Positions 1 through 64,000 of a DNA stretch of 64,000 bases are shown one piece after another. The notes beneath the pieces were generated by a model. That model had not been told where the DNA came from and made no database searches. It was given only the letters and a program-made list of their open reading frames with translations. The stretch's first letter is position 1; each line of letters starts with the position of its first letter. The position numbers and the translations under genes were made by a program. This DNA comes from Mytilus californianus (lineage: Eukaryota): assembly GCF_021869535.1 (NCBI RefSeq), contig NW_026262745.1, positions 20,460,001 through 20,524,000 of the forward strand, read 5' to 3'.

Positions 1-1547
1 AAGTGAATCATCTGTTCTGTTTTGCGGGATGTATACATACCCGGACACGTCCTGTCGGAATATGGACTTAATACCTGACGACTCGTGTGGGAATGAAAAG
101 TCATGCTCTATTTTCGTTAAAGAACCCTTACTACAACTCGGTTAAAGGTCTGTAAATGGCCTTTTGCAAGGGAAATGTCTGGATGGTACCTGATCAATTT
201 TATCTTAAAAACGCGCGTCTTGCAAATTGATACTGGTCTCCTACGTTTATTTAACGCACAATAAACGAGTTGGCTTGAGTAAAACCATTTGATATTGATC
301 CATACGTCTGTGAAAGGATATATGCAAAAGTGAAAATAATGTACAAATGAAACTGAATATTGTGCATATTCACACATGATATATCATTTCTCAAGTTCTC
401 AGACTACACAATAATGAATATTACTTTTTTGTTATCACGCATTTACTTTAATATATACATTGTGTTGCACACAAATCTCTACAAATCTATTATAACGCTA
501 GAGTTACCATCTATATATAATATCTTTCGTAGGGCGACATGACATGAACGTGGTTTAGTTTACAATATATGGATTAACACAGTCTTAATATAATATGATA
601 ACAAGAAGCTAGTTAATTGAGGCATGAACAGTAATTTTTCAGAATGTTCAATTTTATTGAGTCGATGTTGACAGAAGCTGCTTGATATAAATTTTTTTTT
701 TACAATGAAATCATGGTTCTTAAATTGATGGAATTAATCTCTAAAACTTAAATTTGTCAGAAATCAGGGTTAGTTAGTTAAGGAGTGAATCATACTGACT
801 AGATCCGCTTCGTCAAGCATAGCTGCATTGCGGAGGTACAGCGGCCGATATTAGAGTGAACAATTTCTAAATCGGTACTTCGAGTTAGCTATCAGTAACT
901 GCGTGCAATCCTTTACATATTGTTTCGTATTGGTTTACTGGTTTATTGTCCTTTTATATAGATAATTGACTTTTTAACCGTTTTTATAGAGTATGTTCTG
1001 AATATTTTGATTGTCTAGTGAGTTTTAAATGTTAGAAAATTGAATAAGCAAGAATCCAGTTTACCTGAGCTACAATGAGGATTGATAGAAGAGAATCCCA
1101 TAAAAAGTAGTCAGTATTAGAACATTGATTGTTTTCAAAGAATATAGCCTGAAGAATATAACATTAGTTATTTCCTACATTATACACAATATAACTAGGA
1201 ATTAACATTTTGAAACAATACCCGTGGATAATTGGTGCCAATTTTCATCACAATAATAGTTATAACACTAAAACAAAAATCAAATTAATAGAAATACAAC
1301 GAACAAGTACCAAACAAATCATCACTTCCATTGCAAAGATAAATTGCATTGACTAGAGGTATACATGATGTAAGAAATATATTAACTCGAACAATGCTCA
1401 TATATGACATATCTATTTACTATTGGAAATAAAATGTACAAACACCTTACATACGACTATTTTTCAAGAAAGATCTTTATCAAGGCAATATAACAGAACA
1501 TGATGAAATGAACGAAAGCACAACTCTATTGTCAGATTAAGTGCTTA

Positions 1548-1692
1548 AGGCCTTTTAGCTTTCTGTTCGGTGTGAGCCAAGGCTCCGTGTTGAAGGCCGT
1601 ACTTTGACCTATAATGGTTTAACTTTTACAAATTGTGACTTGGGTGGAGAGTTGTCTCATTGGCACTCATACCACATCTTCTTATATCTATC
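1548..1692 (-). repeat. Family A fragment
   Basis: gtgagccaaggctccgtgttgaaggccgtac...ccacatcttcttatatct. Confidence 0.85.
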
Positions 1693-4600
1693 AACACAGT
1701 GAGCTGTCCTCTTACTATAAGACTTAGTGTTTCTATTGTAATGATATATTTAGCTTAATTTCGCTGATTGAGGAGGTTGGACAAATTTAGTATTAAGGAT
1801 AATACCCCCCCCCCCCCCTTTATGTTTTTCATGAAAAAGTTGATAACACACACTCACACACAACCATTCGTATGTTTTTGGCGCATGACTATCGTTGATG
1901 GCACTCACTGGTCACTTAAAGATATTTTTTTTTGTGTTGTGGGTTGTCGTCTTAATTTAAATTTCTCCTGCATTTATTTTGGCTCATCATTTTTTTCCTT
2001 AACTTAAGAGTTGAAAATTATAATTATTTACACAAAATGAGATGTGGGATGATTGTCAATGATTAAATCTATTAATGAATATATAAACACCATTAAGGTA
2101 TACAATTCAAACAACATGTAAACAAGAGTCAATATTTAAAATAGAATAGTATTTCCTTTCAAAATTAATAATTTGATCTTTGAAGGTTATAAAAACAATC
2201 AAATCAAAACTAACCTTGATGCTGCTTCCATTAAAATATCCACTTTTACAACATTTTTAAAAATACTAGTTTCTTTGGCTACGAATGATCCGCCTGGTTT
2301 TATTTAAATTGTCTCGGCATATTACACATAGAATGTTATTTGCATCCTGTGATCAATACACCATCATTTAAAGTAGACTTAAAACATTGTGTTTGTGGTA
2401 ATCTATTGAATTTTAAACAGCCCTGTAGGTTTTACACTTTCCTGTCGATAATCACATCAAGCCAATATTTATATAACATTCCATTAGAAAAGATTGTTCA
2501 GTATTTTTCTTTTATGAAGATCTGGAATATTCATAATGATTATGAATATTTTTCTTCATTTTTTTGTTTTCTGAGCGAAGGTTTTTACATAAGTACAATG
2601 TTCAAAGCTACCAGTTTCTTTTAAATTAATTCGTAACAACTTTATTGAATTTCATCTATTCCTCCTCGCACCATTAGGACCGGTGGGGGGGGGGGGGGTC
2701 TTTTAGTTTATTGAGGATTCGTGTTAGTATAATGTTATAGAACTCTGTCGTAGATTCCAACATTTTGTACTTAAATTCTGGAATTGTCTGTAGAACTGCA
2801 CAAAGTATATGCCTTAGGGCAAAGAAAGTAAAAGATATACATAATTAACAGGTAGGAAATAGCCAATTCATTTTATTAAAAGGGGTTCAATACCTCAATG
2901 CAGAGGAAAATACAAGAATGCTACTCCATACTACTAGTATACGAAACAAATTTACGGACAAGCAAGAAAGTATGTCTGCTGATCACTAGATACGTTGTAC
3001 AGCATTGAGTAATGCAAACTCTGACTAGTTAAACACTGCATGGGATACAGGTGATAACCTAGAACAGTAGGGAATCTGAGGTTGTCGATGATTTTTATGA
3101 ATTGTTTTAATATAATCAGAAAGTGTTACTATTCCCGGTATATTATGTGATATGATTTTAGACTCGGTTTACCATGTTTACTGAATTCAAATGAAATTAA
3201 AAAAAAAACTTTGTGTAATCCGTTTTATTGACATGTGAACATTTTTTATCAGCATGAGCAGTCACCAATATAACAATGATGTGTTGATTTAGTCAAATTA
3301 TCTTTTATCATTAGGAATTTATTTAATATGATTTTTATAAGACCACAAATAATGTGTTCCAATATCGTATTCTACAGTAGATAAGGAAAATATATTATTA
3401 CGCTGTGTGAACCATCATAATTGTAGACGCTTTATATTCACAAAAATATATTTAATTGAGAAGAAGGTGATAATTATAAATCACAATATTGAATATAAAA
3501 AGCTTTTGCAGGACGGCTTACAAAACGAATGGAATGATGCTGTTTAATCGCGATGAACTATAGATGTTCAATACAGATTAAAATATCCAGATTCAGATAC
3601 TAAGAAATGGAAATCTAGAGAAAAAAAGAACGTTATTTTAACTTTCTCTTTACTTCAATTTCATTTTTTTGAAACAATTTGATATCTTATTGTTTAGTAT
3701 CAAGATTTTATTAGCATGGTTTATTCAATATATAAAATTACATTGCCATAAATTGTTTTCGTTTGCTAATGCTTCGTAATAACCATAAAGCGCACAAGCT
3801 AGAAGGGCTCATAACATAAGATCTATGTCTTGTAAAAGCTACGTATATATAAATTTATACTCATATCATATAATTTTTATTCATCGCTGACCTTTTTGAA
3901 AGTTTAAATGAACTTATCATTAATCTTTGTATGAAACAGTGAACATCTTCAACATGAGGGTTTTGTTTACTATAAATACACGTTATTGCTATCATAAAAA
4001 TAAAAGTGCAGCACTTCATGGACTACATGGAAACCAAAATATAAAATCGAGAATATTGATATTTTTAACAATTCAAATATTTAATCAGGATAATTTCAAC
4101 AGCAGACCAAATGCAAACATATATCTCTGTGTACTTGAAACGGAATAATCATCAAGAAGGTTCCTTTTACAGTTTTCTTGTGTACATGTATGATTTGAAG
4201 TACATTTGTGACCAAAAATAATTTCAATGCAGGAAAACAAAGAAGCATTCAAGTCTTGTGTCCAAGCCATAAATAAGCACTTTGATACCATTACCTCAAT
4301 ACATGTAGCAGAGATTTAATAGCAGTATAATTAATACCTTTATCAATTGTTTACTTTATAAATGATACTGCCATACAAAAGTGTGAAATAACCTTTTCTA
4401 TGAAATCTTAAAAGGGAAATTATTCTTTTATAATAAATAGTTATGATATCATATGTATACGCCTATTTATGGTAGTATTTAGTAAAAGATTTGCCGGTCA
4501 ATTTATGATAACCTATTTGTACAGTGGTCAAAATTATACGTGCATTAAAATCTGAGATGTCATTGTAAACACGCGCATATATCGACCCATTTGAAAATCG

Positions 4601-5000
4601 CCTTCAAGAAATGGAAATCAGCAGTAGGAAAAAACGTCGTCCGGTTTGCCATGAATGTTGGTTTAAAGATTACCATTCGGAGAAATTTTAGTATTGAGGT
4701 TGAACAAAGACAATTAACGATCACTTTAGTAAGGATATGTTGTGGGTTGATTTTTCAATTTGTTTATTTAAAACAAATATGGATTGTTTACATATAATAT
4801 GCCGTCTACCGATCTGCAGGTACTATACAAATATATTTATCAAGAGGTGTGTCAATGGGTCTTAATGTTATTTAACAATTTAACAATAAACTGTGAATTA
4901 AGCAGTTATTTTTACTGTAGATGAATCGCACAGATAATTCCCGCTGGAAAACCAATCACTAGACGGTAGTCTTATATACAGTTATCTCCAAAACGAGTCA

Positions 5001-5292
5001 TGTCTGTCCAAAGTCAGGAGCCTGTAATTCGGTGGTGGTTGTCGTTTGTTGCTGTATATCATGTTTGTTTTTCATTTATTGTTTTGTACATAAATCAGGC
5101 TGTTAGTATTCTTGTTTGAATTGTATTACATTTTTTATTTCGGGGCTTTTTATAGCTGACTATACGGTATGGGTTTTGCTAATTGTTGAAGGCCGTAGGG
5201 TGATCTATAATTATTAACATATGCTTCTACATCTCTTGGTTTCTGGTGGAGAGTTGTCTGTTTGGCAATAATACCACATCTTCTTATTTTTA
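5001..5292 (-). repeat. Family A copy
   Basis: gtccaaagtcaggagcctgtaattc...ccacatcttcttatt. Confidence 0.85.
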
Positions 5293-5371
5293 TGAACAAA
5301 TGTATTATCGAACAAAAATATAGTATCGTCAAATTAGTGTATTGAGTGTAAGAAAACATTTGCTGTGTGTT

Positions 5372-5703
5372 TGTTTATTCCACATTGGCTAGAGGTATAG
5401 GGGGAGGGTTGAAATCTCACAAAACATGGTTAACCCCGCCGCATTTTTGCGCCTGTCCCAAGTCAAAAATATCTAGCCTTTGTTAGTCTTGTGTGTGTTT
5501 TTTTTTATATTTTGGTTCATTTGTATGTTTCGGAGTTTAGTGTGGCGTCCATTTCGCTGTATTAGTATGCATTATTGTTTAGGGGTCAGCTGATGCACGC
5601 CTCCGGGTGCGGGATTTTCTGGCTGCGTTGAAGACCCATTGGTGGCCTTGTGCTCTTTGGTCGGGTTATTATCTCTTTGACACATTTCCCGTTTCAATTC
5701 ACT
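5372..5703 (-). repeat. Family B copy
   Basis: Colinear with 14150-14488. Confidence 0.85.
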
Positions 5704-6609
5704 ATTAAAAGAAAAGATATAATAACGAATACAAAAGATATATTCCAATTGTGTTTTATCAAAAGACTATTTCATTATACAAATGTACATATATACCAAA
5801 CATTTCTGTTCGATATTACTATGTAAAAGTGGTGTGTGTATAGTGTATAGAAATCGTGACTGGGAAGAATACTACCCCCCAAAGGAACATATTAACATAT
5901 GCTTTATCCGAAGAGGCTCCGAACGATTTTAAGAAGGAAAACAAAATTAAGACAGAAGATAAAAACAATCATGAATCAAAGAAAACCAGACGATACCATG
6001 ACCAAAAAGAAAACAACGAATAGATAAACAACAGTCTTCGTCTCATTTACGTATGTATATGACATCAAAGTTCCACTTGCTAATACTCATGTGTAATACA
6101 AAAAATAATCACTGCAAAAAAGGATAGAAACAATTGATATAGATTCAAGAATGATTGGTTGTTACGATAGTATAAGATAAATAGATTATCGTTATTATTT
6201 ATAAGTTAGAGTAAAAATCTGAAATGTACTAGTCTACTAGCAACATATAGACAATGCATATAACACAATTAATCATTAGAGTTGTCTGGCCTGACGTATA
6301 TTTTATCATGTTAATATGTAAAGTGCATTAAGAATTCCTTTTTAATATTCAATTAAAGACCAATTTATTCATCATTTAAATTTTGAAGTAAAACAGGTAT
6401 AAGTAAATACTGCTTAATCAGTCTAATCAATATTCACAAAGTATAGCTTCTAAGTTTAAGATATCTTAAAATGCAATTGTTTGATGGCACACTTTGTAAT
6501 TATACATTACTGGGTGCTCAAAATGGATGTATGATGTAAAATATAGGATGATAACAATGCTATTGTTCGATCGTGGGGGTTCACATGAGGCATACATCAA
6601 AGTAAAATA

Positions 6610-7080
6610 GTAATTGGATGCATACACTGTATTAATGAATTATAAAAAAAATGAATGAATAATAATTCATTTAAAGCAGATATATTTTGTAATATATTGA
6701 ATTCTTTACAAAAGACTCTTTTGGTGCCTATCTAAACAGATTGTTCATGTACCGTATAAAAAATGCTACATTGACAATACTAGTACTAATGCCGTCATGA
6801 AAGGCCGTCTTGAACTTGCAGTAATGCGAACTGATGATGATGTTATTGCTCCATGTTCAATGCCCCAATGTGACTTTGCGATGAAGAAATCGCAATAAAA
6901 GCACTGTTCCTGTGCTTTTTGTGCTTTTTGCTGTACATGCACTGATTTTTCGTCATGAATGGATACCCCATATATCCTTTCTTAAGTCTTCTATTTGCTA
7001 AAGCCTACCAAATAACAGACAGCGGAATTCAAATTAAGGTAGATACAAAAAGGTAGACATTATATTCTAGCATTGTATAC
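6610..7080 (+). pseudogene. Possible heavily decayed RBR (RING1-IBR) ubiquitin-ligase remnant
   Basis: Cys spacing CIHC...CPYKKC (1-nt insertion)...29 aa...CSMPQCDFA...HCSCAFCAFCCTC; several stops; pattern recognition only. Confidence 0.3.
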
Positions 7081-8094
7081 ATGTAGATTTGTATGTGAAT
7101 TAAATAATAAAACGAATAGCTAGGACGAGTGCTTATAACAGTACACCAACTCTTTAAATATGAAGAGTCATTATGATTCATCCTGTACAAAAAGTGTTGC
7201 AAAAACACAGAAGACATAATTTGGTTCTTAAAGGTTCATCTCAAGTAAAACATAGTGTACAGTACATACTATTGAAATAGAGCTTATTTGTCGTTTATTA
7301 AAAGTAGCAAGGAATCATCTAAGCCGTCATTGTGTCTACAAAACATTGACAACTATGATGAAACCAGCGAACATGTCACAAAGATTGTATACATTTAACT
7401 CTCTCAGGCAAAGATGACTTCAGATTGCTCTTTATTCTGATTAAAACTTTTTGTTTGTTTTTTTGTTTTGTTTTAAATGCTCCTTGGACTTGTACAAATT
7501 TTGGCTTTTAAATTAATTGATGTGCAACAATGTAGTGTGATTAGCACCTGATGTCGGATTTATTCCAGATATATCTGTCATGCATACTTTATATCGATAT
7601 ATTGTAGGTTCTAAAGTGTATGTTAATGTTATTATAAACCAGTTGTAAACTTGTAGCAGGAGAGCTGCAAATACCAAATGTTTTAAGTATTCGTCTAGTC
7701 GGTGTTAGCTGAGGTATGATATGCCTTTTATACCGAACTCAAACACAAAATTTTGCCAAACCGATGATAATAATTTATGAATAACTTCTTAGATACATTA
7801 TCTGTACATAAACACAATAGCAAGAACAAAATTTAAGGCCTTGATGCTTAAATTGCATCAAATCCGGCGCGGCATACCGAATAATATTCAGGATTATCTT
7901 GCAGACATTATAGTAATATTGTGGAATGTTATAATGAGACCAAAACCCGTTGTAGCTTATGTAGAACGGTCTTTTTTGTCATATACTGCTGGTTTTATAT
8001 GCCAGTTGCTCAGTAGGAAACTGAGCTATTCCGATGATGTTTCATCCAACCCATATAATTGTCAAACATATCCCCTGAAAATATGCCTTCCAGT

Positions 8095-8208
8095 CACAGG
8101 CAGTTGTCCCCGAAAAAATACCTATATACCTTATTATAGCACTGGCACTTGTTTGAAACAAGTGCCTGTGTATTATATGTATTTGTTTCCGAGAGAAAAG
8201 TGCCTGTA
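8095..8208. mobile_element. Palindromic MITE (CACAGGCA...TGCCTGTA) containing a nested 31-bp TIR-only copy at 8140-8170
   Basis: The outer arms are inverted and match the 34728 element. The inner element CACTGGCACTTGTTTGAAACAAGTGCCTGTG is flanked by TATTATAG/TATTATAT (7 of 8 match). Confidence 0.7.
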
Positions 8209-8363
8209 CTCCTAATCTAATTTCTGCTACTTACTTTTCATGCAATTCTTTTATTGATGTTTATGTTTTATTGACGAAAAAAGCTCTTTCAAAGAGCACG
8301 TGTTTTATATCTTTGTTTGTGCATATATCGATTTTATTAAAATTATCTTATCTATCTTATTTA

Positions 8364-10196
8364 GATATACACTTGTTTTGTAGATCTAAGAAAAGCGTTT
8401 GACACAATCAATAGGGATGGCCTTTTTCATAAGTTACTAAAATATAATATAAAAGGGTCTTTTTTTAATATTTTAAAAGATATGTACAAAGATGTCTCTT
8501 TCTCTGTAAAATTAAAATAGGGACTAACACAAACATTTCCCTCGTGTGTAGGATTAAAACAGGGTTGTATATTAAGCCCTACATTATTTTCATTGTATAT
8601 AAATGAACTGGTTGAAACGTTTGACCACAAATGTGATCCAGCATGCCTAGATGATACATGTAAACAAGTGTCTTGTCTTCTTTATGCAGACGATTTAGTA
8701 GTAATATCAGAATCTGCATCTGGCCTGCAAAATGCTTTAGATTAATTAAATATGTTTTGTGATAAATGGAATCTATCTGTTAATCTTAATAAAACAAAGA
8801 TTATAATATTCAATAAATCAGGAAAAATTATTAAAAAACACAATTTCTATTATAATGGAAAACTACTAGAGCTGACTGATGAATACAAGTATCTAGGTAT
8901 AATTTTTAAACCATCTAGATCTTTTAGTACAGCAATTGATCAGTTATCTAAAAAGGCTAGCAAAGCTATTTTTGTATTAGAAAATTATTATATTCTGAAA
9001 AGATGAATTTACTACCACATTTAAAGCTTTTTGATTCATGTGTTAAACCTATTTTATTATATAGCAGTGAAGTTTGGGCTACTGTTAGTTTAGTGAAACA
9101 AAATACTACCATCGAGTCAAACTATGCAAACTTTAAATTAGTCCAAATAAGATTCAAATCAAATTTGCTAAATTTTTATTGGTGGGTGTAAATAAAGATG
9201 CTGTGAATAATGCTGTACTTGCTGAATTAGGTTTATTCCCACTTTCATTGACAGCCCTTAAAAATACAATTAATTTCTGGATTCATATCATTAATATGAA
9301 TAGCGAGAGTATGGTAAAGAAAGCATACAGTGAAAACTTAAACATGTCTAATGGTTTTTGTAGTAAAATAAAAGTGTTATTAGGTAAACTTGGTTTTCAG
9401 CATGTTTGGGAAAATCAAAATACTATGTCAAGGACAAAATTACCTTTTTCAGTTCAAAAAAAATTAGAGGAGGAATTCATAAAATCCTGGAAACAAGCTT
9501 TTTTTTGTGACTCTAATAAAGATAGTCATGGTAATAAACTAAGAACGTATCGCAAAGTTAAAAATAATTACGAATTAGAAAAATATCTCATACTGGACCT
9601 TAACAAAAATGTTATTTCTAAAATGGTAAAAATTAGAATTAGTAATAGCAAATTACTAATAGATGTTGGTAGATATACTAGAACACCTTTAGAACAGAGA
9701 ATTTGTCCACTTTGCAAGGATGGAATTGAAGATGAATTCCATTTCCTCATTAAATGTAAAGCGTTAGAATTTAATAGAAATATACTCTTTTGTAATTTAA
9801 GTGATATAGTCCATCTTTTGTTAATATGTCTGAGTGACAAGATAAATTTAGTTTCATTTTGAAAAGTAATGATACTGACATTTGCACTGTATATGTAGCT
9901 GGAATAAGCGATATGTATGATTAGAACATTCATTTAAAGCAAACATAATGTTGTTAAGAACTGTTGTAGTATTAAAGCTTATGGTAATAGCTTGAAGTGA
10001 TAATATAGTATGAATAACACCTCCACGCAATGTAGATATAAAATATGTGTCTCTTATCATTGAGAAAACATATCTCTGTATATTTGGTTTTTTTTGTTTA
10101 TTTTTGTCTGTTTTTGTATTTGTATTTTGTAAATGTCAGCTGGTATCATTCCTGTATTGGAATTTACACCAATAAAATTATTTGATTTGATTTGAT
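8364..10196 (+). mobile_element. 5'-truncated non-LTR retrotransposon (LINE, RTEX/Crack-like) with a decayed RT and C-terminal CCHC region
   Basis: Frame from 8368 reads YTCFVDLRKAFD...GLKQGCILSPTLFSLYIN...LLYADDLVV (YADD at 8683-8694). In-frame stops at 8518 and 8743, frameshifts near 9000 and 9180. RICPLC..IEDEFHFLIKC is present. AATAAA at 10171 is followed by a (TTTGA)n tail. Possible low-complexity TSD TTATTTA (8357-8363 and 10197-10203). The clade call is from recalled motifs. Confidence 0.9.
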
Positions 10197-10271
10197 TTAT
10201 TTATAATTTAACAACTGCGGAATTGTGCATGCGTTACTCGTATTCAGTTCAACTTTTATATTCGTTGTATG

Positions 10272-10295
10272 TCACATGATACATTTATCACATGA
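10272..10295. promoter_or_regulatory. Two MiT/TFE-type E-boxes (TCACATGA) directly upstream of the PRCP ATG
   Basis: TCACATGA at 10272-10279 and 10288-10295; its reverse complement is the MITF M-box core TCATGTGA. Confidence 0.5.
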
Positions 10296-10302
10296 TAAGA
10301 AA

Positions 10303-10455
10303 ATGCCGGCAAAATTGATTTTGCTTTTTCTGAGTTTTTGTGTGGTTTTCACAGAAAATGAGGGTTTTAGATTCCCACATATGAAAAATAGTTATTTAAA
10401 AAGCAACAACAGCAACAGTGGATACTTTTATAAAACGTTTTACTTCAAACAAAAG
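10303..10455 (+). CDS. PRCP: PRCP exon 1 (signal peptide to YFKQK)
   Basis: ATG at 10303, hydrophobic N-terminus, donor AAG|gtaaag, 51 codons. Confidence 0.9.
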
Positions 10456-13400
10456 GTAAAGTGCTAGTTGCAATTTCAAAGACAAAGTGACACTGGCACT
10501 GCGACAACCGAAAGGCGAAACCGTTTGGAATAAAATTTAGACCCAGTTTCTTCGTCTAATAGGTGATAGAGCCCAACATCAGTCTCGGCACTCAACCAAA
10601 GTACCACAAATCCAGGCTTGTAAAAATGCTGTCAGGGCTGTAAAAATCGGGGCAGCCCCGATATTCTGACACCCCATTAGTCCAACATCCCATTGGTCGA
10701 CACCCCATTAGTCCGACACCCCATTGGTCCGACACAGAATAATTGAACAGTAGTAATATCTTTTTATATTAGAAAGCCTGATGACGTGTTTATTTCATAT
10801 TAGAATTGTGTTTAGAACCGAATGCCTTGTCCATCGACTGGTCCAAGTTATAAGGGTAGGTTGGTAGACATGTATTTGTTAAAATATTCGGAAATATTCA
10901 CCAATAGAATGATCGAGACTAGGACCTGGTTGTCTTCTGTGATTAAAAACGAGTACTATTAATATCTTAACTACAGTAAACATTTTGTCAAACTAGAATA
11001 TAATTTGTGAAGTTTTGTCAAAATACTTGCATGCAGATTCGTATCTATGTATCTCTCCCAAAGCAGAAAATTAATTAAGAAAGTTAAGGCTAGCTCTAAT
11101 GCCTTCCAAATAGAACTCTGTAAAGTTGACGAGTTCTCCATAAGGAATCTGTTTTGACTACATGTATATGAGTTCACAAAAACAGTATACGAGCTGGTAA
11201 ATATTAATGATGAAAAGAACAATTAAAGTAGGTAATTAAATTAATACTTGTAATTTCATCATTTTCTAGATATCTAACAAATGGGGAGATTAGATGGTTA
11301 TGGAGTTTTGTATGAAATCCGTATGTTGCTATGCACTAAACCACTTCTGATCCTATCGGACCAACATCTATGTGTTTTTCTAGTGACTGTATATGTCATT
11401 TGAACATGTCAGTATGCCATATTTCTGAAGCTAGAGCAGACAAGTTTAGAAAACAACTAATAGAAAAATTAAACAATATGAACGCACGCAATTGGAAGTA
11501 GTACCTCTTTCCGAGTGAAGCCTTTTGGAATGGTACGGAATGTCCTGTGAGGTGTTGTCCATTTTGGAAAAGACACTGACAATGCATTATTAACTTTTAC
11601 TTTCACTTTTATTTTAAAGTTGTCAAATCAATTGTGACGTTACGTCTTGTTAACCTTTGTAACCCCATATGCACCGCATTTTATGTACTTCAGTATTTGT
11701 TTTCTATGTTTAAATTGTCCTGAAGACGCCACCGTAAGTGGCGAAACATGTAGACCATAATAAAGATTTTCCTTGCAGTAATCTACGATGTTGTTGTCTT
11801 TGAGTAGCATTATTTTCCTGAGGTTTTAAGACAACCGCAGCATACCTCCGGGTATCCATCCTGATTACTCTCTACCAGCCTGTACCGTTAGAAGGTGTTG
11901 GTTCACTCGATGCAACCTATTATTTTTTGTGAACCCCTGCATCTAGACGATCCACCTTTGCCAAACCCGCGTTGTATTTGACAACCACACCGCATTGACA
12001 ATATCGACCCCTTCCGAGATTGCCGAATTATTCTAGAAAGTCAACAAATGAACTGCTACCACTCAAGATCAAAAGAAGACCACCGCAAAACGTACTGAAC
12101 CGCAGAACCGCACGATTATTGTTGAAATAAACTTGCAACATGGACAGTGTACCACAACCGCAAAATGTAACCAATTCACCACAACTTCCACCATGCCCTA
12201 CATGTGCGACTACCATACATCTTACAACATTCCCGACGCAATTGGAAGTAGTACCTCTTTCCGAGTGAAGCCTTTTGGAATGGTACGGAATGTCCTGTGA
12301 GGTGTTGTCCATTTTGGAAAAGACACTGACAATGCATTATTAACTTTTACTTTCACTTTCATTTTAAAGTTGTCAAATCAATTGTGACGTTACGTCTTGT
12401 TAACCTTTGTAACCCCATATGCACCGCATTTTATGTACTTCAGTATTTGTTTTCTATGTTTAAATTGTCCTGAAGACGCCACCGTAAGTGGCGAAACATG
12501 TAGACCGTAATAAAGATTTTCCTTGCAGTAATCTACGATGTTGTTGTCTTTGAGTAGCAATATGAAGAAAAGGCTAATTCTTTTGTAATTAGGGCACTAA
12601 GGCAAATTTAAAGAAATTTTATTTTGATATATGCACAATGAATATGCAAGAAATTTAAGACCGGAATGTCTTCTCACAAAAAATATGTTGTAATGTCAAA
12701 GTACATGTAAAAGGCTATAGATCCAGAGACACTTGTATCTGCAAAAAATTACCTATATGCATATATATATAAAAGACAATCGATTAGTTTTTAAAGAGGA
12801 AAAATAAAACACGAATGGAAATAACAATGTACAGAAAAAGAGTTTGTTTTAAGAATATATGAAATTACAAATATAATCACTGATGTGAAAAGTATATTCC
12901 CATGGCAATTTGTGTATGATGGATATTTTTTTTTTTGTGTTTTGAAAGTTTTCGATCTATAACATTGTATAAGTTTGTGTACAGTGTAGATGAACAGAAA
13001 TCATCATTCTTCGAAAAAATATTCCTTTCGCATTGTAAAACAATACTTTTTCGTTAATGACAATTTCCGAGGCTAAATTACGTGAACGATGACAGACTGC
13101 ACTACTAAGGATTGTTCTTTACATTTTCTTTTTAGTGGAGTGTATTTTCCCATAGAACACACCATGTATTATCATGATTATATTACCAAAACTTGCAAGG
13201 TTCTTGATAGATGCAATTGGTCATGGTATTTCTTAGATACCAGATGGCCCTGAGATGGGTGGTACGGCAATCTAATTAAAATATAGATCTTTGATTTCGT
13301 TATCCTCATATGAGCTTATATATACGAGCACAAGAGTTAATATAAATATGAATTTAATTAGATTGGGTAGTATGGTATCCCCTGTTTTGGTTTCTTTGAC

Positions 13401-16400
13401 ATACATATAAAAGAAAGAGTAGTTCAAATAACACGCCAACAACAATTCTATGAATAGAGTTTCTATTACAGCAGTAATGCACCTTCATTTGTTGGACTAA
13501 TGGGGTGTCGGACCAATGGGGCGTCAGACTAGTGGGGTGTCGGAATATTGGGGCGACCCCTAAAAATCATATCTATAAGCCAATACAATCTATTAAACAT
13601 GTTAAACTAAAATTTTCATAAAATTCAGCTTTGGGCCTGTATATTCAAAAGTTTATTGTGAAGACGGTAACAGAGTTCTTTCTATCATTTGAATGTATCG
13701 AAAACATAAACATAAAGCTTTTAGCAGAAAAAAGACCCAACCAGAATCATTTGTTAAAGTTCAGCATAATTTGGGGGTGTTACAGCAAGTGGAAAAGGGG
13801 TGGTAAAAAAACTTAAGAAAACTCCTTAAAACCCTGACAACTAATAGATGCATAATTGGATAACTTGAATTTATATGGTTTATATTGATAATACAGACAT
13901 GGCAGACTTTTATTATGAGATATGTCACTTTTACTCAAAAGTACAATTTAACTTCAGGCATACATCTGTTGTGTCTTGTATGCAAGTTTCTTGTATAACA
14001 ATATGACAGACATAATTATTTAGATAGAGTTCATATCTACCTTTTGAATACTTCAGAAATTATTGCAAATAATGCAACTGGCATGACTGGGTGGGTATCA
14101 CAATAATAAGAACTTGCATTCTGAAATGTGACACATACATGTATGTTTCTTTATTCTACATTGGCTAGAGGTATAGGGGAGGGTTGAGATCTCACAAAAC
14201 ATGTTTAACCCCGCCGCATTTTTGCACCTGTCCGAAGTCAGGATCCTCTGGCCATTGTTAGTCTTGTATGTTTTTTAATTTTAGTTCATTTATATGTTTT
14301 GAAGTTTAGTATGACGTCCATTATCACTAAACTAGTACACAATTTTATTTAGGGGCCAGCTGAGGACCACCTCCGGGTGCAGGATTTTCTCGCTGCATTG
14401 AAGACCCATTGGTGGCCTTCGGCTGTTGTCTACTCTTTGGTCGGGTTGTTGTCTCTTTGACATATTCCCCATTTCCATTCTCAATTTTATACATGTATTT
14501 GTATGCATCTTTCCTTGGAATGGCAATAATTATTCTCAGATTTAGGTTTGTCATGTCAAAATTGCAATAACAAATGCATGTAATAATTTCTGAATTTACA
14601 GTATTGTATCAGCCATATTGTTTTCAAGGTTTTTTGCTTGTATTATTATAAAATTTCTGAAATACAAGAAGATGATAAAAATTCGCTATTTTGCCTCTTT
14701 AATAAAAAAAAATTGATTTTTGATTTGTGCCTTTTGTCACTATCTTTACATTAAACATTAGCAAGGATAAGATGATGACAATTATAACACCTACCCATTT
14801 TAAAATGAGCATCATGATTCATGAGCATAAAACATGGCATGATACAATTATTTTGATTTTAATGGAAAATTCTATGTCAATTGTAATGTCAATCACGTGC
14901 AACCCATGTTCTAATAGAATTACAACATGGCTTTGTTTCCAAAGCGAAAGAATTAGAATACATATTAGAATAAAATATTCTTTTCAGCTTCTCAATTGGT
15001 TCATTTTAAGATGTGACATGTATACTACATGTAAGTTATTTACCAAGTAATATGTAAGTAACTATATCATGTATATCAAGGGTCGATATAGGGCTAAACG
15101 TTTATCTCTAACCATTATTTTTACATCACAGTTTACTAGGATTATCAATATCCATCACTGAACATTACTGAGAGAAAGTTAAATTTGTTTATTTATAAAA
15201 CTAACTTCTTATAATCCTTTGGAAAGTAGCTTTATTGATATTACACAACAAACAATTATTCAATACCCTTCCAAAATTTTCTCTGAACTCACATTATATA
15301 CCATGTCTATATTAACAATAGAAGATTATGGCTGAGCATAAACAAAATACCATCTAAATTAAAAATTATATTCCTATTGCTAAGAAAAACTCATCTCCAA
15401 ACTTGTGAGAGAAACTGTTATGAGATTGTTTTGATTTGAAAATATTTGAAGCAAAAAAGAAAAACCAAGTACATTCTATCCTTAGATAACCTTGTTAAAA
15501 AGGTTCTTCAGGTATATGGCAAATACATGTATCTACACATCTTAGATTCTATAATTGTATATAACATGTACAAGGTTAATACATAAAAAAAATCATTTCA
15601 TTTCACATTTATACAATGTTTTATTTTTATTTCTTCAGGTAGACCATTTTGGTTTTAATAACAATGATGAATTTGAGCAGAGATACCTGTTATATGGAGG
15701 GTTTAGGCCGCCACAGGGAGGGGGACCAGTATTCTTTTACACTGGTAACGAAGGAGATATTACTTTGTTTTGTAACAACACAGTGAGTACAAGAAAGATT
15801 TTTGTCAATATAAAAATAAGGAAATGTGGTATGATTATCGTATAGTCAGCTTTAAAAGGCCCTGACATGAAACATGTAAAACAATTCAAAAGAGAAAACT
15901 GGAGGCCTAATTTATACAATACTATTTATGAAAAACATAAATAACAGACATGAACCAACATCAACCACTGAATTTCAGTCTCCTGACTTGGGACAGGCAT
16001 GTAAACAATGTGGCAGGGTTTGATATGTTCATCTTAAAAAATAACATATAAATGTATACAGGTTTAATATTTTTTATGTCCCCGCTGTAGCGGAGGGGGC
16101 ATTAAGTTTTAACCTTGTTGGTCAGTACGTCCGATTGTCCGTACGTCCCAAAGTTGGTTTCCGCTCTCTAACTTGAGTTTGCCTCAACCAAATGTTATGA
16201 AACTTATACACAATGCTTATTACCACAAAACACAGATCAAGTTTGAATTTTGGTGGCGTCACTTTAACAGTTCTAGAGTAATGCCCCTTTATAAATGGAA
16301 AAATTGCAAAATTTTTATTTTCTTCTAAATATCAAGTAGTATTTAAAATTGGAGTTATCTTTCTTTGTCCATGATTATAGTTGAATCAACTACAATCAAT

Positions 16401-19400
16401 GCTTTATACAATGCAATGTTTAATTTTGACTTCCACTGATAAAACAAAGATTAAGTTGAATTTGGGAAGTGTCACTTTAATCATTATTCAGTTATGCCCT
16501 TTAAAAATCGAAAGATTGCAAAATTTTTAGTTTCCATTCTGTAACTTAAGTTTGCCCCAACCAAACATTATGAAACCTATACACAATATTCATTATCACA
16601 AAACTAAGATCAAGTACAAATTTTTTGTTTCTGTTTTCTAACTTTAGTTTGCCTCAAGCAAATGTTATGAAACTTATACACAATGCTTATTACTACATAA
16701 TACAGATTAAGTACGAAATTTGGTGAGAACACTTTTAACATTCTTGAGTTATGTCCCTTTTTAAACATAAAAATTGCTGAATTTTTCGTTTCCGTTCTCT
16801 AACTTTAGTTTGTCTCAACCAAATGTTATAAAACTTATACACAACCGTTCTAGAGTTATGCGTGTTTACAAATAGAAAAATTGCTGAATTTTTAGTTTCT
16901 GTTCTCTACTTAAGTTAGCCTCAACCAAATGTTATGAGACTTACACACAATGCTTATTACCACAAAACTTAGATCAAGTTCAAATTTGGGTAGTGTCACT
17001 TTTACCGTTCTTCAGTTATGTCCCTTTATAACTATATGCTATGCAAGCGGGGGCATCATCTGTGTCTACATGTGGACACTATCCACATTTATTTTTATTT
17101 ATATGTCAAACGTCAATATGATTTTAAGTACAGAATTGAACATGTTAAAAACAAACGCCTGTAGTAATATTAAGATCATCAGCACATGCCTAAAAAATTT
17201 ATCATGTTCAGTAGATGGTCTACATTCAGTAAAAATATATTTTCATTTCTTGCATTAATCATGTGAATACATATATAAAACTTGTTATGATAACAATGTT
17301 AAATGATAGTTTATAGACAAAATCTTTCTAAATTGAGTAATATGGATAACAAATAGATGTAGGTATAAGTCAAAGAGAAAGCCAACCACTAGCACAAAAA
17401 CCTCAAAAGACAGTAAGAGATCCCCATACAGTCTTATATAATAAACAAGTGTCTATAATATATGTTAAGGTCTAAATCATGAAAGTCGTTGAGTCTAGAA
17501 AAATTGTGAGTTTTAGCCGAATGAAATATATTTATCTCCAAGTAAAAACATACTGTATGTCTAAACAAACTACTTATGTAAATGAATACTATTTATAATT
17601 ATGTTATAAGATGCATAATGCATTGATATATACTTACACAATATTACAGGGATTCATGTGGGAGTTGGCCAGAGAACTGAAAGCTATGGTTATATTTGGT
17701 GAACACAGATATTATGGACAGTCATTACCCTATGGTAATCAATCATTTAAGGTGAAGTATATCAGTCATCCACATTTTTCAGCACAACGATCAAACATTT
17801 TGTTATTTCCTCTTTTGAATAAAGAGCAAATGCAAAGGTTAACAGAATGAATCTTTATCCATGATTGTCAATTTCTCCCTAGACATGCTAGAAGGAGTTT
17901 TCAATTAGAAAATACTTATTCCTTACTGCTCTTGTTACTTGTGTACTGATTGGCTATGTTTTAGTTACCTTGAATCATTTTTGCTGATATTTTTTTTTTT
18001 AATTCTATCAATTTGTACTTTAAAAATATCAGTATTCTTTTTTAAAAACCTGTATGGGGGTGTGCTAAACTTGTTTTTATTTAGAAAAGACTTAAAGACA
18101 TTTGAGAATCTTGGGCATGTGTATTGGATTATCATTTTATTTTCAAAATTTGTATTAGCATTTGATATTATATATATACATACATATATAATTATTTTGA
18201 AAGATGTATTATGCGGGAATTTCTCGCTGCATTGAAGACCTGTTGGTGGCCTTCTGCTGTTGTCTGTTCTGTGGTCGGGTTGTTGTCTCTTTGACACATT
18301 CCCCATTTCCATTCTCAATTTTATTACTAAGTGAACTATTTCGTCAAGTTCATTTGCTGTATTCTATATGTCTGAAACTCAGTTTTGCTTTATTAGACCA
18401 TTTTTATTGTCGAGCCTGCGACTTTTGTCGCAAAAGCGAGACATAGTGATCCTATATTCCGGCGGTGGCGGCGGCGGCGTCCACAAACATTCATTCTGTG
18501 GCTCAAGTTTTTAAAATTTTAATTACTTTCTTAAACTATCCTGGATTTCTACCAAACTTGGACAGAAGCTTGTTTATGATCATAAGATAGTATCCAGAAG
18601 TAAATTTTGTAAAAAAAAAAACCTGTTTTTCCGTATTTTACTTATAAATGGACATAGTTTTTCTGCCAGTTAACATTACATTCACTGTGTGGTTAAAGTT
18701 TTAAAAAATTTAATAACTTTCTTAAACATTCCTGGATTTGTACCAAACTTGGAAATAAGCTTGTTTATGATCAAAAGCTAGTATACAGAAGGAAATTTTG
18801 AAAAAATTTATTTCCTGTTTTTCCATATATTACTTATAAATCGACTTAGTTTTTCTTCCAGTTAACATTACATACAGTCTGCAGTTAAAGTTTTTAAAAC
18901 ATTTATTAGATTCATAAACCATCCTGGATTTTTACCAAACTCAGACAGAAGCTTCATAATTTTTTCCCCATTTTTGTTGAGCCTGCGACGTTTGTCACAA
19001 AAGCGAGACATAGCGATCCAACATTCTGTCGTCGTTGGATGAAAACATAGACAACAGCAATAGTAGGCGAGACACTGGGTTCCGCAGAACCCTTACGAAT
19101 TTTTCTCATTTAAGGCCGTTGTGGTTGGATATTGTTTGAAATGTTTGGTAAGTGAAGTGGTTGGGACATGAACAAATTTATCAACAGAATACATCAGTGT
19201 CTGAACTGTTTAAAATAAATGTATGGATGCAAAAGATTGTAGTGATCCCTATATCATGAGTCAGGGATCATATTTAAAAGGGTCAGTGGTTTGATATGAT
19301 GTCATACATATTTTAAACATGCGTGTCATCTTAAAAGGGTATGAGTGAATGTGACTCGTAGGAAAATCAATTACAGTTTATTTAACTGTTGGTTATAGCA

Positions 19401-22400
19401 CACAGGATTGCTCCAAGATGAAAAATACAATATGTTCCAAATTGAAAAATGTTTAGATATGACTTGTGTTTATTGGTAAATGTATTATTTCAGGACCCTA
19501 CCAAACTTCAGTATTTGACATCAGAACAAGCATTAGCAGATTTTGCAGTATTTATTGATTATTTGAGATCAGAGTGGTACCCTAGACAGAAGGTACCAGT
19601 CATTGCTTTTGGTGGATCTTATGGTGGAATGTTGTCTGCATGGTTCAGGATGAAGTATCCACACTCAGTACAAGGGTAATGTTCAAATTATATGTCAAGT
19701 AATGATCAGTAATGAAGCAACTTACCCAGAATTGTCATCTGATCTGTCATTTTACCAGTTGTGTCCTTTTTCCTGATTGTGACATTTTTACATAGTATGG
19801 GCTTGCATGGCAGGTAATGCATGCATACTACTGTTGTGGTACCCCGTCTCACTCCTTTTAAAATTCATGTGATTCTCTCAGCTTCTGTTTGTAATACCTT
19901 GATTTGTATTTTCTTAATTTACTAAACTACTGTTGTTTAAATTTATCTGAATTAGGAACCAACATTTGTTTGTTTGTTAAATTTGTCCTTATTTAACATG
20001 CAATGAAATATATGACAGGGGAATAGTTTAATATTTGTGTTTTTTCAATGAAATGAACAAAGTTTTTAATCAAACAGGGATCATATAAAAATATACCCAT
20101 GATATAGAAATTATTCTTAACTTGTTGGTATTAAGTAAAGGGTTCTTGCAAAAACATATGTACCATAATCTAAGTAGAAATCAAGGTCCTAGACTAAGTA
20201 AAGTTTCAGATGTGCAGAAATGTCCCAAGTAAGGAACTACATCAGTAGTTATCTTCTGTAATATATTAATTGACAACTAATAGTGTTTGGCGAAAGGTGC
20301 TGTATTATAATAATGCAATTAAATATAGTTATACCAAACATGGTATCAATAATCTACAATAAACAAAGTGTCAATATGAAGCACCTGAACCCTGATGTGG
20401 GTAATACTAACATTAATCATGTTAATAAGAAACAAAAAAAACAAAATAAAATCAAATACTTAATAAAATGTAGCTGGAACATGATCTCTTGCTTGAAATC
20501 ACATGTTAACTAAAACCTAGATGAAGTAACATGGGTGGGGGGCAAATCTAGTACAAAGCATTATCAATTAGGTACAATGAGAGTTACCTCCCATTGTACA
20601 CAATGGTTTTTGACATTAGGGAATTTGGTGTTAATGGCAGATCTTTGATAGTCTCCTAAATTTATATACATTTTTTATACTCTTGGTTATTTAGAGCTAA
20701 ACATATTGACTAAGGAATAAAGGGAGACAATCCATGAAACTATACAAATTTAGACCTCTATAAGTCCAAAGCAAAATTAGACTTGTTTTTTATGTCAGAG
20801 CTCTGACTTACTGTAAACCATCAGCTAAGGGAATAATACAATATTATTTAGTTTTCAGAAGAAATTCTCAAGTTTGATACAAAGACTACCTTTTTTGTCT
20901 CACAAGTGCAGTATCAAAATATAAAGTTTAGTTAGATGTTCTTAACCATGTATTTAGATTTTCAAAAGTGCCTGATTCTCAATGAATATAATGTACAACA
21001 TATCAATAACTAATCTGTTTATATACAGGGCTTTGGCAGCATCAGCTCCTATCTGGCAGTTTACAGATTTAGTAGATTGTGGAGCATTTTTGAAGACAGT
21101 CACTAATACATTTAAACACCATAATCCTACATGTGCAGAAAACATCAGGAATTCATGGATGATTATCAATAAAGCTGCGACAACAGGTAACAGTTTACTC
21201 TTGAATCATAATGTATATATATACCTGCTGCCAAAATTTCTAATTTACAATAATCACACTATTACATTCTTTAACTATCTAGGGGTTTGACTATAATTGT
21301 AATGTGATTTTCTTACCAAACATAGACAACCCTCTGATCATTATGAATATATGCATAAATTAGAATGTCCCACAGTATGTCTAAAGTAACTTGTAAAAAC
21401 CCATTAACTACAAACAACTTGGTTAAATGAATCATTAAATGCGACAGTCATGGCAGTTAACAATACACAAAATCAAAAGCAAGTCATTTTAATTCTGTAA
21501 ATTCAAATAGTTTTGTGCATTTTCATCAACAAACACAACTGCAGGATTAATTTCTGCATTAAAAAAAATGCAACATGTATAAGAATTAAAAAATGTCACA
21601 TCTAAATGATGCGATTCCAACACATTTTTTTTAATGATAAAAACATCACAAAACTGATTTTATACAAATAAACATCACTAATCATTTGATGTTAGCAAAA
21701 AAAAATCACTATACAAAGATTTTTCATTTTCCTTCACATGATATTGGTTTTTACATTTTATATCATTTACAAAAACTTTTTTATACATTTGGTTTTGTGT
21801 TTTATACAGAGACAGGAAGAAAAACAATTACTGACACATTTAAACTGTGCAAGCCTCTGCAATCTACAGAAGATGTTGGTACATTCAAGGCATGGTTACA
21901 AGAAACCTGGGTTGATTTAGCTATGGTTGATTATCCATACCCATCTAACTTCTTAGAACCATTACCTGCCTGGCCTATAAAGGTAATCATGTGCTTGTAA
22001 ATTCATTCCAGTGAGAAACAATAATTTACCATGTAATTGCTATAAAGACCAGGATGTATGTGAAATAATTTCTCTAATTCTAAGCCGATTTTTATATTCA
22101 CAGAGTGGTTAATTAATGTTTTCATAATCAAAGTGTGGTGTGAACCCTGTGATTGATCATAGGACCTTTTTGGTGAAAATTAAATTATGAGATCAAATTT
22201 TCTAGTTTTTCTTCTAATTTTGCTATCATGACCTCACAAAAAGTCAACCAAGTACGATAACGTCACATTGAAAGAACACAATTTTTTGTCTTCAGTTTAT
22301 TGAAAAAGAATGATTAAGTTTGTCTACATATGTGGTCAAAATAATTATAGAAACAGATTTCATAATCACATCTTGTGAGAGAAGATTTTTCTTCACTCCA

Positions 22401-24435
22401 GACATTGTTACTTTAGATATTTAAATTACTTGGCAAGCTCTACTGTAAAATTTGCATTTGACTGACTCAAGATGAGAAAAATTGAATCACACATGATAGG
22501 TAGTAGAATCAATAATTAATAGATTTAGTATATTTGAAAACATCACTTATTTATTGTGTATTTGTGGAATTTAAAGATGTATGTTTTATGTATACCTCAC
22601 TTCTGAGTTGTCACATTATTAAAGGATTAAACATATTTTTTCTATAAATTATTGATGTGTTATATGAACTGAGGCGATTAACTCACAAACTGAATAATAG
22701 TCAAAAGGACTTGTATGATAAGTTTGATGAGTCAGCATCCCAGTTTACACTTAAAGAAACTCTAGAAAAAATATTCTTAATCCTAACAATATTGGTAATA
22801 TGCAAGTCATATAAGAATTATATTCTTTATATTCTCACAATTTTTATTGTGTTTAAGTTTTTTGAACTCTTTATTTTAATCTTTTTTTTAACAATTATAT
22901 ATTTTTATAAGTTGATCAAGGCTATGTACATGCTGCTGTATTTTACAGGAAGTCTGTTCTTATTTATCAAAACCATTGACAACAGATGCGTCATTGTTAT
23001 ATTTAGTATATGAGGCAGTTAATATGTACTATAACTATACTGGCAAGGCATCATGTCTAGATATTAACCAGGAGGCAACACAGGCTTTAGGAACAATGGG
23101 ATGGGACTATCAGGTATAGATATGTGTTTAACTTCCTTTAGATCACTATCACTATTGAATTTGAATTAAGAGATGTGGGTAGTGTTAAATGAGACAGGAA
23201 CCAAACAACACAATCATAACCCAAATGACGCCAAGAGGTCAAAATACATATTTCAACAATAGACAGGTTTTTATACAATATGTCAAACTATGGATTAGAC
23301 CAAGTCTAGAGAAGTATGATATGGAATAGACCAAGTCTAGAGAAGTATGATATGGAATAGACCAATTCTAGAGAAGTATGATATGGAATAGACCAAGTCT
23401 AGAGAACTATGATATTGAATAGACCAAGTCTAGAGAAATATGGTATGGAATAGACCAATTTTCTTATTATTTTACACCATTTCTTTCTAGGCTTGTACAG
23501 AAATGGTAATGCCAACCTGTTCTAATGGTAAAGATGACATGTTTGAGCCTGTAGAATGGGACTATGATGATTATGCCAAAGGATGCCAAAAACAATGGTC
23601 AGTTACACCTAGACCAATGTGGCCAATTATACAGTATGGAGGAAAAAATATAACTACAGCTTCAAACATAATATTTAGGTATGAAATTTTGTTCATGAAT
23701 GAAACACAATTCTTTGTTACCTATAGTTTTTGTAACATATTCTCATGTTAGTTGTGAGTGATGTCCAATCATATATCAGAAATTAATCATTCTATTTTGA
23801 ATGGGAGTAAGTTTTGAAAAATAATCTTGTGATCTTCAATTAAAAAAAAAATCAATCCTACATCGTTTTATGTTATATAACTTTTTGGTACATTCTTAAG
23901 ATTTTGGTTGGTACAGTTTTAACCATGTTTAACCAAGTACAAATCTTCTACAGGCTGGTATGCAGACTTAGACAAAACCACAAAATTGAATGTCCACCAA
24001 AATAAATGAATGGGACAGTGTCTCCTCATAAATTTCTTACATCATCTTGATAAACAGGAAATTATGAAATATCATCTTGTTTCTAGAAATTATACCGTCA
24101 CATCCATAACACTATTTATAAAAAAATAATTTCAGATAGCTTCACATTCTAGCAATATAGCATCATATTACCATGATGCTAAAAGGCCCTGGGGAGAACA
24201 CTGAATTATCCACAGTTTATTTTTCTTCTTTCACAGTAATGGTTTATTAGACCCTTGGTCATCAGGAGGAGTAACAGAGTCTTTATCAGCATCACTTACT
24301 GCCATCGTTATACCTGATGGGGCTCATCACTTAGATCTCAGAAGTACAAATAAAAATGATCCCAAAGATGTCACTCAAGCAAGACTGAAGGAAAAGGAGA
24401 TTATTACACAGTGGATAAAGGATTTTTATAAATAA
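10303..24435 (+). CDS. PRCP: Lysosomal Pro-X carboxypeptidase (prolylcarboxypeptidase, peptidase family S28), 9 coding exons: 10303-10455, 15639-15782, 17650-17751, 19494-19675, 21029-21186, 21810-21982, 22949-23113, 23491-23678, 24237-24435; 487 aa
   Basis: All 8 introns are GT-AG and phase-compatible (0,0,0,2,1,0,0,2). The spliced protein has a signal peptide ([21 protein letters not shown]) and S28 motifs: [39 protein letters not shown], catalytic [34 protein letters not shown] (Asp) and GAHHLDLR (His). The triad is intact. Confidence 0.97.
11714..11757 (+). ncRNA. Minimal type I hammerhead ribozyme, copy 1 (predicted cleavage GUA/ after 11752)
   Basis: GUC-CUGAAGA-c-GCCAC(cguaa)GUGGC-GAAA-CAU-GUA-GAC. 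Stem I is GUC/GAC, stem II has 5 bp with G10.1-C11.1, and the stem III region is the palindrome ACAUGU. Confidence 0.8.
12464..12507 (+). ncRNA. Minimal type I hammerhead ribozyme, copy 2 (predicted cleavage after 12502)
   Basis: Core identical to copy 1. Confidence 0.8.
14150..14488 (-). repeat. High-copy interspersed repeat family B (other copies at 5372-5703, 18218-18320 and 37560-37665)
   Basis: cattggctagaggtataggggg...gaagacccattggtggcc...cccatttccattctcaatttt is shared among the copies. Confidence 0.9.
15639..15782 (+). CDS. PRCP: PRCP exon 2 (VDHFGF to FCNNT)
   Basis: ttcttcag| acceptor, |gtgagt donor, 144 nt. Confidence 0.96.
15817..16030 (+). repeat. Family A copy with internal deletion, directly after PRCP exon 2
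   Basis: ggaaatgtggtatgatt...ctcctgacttgggacaggc. Confidence 0.75.
16070..17092 (+). mobile_element. HINE / DINE-1 / pearl-like non-autonomous Helentron with internal ~150-bp tandem repeats (PRCP intron 2)
   Basis: T-rich start with ATGTCCCCGC; inverted subTIR GCGGGGGCAT at 17047; 3' hairpin GTGTCTAC-AT-GTGGACAC; GTCC-rich tract; repeated unit gcctcaaccaaatgttatgaaacttatacacaatgc. Confidence 0.75.
17650..17751 (+). CDS. PRCP: PRCP exon 3 (GFMWEL to QSFK)
   Basis: ttacag| and |gtgaag, 102 nt, EHRYYG motif. Confidence 0.96.
18401..19104 (+). mobile_element. HINE/pearl-like element with ~190-bp internal repeats and a (GGC)n tract (PRCP intron 3)
   Basis: Start tttttattgtcgagcctgcgac (a second start lies at about 18970); units begin at about 18497, 18688 and 18880; 3' hairpin GGGTTC-CGCA-GAACCC followed by a T-rich end. 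Confidence 0.7.
19494..19675 (+). CDS. PRCP: PRCP exon 4 (catalytic Ser, GGSYGG)
   Basis: tttcag| and |gtaatg, 182 nt. Confidence 0.97.
21029..21186 (+). CDS. PRCP: PRCP exon 5 ([11 protein letters not shown]...)
   Basis: atacag| and |gtaaca, 158 nt. Confidence 0.96.
21810..21982 (+). CDS. PRCP: PRCP exon 6 (...[21 protein letters not shown])
   Basis: atacag| and |gtaatc, 173 nt. Confidence 0.96.
22949..23113 (+). CDS. PRCP: PRCP exon 7 (EVCSYLSK to GWDYQ), absent from the ORF track
   Basis: ttacag| and |gtatag, 165 nt, NMYYNYTG...C...LG..GWDYQ motif. Confidence 0.95.
23289..23460. repeat. 31-bp minisatellite, about 5.5 copies (PRCP intron 7)
   Basis: Unit TATGGAATAGACCAAGTCTAGAGAAGTATGA starts at 23289, 23320, 23351, 23382, 23413 and 23444. 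Confidence 0.95.
23491..23678 (+). CDS. PRCP: PRCP exon 8 (ACTEMVMP to NIIF)
   Basis: ttctag| and |gtatga, 188 nt. Confidence 0.96.
24237..24435 (+). CDS. PRCP: PRCP exon 9 (NGLLDPW...GAHHLDLR...DFYK*)
   Basis: tcacag| acceptor, catalytic Asp and His, TAA at 24433-24435. Confidence 0.96.
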
Positions 24436-25839
24436 TTTATTTTTTATATTATTGAATTATTTCTTAGAGCATAAAGTATTTTTATTAATTTATATTAAAA
24501 ATTATATATTATTTTTCTTGGATTATTGCATATTAACGGGAAAAGGACTAGTCTTAAAAAAAATTGTTACATTTTTGTTGGTTATTATATATGTGCTTGT
24601 TGAATATTTTTGATATTTTATAGCAATTAGAATTTGCTAACCCCATTGTTTATTAAGTTTTACTGTAGAAGGCAGATTGCTTGTCCTTTAAAATTCAATA
24701 GTTTGCATTATTCTGATGAGGCAGATCTTACTTGAAAAGTTTGGGATTTTGATTAAATGCTTATTGATTCATATTATTTTATGGTTCTTTTTTGGGTAAT
24801 TTTTACCATATAGAAAATAGTGTTGAAATGATACAGTATCTTTTAAAAACAATCTTTGTTTGAGAAGTTGAAATAGTATTTAAAGCGTTTTTCTCTTTTG
24901 TATACAATATCATGAAATGGCTAAGTTATTTCATTATAGCTACGATATTTGTTAACTTTTATACTATAGATGACCTTAAAGTTCAAAATGACCTTGAATA
25001 AATCCATATTTTTAGAAATGCTGACAATTTTCATTTTTCAATCCATGAGTGTAATTCTAATGACAATTTATTGTGGTGGTAATTTGATATTTGCTTTTCT
25101 TTCAGTCTGAACTTGCTATTTGAGAATTATAGCCCTTGTTATTTTCATGATAATGTGATTGACAAAAATTTAGTCCCTCGTCATGTTTTAAGCACATTCT
25201 GTGCCCTCAGCTGCTAAATTTGTTGTTATTTTTAAAACTTTTATTGATATTCGAACTGGTGCTGGATGAAATGTATTTTGCTACTTATCTTAATAAACTG
25301 TTTTATCTAAATATTGCTGTTTTATTTAATATGAAGCTTTTCTTAAATATTTATTTCAATAATCTGATTCCCCATTGGCCACAGATAAACAGACTCCAAC
25401 CAACAGAAGGATCTTCACACAAGAACACTAACAAAATGACAAGCTGTATGTTTAGTCATTTTGTAAGACTTGTAGGACATTGATTTATGTATCAATGTGT
25501 TGTGTAACCCTCTTGGTCTTTTCCAAGATGTTGACTTCAGTATTTTTTTATATTGTCTTTGATACTGTTTTCTGAAATCTAGAAAAGAATACATCTAGAC
25601 TTTATTGATGGTGAATTTTGACAGGGTTTACTTGTTTTTTAGGAGTCTTTATATTAAAAACATGTTACTTTTTATATGGAAATAAACCCAAAAAGTTACA
25701 CATGAGAACAGTTTTTTTGGTGTATTGGTTTCTCACAAGGATTCAGTCAAATAAATGTATCTTTGTCTGTAACATTGATTTCATCATATCCAAAGTCTTA
25801 TGTACCATTTGAGGAACCTTTTTACAGATTAAAATAATA

Positions 25840-26035
25840 GCGGCTATTATCAAGTGCAAGAGGTCAAACCAGACTTTCAAATTGGCATTTGCCGCTTTTA
25901 CACAAACCACAAGGCATTGTTAGGAGTGAGTAGAGATTGGTCTGCTTGGAGTTAAAATCTAGGTAGGTTGACATGTCCTTCTGTAGACTGTTGCCATAGT
26001 GGTCATATCAAATTAATTTTTTATCTCAACAATAT
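25840..26035 (+). mobile_element. Decayed bivalve SINE central domain (Meta/V-type)
   Basis: ggtcaaaccagactttcaaattggcatttgccgctt...gcattgttaggagtgag resembles the recalled central-domain consensus; not verified. Confidence 0.4.
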
Positions 26036-26189
26036 ATGCATGTACAGTAAGACATTTCAGCAGTGATCCATCCACCAAGCACAGATATGCAATCTGAAAA
26101 CCTACAAGGCCTCCAAAGCTGTACATACTATAATACCGTGCATGTCTGCAGGATTTCCCCTCAACCGCTCAAAGTTTCTATCTATTATA

Positions 26190-27830
26190 GTAAAGATAAA
26201 AGCAGAAATGCAAAACAATTAGTAAAGATTGTCATTAAAGGGCAAGAATTCTAATAAGGAGTCGTTGGACAATTTCCTTTTATATTGGCTTAAATGTAGA
26301 TCTTGTCTTGCTGATCATTTTTGCTTAGTTTAGTTTCTGTCTTTTATAATTTTCAAGATATCAGGCAAAACCGAAAAAATGGGTAAAAATTGTCATTTGA
26401 GGGCAAAAACTCAAATAAGGAGTCTTCAGACAATTTCCTGCAATTGACTTGATTGTAGATCTTGTTTTGTTGATCATTTTTGCTGATTCAGTTTCTACCT
26501 ATCTATTATAATTTTTAAGATATTAGGCAATAAACTGCTTCGCTGAGCGCAGCTGGATACGCCCGCAGAGGTCCAACCCTGAATAGTTGGGGCAAAAATG
26601 GACACAATATTCAAGCTTGATACAGGTCTGAATTTGGATTGTAATTAAATATTTGACATATTATAGGTTTCTTAATAAATGTAGTCAAAAATTAAAGATT
26701 TCTTGCTGTTGTGCAATACACTGTGCTGTTGCGCAATACTTAGTAAATCTGTTGTCAGACTATAAACAATTAAAGTTCAATTAATTCTCAATGTCATACT
26801 AGAAATTTATGAAAATGTAAAGGGAGCTTACATCAATAGATATAAACAATTCACCAAAGTTTCATGAGAATTGCTGACAGCATTTTTGAGTTATTGTCCG
26901 AAAACTGGAAAATCCCCCCTTTTTTAATCAATAAAACCCCTTAACTCAGAAATGTAAGATGTAAAATTTTAAAAATTCTAAAGGGAGCTTACATCAATAG
27001 ATATAAACAATTCACCAAAGTTTCATATGAACTGTTGAAAGCATTTTTGAGTTTTTGTCTGAAAACTGGAAAATCCCCCTTTTTTTTATGAATAAAACCC
27101 TGTAACTGGGAAACGTAAAATCTAAAATTTATAAAAATCAAAAGGGAGCTCATGTCAATAGATATAAACAATTCACCACAATTTCTTGCAAGTTGGTGAA
27201 AGCATTCTTGAGTTATTGTCCGAAAACTGGAAAATCCCCCTTTTTTTAAAGAATAAAACCCCATAACTCGGAAACTTAAAATCTAAAATTTATAAAAAAC
27301 GAAAGGGAGCTCACGTCAATAGATATAAACAATTCACCAAAGTTTTATGCAAATTAGTTCTGGCGTTTTTGAGTAAATGTCCGACATGTTGACGACGGAC
27401 GGACAGACGGACGGACGGACGGACAGACGGACAGCGGTATACCATAATACGTCCCGTAAACGGGCGTATAAAAATGCAAAAAATTGGTAAAAATCGTTAT
27501 TTAAGGGTAGCAACTCCCAGTTTCGATTTAAATAAACATTAGGTAGATCTCAACATTCTAAACATTTTTGTTTGTGTCAGATATTCTCTTATCTATAGTG
27601 GTTTTTAAGATGATAGACAAAAACCATGGTGGCAAATTTTTGTTGGCAGGCTGGGTCATCCCACACATTTTTAAACTAGATACTCCAGTGATGATTGTGG
27701 CGAAGTTTGGTTAAATTCGACCCAGTAGTTTCAGAGGAGAAGATATTTGTAAAAGATAACAGACAACGACGGACGGGATACCAAGTGATGAGAAAAGCTA
27801 ACTTGGCCCTCTGGGCCAGGTGAGCTTAAA
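26190..27830 (-). mobile_element. Second HINE-type element (minus-strand start TTTAAGCTCACCTGGCCC...GGGCCAAG) whose ~170-bp array is interrupted by the 26531-27474 element
   Basis: The unit aaaaa(t)tggtaaaaattgtcatt(t)aaggg recurs at about 26210 and 26380 and resumes at 27475; start hairpin at 27803-27826; left boundary approximate. Confidence 0.6.
26531..27474 (-). mobile_element. HINE/DINE-1-like element with a (GACG/GACA)n microsatellite and about 3.5 copies of a ~161-bp unit
   Basis: SubTIRs ATACGCCC (26557) and GGGCGTAT (27462); microsatellite at 27391-27433; units begin at about 26820, 26982, 27142 and 27303; terminal hairpin at about 26533-26555. Confidence 0.8.
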
Positions 27831-28193
27831 ATAAGAAGATAAGGTATGATTGCCAATGAGAGAACTCTCCACCAGAGACCAAATGACATAGAAGTTAACT
27901 ACTAGAGGTCACTGTACGGCCTTTAACAATGATCAAAACACATACTGCAAAGTAAGCTAAAAAAGGCCCAAAAATAACAAATGTAAAACAATTAAAACAA
28001 GAAAACTAATGACCTGATTTATGAAAAAAAAATCAAAGAGAATAAACAGCTACAAATGACAACACTGAATTACAGGCTCCTGACATCGGACAGACACATA
28101 CAGAATGTGGAGGGGTTTAACATGTTTGCTGTTGCCAAACCCTCCTCCTAAACTGGGACAGTGGTGTAACAGTACAACATAAGAACAAACTAT
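27831..28193 (+). repeat. Family A copy
   Basis: ataagaagataaggtatgattgccaatgag...acaacataagaacaaactata. Confidence 0.85.
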
Positions 28194-30477
28194 ATGTTGC
28201 ATGGATGATAATATTATGGCTATTAAAAGAACTGAGATTTTGATGCTGATTGAACATTCAATATTTCTATAAGAAACTTCAGAGACTGAGTAATTTTATC
28301 CATGGACTATGCATGGATAGCCCCTGATGAAGTCTATGATTTTGAGATCCTTTGAATGTATATCTAAAATAACTGGCATTGCAGAACATATTTTGATTCA
28401 CAATCCAATTTATTTCATATTATGTACGAGTGACATGATGGTTTGTTATTTTTGTAATTTTGGTGTGACACGACATAGGATTCAGGGGGTCTGCCTTCTC
28501 ATAGGCTAAGGACAATACTTGAATATTTTAACAAAAGTCCTTTGATCAGCTTCCTATGTACCAAGGTGAGCATTACAGGGTCCTTGAAGTCTTTAATTTC
28601 TATTCATGTATCATCTCAAGACTGAAAAATAAATTAATGGTTGTCTACTTGATAGGTTTAGATGAATTTAAATAATTTTACTTATATGTAAAACAATTGG
28701 GTTATAACACATTTTATCATCATTTGTTTATGTTTCCTTGTTTTGATGACTTTCAGTTTCACAATCGTGTATTTTCCTGTAGAATGCTTATATTCTTGCA
28801 TCATCGTTCAATGACGTCGGGTAGCTCATTCATAAAAAAAAGCATATGACGTGAGAGTATGATCTGAACAGCCCAAACAATATATTCATATTTTACCGTG
28901 GGTGTGTACTCAAAGCATTTGAAGAACATCATATTAGAATCTTCAATATTCAAGGCATTACATTGTATATTGGAACAGACAAATTGCTATTGAAGAATTT
29001 ATTAACATGTACAACATGTACAATATATCACAACTGAATATTTGAAAATATTAAAATAATGCAAAATGCATGCTGTAGATTTACAATAAATCTCGACAGG
29101 TATGAAAATTGAAAAAAAATCGAATTTTTAAAACAGATCTCTTAAAAAAGAGAAACTATATTTCCATCCAATGAAGTTTTTTCTCAATCTATTAGTAAAT
29201 AGGACTGATTTGTTATTTACAATTTGTAACTTGAATAATAATCAACAGTAACATATACATGTAGTTGACACAACTGTGAAAAAATATTATTTTCAAATAT
29301 TAAACATATTAAATAATGAAATAATTTATATGTATAAAATGTGTGTACACAAAGGACCAGTTATATTGCAAATAAAACATATTTTAAGTCATGTCACAAA
29401 TTCTAAATTTGACTCTTAAACTGTGTTTTGACCTCACTGCCTCTCCAATTTAAATAGTAGATTTTTAATTGTTAACTAAATGTACTATATAAAGGTTTGG
29501 TGAGTCACTGAGTGGTAAATAATAAATTGTTTAATATACATTTTTAATATGGAAACATTTCAATGAAACAGGCAAATTGGATAAGAAGATTGTTAATAAT
29601 CCAGATACAAACAGAATAATGGTGAATAAGCCAGAGAATAAAAACTGATAGTCAACAACACTTTATAGCAAGAAGCTAGTTTCATTTTCATATAAAGAGA
29701 AATAACCCATATTCCATTAAATTTTAGTCAATTCAAAATTCTGAAAATTTGTTAGTAAAGAGTTCTTTTATTGATAATTTTTATGTAACATTTTTGTGTA
29801 CATATACATCAGATCAAATTTGAACTATAAATGCTTTTCTGCTTTCATGCATTAAACCTTTTCATATTATAATTATTTCTGATTAAATGGTCTTCTACAG
29901 CAGTTGTTCAAATATGAAAATAATAATTTTGCTAATTTTCTAAAAAAAAAAAACAAAAAAAAACTTATTTATAGTTATGTTTATTGTTTGGTTACCAAAT
30001 CTGCGAGTTGAACTTTTGAATTTATGTAAATTCTGGTGTGAAAAGTATTCAGCTTTGGTATGGTATGACACTAGATGGAGAACAGCAATTTTAAGTACTG
30101 TTCCTTTACTTTAGGCTTTGTCTCAAGTGTGAGTAGTAATTTTTGTCTCATGAATTAATACATACACCAAACCATTCATTTTAATTGAAAAATGTTGACA
30201 TAAATAATATATACAAGCATGTTATCAAAACAAATGATACAGAAAAAACATGCCATACAAAATGTCAATTCAATAACTTAATGAATTCATTCTTTATAAT
30301 GATAACTAACAGATACATTGTATCCTTGACTTGCAAACAGAGTTATCTTCCTTTAGTTGTATCTATCCTTGGAAAGCATTTCATAATGGAAAAGCTGTTA
30401 ATGGCCGATTTTCCTCCTGAATTTCCACAAGAATTATGAATGAATTTGATGAAATAATTCCTAAACTAAGATTAATA

Positions 30478-36744
<6,267 letters not shown>

Positions 36745-37081
36745 TATGACAGCTGTGACACGCAATCCCGGAAGTGGAGGTTCTGATACCGCTCATATAA
36801 ATGAAAAAAAGTTAATAAAGCATTTTACTTATGTAGATAAAACCGATTTCATTTGTCCTATCATAATATTCATAATACAAAAAACAGCTGATATTTTTTA
36901 TTTCTGTTTAACAGCATTGAATATATGCTTTAATTTTAGATGTCGGTTATTGAAAGGAAACTATTTTTGCTCTTAGGGAAATCCCAGCGATGTTGTCGAC
37001 ACCTAGCGGAAAGAAGTATTTTATTAGCATTTAATCATGTGACTTGATAAGAAATGATCTCTTGAACAGTGGTGTGCAGAG
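36745..37081. promoter_or_regulatory. Putative bidirectional promoter between UFM1 and the secreted-protein gene
   Basis: The divergent start codons are about 340 bp apart. ETS-type CCGGAAGT at 36768-36775; M-box/E-box TCATGTGA at 37035-37042. Confidence 0.6.
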
Positions 37082-37214
37082 ATGGGGCTTTACTTTGTTT
37101 TAATTTTGTCAGTATTTACTTTATGCAATGTTTATGCAGCAAATTATTTAGGACCTACGGATGAATCAATTAAAAATAAGATTAAAAGAGGAGACTTAGC
37201 AGAAGGATTCGTTG
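37082..37214 (+). CDS. Signal-peptide exon (MGLYFVLILSVFTLCNVYAA-NYLGPTDESIKNKIKRGDLAEGFV)
   Basis: ATG, hydrophobic core, VYA/A cleavage-like site, strong donor G|gtaagt. Confidence 0.75.
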
Positions 37215-40200
37215 GTAAGTTTTTTTTACTATATAGCAATTTTTATAAGAGGCGTATTTCACACTATGTTATATATCTGGATATCTTATTCTATTTATCA
37301 ATACAGTAGCGGACTCTGCATTATAATACTTTTCAACATTTGCCTTTCAGTGAAATTTTTTCGTCTTTCGGCAGTTTTAATTTCCATTGGTTATATATTT
37401 TATATAAGTTTAATTAACAAATATCGCAAAATATATATGACATATATTAACTTTTAAAAATTACAAAAGCAAGATTATACGAATCTTGCATGAATGCCCA
37501 TTGTAAATGGTGGAGTTTTGTCACAAAACAAAAGAATTAGTGTAGAACTGTGTTACTAATAAAATTGAGAATGGAAATGGGGAATATGCCAAAGAGACAA
37601 CAACCCGACCAAAGAGCAGACAACAGCCGAAGGCCACCAATGGGTCTTCAATGCAGCGAGAAAATAAGGATTTTAAAGGTACTCGACGTATTATATCTAT
37701 ATGTCGTATAGCTTTTATTGCGCTGATGTGGCGTTAAGCAATCACCAATCAATCAACCAATATATCTATGTCGATAAGGACAAGAACTCATTTGGAAGCT
37801 GAGCAAAAAAAAAGCGAATGCGATGTTGGAAATGAATAACCAACCCACATATACTCGATTACTGCAATTACCCGTTTCTTTACGACACCTTATTTATTAG
37901 TTTGATAGGTTAATCAGTTATGTTAAATGTCAGTTGGCAATGTGAGAACACTTTTACACCAAAAAATTGAGTCAGTGTTAGACCAACACCAGAAAAATTG
38001 ACCCCTCCAAAAATGTCAAGAAAAAAAAGGTCACAGTGGTTATCATGATCAAACAAGGGATTAATAAAATACATATGAAACACATGCACAGGTAACATAT
38101 TGTTTTATCTACATACTATCTTCCAATATAGTATCCGTGAATTTTTTTATATACTATAATGATTTTCTAACCCAGGAATAGATAACCTTAGCAGAATTTG
38201 GCAAAATATTTCGGAATTTTGGTCCTCAATGCTCTTTAACTTCGTATGTGACATTTTTATCTTTTTTGATTTTTGTATCACTGATGAGCCTTTTTGTAGA
38301 CGAAACGCGCGTCTGGCGTATCTATGATAACTTATTTGCATAACCTTGCTTTTGATACAAAAAATGTAATTGAGTTCTATATAAAGAGTCTGATGTTTTC
38401 CCATCATTTCAATTGACTGTGAATGTTTGGATTCAATTAATTTAAAAGTGGTCGACGATTTACTGTAACAAGTGCTGCTGGTTACGAAAGGACCATATCA
38501 TAAACATAACAAAACAAACTGTACCATTTTGTATCGGTAACCGATGAAACTGAAATCGCTGTAAGATAACACTTCACAGATTATACATCAGATATTGTCA
38601 ATGAATTCGGTTTGCTTCGTTAGGTACTCTTTTTAAATAAACAATCAGCTGATAATTAAGCATGCCGCTTTCTTAATTTGTATTTTTACTTCAAGTTTAA
38701 ACAACTTCACAGGTAAAGCTAGCAAAATGCTAATATTTCGACAAAATACAGAAATCCCATATCCCGCTTTCAGAGAGAACAGTAATTTACACTTCACACA
38801 GTTTAATAGCAGATACAAAATCTTTCCACAGGCAATGTGAATTCTACTGACCCAAGGGGGGGGGGGAATCAAAAGCAAACAAAAATGCAAATCGTGACCA
38901 AACTGTCAACTTCATAAGAATAGGAAAAATATACTTTCAAACGTATATACATGTAGATGAATAAAAAAAGCCACACCAGATTCTCACTCGCCTAAATTTG
39001 GTGTCAGATAACGTCGTGCATGTAGTATAAATTCTTTAAGGTTGATACATATACGTTAAGCAAATTTGCACTTAAAGAGTTGAAAAGTTAACCAGAATAA
39101 TAATGAAATATTGTCTCCATGCAATTCTCAACTACTGTAATGATTAAGTCGTCTTGTTATTTTAACAAATAAATTGTTAATGTTCTAATATTTATAAGAC
39201 TAAGAAGATATGATGTGATTGCCAGACAATGATATGAAAAAAATAGAGACAAACGAACAATGAACAAAACCGTATTGAACATGACGAAACGGCTCCGGTG
39301 GGTATGACAAAATGTTGAAAACCAACGGCTTTTTGTATACCGCAATGAAGGAAATATAGTAACATATATTGCATTACAAATAGAAATTTTCCGATTTTAG
39401 ATTATTATTTGGACAAAATAATTTTGATTTTTTTGTTGTTTTACACAATAAAACACGATAGTTATTAAATTGATTAAATAATTCAAATCCTTGCCATAAG
39501 CAACAGTTATATTTAAGCATCTATAAAATAAGTGTTTTTCGAATGTCTCTACTCCTAATATGCCACACAAGCGATCTACTTGTGGGGATTTTGGGTGTAA
39601 TGTTATATGGACAAAGGAGGGTCACATGTAACAGAGTGCATTATAATATTAAAACCCATAAAGAATAATATTTCACAAAATTGCATACAAAGAAGCATAT
39701 TTATGAAGTTTTTAACGCTAATTGGATCAATTCGTATTTTTCTAAATGCGTTTTATTACATAACACACACCGTGGAGTTATCGTTTTAAATGAGAAATGA
39801 ATTCTTATTTCAGTCCACCAAATGATTAAACTTGAATGAAAGAAACGTAAAACTTATATAAAAAAAGAAGTTCTCCAACATGATGAAATTGGGTAAACCT
39901 AAGCAAAACGGGAGTATACACATATGTGCTTATGTAAACCTAAGCAAAACGGGAGTACACATTTGTGCGTACATGATGAACTTGTCGATCACAATCGTAA
40001 TGTCTCTTACAAGTACAGATATCGAATCAGAGATAAGCTACATGTAAAGTCAACATATGGTCACAAATCTTTGTTTACATCTATAATATCAATTTGAAAT
40101 TAACACAATTACGAAACTTTACATTTGAAATAGTTTTTCGCAAATGTTGAAATCTTGTGTACCATGTGTTATGTGTTAATATATTTTTATTGGGGAGGGG

Positions 40201-43200
40201 GGCAATGCTACTTAAGGAAAAGTGTTTATTAATGAAGTGTACAAAAGTCATAAAAAGGGAAAATTTCGAGATGAGATGTTAACGTTAACATTTCATAGAT
40301 AAAGATATTGTAGTAGCTAATGCTGCTTACAAACCTTACTCTTTTTATACTTTGGTTGATTCTCGTACACTTTTTGCAATAGAAAGTTTATTTCATGTGC
40401 TGATGGTTTTATAGTATACGTATACTGTATCCATATATGATATAGAAATGTCTTGCAACACAAACTTTGAGACCCTTTAATAATCATTGTTTCAAGCTAG
40501 AGAATGGACAGGGTATGATAAGAATTTGTTATGTCTCTATTTTTCTAAATATGTTGAATCCTAAAATCGCTCGATTTAAGTGACAATTCTTATATCACTC
40601 TTTCTTTCATGACGATTTTATTACATCAAGATATGGAACGTCCTAAAATTTCAATATTCCATTTAATTTGCTTGAAATAATCAATTTGAAGGTCGATTTG
40701 CCTAAATTATATATCAGCAAGTCCATGAACCACTATTTTTTTTTCAAATATCGCAAAAAAAAGCCATGGTTTCATAATGTTTTACGTGGTACACAATCTG
40801 GTCCATTCTGTTGAAAAATAACGGATTTTTGCTAGTTTCTGTTCTCTCTACTTTTGGTGACTTTGACCCCTTTTAGAAATGTCATTAACAAGTATTTTAC
40901 ATAATCTCTTGTATTTACCACACCTGGTTTGAAAATTTTGCATATTTCTTTAGATAATAAAATACGGTCATATAACAAGTATTCTAAACCACACATTTTT
41001 CTGTGTACCAGACTCTTATTTGCCCTTGTCCTTTTCCATTGATAGCAAATGAAGTGAACACCTTGTGCGGAACGATAGAAATCACCATATGGTAGAACCA
41101 GTCGTCGATCTGCTATCTGCTATCAAAACATGCATTTAATTATGACATCCCTTTTTCAATTGGAAAGATGAATCTTTTTGTACTTATCAATTAACAAAGG
41201 GTTCGCCCTCAGTGAACTACAATAAGTGTTAACCTGTTAGCGGTACGCATTTCTCTTATATTTATGGGTTAAACAGCACAGGGATCGATAGATCCTCGGA
41301 CTTGTGAGCCTTTGAACGATAAATATAACCTTTCAGTTGTTCCCACCTTAAGCTAAACAAGTATGATTTGGCGAAAAAATGTAATGATGTATCGAATAAC
41401 AGTTTATAACATTTAAAGGTGATCAAAATTTACACGGTATACATTGCAGACTGTCACCATTGAAGATTTGTATTTATCTATTGACGAAGCGAGGCCGAGT
41501 TCTCAGCAGACACTATTAACTAAGTACGAGTATGTGTCTGTTACTGTAAAATACTGGTGTAAAAGAGGAACTTTAATATATTTTGTACAAGCAAAAGGTG
41601 CAAAATATTCACTTAACTTCTGTTTACATGTGGTATTGAATATTTTGTTTACTCACACTGTTTTTTGTTTAATGTTTCCTTTAATCTTAGCATGAAAGAC
41701 AAAGTCACGAACAACTTAAAGGACTAGATATTTACCACGGTATAATACCGTGGTTCGCTCCAATTTTATACATGTAAATAGATATTACATTTTAAATTGA
41801 ATTAGTAGAAGAAATCAGATATAAATTTAAACACTATTTGAGACATTTAGATTTACATATTTGTTGATAATGACAAAGCGAAATAAAAATCGGAACTTAT
41901 CTTTTATTTTGCAATGGTAGGAGATTTCCATCAAAACAAAGATAACGTATCAAACATAATCTCATTTATTTCATGACCTACTGACAAACTAATGAGGAAC
42001 AAGATCGAACTTATATGCTCTTTTACTTTAAAGAATACAAGAGAAAAGAGTAACAACTGGAACAACACATTTTTCTGAAGGTTTCAGCTCTTTGTATGTT
42101 TTTTGTTAACTCCAAAACTACACTTTTTTGTGGGGTATAGTAACCCATTTGATAGATTTTGCAGTATCAACTGCTTATTATGAAGAATGACTGCTTATCA
42201 TTGATGAATATGTACTTATAATGGTCATCGGGTAAAGCTTAAAGATTGGAAGTAAAACTTTAATTGTGTAGAAATAAAACAGGTCTAATTGCTAGGTTTC
42301 TTAACCTCAACATAAAAAGTTAGAAGATACCATGGGGGCAACACAAACTATAAGACGATGACAGACTAATAAAAGACAATTGAAAGTGGCGAATCGAAAA
42401 ATATAAGTCTACAAAACACACAACACTAAGCTAAAGATCGAGGAAAATGAACAGAAGATACACGGTGATGAAATGTAGTGCTCCAAAAGTGTAAAATTCT
42501 GCTTCATTCTTGACACCCGCCGTGTTACTTCGACAAGTTAAAATCTGGTGATAAATTGCATTCGATAATGTAAAAAGTGCAGGACTCTGGCAACTACAAA
42601 TGAATCACATCCATGGTCATCCATGACACAGATATTATATAACAGACAACTATTGAACTGTATATCAGCAAATTGGTCCAATATTGACATATTGAGAACT
42701 GTAGTATTATTGTTCAGTTCAAGATTTACAAAAAAATGATACAACTTCTAGAAATTGAATGTGAAGTTTTTTCTTTGTGAATTATCTGTTTAAATTTTTC
42801 ACACTATTATTTTATGAATTATCAAGATATAGACAGACGAACGTCGTTTAATACAACTTCTCGTATTAATAATCAATTTTAAGTGAACTTTGTAATGTTT
42901 CGAGATATGATATCTAAGTAGGTATTTGAAATTAAAATTTTAATCCACGATTGTATCAATCAACAATTTTTTTATTTGTGTTATCAAAATTACAACTAAT
43001 TTAATCGTCTAATGTAATTCAGAAATTTATACATCATTGAAGAAGGTAAACGCAGGAAAGCACTCCGAACGCACCAAATTAATTAAATATCATTTAGGTA
43101 TCTGCAGTCAGGACTTCGGTGCTGACTTATAGCATACATATAAATTATATGTTGAAAAATTTAGAAATTGTTAAGCAACTTAGGTTCGAACTTTCTCACG

Positions 43201-46200
43201 CAAAGTTGATCAATTCGATGAATCTTTTTACGTCCCTTTTGGATTTATAGCTCCTCATGTATTTTGGTACTTATACATCCTTGGCTTTCAAATATTTTGG
43301 TAATTTTCATAAAAAAACAAACATCGTTTGTTTTGTTGTGTCCTCATAAATTTCAGTTTTGCAACGGCAATGGAACCATTTCGTGATTTATTTTTATTTA
43401 ACTCTCTGTATCGTTTTGTTCTCAGTTTAAATACTAAATCATGGATGGACTGTAAATAGCTCAATATATGACTTGAAAATTATAAAAAATCAAAATGCTT
43501 TAATTTCATCTTTTTTGGAATTTGCTAAAACCCGGCTGTAAAGTCAAGTGTGAAAAACGGAGTCATTAAAAAAGAAATGATTGCCGGGGTACTTTTTTTC
43601 ACAATAACGTTTAGAAGAAAAATATATATAAAAGACTGAGTATTCTTCACAAATCATATTCTGTCACCTTTCTTCCTCTCGAAGACTGTTATACTACTTA
43701 ATTCGAAATGTAAACATACATTACAAATTTAACGAATATCCAAGAACAGGACAGAATATTTGATATTCTCGAAATTTTAAAAAAGAGGAAGAAATTTAAT
43801 CGGGTTAAAGCGTTATAACATATACAAATGTACGACAAAACTCGATTTTTGAGATTGTTTTCCAACTTAACATTCATGTTTATAATGGCCAGTTTTCACT
43901 GTTTATTGTATAATTCGAAATAGAATGAATACCATTAGAGTTAAAGGGGTATCAGACGGATTTATATATGCATATGGTATGATGTAAAAACTCATCAAAG
44001 ATATCAGGCTTATAGTTTGGTACGCTATATGATCATTGATAAACAACAAAATAAAACCATTATAATCATTAAAAGTAATTTGATTCCAATATCGCAAACT
44101 TATTTAAACCATAAATATATAAAGAAAAGGATTTTCATTAAATTTGATCGATAGAAGATCGAAAACACATACATTCGTATATATACACTCTAGTAATTTA
44201 AATTACATAACTTAAATCATATTTATCGAATACAGATCACTTCGTACCTGCTCGTTCAATTGCTACATTTATATCTGTAGCATGTTGATTAAAACTACCA
44301 ACCAAACAATCAGTTGAACTTAATATCAGCATATTCATACATTTCACTGTTACAAAGATGCAGCTTGATATTCTTTACACTGATAAATTAAAATGTCACA
44401 AATCTGTAATGAGGACAATTATTTGACATATTTCATATTATAATTAGAACGGACCAAAAACGTATTATGAGAAACTTAGAGTGACAGAGTACTGAATTGA
44501 AGGACATTTACCGACAAGGAGTATACAGTTTGAAGAATAGAACAAACCAATAACAGATTGTAGGATGATAAACTGTCACATCCCTACTAGAAATTAGAAA
44601 CCCGAACTTGTCGCTAAAAGCCGAGTTACGCATTGCATAGGTTACTGGAGTATTGGGGCACCTGAGATCACACCGATTTTTGGTGGGGTTCATATTGCTC
44701 AGTTTTTAGTTTTCTATGTTGTGTATTGTGTTCTGTTGTTTGTCTTTTGGTGTGTTTTCTTTTTATTTGCCATGGTATTGTCAGTTTGTTTTGGACTAAT
44801 GAGTTCAACTAATCCTTTCGTATCTTTCCTTTCTCATTATCTACCAATCATGCTGGTAATCCGAAAACCCGAAATATGTATCGGATTGAACTTGTATCAT
44901 TATGTATTTTTACAATCGATTGAAAATGCACAAAAATACATATTAAACACAACTATTAGGGATGGGACGTTAATCAAATGAAATGACGAATATTTTGGGA
45001 AATGTAATTTTACCGCTATATAATAGTACTGTTTTTGATAGATATTTTGGTAACTGCGTGTTGGTGTAAAAGGGATTTTTAAATAGAATGCAATAAAAAG
45101 AACAGGATGTGCAAAATATTTGCTTGAATTAACCTTATTTCGTATTAGGGCTGTCGCGCGTTAAACAGTCGTTCATGAACAAATATTTTGAAAGGAGACA
45201 TTTCAAACATAATAATATAACAATTATCAATAGCTGGGAATCGAAAATGTAATGACACTTATATCATTTAAAAGCAACAGTATATTGACATTAAAGGTAT
45301 TAAAATATTATTGGGTTGCATTTAAATGGATAATTAATTCTTCATGACAAATCTATAGAAATTGACAGCATTTAACGAAACTCTTAATGAACAATACTCC
45401 GTGGAGCCCATATCTCTCACCTGTATTAATTTTCGCCAAATAATGGGGTCTTTTATAGCTTACTATTCAGTATGGGTTTTGATCATTCGTGAAAATTTCG
45501 CTGACCTGTACATTTTGATTGGTCTTTGAAGGATAGTTGTCTCACTAAAAATCATACCGCACCTTTGTATTTGAATTTTATTTGAGGTAAAAACGCATGG
45601 AACATATTTGGCTAACTTGGTTTTAATAAAGGCAGTAGTTTTGAAACACTGGACCAGAAAAGCAAAACATCCCATGTAAATGTGAGCGCAAATTTGAGCT
45701 TCAGATTGAGGCCATTTTTAATTGTCAAACAACACAAAAGTAACAGTACTTGTATGGGATTTCGATAGGAACAAATATGAGTTTCATTACCTCAGTAGTT
45801 TTTTAAATAAGATTATCGATGGAAATCGGACCAACGCTCTTTTGGTCCTCTTGTTTACCAGTGCGAAAGCAAAATGAATGCTGACTTTTAAAGGGATTGA
45901 ATGCAAACGAATTTGTCTGCACATTATTTGGTTTATAGTATGAAACATATTGGAAATTGATCTTTAAATTCGTTCCTTGTTTGACCTTTTAACTTTATTG
46001 ATTCGAGCGACACTGGTGAGCCTTTTGTAGACGAAACGCGCGTATGACGTAGAAATCTATAAGTCTAGTATCTTGATGAGTTTTTTACTCATATTCTGTT
46101 TTTCAATCTGAACAACACTTAATTCTTTGTTGTTCAGAAATTTAAAGGAAATGCCATTTCAGTCTTAAAATCCATTTACTGATGAATTTGCCGATTCATT

Positions 46201-49200
46201 GATATAATTAAGATTAAATAATTTAAAACAAAAACCCTGCGTAATCATCTTTCTATCTATGTGCAATAACTTTATGAGGGTAATAAGTTTATTGAATAAA
46301 ATTTTCTCAATTCATTATCCTAATGTGAAAAATGTTAGATTTAATTAAAATATTATTTTTTTTATTAATTCCATACCAATCATTAAAATACCATCTTGAA
46401 CCGTCTCATATAGGTAAACTCCATAGCTATCTGGGAGATGTTTATTTGAAATTTTTGATATCCCTTATTGGATTTATTGTCAATCATTCAACAAAGAACG
46501 ATTTTAATTTGTTTACACATCAAGTGAATAAAATAAAACCACCTCCATATTAATCCAAAATAATTAGCCAAGATTTAGATACAATACTTGATACTCAAAT
46601 CGGATTGTCATTAAATGATCCCAATTCACATTCAACTAAAATTACTTTATTTTTGTGCAAATAAGCTGCAATAATTTATAGTGCATAGGTTCTCGTGAAA
46701 CGTCATCAAAAGACCTATTGGAATGAAATAGCGAACTGAGTGCAGACCTACATCTAGTTCTTATTTCGGTAGAAAGAATCCCCCTCCTAAGTAGACTTTT
46801 CTCTAATTATCACAGTTTCTTGAAGGTAATTGAAAAGGATAGACACGGGTTTGTCAACACTGAGAACATTTAAAGTTAATACACTGAATTATAATTATTT
46901 TGTAGTACAATAGTAAGTTATTATTCATTAAATGTGGGCGGTATTTATATGATATCGCCGTTTGTAATGGCACGGTGGTCACACAGATACTCGGCGCTTC
47001 GTGTATTGACAAGGAAAGGTTAATTGGTCTGTTATGTCTAATGAAACTTTTTAGAATGTCTTTAAGATTCATATACCACTGACTTATTTTCAAGTTTAAA
47101 GTATAATTACAGATTTACAATTAAAACCAGAAAAAAAACAATTACGTTACTTTATTATCCGAGTCCATTTTAAATTATAAACATGTGTTTAGTATTAACT
47201 AATTACATTGACCACAGAAAAGTCAGCGCGAGTGTGACACACAAGTATTCGTATACGCAATTTCAATAGAAATTATCATTCATTGATAAAATATACTGTT
47301 GTATCTACATAAGAAATCTGTTTAAATTCATTAATAAACGCGGAAATGATTGCACATTGTGTTGGAGTCAATGAACAATGCCGATATATCTCAATTAGGA
47401 CAATGTTAATTATTTTTTAATAATTGCAATTGACATTTTTTCATATTGATATTTTCACGTGACCTCGGGTATACATTTCAAGAAGACGATAGTGCGAGAG
47501 CGTGCAAGGAACCAAAAGGACGGGACCAATTACTCAGTAGAACTTACGTCCTAAACAAAGGTTTAAAAGTCAGAGGAAACTGTCATAGACGAGTGATTTT
47601 TAAACTGATATGTAAACACTGTTGAGAAGTTTTCAGTTCAGTTGATTAGATATTTGTAGAAAGAATTCAGAAGACAAATGCTTTATATGTTTTGTCATGC
47701 ACCTGTTAGATTTTTCTTTAAACAATTAATTCATTACAGTACCGTGCTAAAATACCAAAACTAGCCCCTTTATGTCGTCAGAAAATTAAGGATAGAATCA
47801 TATTTTTGGAGTAAGAAAAAGGCTAGTATATTTTGGGGCCCTTTATAGCTTACTGTTCGGTGTGAGCCAAGGCTCCGTGTTGAAGACCGTACGTTGACCT
47901 ATAATGGTTTACTTTTATAAATTTTGACTTGGATGGAGAGCTGTCTCATTGGCACTCATACCACATCTTCTTATATCTAGCATAAGGAAACCTTCTTAAT
48001 TCTGAGTAGTAATAAAATAATTCTACAAATATGTAAAGTATACCTTTCAAATAATATTGTCTTAAAAACTGCTTTCAATTGGATCGCATTGTAATATAAT
48101 TTCAAGTAGTGGATACTAACTGTTTGCTTATAGCACTTGAAAGTAACGTAAATGCAAAATATACAGATGAAATGGTCATAGTAACTTTAGGAATGTTCAT
48201 TGGCCGTACAAGATACACTTTATATGGTGATTTTGATGAAATCACAGCGACATAGTTTGAATACTGCTTTTTTTGTTCTAATTTACATTAAAAAAAAATA
48301 ATTGCTTTCAATGACAAAATCTTCAAATTAAATCCGTTATCTTAGTTATGAAATTATTCCGGGTGAAATATACGAAAACATTTTAAGTATATAAAATTAA
48401 TATTCACGGAATCAGTATTCAAAATATATATTTTTTTTCATATTTGATATTAGAAAGGAATGCTATCAGATTATATTGGTATTTGATTTCAGTAGAAATT
48501 GAAATGTAAATTTGACAATAACCTAGGTAGGTCTCACATTACCAGATGGTTGAGATAACGATAGGCAATACACCAGTCGGGTCGAGCAGTGACATCGCTG
48601 CGTCTTTGCAAAACGTTTTATCACATTCTACCTTCAAGAAATACCGTAAATTACCTTAGTTGTTCAAATTTGATTAATCTATCAACAAAATATTTCTGAA
48701 AGTGTTGTAAATAATGGTATATCTGATGCATAGTTTATGTCTTGGTTCCACATTGAACCACTAAAAGTATTTTTGAAAACTAATACCTGATATGTCGATT
48801 TGATGGATTAATTAACAACCTTTTCCATTAGATAAAAGATTCCGTATTCATTATATTTGTCCCTTAAATAAATACGTTACAAGGATGAAGCGTACTTTAA
48901 TGCCCATAGACGACATTTGCTTAAAAATATCATGTCAAACAAACACACTTAGATAGACATATATATATAGATACTAACCCTGATTTACTGCATCATGTGG
49001 GCTAAAAACAATTGCAGTTGTCCCATTCTCTTTAGACGCCAATTCCTGCTTTTGTTTTAAAAAATTGTTTTGAAAGATCAGTTTGTGGAATTTTACTTTT
49101 TATTTCATAAAAATCTGCGCACAATCTGCATAAAATGCACACAGTGAACAAAGATTTTAGACAAAAACGTTTGAAATATGTGAAATGATTAAACAAATCG

Positions 49201-52200
49201 AAGTTTCTCACTTCCAACGTCCGCTTTTTAAAGACAATTTCACAAAGTTTGAAAGTTCTGTAACTACTTTGCTACGTTTTTCGTCAGTTTAAGAGTCAGT
49301 ATATATATATACATAATGTTACTGGATGGTAAAAACTTGTAATTAGCTATTTGTAAAATAAATGGTATTAGATATAGATCACTACATAAAAACTCAGATA
49401 TAGTATAAGAACCTCTATTTATAGAGACAATGCTTGTGTGTGTTTGTTTACTCTTATAACTAGTTTTACTAATGGTAGTGATATTGGTTTGTAATTGGAG
49501 TGAAGGAGGTAGGATTTTACCAAAATAGTCAATCAGTCCATTTCTCATTAAAACTGACAGATTGGTTTCAATGAATATGTTATGGCAAACATTTACCTTT
49601 ATATACACCAATTATTTATAAGTTTTCTTTTTAGAAGGATTAATTAATGACAACATCTGAAATAAATAAATATGCATACGTTATGATATTGCTTACATTT
49701 TGTCATTGCAGAAGTTCATGCTTTTCTCGAACTTCTTATGACGTCCTCACACTAAAGTCTGAGGAGGTGAAATGATCTGGAAGAACATGGTTTATTGTTA
49801 ATGGAAATTGGTTTTGGATTAGCTTTTACTATCTACTTTGTGTCTTATTCTGTTTGTTATTTGTTGAGTGCTAAGTAACAATCTGACGAGTCAAGCCCTT
49901 TTCGACTTATGTTTATAGTTTGTTGATTTTGTTATACCACTAGCCCAGGTTATGGGTAGGGTTAAAGATATTCAAACGTATGTAAGGCCCAAGTCAGGAA
50001 CCTGTAATACAGTGGTTTTCTGTGGTTGCATGTGACATTTTTGTTTTCGTTCTTTGTTGTATAGTATAAATCATGACATTGTTTGCTCTTTTGAATTGTA
50101 TCCCATTTTGTCAATCCGGGACCTTTTATAGCTTATAATTATTATACGATATGTGATTGCTCGGTAATGTGTATATGTTCACATATTAAGACTTCTTTCT
50201 TTTGTCTGTTGATAATTGTCTTATTGGCAATCATACCATATCTCGTTACTTTTAAATATTTAAAAATCAAAATATTCATCCTGTATGGTATGGAAGATAA
50301 CAGAATGCCTTCCATAAACAGATTGTAAGGATATGAACAATGATAATCGAAATGGCCCAAAGTATTAATATAATTCACATATAAGTATGATTGTTTAGAT
50401 AAATGACTAACGTCGATAATCCTACAATATATTGGAAGATATGTTGTTGAAAATTTCTTTCGTTTCGGGATAATGGTAAACTAAATAAATACTTTTACTG
50501 TTTTTAAATAACTTTGTTTTGAACTTTTACGGTAGCGGAACACACACGACTGTTATTTATGATGTGAGACAGTCTTTTATATCATAGATAAATAAATACC
50601 ATGTTAAAGAAAAAATTTAATTTAAATGAAGCAATAAATATACTGCGGTGTTGTTTGATACGGTCATTCATGTAAATGAAAGTCTCCTTTTTCCAGCTAT
50701 TAATTTGTTCTAAAAGGCATAGCAGGTCATTAACGAGCTGTTTAAATGATTTATGCTAGAATATATTAGATTTTCCTACCCTTATAGTTTTATGTTTATG
50801 CAAATTTGATTAAACGTGTATTTTTTCTGAATCAGTTACCTCATATATATGAATGTAGCAGTTTCTTATTTCTTTAATTTATAAAGAGTTAATTAAAGCT
50901 ATATCTTTTACGAGCATCAGGTGGAAGACTATAAGAATTTTCAAGTGCTACATAATACCCTGTATTGACGAGTTTATCGCTAACGTCATGTTACACGTTT
51001 TTTCTTCAAATTTGTACTCGCTGTTTTGTGCCAAGACTCGCATCAACGGACTGAAGTTGGGAATGTGTAGATAAAACGACTATGAATTGCAAGCATAAAA
51101 AATTTTGTTGACAATTTGTCATTACAAAATATAAAACTGCTTACTTTTTAATCTTTTTAAAAATCATAAATACTAGATAATGTGAGAGATAAGTCAATGT
51201 TATTATACAACCTTGATATGTTTATAAATAATATATCATTCATTATTGATGACCTCTACAAGATTTTAACGAGGAATAAAAATATTAAAAATCCGTTTGT
51301 GTTTCCTTATTACGACTTGGTCTAATGTCTATTAAAACCATATTGGTTCATTTGATAACAATTATTGGGATTAAACTGTAATATTTTTTCAGAAGACTCC
51401 TACGTTAAATGTAAGTGGCCAACACCGCCTGTTCATGGATATATTATAGGCCCAGTGACTGTAGACACTGGATCTATAATTCATATAGCATGTAACCATA
51501 GTTATCATCTGATTGGTGGTAACACTATGCAATGTCAGGCTGTACCAAGTCCTTTTACACATATGGCGTTATGGTTTCATCAAGTTGGGGACATGTATTA
51601 TAGCGATCAACCAAAGTGCATAAGTAAATCAATTTAGAATTTTGGTGATGGTGCTTACAAGTGAATTATGCATGTTTGCTGTTTTTCCAAGTTGTATAAA
51701 ATAGTGCATGTATAAAGAGCAAAAGGGGAAAATTAATTCTTCCTTTTTTTAAATTTCAATTATAACTTCTTAACTGGATAGAATAATGTGTGTACTTGTC
51801 ATGTTTATTAAAGCCAAGTGACAAAAGTTTGTGTTACTACGTATTTTTTTATGACGAAAGAAGTGGTTATGCGCAATTTGAACGTTCCTCTTACTTAAAA
51901 GCTTTTACAATTATTCATTTGTACCTTTGACACATTTAAGATTAACATTTTATAGTTACTTTCGTTTTCTTATTTTTGTTAGCTGGTATGTCAGTATACA
52001 TCATTCCATGCATGTTTGTGAACAGCTATGGTTATCTTACATTGTTTCTTTCTCTGTCGCATTATTTTCCTTTTGCTTTATGTACGTTTTCTTAAGTATT
52101 AAATGATTTTGCATACGATTTTGTTGTAGTTTAGAGTAAATGAATATCTACAGCTGAAAAGAACATTGAAAGTTTACAATTTTGTAAAGAATATGTTCTT

Positions 52201-53676
52201 AAGTTTCGTTTTCAATAGGCTGTTTTTAGTTTTATATTGGTCTATATGTGTATATATGGAACTGAGGTAATTTTCCTTTTATGAATACAATGATTTTATT
52301 TTTTATTTTAAATGCGTTTATCCTAATAAGAATCATTTTCTGTGTATTTGCAGAAGAAATAGAGCCTACACCACCAAACAAGAGAAACAATGATTACGAG
52401 GAAATAAAAAAACAATTAACAAAACCAGGTCGTAACATAAGGCCTCTGAATGAAAAATTTGGTAAATCTTTAAAGGTTTCAAAACAAAACGTTCCAGAAT
52501 CTGATAGCTCTTTTGAAGAACAAAAACCCGAGGTGTCTGTACCACCACCATTGTCATCCCAAGGAAGAGCAAAGCGAGAATCAGGTGAGTCAGGAAATTA
52601 CAAAGTATTGACTGTTAGACTGGGATTTAACAGTGGCATGCATACTGAAGTAAAAGCGAACAAAACAGGTTTCCATATCAACCAAATCAGTCCTGTATAA
52701 AATAGACCTTAAAGTAATAAGTTTTAAATGAATTTTAAAGGAACATTTTTATTGTTAACTTAATACAGACATCATATGTTGTACGTGTATATTATGAAAT
52801 TTAATGTATGATCATGTATGTATAGCTATACTGTCAAACTCAATAACTAGTTTCTTTGCAACAATTAATGCACCTTTTTATACAACATATGTAACCTAAT
52901 TTTTTCTGCCGATTGTTGACTTTGCACTGAAATTTGGAGTACATTAAATATCATATACTTTTATTAACTAAAAAGAGAAACTGATGATTTCAGATTCACA
53001 GAATATATAGACATACATTAGGTACTGTGTTACAATCCTAGATGATGCCGACTATAGGGAAGTCATCATTCGACTAACGAAAGCAATATTTAGTTAAAAC
53101 CTAGTTAGCCGAGGGGACCCTGGCGTTGAACACCGTGCGAGCAGACTTGCCACGCGGAACAGAAGCATGGGTTCAAATCCCGCCGAAGGAAGGACATCAT
53201 GGCAATACAATTTTTTAAATATGTTTTGTCGGCATTAAGTTATGTCAAATAACAAGTCAATATCATTGATTTTATATACAGTCTTCGGTTATGGTTGATC
53301 TCATAATAAACAATAATAATTTTATCTATTTCGTTCAACTTTATTTTTAGATGATCAAATTCTTGTCGAGTTCGAAGAAGAAAAAGAATATGAAGAAATG
53401 ATACAAAGAGGGGACGAAAACGATGAAAACAATTCTGAAATTGAAATGGTTGATGGAGTAAATGATAAACCTGAACCAAACTGTATTGAACCGAGAAACA
53501 CTGGACCGTGTCGTGCATCAATCCCTAGATACTTCTTCAACAAACAATCCAAAAACTGTGAAATGTTTACATATGGTGGTTGTCGTGGAAACGGAAACAA
53601 TTTTGAGACAAAAGAAAACTGTGAACATCTTTGCAAATCTAATGAAAATGACGACAGTATGTCGAATTCCACATAA
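37082..53676 (+). CDS. Putative secreted sushi (CCP) + Kunitz/BPTI domain protein; exons 37082-37214, 51393-51623, 52354-52584, 53351-53676 (about 306 aa)
   Basis: All four exons join in phase 1 with GT-AG sites and no stops. The last three exons are adjacent and well supported. Joining the signal-peptide exon across a 14.2-kb intron is inferred from phase compatibility and the absence of another signal exon. Confidence 0.65.
38165..38337 (+). mobile_element. Fragment of a Mytilus-type non-LTR retrozyme repeat with a type I hammerhead at 38274-38320
   Basis: uca-CUGAUGA-GCC(uuuuugua)GAC-GAAA-CGCGC-GUC-ugg, with palindromic ACGCGCGU stem III and one stem II mismatch. A second copy lies at about 46 kb. 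Confidence 0.7.
39879..39980. repeat. Two ~40-bp direct repeats flanked by ACATGATGAA
   Basis: gtaaacctaagcaaaacgggagta(ta)cacat occurs twice. Confidence 0.8.
41723..41760 (-). mobile_element. Helitron-type 3' terminus (hairpin + CTAG|T)
   Basis: Minus strand: ACCACGGTAT-T-ATACCGTGGT (10-bp perfect stem), 6 nt, then CTAG followed by T. The 5' end was not located. Confidence 0.5.
42211..42667 (+). pseudogene. Probable decayed immunoglobulin-domain exon split by a family H repeat
   Basis: C-x11-W (CTYNGHRVKLKDW, 42211-42249), then after the repeat IAFDNVKSA(+1 nt)DSGNYK*...TTIELYI. This matches the N-V-x3-D-x-G-x-Y-x-C pattern with the Cys codon changed to TGA. Confidence 0.45.
42322..42540. 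repeat. Interspersed repeat family H (related copies at about 33005-33170 and, inverted, 44640-44830)
   Basis: gaagataccatgggg...gtgctcc...acccgccgtgttact; 44640-44830 resembles its reverse complement. Confidence 0.5.
45960..46085 (+). mobile_element. Second, more decayed copy of the same hammerhead repeat (core mutated to CUGGUGA)
   Basis: cactggtgagccttttgtagacgaaacgcgcgtatgacg aligns with 38279-38318. Confidence 0.65.
47833..47980 (-). repeat. Family A fragment
   Basis: Near-identical to 1548-1692. Confidence 0.85.
49880..50222 (-). repeat. Decayed family A copy
   Basis: atctgacgagtcaagccctttt...caagtcaggaacctgtaa...attggcaatcataccatatct. Confidence 0.65.
51393..51623 (+). CDS. Sushi/CCP domain exon (phase 1-1)
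   Basis: ttttcag| and |gtaaat. The peptide CKWPTPPVHG...CNHSYHLIGGNTMQC...W...PKC has 4 Cys, the P..G and Y.L.G patterns and a Trp. Confidence 0.85.
52354..52584 (+). CDS. Pro/charged linker exon with NKR and RAKR basic processing sites (phase 1-1)
   Basis: tttgcag| and |gtgagt, 231 nt open. Confidence 0.85.
53099..53195 (+). mobile_element. tRNA-derived SINE head remnant (intron before the Kunitz exon)
   Basis: A-box-like TAGCCGAGGGG (53106-53116) and B-box GGTTCAAATCC (53170-53180). The acceptor stem does not pair, so this is not a functional tRNA. Confidence 0.6.
53351..53676 (+). CDS. Terminal exon: acidic stretch + Kunitz/BPTI protease-inhibitor domain, P1 = Arg
   Basis: tttttag| acceptor. 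CIEPRNTGPCRASIPRYFFNKQSKNCEMFTYGGCRGNGNNFETKENCEHLC has 6 Cys plus the YGGC.GN and NNF motifs. TAA at 53674. Confidence 0.95.
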
Positions 53677-54042
53677 TTATTTTAAATGTTTTATTGAATT
53701 TATTCGGTGAAATGGGTACATCATTCCACAGACAAAAGACAAAATTTGAGTGAATTTAGTTTAGTGACAACACTGAAAACCGCTAGTGCTATGATGATTA
53801 TCTGCATTTAATGTTAGCTGTATGAAAACAGAACTATGCAATGTATATATGAGACAAAAATGAAAAATAAGAGAGAGTATAGTCTGTTTATTTAGCTCAA
53901 TTTTAGTTCAGATAAGACAATTATTCAAACTAAACAATGTGGACAACAGTCCAATAATTTCCTTCTTGCCATTCATATTTAAATTAATGTCAAAATATCA
54001 AATCAATTAAATTTGATTTGATTTAGAAAATATGTATTAATA

Positions 54043-54046
54043 TGTA

Positions 54047-54078
<32 letters not shown>

Positions 54079-54080
54079 CA
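54043..54080. repeat. (TA)n microsatellite
   Basis: Direct reading. Confidence 0.9.
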
Positions 54081-56599
54081 ATCAAATTTTCACAAAGCAT
54101 TTGTATAGTGAAACACACATATTTGCTATAAAATATATTTTTTGTAGAAATGCTATGCATGGTGCTCAATTGATGACGTCAAACTTGGTTATAAACACAT
54201 TTAATTGTTTTTTTTTATTATCAGGCCAGTTTTCAATTGATATAGACCGTTATACCCTTTATACCCAGGACCAGCTTCTGCATTTGAAGGATGATATCAA
54301 ATGTAGTTATTATTCTAATGAACGTATGACTTAAATACTGCTTGTTTAAACAGTATTTACATCTTATTTTCATACTTTAATGAACTACAGTTCTGTTGAT
54401 ATAATACATTTGGTTTTTTCCATGAACGACACATTAAATGTCACATGAATGTACAACTATGGTCATATAATAATTCATTTAACTCTGACAATTTGTTTAT
54501 TCTTAATCAAGAAATCATTATCTGCAAGACACACATACAGACACAAATAAAACACACTTAAAAGTTGGTCAGAAAAGGACAAAGATTTTATTTAAAATTA
54601 GGAACGTGCATGTTCAAGTGTAATGTTATTTTACCAGAAATATTTATGTTAAAAAAAATGTGATTATTCTGTTGTCTGTTAATGATTTTATGAAAATTAA
54701 TTGTTGTTATTGTTATTACTTGTGTCGTTGAAATGAAATTTTCTAAATAAAAAATTGTTGTTTATTATTTTCGCCGACAGCCTGAAACTCGAATACTGCA
54801 TTCACTATAACTTGATATAAAATCAATATACAGTGACATCGAAGATACGTGAACATTATTGACTCAGTGGGATCTTAATAGTACTGTTATTATTTGAATA
54901 AATGATTTGCAATTTTCCTATATTCCAAATATTAGATTTTTAATAATTTTTAAGATTTCTGTAATAAAACTTAATTTATTTGCAAAGCGCCAAGACCGTG
55001 TTACTTCATTCGTTATTTTATTTTTTTAGAGTAAACAACTGGTCCGTTGAACTATATTTCTTTTACTCATCAACCAGAACTACAATTGTTATTTTGCATA
55101 AACTGTATATATTTCTTGTTATCGTAGGAAACTGACAAAATGGATATCAAATGCTTTATGAAATATGATCTTTCCTATTTCTTATATTGTTAAATGTGTA
55201 TAAATGAAGTATGTATATATGTATGAGTTATATTAATTTAATCGATAAAGATAGCTTTATTCTGGCAAAAGGAAACATCTAATTTAAAATATGTCTTGAT
55301 TCATAATAGTGACCTCAATACAAATTGTATCTAACTTGTTTGGCGATGCAAGTGTGTTTGGTGTACGTTTTGAGAGATTTGTTTCTATACTGCTCACAAA
55401 AAGAGCATCCTTCGGGATAAATAGTGTATTATGTACTTACAGTTTTATTTTAATTTTGTAGAGATGATGTTGGGGCGGCTTGAGGCGACGAACACTAAAA
55501 AGTTGTGTGATTATTATACATGTTTCATCAGTTTGAGTTGTTTAACGTGATATATGCCGTACAAAGCGGCATAACTCAGATCTATTCAAAACTACATAGA
55601 TGAGTTGATCTCTTTGATACAGGTATTCAATCAAAAAGAAATATAAAAAAAAAATGAAAAATTTGATACTATTATCAATTATGGCATTCATAATTTGGGT
55701 AAATGGGCATCATGTAAATTTGTAAGAGTCATGTGTTTTTGATGCAGAATTCTATTTATTAACACCATTTTGTTATTCCTTTTGCAACCTTTGAAAATTT
55801 AGTTGAAATGTCAAAGCTATTCAAAAGTCAATAATTCGAAAAGTTCAACCAAGAAAACATTTGTTTTAAATGTGTACATTTAAAACAAATGCATGCAGGA
55901 AGACCTGCATATTCGCCATTTAGCACATGTTTGAGGGGGTCTGTTCGTGGCTTGTTGCCACGTAAATTAGTTTCGCCTATCTATTGAAAGTAATAATTGA
56001 ACTGTTTATATTATCGACCTTCTTTATGGTCAACCTACTTTACACAAACTTTCTATTTGATTTTGTTATTATTTTTAATCTTTTCCATGGCAAATATATG
56101 CCACTACATGCTACGCAAACAACAATCATTTTCATGTTTTAACGAATAACTTTTGTCTGCAACGCTTTCCGATTTCGGCTGCATTTTTTTCGCATAGGCA
56201 TATAGGTTCTTGGGTTTGATTAGTTGGGCAAAATGTACAGAATATCTCATCAATAAATAAATTATAGCTTCCGTACTGAATTCTTTATTGGGTATGGAGT
56301 TTGATAAATGTAACAGTTCTAAATATTTGATTGGAAGTTCAAACAAAACAGGAACTTAAAAACAAACTGCTAGAATCATGCCTCATGTGCATATAAATTA
56401 GAAAATCAGAAAAAAGTACAGTGCGAATTAGAAAAAAAATATATCTTAAGGAATATTCTTCAATCAGACAGCACAATTCAAAAACACAGCAGGATCGAAC
56501 CCCATGAAAGGTCTCACCTCTTTAACCTATTATGACTGAAATTTATTTTGTAATAAATCTTATTAAAATCAGATCGTGTTGAAATTAAGGTCTTACAAT

Positions 56600-56860
56600 A
56601 GGTATCACAAATGAATGACACCTGACTGATATATGAAAATGGGCTCAAGATCAGACGAACCTCGTCAAATGAGCATGTACACAAGTCACAATCAATCTAT
56701 TCAAGAAATGTAGTTGACCTATAACTTTTTAGCGACTAAGAATCTGATATAACAACGAAAACATGACGGTGATCAATGAATCATCATAAGAATGGGGTCA
56801 AGGTCATATCAACCCTGTCAGGCAGAAATGTACTCCTGACAATAATTTTTAGACCATACA
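56600..56860. repeat. Decayed ~155-bp tandem units of a HINE-type family
   Basis: aatggg(g/c)tcaag(g/a)tca recurs at about 56638 and 56791. Confidence 0.45.
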
Positions 56861-57450
56861 CAATCAACCAACACAGTAAATGCGAAACTGATATATTCCC
56901 AACAATTAATCTATCATTGATAATTGATGAAGTATAAAATTAAAGTAAAGTTGATATGAACCTTATTAAGTCCTGACATCTTGGAATCGTTCTACCGGTA
57001 TGCAAATAATGTAAAATTCCTAAAATACTCTCTTTTAAATTATTCAAAGCTATTATTTTGTATGTACCTTAATATCATATCATGGCTTAAAAAAGATATA
57101 CCCAAACGTCCTAACGCCTTCAGAGGTATTTCTTATATATACAGTCTGGTTATTTCGTTCGTTCGAAAAGTCCGAGCATCCCGTTTACATAACATAAAAC
57201 GAAGAGACTTATAGGACGAACTAACGTAACGCCCAATGTCATATAGATGAATGTATATAATAACTGATATATCACCAAAGAACATACTACTGAACTTATC
57301 AAAAATACATTTGACAATAAAAACGTTATGTAAGGTAATTACTATGAAAAATTACCAGTTAATGCCTGTGCTTTTAACACGGTCTTTGTTTATGTTTGTT
57401 CTCGTTAAAAAATAATACTTTTATCTATTTCTTTCAACTTTATTTGTTAG

Positions 57451-57691
57451 ATGATCAAATTCTTGTTCATTATGAGATTGAAGAAAGAATGCTAATTGAG
57501 GATAAAAATGATGGGAGTTTTTCTGAATAGGAATGGGACATGAATAATAAGCCACATAAATTTTTTACTGAGTCGAAAACAACTGGATCGTGTAGTGTAG
57601 AGATTTCTTCAACAAGAAATCCAGAAAATTTGAATGCAAATATAATTTCAAATCTTATTAAAAAAACGACATTACGTCGAAATCCACATAA
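57451..57691 (+). pseudogene. Decayed duplicate of the Kunitz terminal exon
   Basis: The acceptor region and exon start (ttag|atgatcaaattcttg) match 53320-53367, and the end (gtcgaaatccacataa) matches 53660-53676. There is an in-frame TAG at about 57528 and deletions remove the YGGCRGN core. Confidence 0.85.
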
Positions 57692-58254
57692 CTATTTTAT
57701 GGTCAAGGTACAGTAAATGGGATATGTGTCACAGATTTTGGTAAAATTTTGCAGACAACTTTGACTTATTGAACCATTACTGAAAGTATAAAAAAATAAG
57801 GCATTCATCTCTTTTATTTTCTGAATAATTTCTTAGTGGATTCTTTCAAGCTAGTTGAACACTTATTCAAAAGGCACATACAATCAGCGAAAAAATATAG
57901 TCCTAAAATCATCAACTCTCCAATTTCAAGTCCATAGATTTTTCTTAAAAAGTATAAGTTGTTAATACATCAATTTCCTTTTATAAGGAATTATAAAAAA
58001 ATATCTATAATCAAAGTATGTTTAGAGTCAAACAATTATATTTTGTATTACTTCCAATTTTTGTAGGAATACTATGGTGCAAATAATTGGATATTAACAC
58101 TTTTATTTTTTTTTTCATTATTATGTCAATGTTCAATTGCATGTTGTGTCGACTATTATATTTTTAGTTTGTGCGTTTCTCTGTGATGAATGTTCTAACG
58201 TGTGCTGTATTTCTGTAACGTAGTATTGTAATTTTAGCGATATTTTTTAACATT

Positions 58255-58532
58255 GTCATAAAGCGGGAGGTTTGGCTAGCCATTAAACCAGGTTAAACCC
58301 ACCATTTTTTTCTTAAAATGTCCTGTACCAAGTCAGGGATATGGCAGTTATCAAATAGTTCGTTTCTATGTATTTTGGCGTTTGTTTTTGTTGCACCTCA
58401 GTGTTCCTGTTGTTCTTTAGTTTTCATCTTATAGTGATGTGTTTCCCTCGGTTTTAGTTTGTAACCCGGATTTGTTTTCTCTTAATCGATTTATGACTTT
58501 TGAACACTGGTATACTACTGTTGCCTTTATTT
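58255..58532. repeat. Interspersed repeat (family G) sharing the CCTGT(A/C)CCAAGTCAGG core with families A and B
   Basis: aaacccaccatttttt...gtcctgtaccaagtcaggga at about 58305-58340; only one copy in the window. Confidence 0.55.
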
Positions 58533-59814
58533 ATTCAGTTGAAAAACACCGTGGAACTTTTTATGCCTGAACCAGGTTCTGCATTTACGGTATATGTTTA
58601 CCCACTGAAAATAAATTGACAAATTATTGTTTATTCCACAGTATTTTTTTCTCGATTGGCGTTTTAGTTATAAACTTGCATTAAGATAGCAAAATAGAAA
58701 AGTAGTATGTTGTTCTTTTCTTTAGTTTTACTTGAAACCTAGTCATACATTTGTATATCCTGTTTTTGTGTCTACTCTATATTCAAATTCTCACACTATC
58801 TTTTTAACCATTTCGTATTATTCAGTCACATTTTTTAAAATGAAGCAAACCAACAGTATCTTAGTCACAATGCTTTCTTGAAATATTATCTTTTCTGCTT
58901 TTTTTTTTGTCCGTAATGTGCAGAAATAAAGAAAAAAAAGTAGAACAGATAATATTTCATGAAAGCATTTTGTCGGTTTCCCACGAAAACCAAAACTGCC
59001 TATATTGCTTGTCATCGTAGGAAACTGACAAAATGCATTGAAAAATTTAATGAAATGTAATATTTCCTATTTGTATGTTGTTAAAATGAGTATAAAATGC
59101 GATTGTATTTATGTCAAAGAAACAGATCACTCGTCATGATGCCCATCACGGCCCCTTAATTGGAACAATAAATATTCTATTCGGATTCTGTTAAAAGGAA
59201 GACAACTCCAATTTAAAAGATGTCCTGTCCCCCATCTCAAAAGTATTTTTCACATGTTTCAATAACCACATAACAAAATTATTTATAAGTTCATACTGCA
59301 AAAAGTTGAAAAAAGAAAACAGGATAAATATTCAACACATGAGCATCAAGGAGAATATAAACATATTAAGGAGATGTGGTATGATTGCAAATGAGTCGAC
59401 TATCAACCATAGTCCTACGGTCCGTGTAACACTTAACAATTCAAAATTTTAAAAAGTATTCAAATTTTAGTTTTTTTAATTGTTGATCAAAGTTTTAATA
59501 TATCAACATTCCAAAGTTTTGAATAATTTTAAAATTTTTAAAATTTCACCAAATAATTATAAAAATTTTTAAATTCTAAAATTCGTTTCAAATTTGATAG
59601 TTTATATGTTTAATCAAACTTTTAAAATACTACACTTAACGTGCAGTTTTGATTATTTCGCTATTTGAAATTAAAAATAGAAAATGGGCGAAAAGAGAAC
59701 ATTTGTATCCGAAAAGTCACTTGCTTGATAAAGCGTCCATCATTTAGGAGTACTGACATGATTTATAACAAACCTTTCTAAAATTGTTTATCTCTAAAGG
59801 GGAATCGGGAATGA

Positions 59815-60198
59815 ATAGAAATATGGTCACTTAGGTCCTGTTCCGACCGGCAGTAAATCCGTTGACAAAGTGGGGCTTCCGTTGGCTGTTCGAGATGAAC
59901 AAGTATGCAGTCATGTCCGGACAGAATGAGACGTGCAGAAAGAGTGCCACGCACTTTGTACGTTAAGAACCCTTGCAACAACTCTTTGAGGGGTCCGTTG
60001 GTTGCCTGTTGCAAGGCAAAATTTCTGTCCCTATCCAATATACCCTAATTTTCCAGTGGCAGTCTATTTTTTTTCGACCTTCATCCCGAATGGCCTCTTT
60101 TACACGACCTACCTATTGTATTTATTGTTAATTTGTTCTCGTACTGAACATGCATCGAATATTTGCCACTGGACGTATAACAACCAATAATCAATCAT
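59815..60198 (+). mobile_element. SINE-like GC-rich element with a (CAAT)n tail
   Basis: Ends with gccactggacgtataacaaccaataatcaatca; a similar tail lies at about 37725-37757; 5' boundary approximate. Confidence 0.5.
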
Positions 60199-62854
60199 GT
60201 AAAATTGTCCGTTTACATTTTTTTTTAAGTTGATCTCAGATGGATTTTACTATTTTTAGGTCCCTTTTGCTATTTTAGCTCTTCAACTGCTTCGGTTCTT
60301 ATACATCATTGGCTTTCAAATATTCAGCTTTGAAAGTTCCGGGTGTGCTAGTAAAATCCAGAAAAGTGCTTCGGACGCATGAAATTTATAAAGCGTGTTT
60401 TCATTTTCTATTGGATATCCATTCAATTCAAGCGTCACGTATTGTCAATGGGAAATAGTACATGCGGTTGGATTAAGTGTGTTGTATTTGCTTTTTTGTT
60501 ATTGTATTTTTTTTGGGGGGAGGGGATCTTTTAGTAGAATATTTGTGTTCATATTGAATATCGGATTTTTCACTGCTTATCCTTAGTTTTCTTATCCCTA
60601 ATTTTAAAACTCAGGGGTTCTCCACTGTAATATATATCAATCATAAAATATTATTGACTGCAAAAACAAAGGTAGCATGAAATGAAATTGAAAAGATTGC
60701 GAGTCCCTGTACTCGGTTCTAAAGACCGTTTTGAAAGGGACCCAGTGAATTCTTATACAGTATATCGTAATACTGCAAGGTTATTGTAAAATGATTGCAG
60801 TACAAAAAAATAGCATTTAGTCGAAAATGGTTAAATTTGATCAATATTGTAATATGTTTTGTGACTTATTGGGAATAACTAATTAATATAATAGTTCTTC
60901 ACTAACTTACAGTTATGAACTAGAAAAAAAATCAGTTTTGAATATCAATAATGTCTTCTTTCTATTTCACATTTTCTTCAAAAAATCCTGGACCGTTTGT
61001 TTAAAAAAACTGGACGTTTTAAATGTTGAAATTCAAGGAAATTGTGCGTAGTTTGTGCTTAAAATAGTATTCATAATAAGATGAACAGTCATGAATAATT
61101 AACTAGAATACTTGGCTGCGAAATAGCAGTAAATCGATCTTATCGCATTTAATATAAGTCGAAAAAACCTGATCCACCCGAAAAAAACGATCTCAGTCGG
61201 ACACTATACCTATACCGTGTTACACGACATGATAAAATGAGACACCCAACGACCTGAATTATGCTAATACAACAAACGAATAGTAAATATGACAAAAAGA
61301 AACCAAAATATAGTTTACTTTTAAGATTGGTCACTTCAACTTACTACAAATATGTTTATCGGTGACGTGAACTTTTTAAAAAATTATTTCAAATTACGGT
61401 GTTGTTTAAACAATGTGTTTTTCTACTTCGAAATATAATAAATTGGACAGTGCAACAGGCTAAACATCTTCAAGCCCCTCCAAGAGAGAGAAAATAACGC
61501 ATACACAAACATGACAACACAAAAATTATTTCACTATTAAAACTACCTCACAACTGAATTGTTGAAATAATTAACATGGTGTTGCTCATATAATTAAAAC
61601 TGATACCACACATTAATCAAAATGCCGATAGCTACACATGGGTAGATGGGCGTTTATCATTCAGTGACAACTATTACACAAATATGCAGGCTGAAAATAA
61701 TGTTTATGTTATATGTTTTATATGTTGTATGAACGTATTCAGCTTTTACAAGACCAACACGCTGAGTTGGATGTTAAAGTTCTATCTTTTAACATTAATT
61801 TACCCACTAATATTTAATCTTACTAAATGCAGCGTGTATAGCAAGTAAGCAGTGTAAAGCAGATGTCAATATAAAAAAATCAAACTGGAATCCAATCAAC
61901 AAACTCCCACTTTCGAGGCTAGCACAACGTACATTGCGACACCATTGATTCAGTGTTTGAAGTATCAATACTTAAAAATTGAAATCGATGGTAAAAGGCA
62001 ATATATGATCGTCATGAAATCGATAAAAAGGAAAACAACGTTAAAAATTGCATGCGTCTGAAATACTTTTTTGGATTTACCTTCATCCACTGTGTCTAAA
62101 CTACCCCGGCAAAAAATGTTTGGACTCGATAGTATCTAATGTCCGGTACGGTGACGGACAATCAACAGACAGAGAAAAGGTAGAATTTGTGTTTATTAAT
62201 TTGTTTTTTTAATGACATTTAAGAATAAACATACACATATAACTATTTTCGATTGTGTGATGTTATATTTTCTACAACCGTTCTAGATTAATGGAGAAAT
62301 AAGTAAAAAGGCACATGAAAATGGTGAATTGAGTGAACCTTGCTACGAATTTGTTTAATTTCTTTTAAATTGTGCACATTGTACGGAAAGAAAAGTACTG
62401 AAAGAAAGATATTAACACAAATATTGCATGGCTAGTCACTACGAGCTCCTCAATATTTGCATTTCTGTGCATGGAACGAAAGAAATGGGTCATGTCAAAA
62501 TGGAAGGACCCTGTTTCGTCAATGTTGTTTATTACATAAGGACCCGGTTTTGCCTCAGTATAGGACCCAGTTTTGTTTTGTTTTGAAACCACATATTTAT
62601 GAAAAGCTACGTTAACACGGATCTGAACATTGCCCATCGGAAGAAATTAAATATGTGAGTCAAAAAGATGTTATAAAGATGTTATTGCAATACAAACATG
62701 TCGTGTTAAAATATATTCCAAACGGGAACTTTTCGAAATAGGGAGTAGACATTTTTGAATGCTATACGTATACCTTATTGAACTTATCTTCGAACTAAGT
62801 TTAAATGAAAATAAATACTTTATAGCATGTACTTACATTAATTCCTTATGATAT

Positions 62855-63276
62855 AAAAAAGAAGATGTGGTGTGATTGCCAATGAGACAACTCTTCACAA
62901 GAGACCAAATAACACAGAAATTAACAACTATAGGTCACCGTAAGGCCTTCAACAATGAGCAAAGCCCATACCGCATAAGTCAGCTATAAAAGGCCCCGAA
63001 ATGACAAATGTAAAACAATTCAAATGAGGAAACTAACGGCCTAATTTATGTTGAAAAAAATGAACGAAAAACAAATATGTAACACAGCAACAAACGACAA
63101 CCACTGAATTACAGGCTCCTGACTTGGGACAGGTAGATATATACGGAATGTGGCGGGGTTAAACATGTTAGCGGGATCCCAACCCTCCCCCTACCCCGGG
63201 AAATTGGTGTAACAGTACAGTATAAGAACGAACTATAAAAATCAGTTGAAAAAGGCTTAACTCATCAGATGGATAC
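62855..63276 (+). repeat. High-copy interspersed repeat family A, near full-length copy
   Basis: aagaagatgtggtgtgattgccaatgagacaactc...ggctcctgacttgggacagg...aaaaggcttaactcatcagat. At least 10 copies occur in the window; strand is defined relative to this copy. Confidence 0.9.
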
Positions 63277-63469
63277 ATTAATTCTAACGCTTGGTTTAAA
63301 AATTTTAACAAATATAATGCCTACCTATGTTAAAATGAGCGTTGAGCATGGCATGAAAGAATTATTTCTTTTTATAAATAAAATTTGGTTTGCAACATTA
63401 TAACGTCCAATATCTTCGTCTTCGTCTTCGTAGAACAACCTAAGTGGCAGTTTAGACCGTGAAAATGAC

Positions 63470-63875
63470 AATGTGACAGCTTTCCATCAAAGACCAAATG
63501 ACGTAAAAGTTAACAAATATAGAACACCGTAGGGCATCCAACAATGAGAAACGCCCATACGGCATAGCAAGCTAAAAAAAAGGCCCCGAAATGAAAACTG
63601 TAAATAAAACTAATGTTAAAACTAACGACCTGATTTATGTACAAAATAAAAAACGAAAAACAAATACATGTATAATATACAGCAACAAAAGACAACCACC
63701 GTTTTACAGGCTCCTGGATTCGGTACTGGCACATACAGAATGGCGGGGTTGAACGTGTAAGCGCTCACTCCCAATCCCCCCCCCCCCCCAAAAAAATAAA
63801 AAAACAAACTGGGATAACAGCACAACATATGAACAAACTATAAAATTCAGTGAGTTGAAAAAGGCTTAACTCATT
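63470..63875 (+). repeat. Family A copy
   Basis: Colinear with 62880-63270. Confidence 0.85.
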
Positions 63876-63976
63876 TGATTACAGAGCCCCTATAGTAAAT
63901 ATGCGATTGGCGGCTGTCTCTGTTTTTTCGTCTTTTATTAAATTTTATGATGGTATACGATATAGTTACATTATAT

Positions 63977-64000
63977 CAGTGGCGGATCCAGGGGGTAGAG
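63977..64000 (+). mobile_element. Probable left end of a DNA-transposon MITE (CAGTGGCGGATCCAGGGGG), cut by the window edge
   Basis: Typical CAGTGGCGGATCCAG terminus; the other end is outside the window. Confidence 0.45.

What the first reader, a model, noticed from the sequence alone, without database searches (positions are those of the whole stretch)
11486..12559. LTR-retrozyme-like unit: two hammerhead-bearing 324-bp repeats that would excise a 750-nt non-coding RNA
Seen in the sequence: two direct repeats (2 differences in 324 bp, offset exactly 750) each contain a complete minimal type I hammerhead. The motif is GUC/GAC stem I, CUGAAGA core, GCCAC/GUGGC stem II, GAAA, palindromic ACAUGU stem III and a GUA cleavage triplet, with AATAAA right after. 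The repeats flank a 426-bp unique spacer with no RT or endonuclease. Established knowledge: Penelope-like elements carry such minimal hammerheads in pseudo-LTRs; they act as dimers through the palindromic loop; one extra residue between A9 and G10.1 (here C) is tolerated in a viroid hammerhead. Described animal retrozymes, including mussel ones, are short tandem non-LTR monomers of about 170-400 nt. The repeat-spacer-repeat layout with a 600-1000-nt product is the one described for plant LTR retrozymes. Inference: this is a young non-autonomous Penelope-dependent retrozyme. Double self-cleavage would release 11753-12502 (750 nt), which could circularise and be retrotransposed. This may be an undescribed class in bivalves.
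Basis: partly seen in the sequence, partly recalled or inferred. Interest (0 to 1): 0.9.

Follow-up and report, generated by a model that had tools for sequence, protein, structure and literature searches.

The report
Penelope-type hammerhead retrozyme insertion in mussel
This is one young insertion of a small non-coding jumping element whose 750-base unit carries a self-cutting hammerhead RNA motif. Its two "terminal repeats" are only the overlap of 1.4 head-to-tail units, so it is a new family of an already known kind of element, not a new class.

Summary
Window 11486-11809 and 12236-12559 are direct repeats, offset 750, with 2 differences. Each carries an intact Penelope-type minimal type I hammerhead, with predicted cuts after 11752 and 12502.

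The "LTR" reading does not hold. The genome has well over 150 pieces of this family, in a 750-nt and a 753-nt subfamily. They occur as 0.1 to about 14 head-to-tail units with variable 5' truncation points. Their 3' ends fall at two fixed places, unit position about 60 or about 160. Truncated inverted arms joined head to head are frequent.

Whole blocks are flanked by target-site duplications: 31 of 39 blocks, against 11% in a control. The window copy is 1.43 units with the duplication AATATGAA. Two paralogous empty sites lack exactly 11483-12566. This is the insertion signature of Penelope-like elements.

So it is a non-autonomous Penelope-type element, an animal non-LTR retrozyme in the broad sense. 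Its unit is larger than the 350-390 nt described for mussels.

Self-cleavage, RNA circles and the autonomous partner are not shown. RNA-seq support is very low. The two subfamilies switch from 99% to about 70% identity exactly at the predicted cut, which hints at RNA-level exchange there. Earlier notes of this scan report related retrozyme families of about 540 nt in this genome.

The parts
11475..11482 (+). Left copy of the target-site duplication, AATATGAA
   Evidence: Read from the sequence. The same 8 nt stand at 12559-12566. Paralogous empty sites hold a single copy. One search finds the shared string CAATATGAA at both edges.
11483..11485 (+). Three bases (CGC) at the 5' junction that belong neither to the target nor to the unit. 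They are probably untemplated filler.
   Evidence: the unit has CCG at the matching place (12233-12235); the empty sites lack 11483-12566.
11486..11752 (+). 5'-truncated first unit (unit positions 484-750), ending at the first predicted hammerhead cut
   Evidence: BLAST map: q484-750 at 99.6% identity.
11717..11755 (+). Hammerhead 1, a minimal type I (Penelope-type) motif. Predicted cut between 11752 and 11753.
   Evidence: The identical 33-mer occurs in 77 of the units held. Sister families in the genome show helix II covariation.
11753..12502 (+). One complete 750-nt unit, from cut site to cut site. Non-coding.
   Evidence: more than 150 genomic matches, many spanning 1-750 at 96-100% identity; no ORF longer than 94 aa.
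11759..11764 (+). AATAAA, starting 7 nt after the cut (second copy at 12509-12514). It is kept in both subfamilies although the surrounding bases differ.
   Evidence: GACCATAATAAAGA against GACTCAATAAAACT.
12467..12505 (+). Hammerhead 2, identical to hammerhead 1. Predicted cut between 12502 and 12503.
12503..12558 (+). 3'-terminal 56-57 nt (unit positions 1-56/57). This is the family's 'type A' 3' end, ...GTAGCA(TTA).
   Evidence: 3' ends of independent insertions cluster at unit positions 57-67 or 157-172.
12559..12566 (+). Right copy of the target-site duplication, AATATGAA
10649..13560 (.). Older host repeat into which the element inserted. It is a TIR element of about 1.8 kb with terminal inverted repeats built of 16-nt subrepeats (10649-10745 and 13490-13560). 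It is flanked by its own 8-bp duplication TAAAAATC (10641-10648 and 13561-13568).
   Evidence: many paralogous copies at 72-90% identity.

Best explanation
Window 11483-12558 is a single, recent retrotransposition product of a non-coding, non-autonomous element with a 750-nt unit. Each unit carries one Penelope-type minimal hammerhead. The copy holds 1.43 head-to-tail units, so the 324-bp 'repeats' are a pseudo-LTR: the overlap of a truncated first unit with the next unit.

Shown here:
- the family structure
- variable 5' truncation with two fixed 3' ends
- head-to-head arms
- target-site duplications around whole blocks
- precise paralogous empty sites
- a hammerhead layout kept across covarying sister families

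Inferred:
- Transcripts holding two or more hammerheads pair through the palindrome ACAUGU into double hammerheads and cut after GUA.
- The 750-nt monomers are closed into circles by a cellular RNA ligase.
- A reverse transcriptase/GIY-YIG endonuclease of an autonomous Penelope-like element copies circles or multimers at a staggered chromosomal break. It starts at unit position about 60 or about 160 and often primes on both DNA strands. This gives multimeric, 5'-truncated and often inverted insertions.

I put about 0.85 on the identity of the element. I put about 0.5 on the cleavage-and-circle part of the cycle.
For: - Family size: one search gives more than 150 matches of the unit. Periods are 750 nt (subfamily 1) and 753 nt (subfamily 2).
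- Insertion map: map 39 blocks. 5' ends fall at unit positions 1-683. 3' ends fall only at about 57-67 or about 157-172. In about 20 of the 23 two-arm blocks one arm ends at the first site and the other at the second.
- Target-site duplications: 31 of 39 blocks share 7 or more identical bases at both edges (median 11), against 11% with shuffled partners. One such block holds 6.4 + 0.55 units (L046), so multimers are made at insertion.
- Empty sites: two paralogues of the host repeat (C99:42811152-57 and C143:45713353-56) lack exactly window 11483-12566.
- Arrays: searches show arrays of 14 + 12 units and of 13 or more units.
- Sister families: searches show the same layout, including one unpaired base after CUGANGA. 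Helix II covaries among them (GCCAC/GUGGC, GCCUGC/GCAGGC, GGUGCC/GGCACC, GCCUA/UAGGC).
- Literature on the insertion scars: PMC8557442 lists pLTRs, an inverted 5'-truncated copy and a one-sided tail as Penelope insertion traits.
- Dimer energy: the dimer through ACAUGU is favoured (-26.2 against 2 x -9.9 kcal/mol).
- Subfamily switch: the subfamily identity changes abruptly at the predicted cut.
- Available enzymes: one search shows many intact GIY-YIG ORFs (755 and 911 aa) in the genome.
- Age: units differ by 0-6 bases in 750, so the family is young.
Against: - No cleavage or circle is shown. In one search, RNA-seq gave only 37 and 17 reads on the unit in about 10-16 M records, on both strands. 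Reads span the uncut site and no read ends pile up at 11752/11753.
- The nine reads that run from the unit's end back to its start fit tandem DNA copies as well as circles.
- The 750-nt RNA folds no better than shuffles (z +0.85), unlike the highly self-paired retrozyme circles that have been described.
- Helix I has only 3 conserved pairs.
- The unpaired C can pair with G12 and lengthen helix II in the predicted minimum-energy fold. That would be an inactive fold.
- No Rfam hammerhead model matches.
- No autonomous element sharing this hammerhead or tail was found. None of the GIY-YIG places lies next to a listed hammerhead.
- Insertion 3' ends lie 60 or 160 nt past the cut, so a linear cut monomer is not the template.
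Confidence: 0.85

Rival explanations
1. The family is mobilised by a Penelope-type enzyme, but only from linear read-through transcripts of existing arrays. The hammerhead plays no part in mobilisation. It is either a relic of the parent element's pLTR or it serves only in transcript 3'-end processing. No circular RNA is involved.
For:: very low RNA signal, reads across the uncut site, and no read-end pile-up; no excess structure; insertion 3' ends lie 60 or 160 nt downstream of the cut, so the templates were uncut there. PMC4209133: Penelope hammerheads cut poorly in vitro even as dimers. PMC8557442: Naiad elements thrive without hammerheads.
Against: With 5' truncation at each round, linear templates can only shorten arrays. 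Yet blocks of 6.4 units bounded by target-site duplications, and arrays of 14 units, persist in a very young family. The hammerhead is identical in both subfamilies, and the subfamily breakpoint sits exactly at the cut. Sister families keep the fold through compensatory changes.
Confidence: 0.3
2. It is an LTR-retrozyme-like element. On this reading the two 324-bp repeats are defined terminal repeats flanking a unique core, as in plant retrozymes, and form a new class in bivalves.
For: The window copy alone looks like repeat-spacer-repeat with a 750-nt product.
Against: The repeat start is not fixed. Other copies begin at unit positions 1-683 and hold from 0.1 to about 14 units. Target-site duplications are 5-12 bp, not 4 bp. 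Inverted arms and a one-sided tail are Penelope traits.
Confidence: 0.02
3. It is a satellite-like tandem repeat spread by unequal crossing-over or segmental duplication, with an incidental hammerhead-like string.
For: Long arrays of identical period exist.
Against: Copies are dispersed on many contigs, each with its own target-site duplication and truncation point. Empty sites are precise. The motif is enriched 352 to 8 over the control and covaries among families.
Confidence: 0.03
4. It is a one-off internal-deletion derivative of an autonomous Penelope tandem insertion.
For: None beyond the absence of an ORF.
Against: The same 426-bp 'spacer' is present in every unit of more than 150 genomic pieces, with exact 750/753-nt periods.
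Confidence: 0.01

Closest known systems
Animal non-LTR retrozymes (Cervera & de la Pena 2020, PMC7229834; Li, Clavereau & Pollet 2026, bioRxiv 10.64898/2026.07.22.740005)
   Same: Non-coding. Head-to-tail units each carry one type I hammerhead. GC content is low (41%). Target-site duplications are longer than 4 bp. They coexist with Penelope-like elements and are proposed to be mobilised by them. The unit length lies within the 51-972 bp range reported for vertebrate families.
   Different: The described mussel retrozymes are 350-390 nt, and the animal retrozymes of that study are described as highly self-paired RNAs; in mussel they are very abundant circular RNAs. Here the unit is 750 nt and the hammerhead is the minimal Penelope type: a bulged base, a 3-bp helix I and no helix III hairpin. 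The RNA folds no better than shuffles and RNA-seq signal is very low.
Pseudo-LTRs and minimal hammerheads of Penelope-like elements (Cervera & de la Pena 2014, PMC4209133; Craig et al. 2021, PMC8557442)
   Same: The hammerhead layout is the same. So is the insertion architecture: partial tandems forming pLTRs, an adjacent inverted 5'-truncated copy, an extension on one side only, and variable target-site duplications. Non-autonomous derivatives that form pLTRs and multicopy head-to-tail insertions are described for Chlamys elements (MRC1).
   Different: There is no RT/GIY-YIG ORF, and the unit is 750 nt instead of about 3-4 kb. The one-sided extension is about 100 nt, against the reported 30-40 bp. 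Sequence kinship to a particular autonomous element is not shown.
Plant LTR retrozymes (Cervera, Urbina & de la Pena 2016, PMC4918200)
   Same: The predicted product is 600-1000 nt between two hammerheads. They are non-coding and non-autonomous.
   Different: The plant elements have type III hammerheads in true LTRs, a PBS and PPT, 4-bp target-site duplications, high GC content and Gypsy-type mobilisation. None of these applies here.

Membership tests
Penelope-type minimal type I hammerhead (min-HHR, Cervera & de la Pena 2014) | Conserved core CUGANGA ... GAAA, with a GUH cleavage triplet | tested here: met
   CUGAAGA at 11720-11726, GAAA at 11743-11746, GUA at 11750-11752. The same holds in copy 2.
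Penelope-type minimal type I hammerhead (min-HHR, Cervera & de la Pena 2014) | Stable helix II with one unpaired base at its 5' end | tested here: met
   5 bp GCCAC/GUGGC with a bulged C at 11727. Sister families keep the bulge (A, C or U) and covary in helix II. The trait is described in PMC4209133.
Penelope-type minimal type I hammerhead (min-HHR, Cervera & de la Pena 2014) | Very short palindromic helix III that allows a double hammerhead, and a short open helix I | tested here: met
   ACAUGU at 11746-11751 is self-complementary. The dimer is favoured in cofold. Helix I is GUC/GAC, 3 bp, in both subfamilies.
Penelope-type minimal type I hammerhead (min-HHR, Cervera & de la Pena 2014) | Self-cleavage activity | not testable with these tools
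   RNA reads show no read-end pile-up at the cut, but depth is only 3-5.
Rfam Hammerhead_1 (RF00163) and other Rfam hammerhead models | Match to the covariance model | tested here: not met
   No hammerhead hit at gathering score, nor at E<=10 on 1251 nt or on 86 nt.
Animal non-LTR retrozyme | Non-coding head-to-tail repeats, each with a type I hammerhead, dispersed in the genome | tested here: met
Animal non-LTR retrozyme | Expressed as linear and circular monomer RNA | tested here: inconclusive
   37 and 17 reads. Nine reads join the unit's end to its start, which fits tandem copies or a circle. One of the two RNA libraries was oligo-dT selected; the other is recorded only as cDNA.
Non-autonomous derivative of a Penelope-like element | Penelope insertion signature: pLTR from a partial tandem, an inverted 5'-truncated arm, a one-sided tail, and variable target-site duplications | tested here: met
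   The signature is described in PMC8557442.
Non-autonomous derivative of a Penelope-like element | Sequence similarity of its 3' end or pLTR to an autonomous RT/GIY-YIG element of the same genome | not tested
One search shows only that intact GIY-YIG ORFs exist.
Plant-type LTR retrozyme | Fixed LTR boundaries, PBS/PPT, 4-bp target-site duplication, type III hammerhead | tested here: not met
   Repeat start varies between copies. The duplication here is 8 bp. The hammerhead is type I.

The most novel reading that the evidence does not exclude
The 750/753-nt family, together with a sister family of about 870 nt, would be a distinct branch of large retrozymes built on Penelope minimal hammerheads. 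The abrupt switch between its subfamilies, from 99.3% identity before the cut to about 70% after it, would be a genomic footprint of events in living cells. Either heterologous cut monomers are ligated, or the reverse transcriptase jumps templates at a ribozyme-made 5' end. That would be indirect in vivo evidence that these poorly active minimal hammerheads really cut. It would also suggest that multimeric insertions arise from joined or circular monomers.
Probability: 0.25. Interest if true: 0.6.

Novelty: new member of a known kind. Interest (0 to 1): 0.4.

Why it matters
The link between animal retrozymes and Penelope-like elements is mostly argued from co-occurrence and pLTR similarity. 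This family gives clean and very young insertion scars: target-site duplications around whole multimer blocks, two discrete 3' start sites, and regular pairing of the two end types in head-to-head arms. These scars tie a hammerhead-bearing non-coding element to the Penelope integration mechanism.

It also offers a tractable substrate of 750 nt, with near-identical copies that are probably still active. It could be used to test whether minimal hammerheads cut in vivo and whether circles or concatemers are the template.

For annotation, it warns that a repeat-spacer-repeat layout in bivalve genomes can be a truncated tandem and not an LTR element.

Tried and rejected
- Rfam scans gave no hammerhead hit. 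I judge this a limit of the models for minimal hammerheads, not evidence against the motif.
- Search for the autonomous partner, part 1. I fetched flanks of 11 hammerhead variants with loop CATAA. All are older 5'-truncated copies of the same family (78-92% identity), with no RT or endonuclease ORF.
- Search for the autonomous partner, part 2. I did not try another route.
- Search for the autonomous partner, part 3. A GIY-YIG scan listed 150 places. None lies next to a listed hammerhead.
- Comparing unit identity within and between arrays, to tell rolling-circle copying from array transcripts, gave nothing. The family is too young for the test (0-6 differences everywhere).
- Whole-unit folding shows no excess structure.
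- The monomer fold of the hammerhead region is not significant (z -1.41).
- A look-up of earlier scan notes by sequence was blank.
- The ORF at 9179-9862 has no Pfam match.
- The host-gene context (PRCP intron 1, from note s1-287999) was not checked.

Full report
**Observation**

The window holds two direct repeats, 11486-11809 and 12236-12559. They are offset by exactly 750 nt and differ at two positions. Each contains GUC-CUGAAGA-C-GCCAC-cguaa-GUGGC-GAAA-CAUGU-A|GAC. The predicted cuts lie after 11752 and 12502, and AATAAA starts 7 nt downstream of each cut. No ORF longer than 94 aa lies in or across the unit.

The loose pattern CTGANGA-N10-24-GAAACATGTA occurs 352 times in this 1.65-Gb genome, against 8 for its reversed control. 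No Rfam hammerhead model matches, even at E<=10 on 86 nt.

**What the family looks like**

The 750-nt stretch between the two cuts has more than 150 matches in the genome. I mapped 39 insertion blocks. There are two subfamilies, with periods of 750 and 753 nt.

- Blocks hold from under 0.1 to 6.4 units per arm.
- Pattern searches show arrays of 14 + 12 units (C13:30.17-30.19 Mb) and of 13 or more units (C91:5.96 Mb).
- 5' ends fall anywhere, at unit positions 1 to 683. The window copy starts at position 484.
- 3' ends fall at only two places. Type A is at about position 57-67 (...GTGTAGCATTA). Type B is at about position 157-172 (...GGTTCACTCGATGCAACC).
- More than half of the blocks have a second, 5'-truncated arm joined head to head. 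In about 20 of these 23 two-arm blocks one arm ends at type A and the other at type B; three are exceptions.

**Insertion scars**

Whole blocks are flanked by short duplications. Thirty-one of 39 blocks share 7 or more identical bases at both edges (median 11), against 11% when partners are shuffled. Examples are ATATGCAA (L037), ATACTGTA (L066), CAATTGCAATT (L031) and GCTAATTATATA (L046, around 6.4 + 0.55 units).

Partial tandems that form pseudo-LTRs, an adjacent inverted truncated copy, a one-sided tail and variable target-site duplications together make up the published insertion signature of Penelope-like elements (PMC8557442).

**The window copy**

The insertion spans 11483-12558. It consists of:

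- three filler bases (CGC)
- unit positions 484-750
- one full unit
- unit positions 1-56, a type A end

It lies between AATATGAA at 11475-11482 and at 12559-12566.

It sits inside an older TIR element (10649-13560), which has its own 8-bp duplication, TAAAAATC. Two paralogues of that host repeat run straight from window 11482 to window 12567. They are at C99:42811152-42811157 and C143:45713353-45713356. They lack exactly the insertion plus one copy of the duplication. The stretch is thus a true insertion, and the 324-bp repeats are the overlap of 1.43 tandem units, not LTRs.

**Is the hammerhead real?**

The 33-nt core is identical in both subfamilies.

Other families in the genome share the layout, including one unpaired base after CUGANGA and the ACAUGU palindrome. 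They have different, compensating helix II sequences: GCCUGC/GCAGGC, GGUGCC/GGCACC, GCCUA/UAGGC and GCCAC/GUGGU. The GCCUGC family forms its own units of about 870 nt, with inverted arms.

A monomer cannot close helix III. A dimer through the palindrome is favoured: -26.2 kcal/mol against 2 x -9.9. The active double-hammerhead topology scores -21.8.

There are caveats. Helix I has only three conserved pairs. The bulged C can pair with G12 in the minimum-energy fold. Published Penelope hammerheads cut poorly even as dimers.

**A breakpoint at the cut**

Aligning one unit of each subfamily shows 99.3% identity over positions 321-750 and about 70% over positions 4-320. The switch is abrupt and lies immediately after GUA|GAC. 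If two breakpoints fell at random in 750 nt, one would land within 3 nt of the cut about 2% of the time.

This fits RNA-level exchange at a ribozyme-made end, by ligation of unlike monomers or by template jumping. It rests on one pair of subfamilies and is an inference.

**RNA**

Two raw RNA-seq runs gave 37 and 17 reads on the unit in about 10 and 16 million records. Reads came from both directions. Some span the uncut site, and no read ends pile up at 11752/11753. Nine reads join the unit's end to its start, which fits tandem DNA as well as circles.

One of the two RNA libraries was oligo-dT selected and the other is recorded only as cDNA, so circles could be missed. Contigs of three coded species labels hold the unit. 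The 750-nt RNA folds no better than shuffles (z +0.85), unlike described retrozyme circles.

**Mechanism**

Shown: the element spreads by target-primed copying with Penelope-type scars, and multimers are formed at insertion, because target-site duplications enclose them.

Inferred: because each round truncates 5' ends, long multimers in a very young family (0-6 differences per unit) are easier to explain by rolling-circle or end-to-end copying of monomers than by transcripts of ever shorter arrays. Insertion 3' ends lie 60 or 160 nt beyond the cut. The template at that point is therefore uncut or circular, and the enzyme starts at two preferred sites.

The partner enzyme was not identified.

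**Comparison and novelty**

- Mussel retrozymes of 350-390 nt with canonical hammerheads, forming abundant circles, are known (PMC7229834).
- Retrozyme consensus lengths up to 972 bp and their kinship to Penelope pLTRs are reported for vertebrates.
- Non-autonomous Penelope-type elements that form pLTRs and head-to-tail multimers are reported for Chlamys.
- Earlier notes of this scan describe retrozyme families of about 540 nt in the same genome and reach the same class verdict. I did not test those.

This is therefore a new, larger family with a minimal hammerhead, within a known kind. The organism is called a Mytilus mussel, and the site PRCP intron 1, only in those notes. I did not verify either.

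Noticed in passing
window 10641-13568: The retrozyme sits inside a non-autonomous TIR DNA transposon. Its terminal inverted repeats are made of about four 16-nt subrepeats (GACACCCCATTAGTCC) and begin GGGGCAGCCCC. It is flanked by the 8-bp duplication TAAAAATC. Hundreds of paralogues at 72-90% identity are present in the genome.
   Followed up: partly
units of L046 against window 11753-12502: The two subfamilies are 99.3% identical over unit positions 321-750 and about 70% over positions 4-320. The switch lies exactly at the predicted hammerhead cut. The second breakpoint, near position 320, is unexplained.
   Followed up: partly
L031-L066 (for example L031, L042, L046, L050): In head-to-head insertions one arm nearly always ends at unit position about 60 and the other at about 160. 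This is a one-sided extension of about 100 nt, longer than the 30-40 bp tail described for Penelope-like elements.
   Followed up: partly
G000:C2:16204874-16207036; C13:4434142-4435942; C91:6037811-6052612; C154:74927503-74931415: A sister family has a hammerhead CUGAUGA-A-GCCUGC-cuu-GCAGGC-GAAACAUGUA. It recurs at 868-872-nt spacing with inverted arms, so it is apparently a second large minimal-hammerhead retrozyme. Its sequences were not fetched.
   Followed up: no
G000:C13:30174943-30194511 and C91:5956863-5965930: Very long arrays of the 753-nt subfamily. The first has 14 units on one strand joined head to head to 12 or more on the other. The second has 13 or more units.
   Followed up: no
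G000:C110:55838761-55854720: Five GIY-YIG matches lie in open frames of 755 aa, spaced exactly 3927 bp apart on one strand. This is a tandem of apparently intact Penelope-like elements. Further intact frames of 911 and about 850 aa occur elsewhere. These are candidate sources of the enzyme.
   Followed up: no
G000:C110:60748883 (-) and 60755133 (+): Two GCCUGC-type hammerheads lie on opposite strands, 6.25 kb apart. This spacing would fit two head-to-head arms of about 3 kb from an autonomous element. Not fetched.
   Followed up: no
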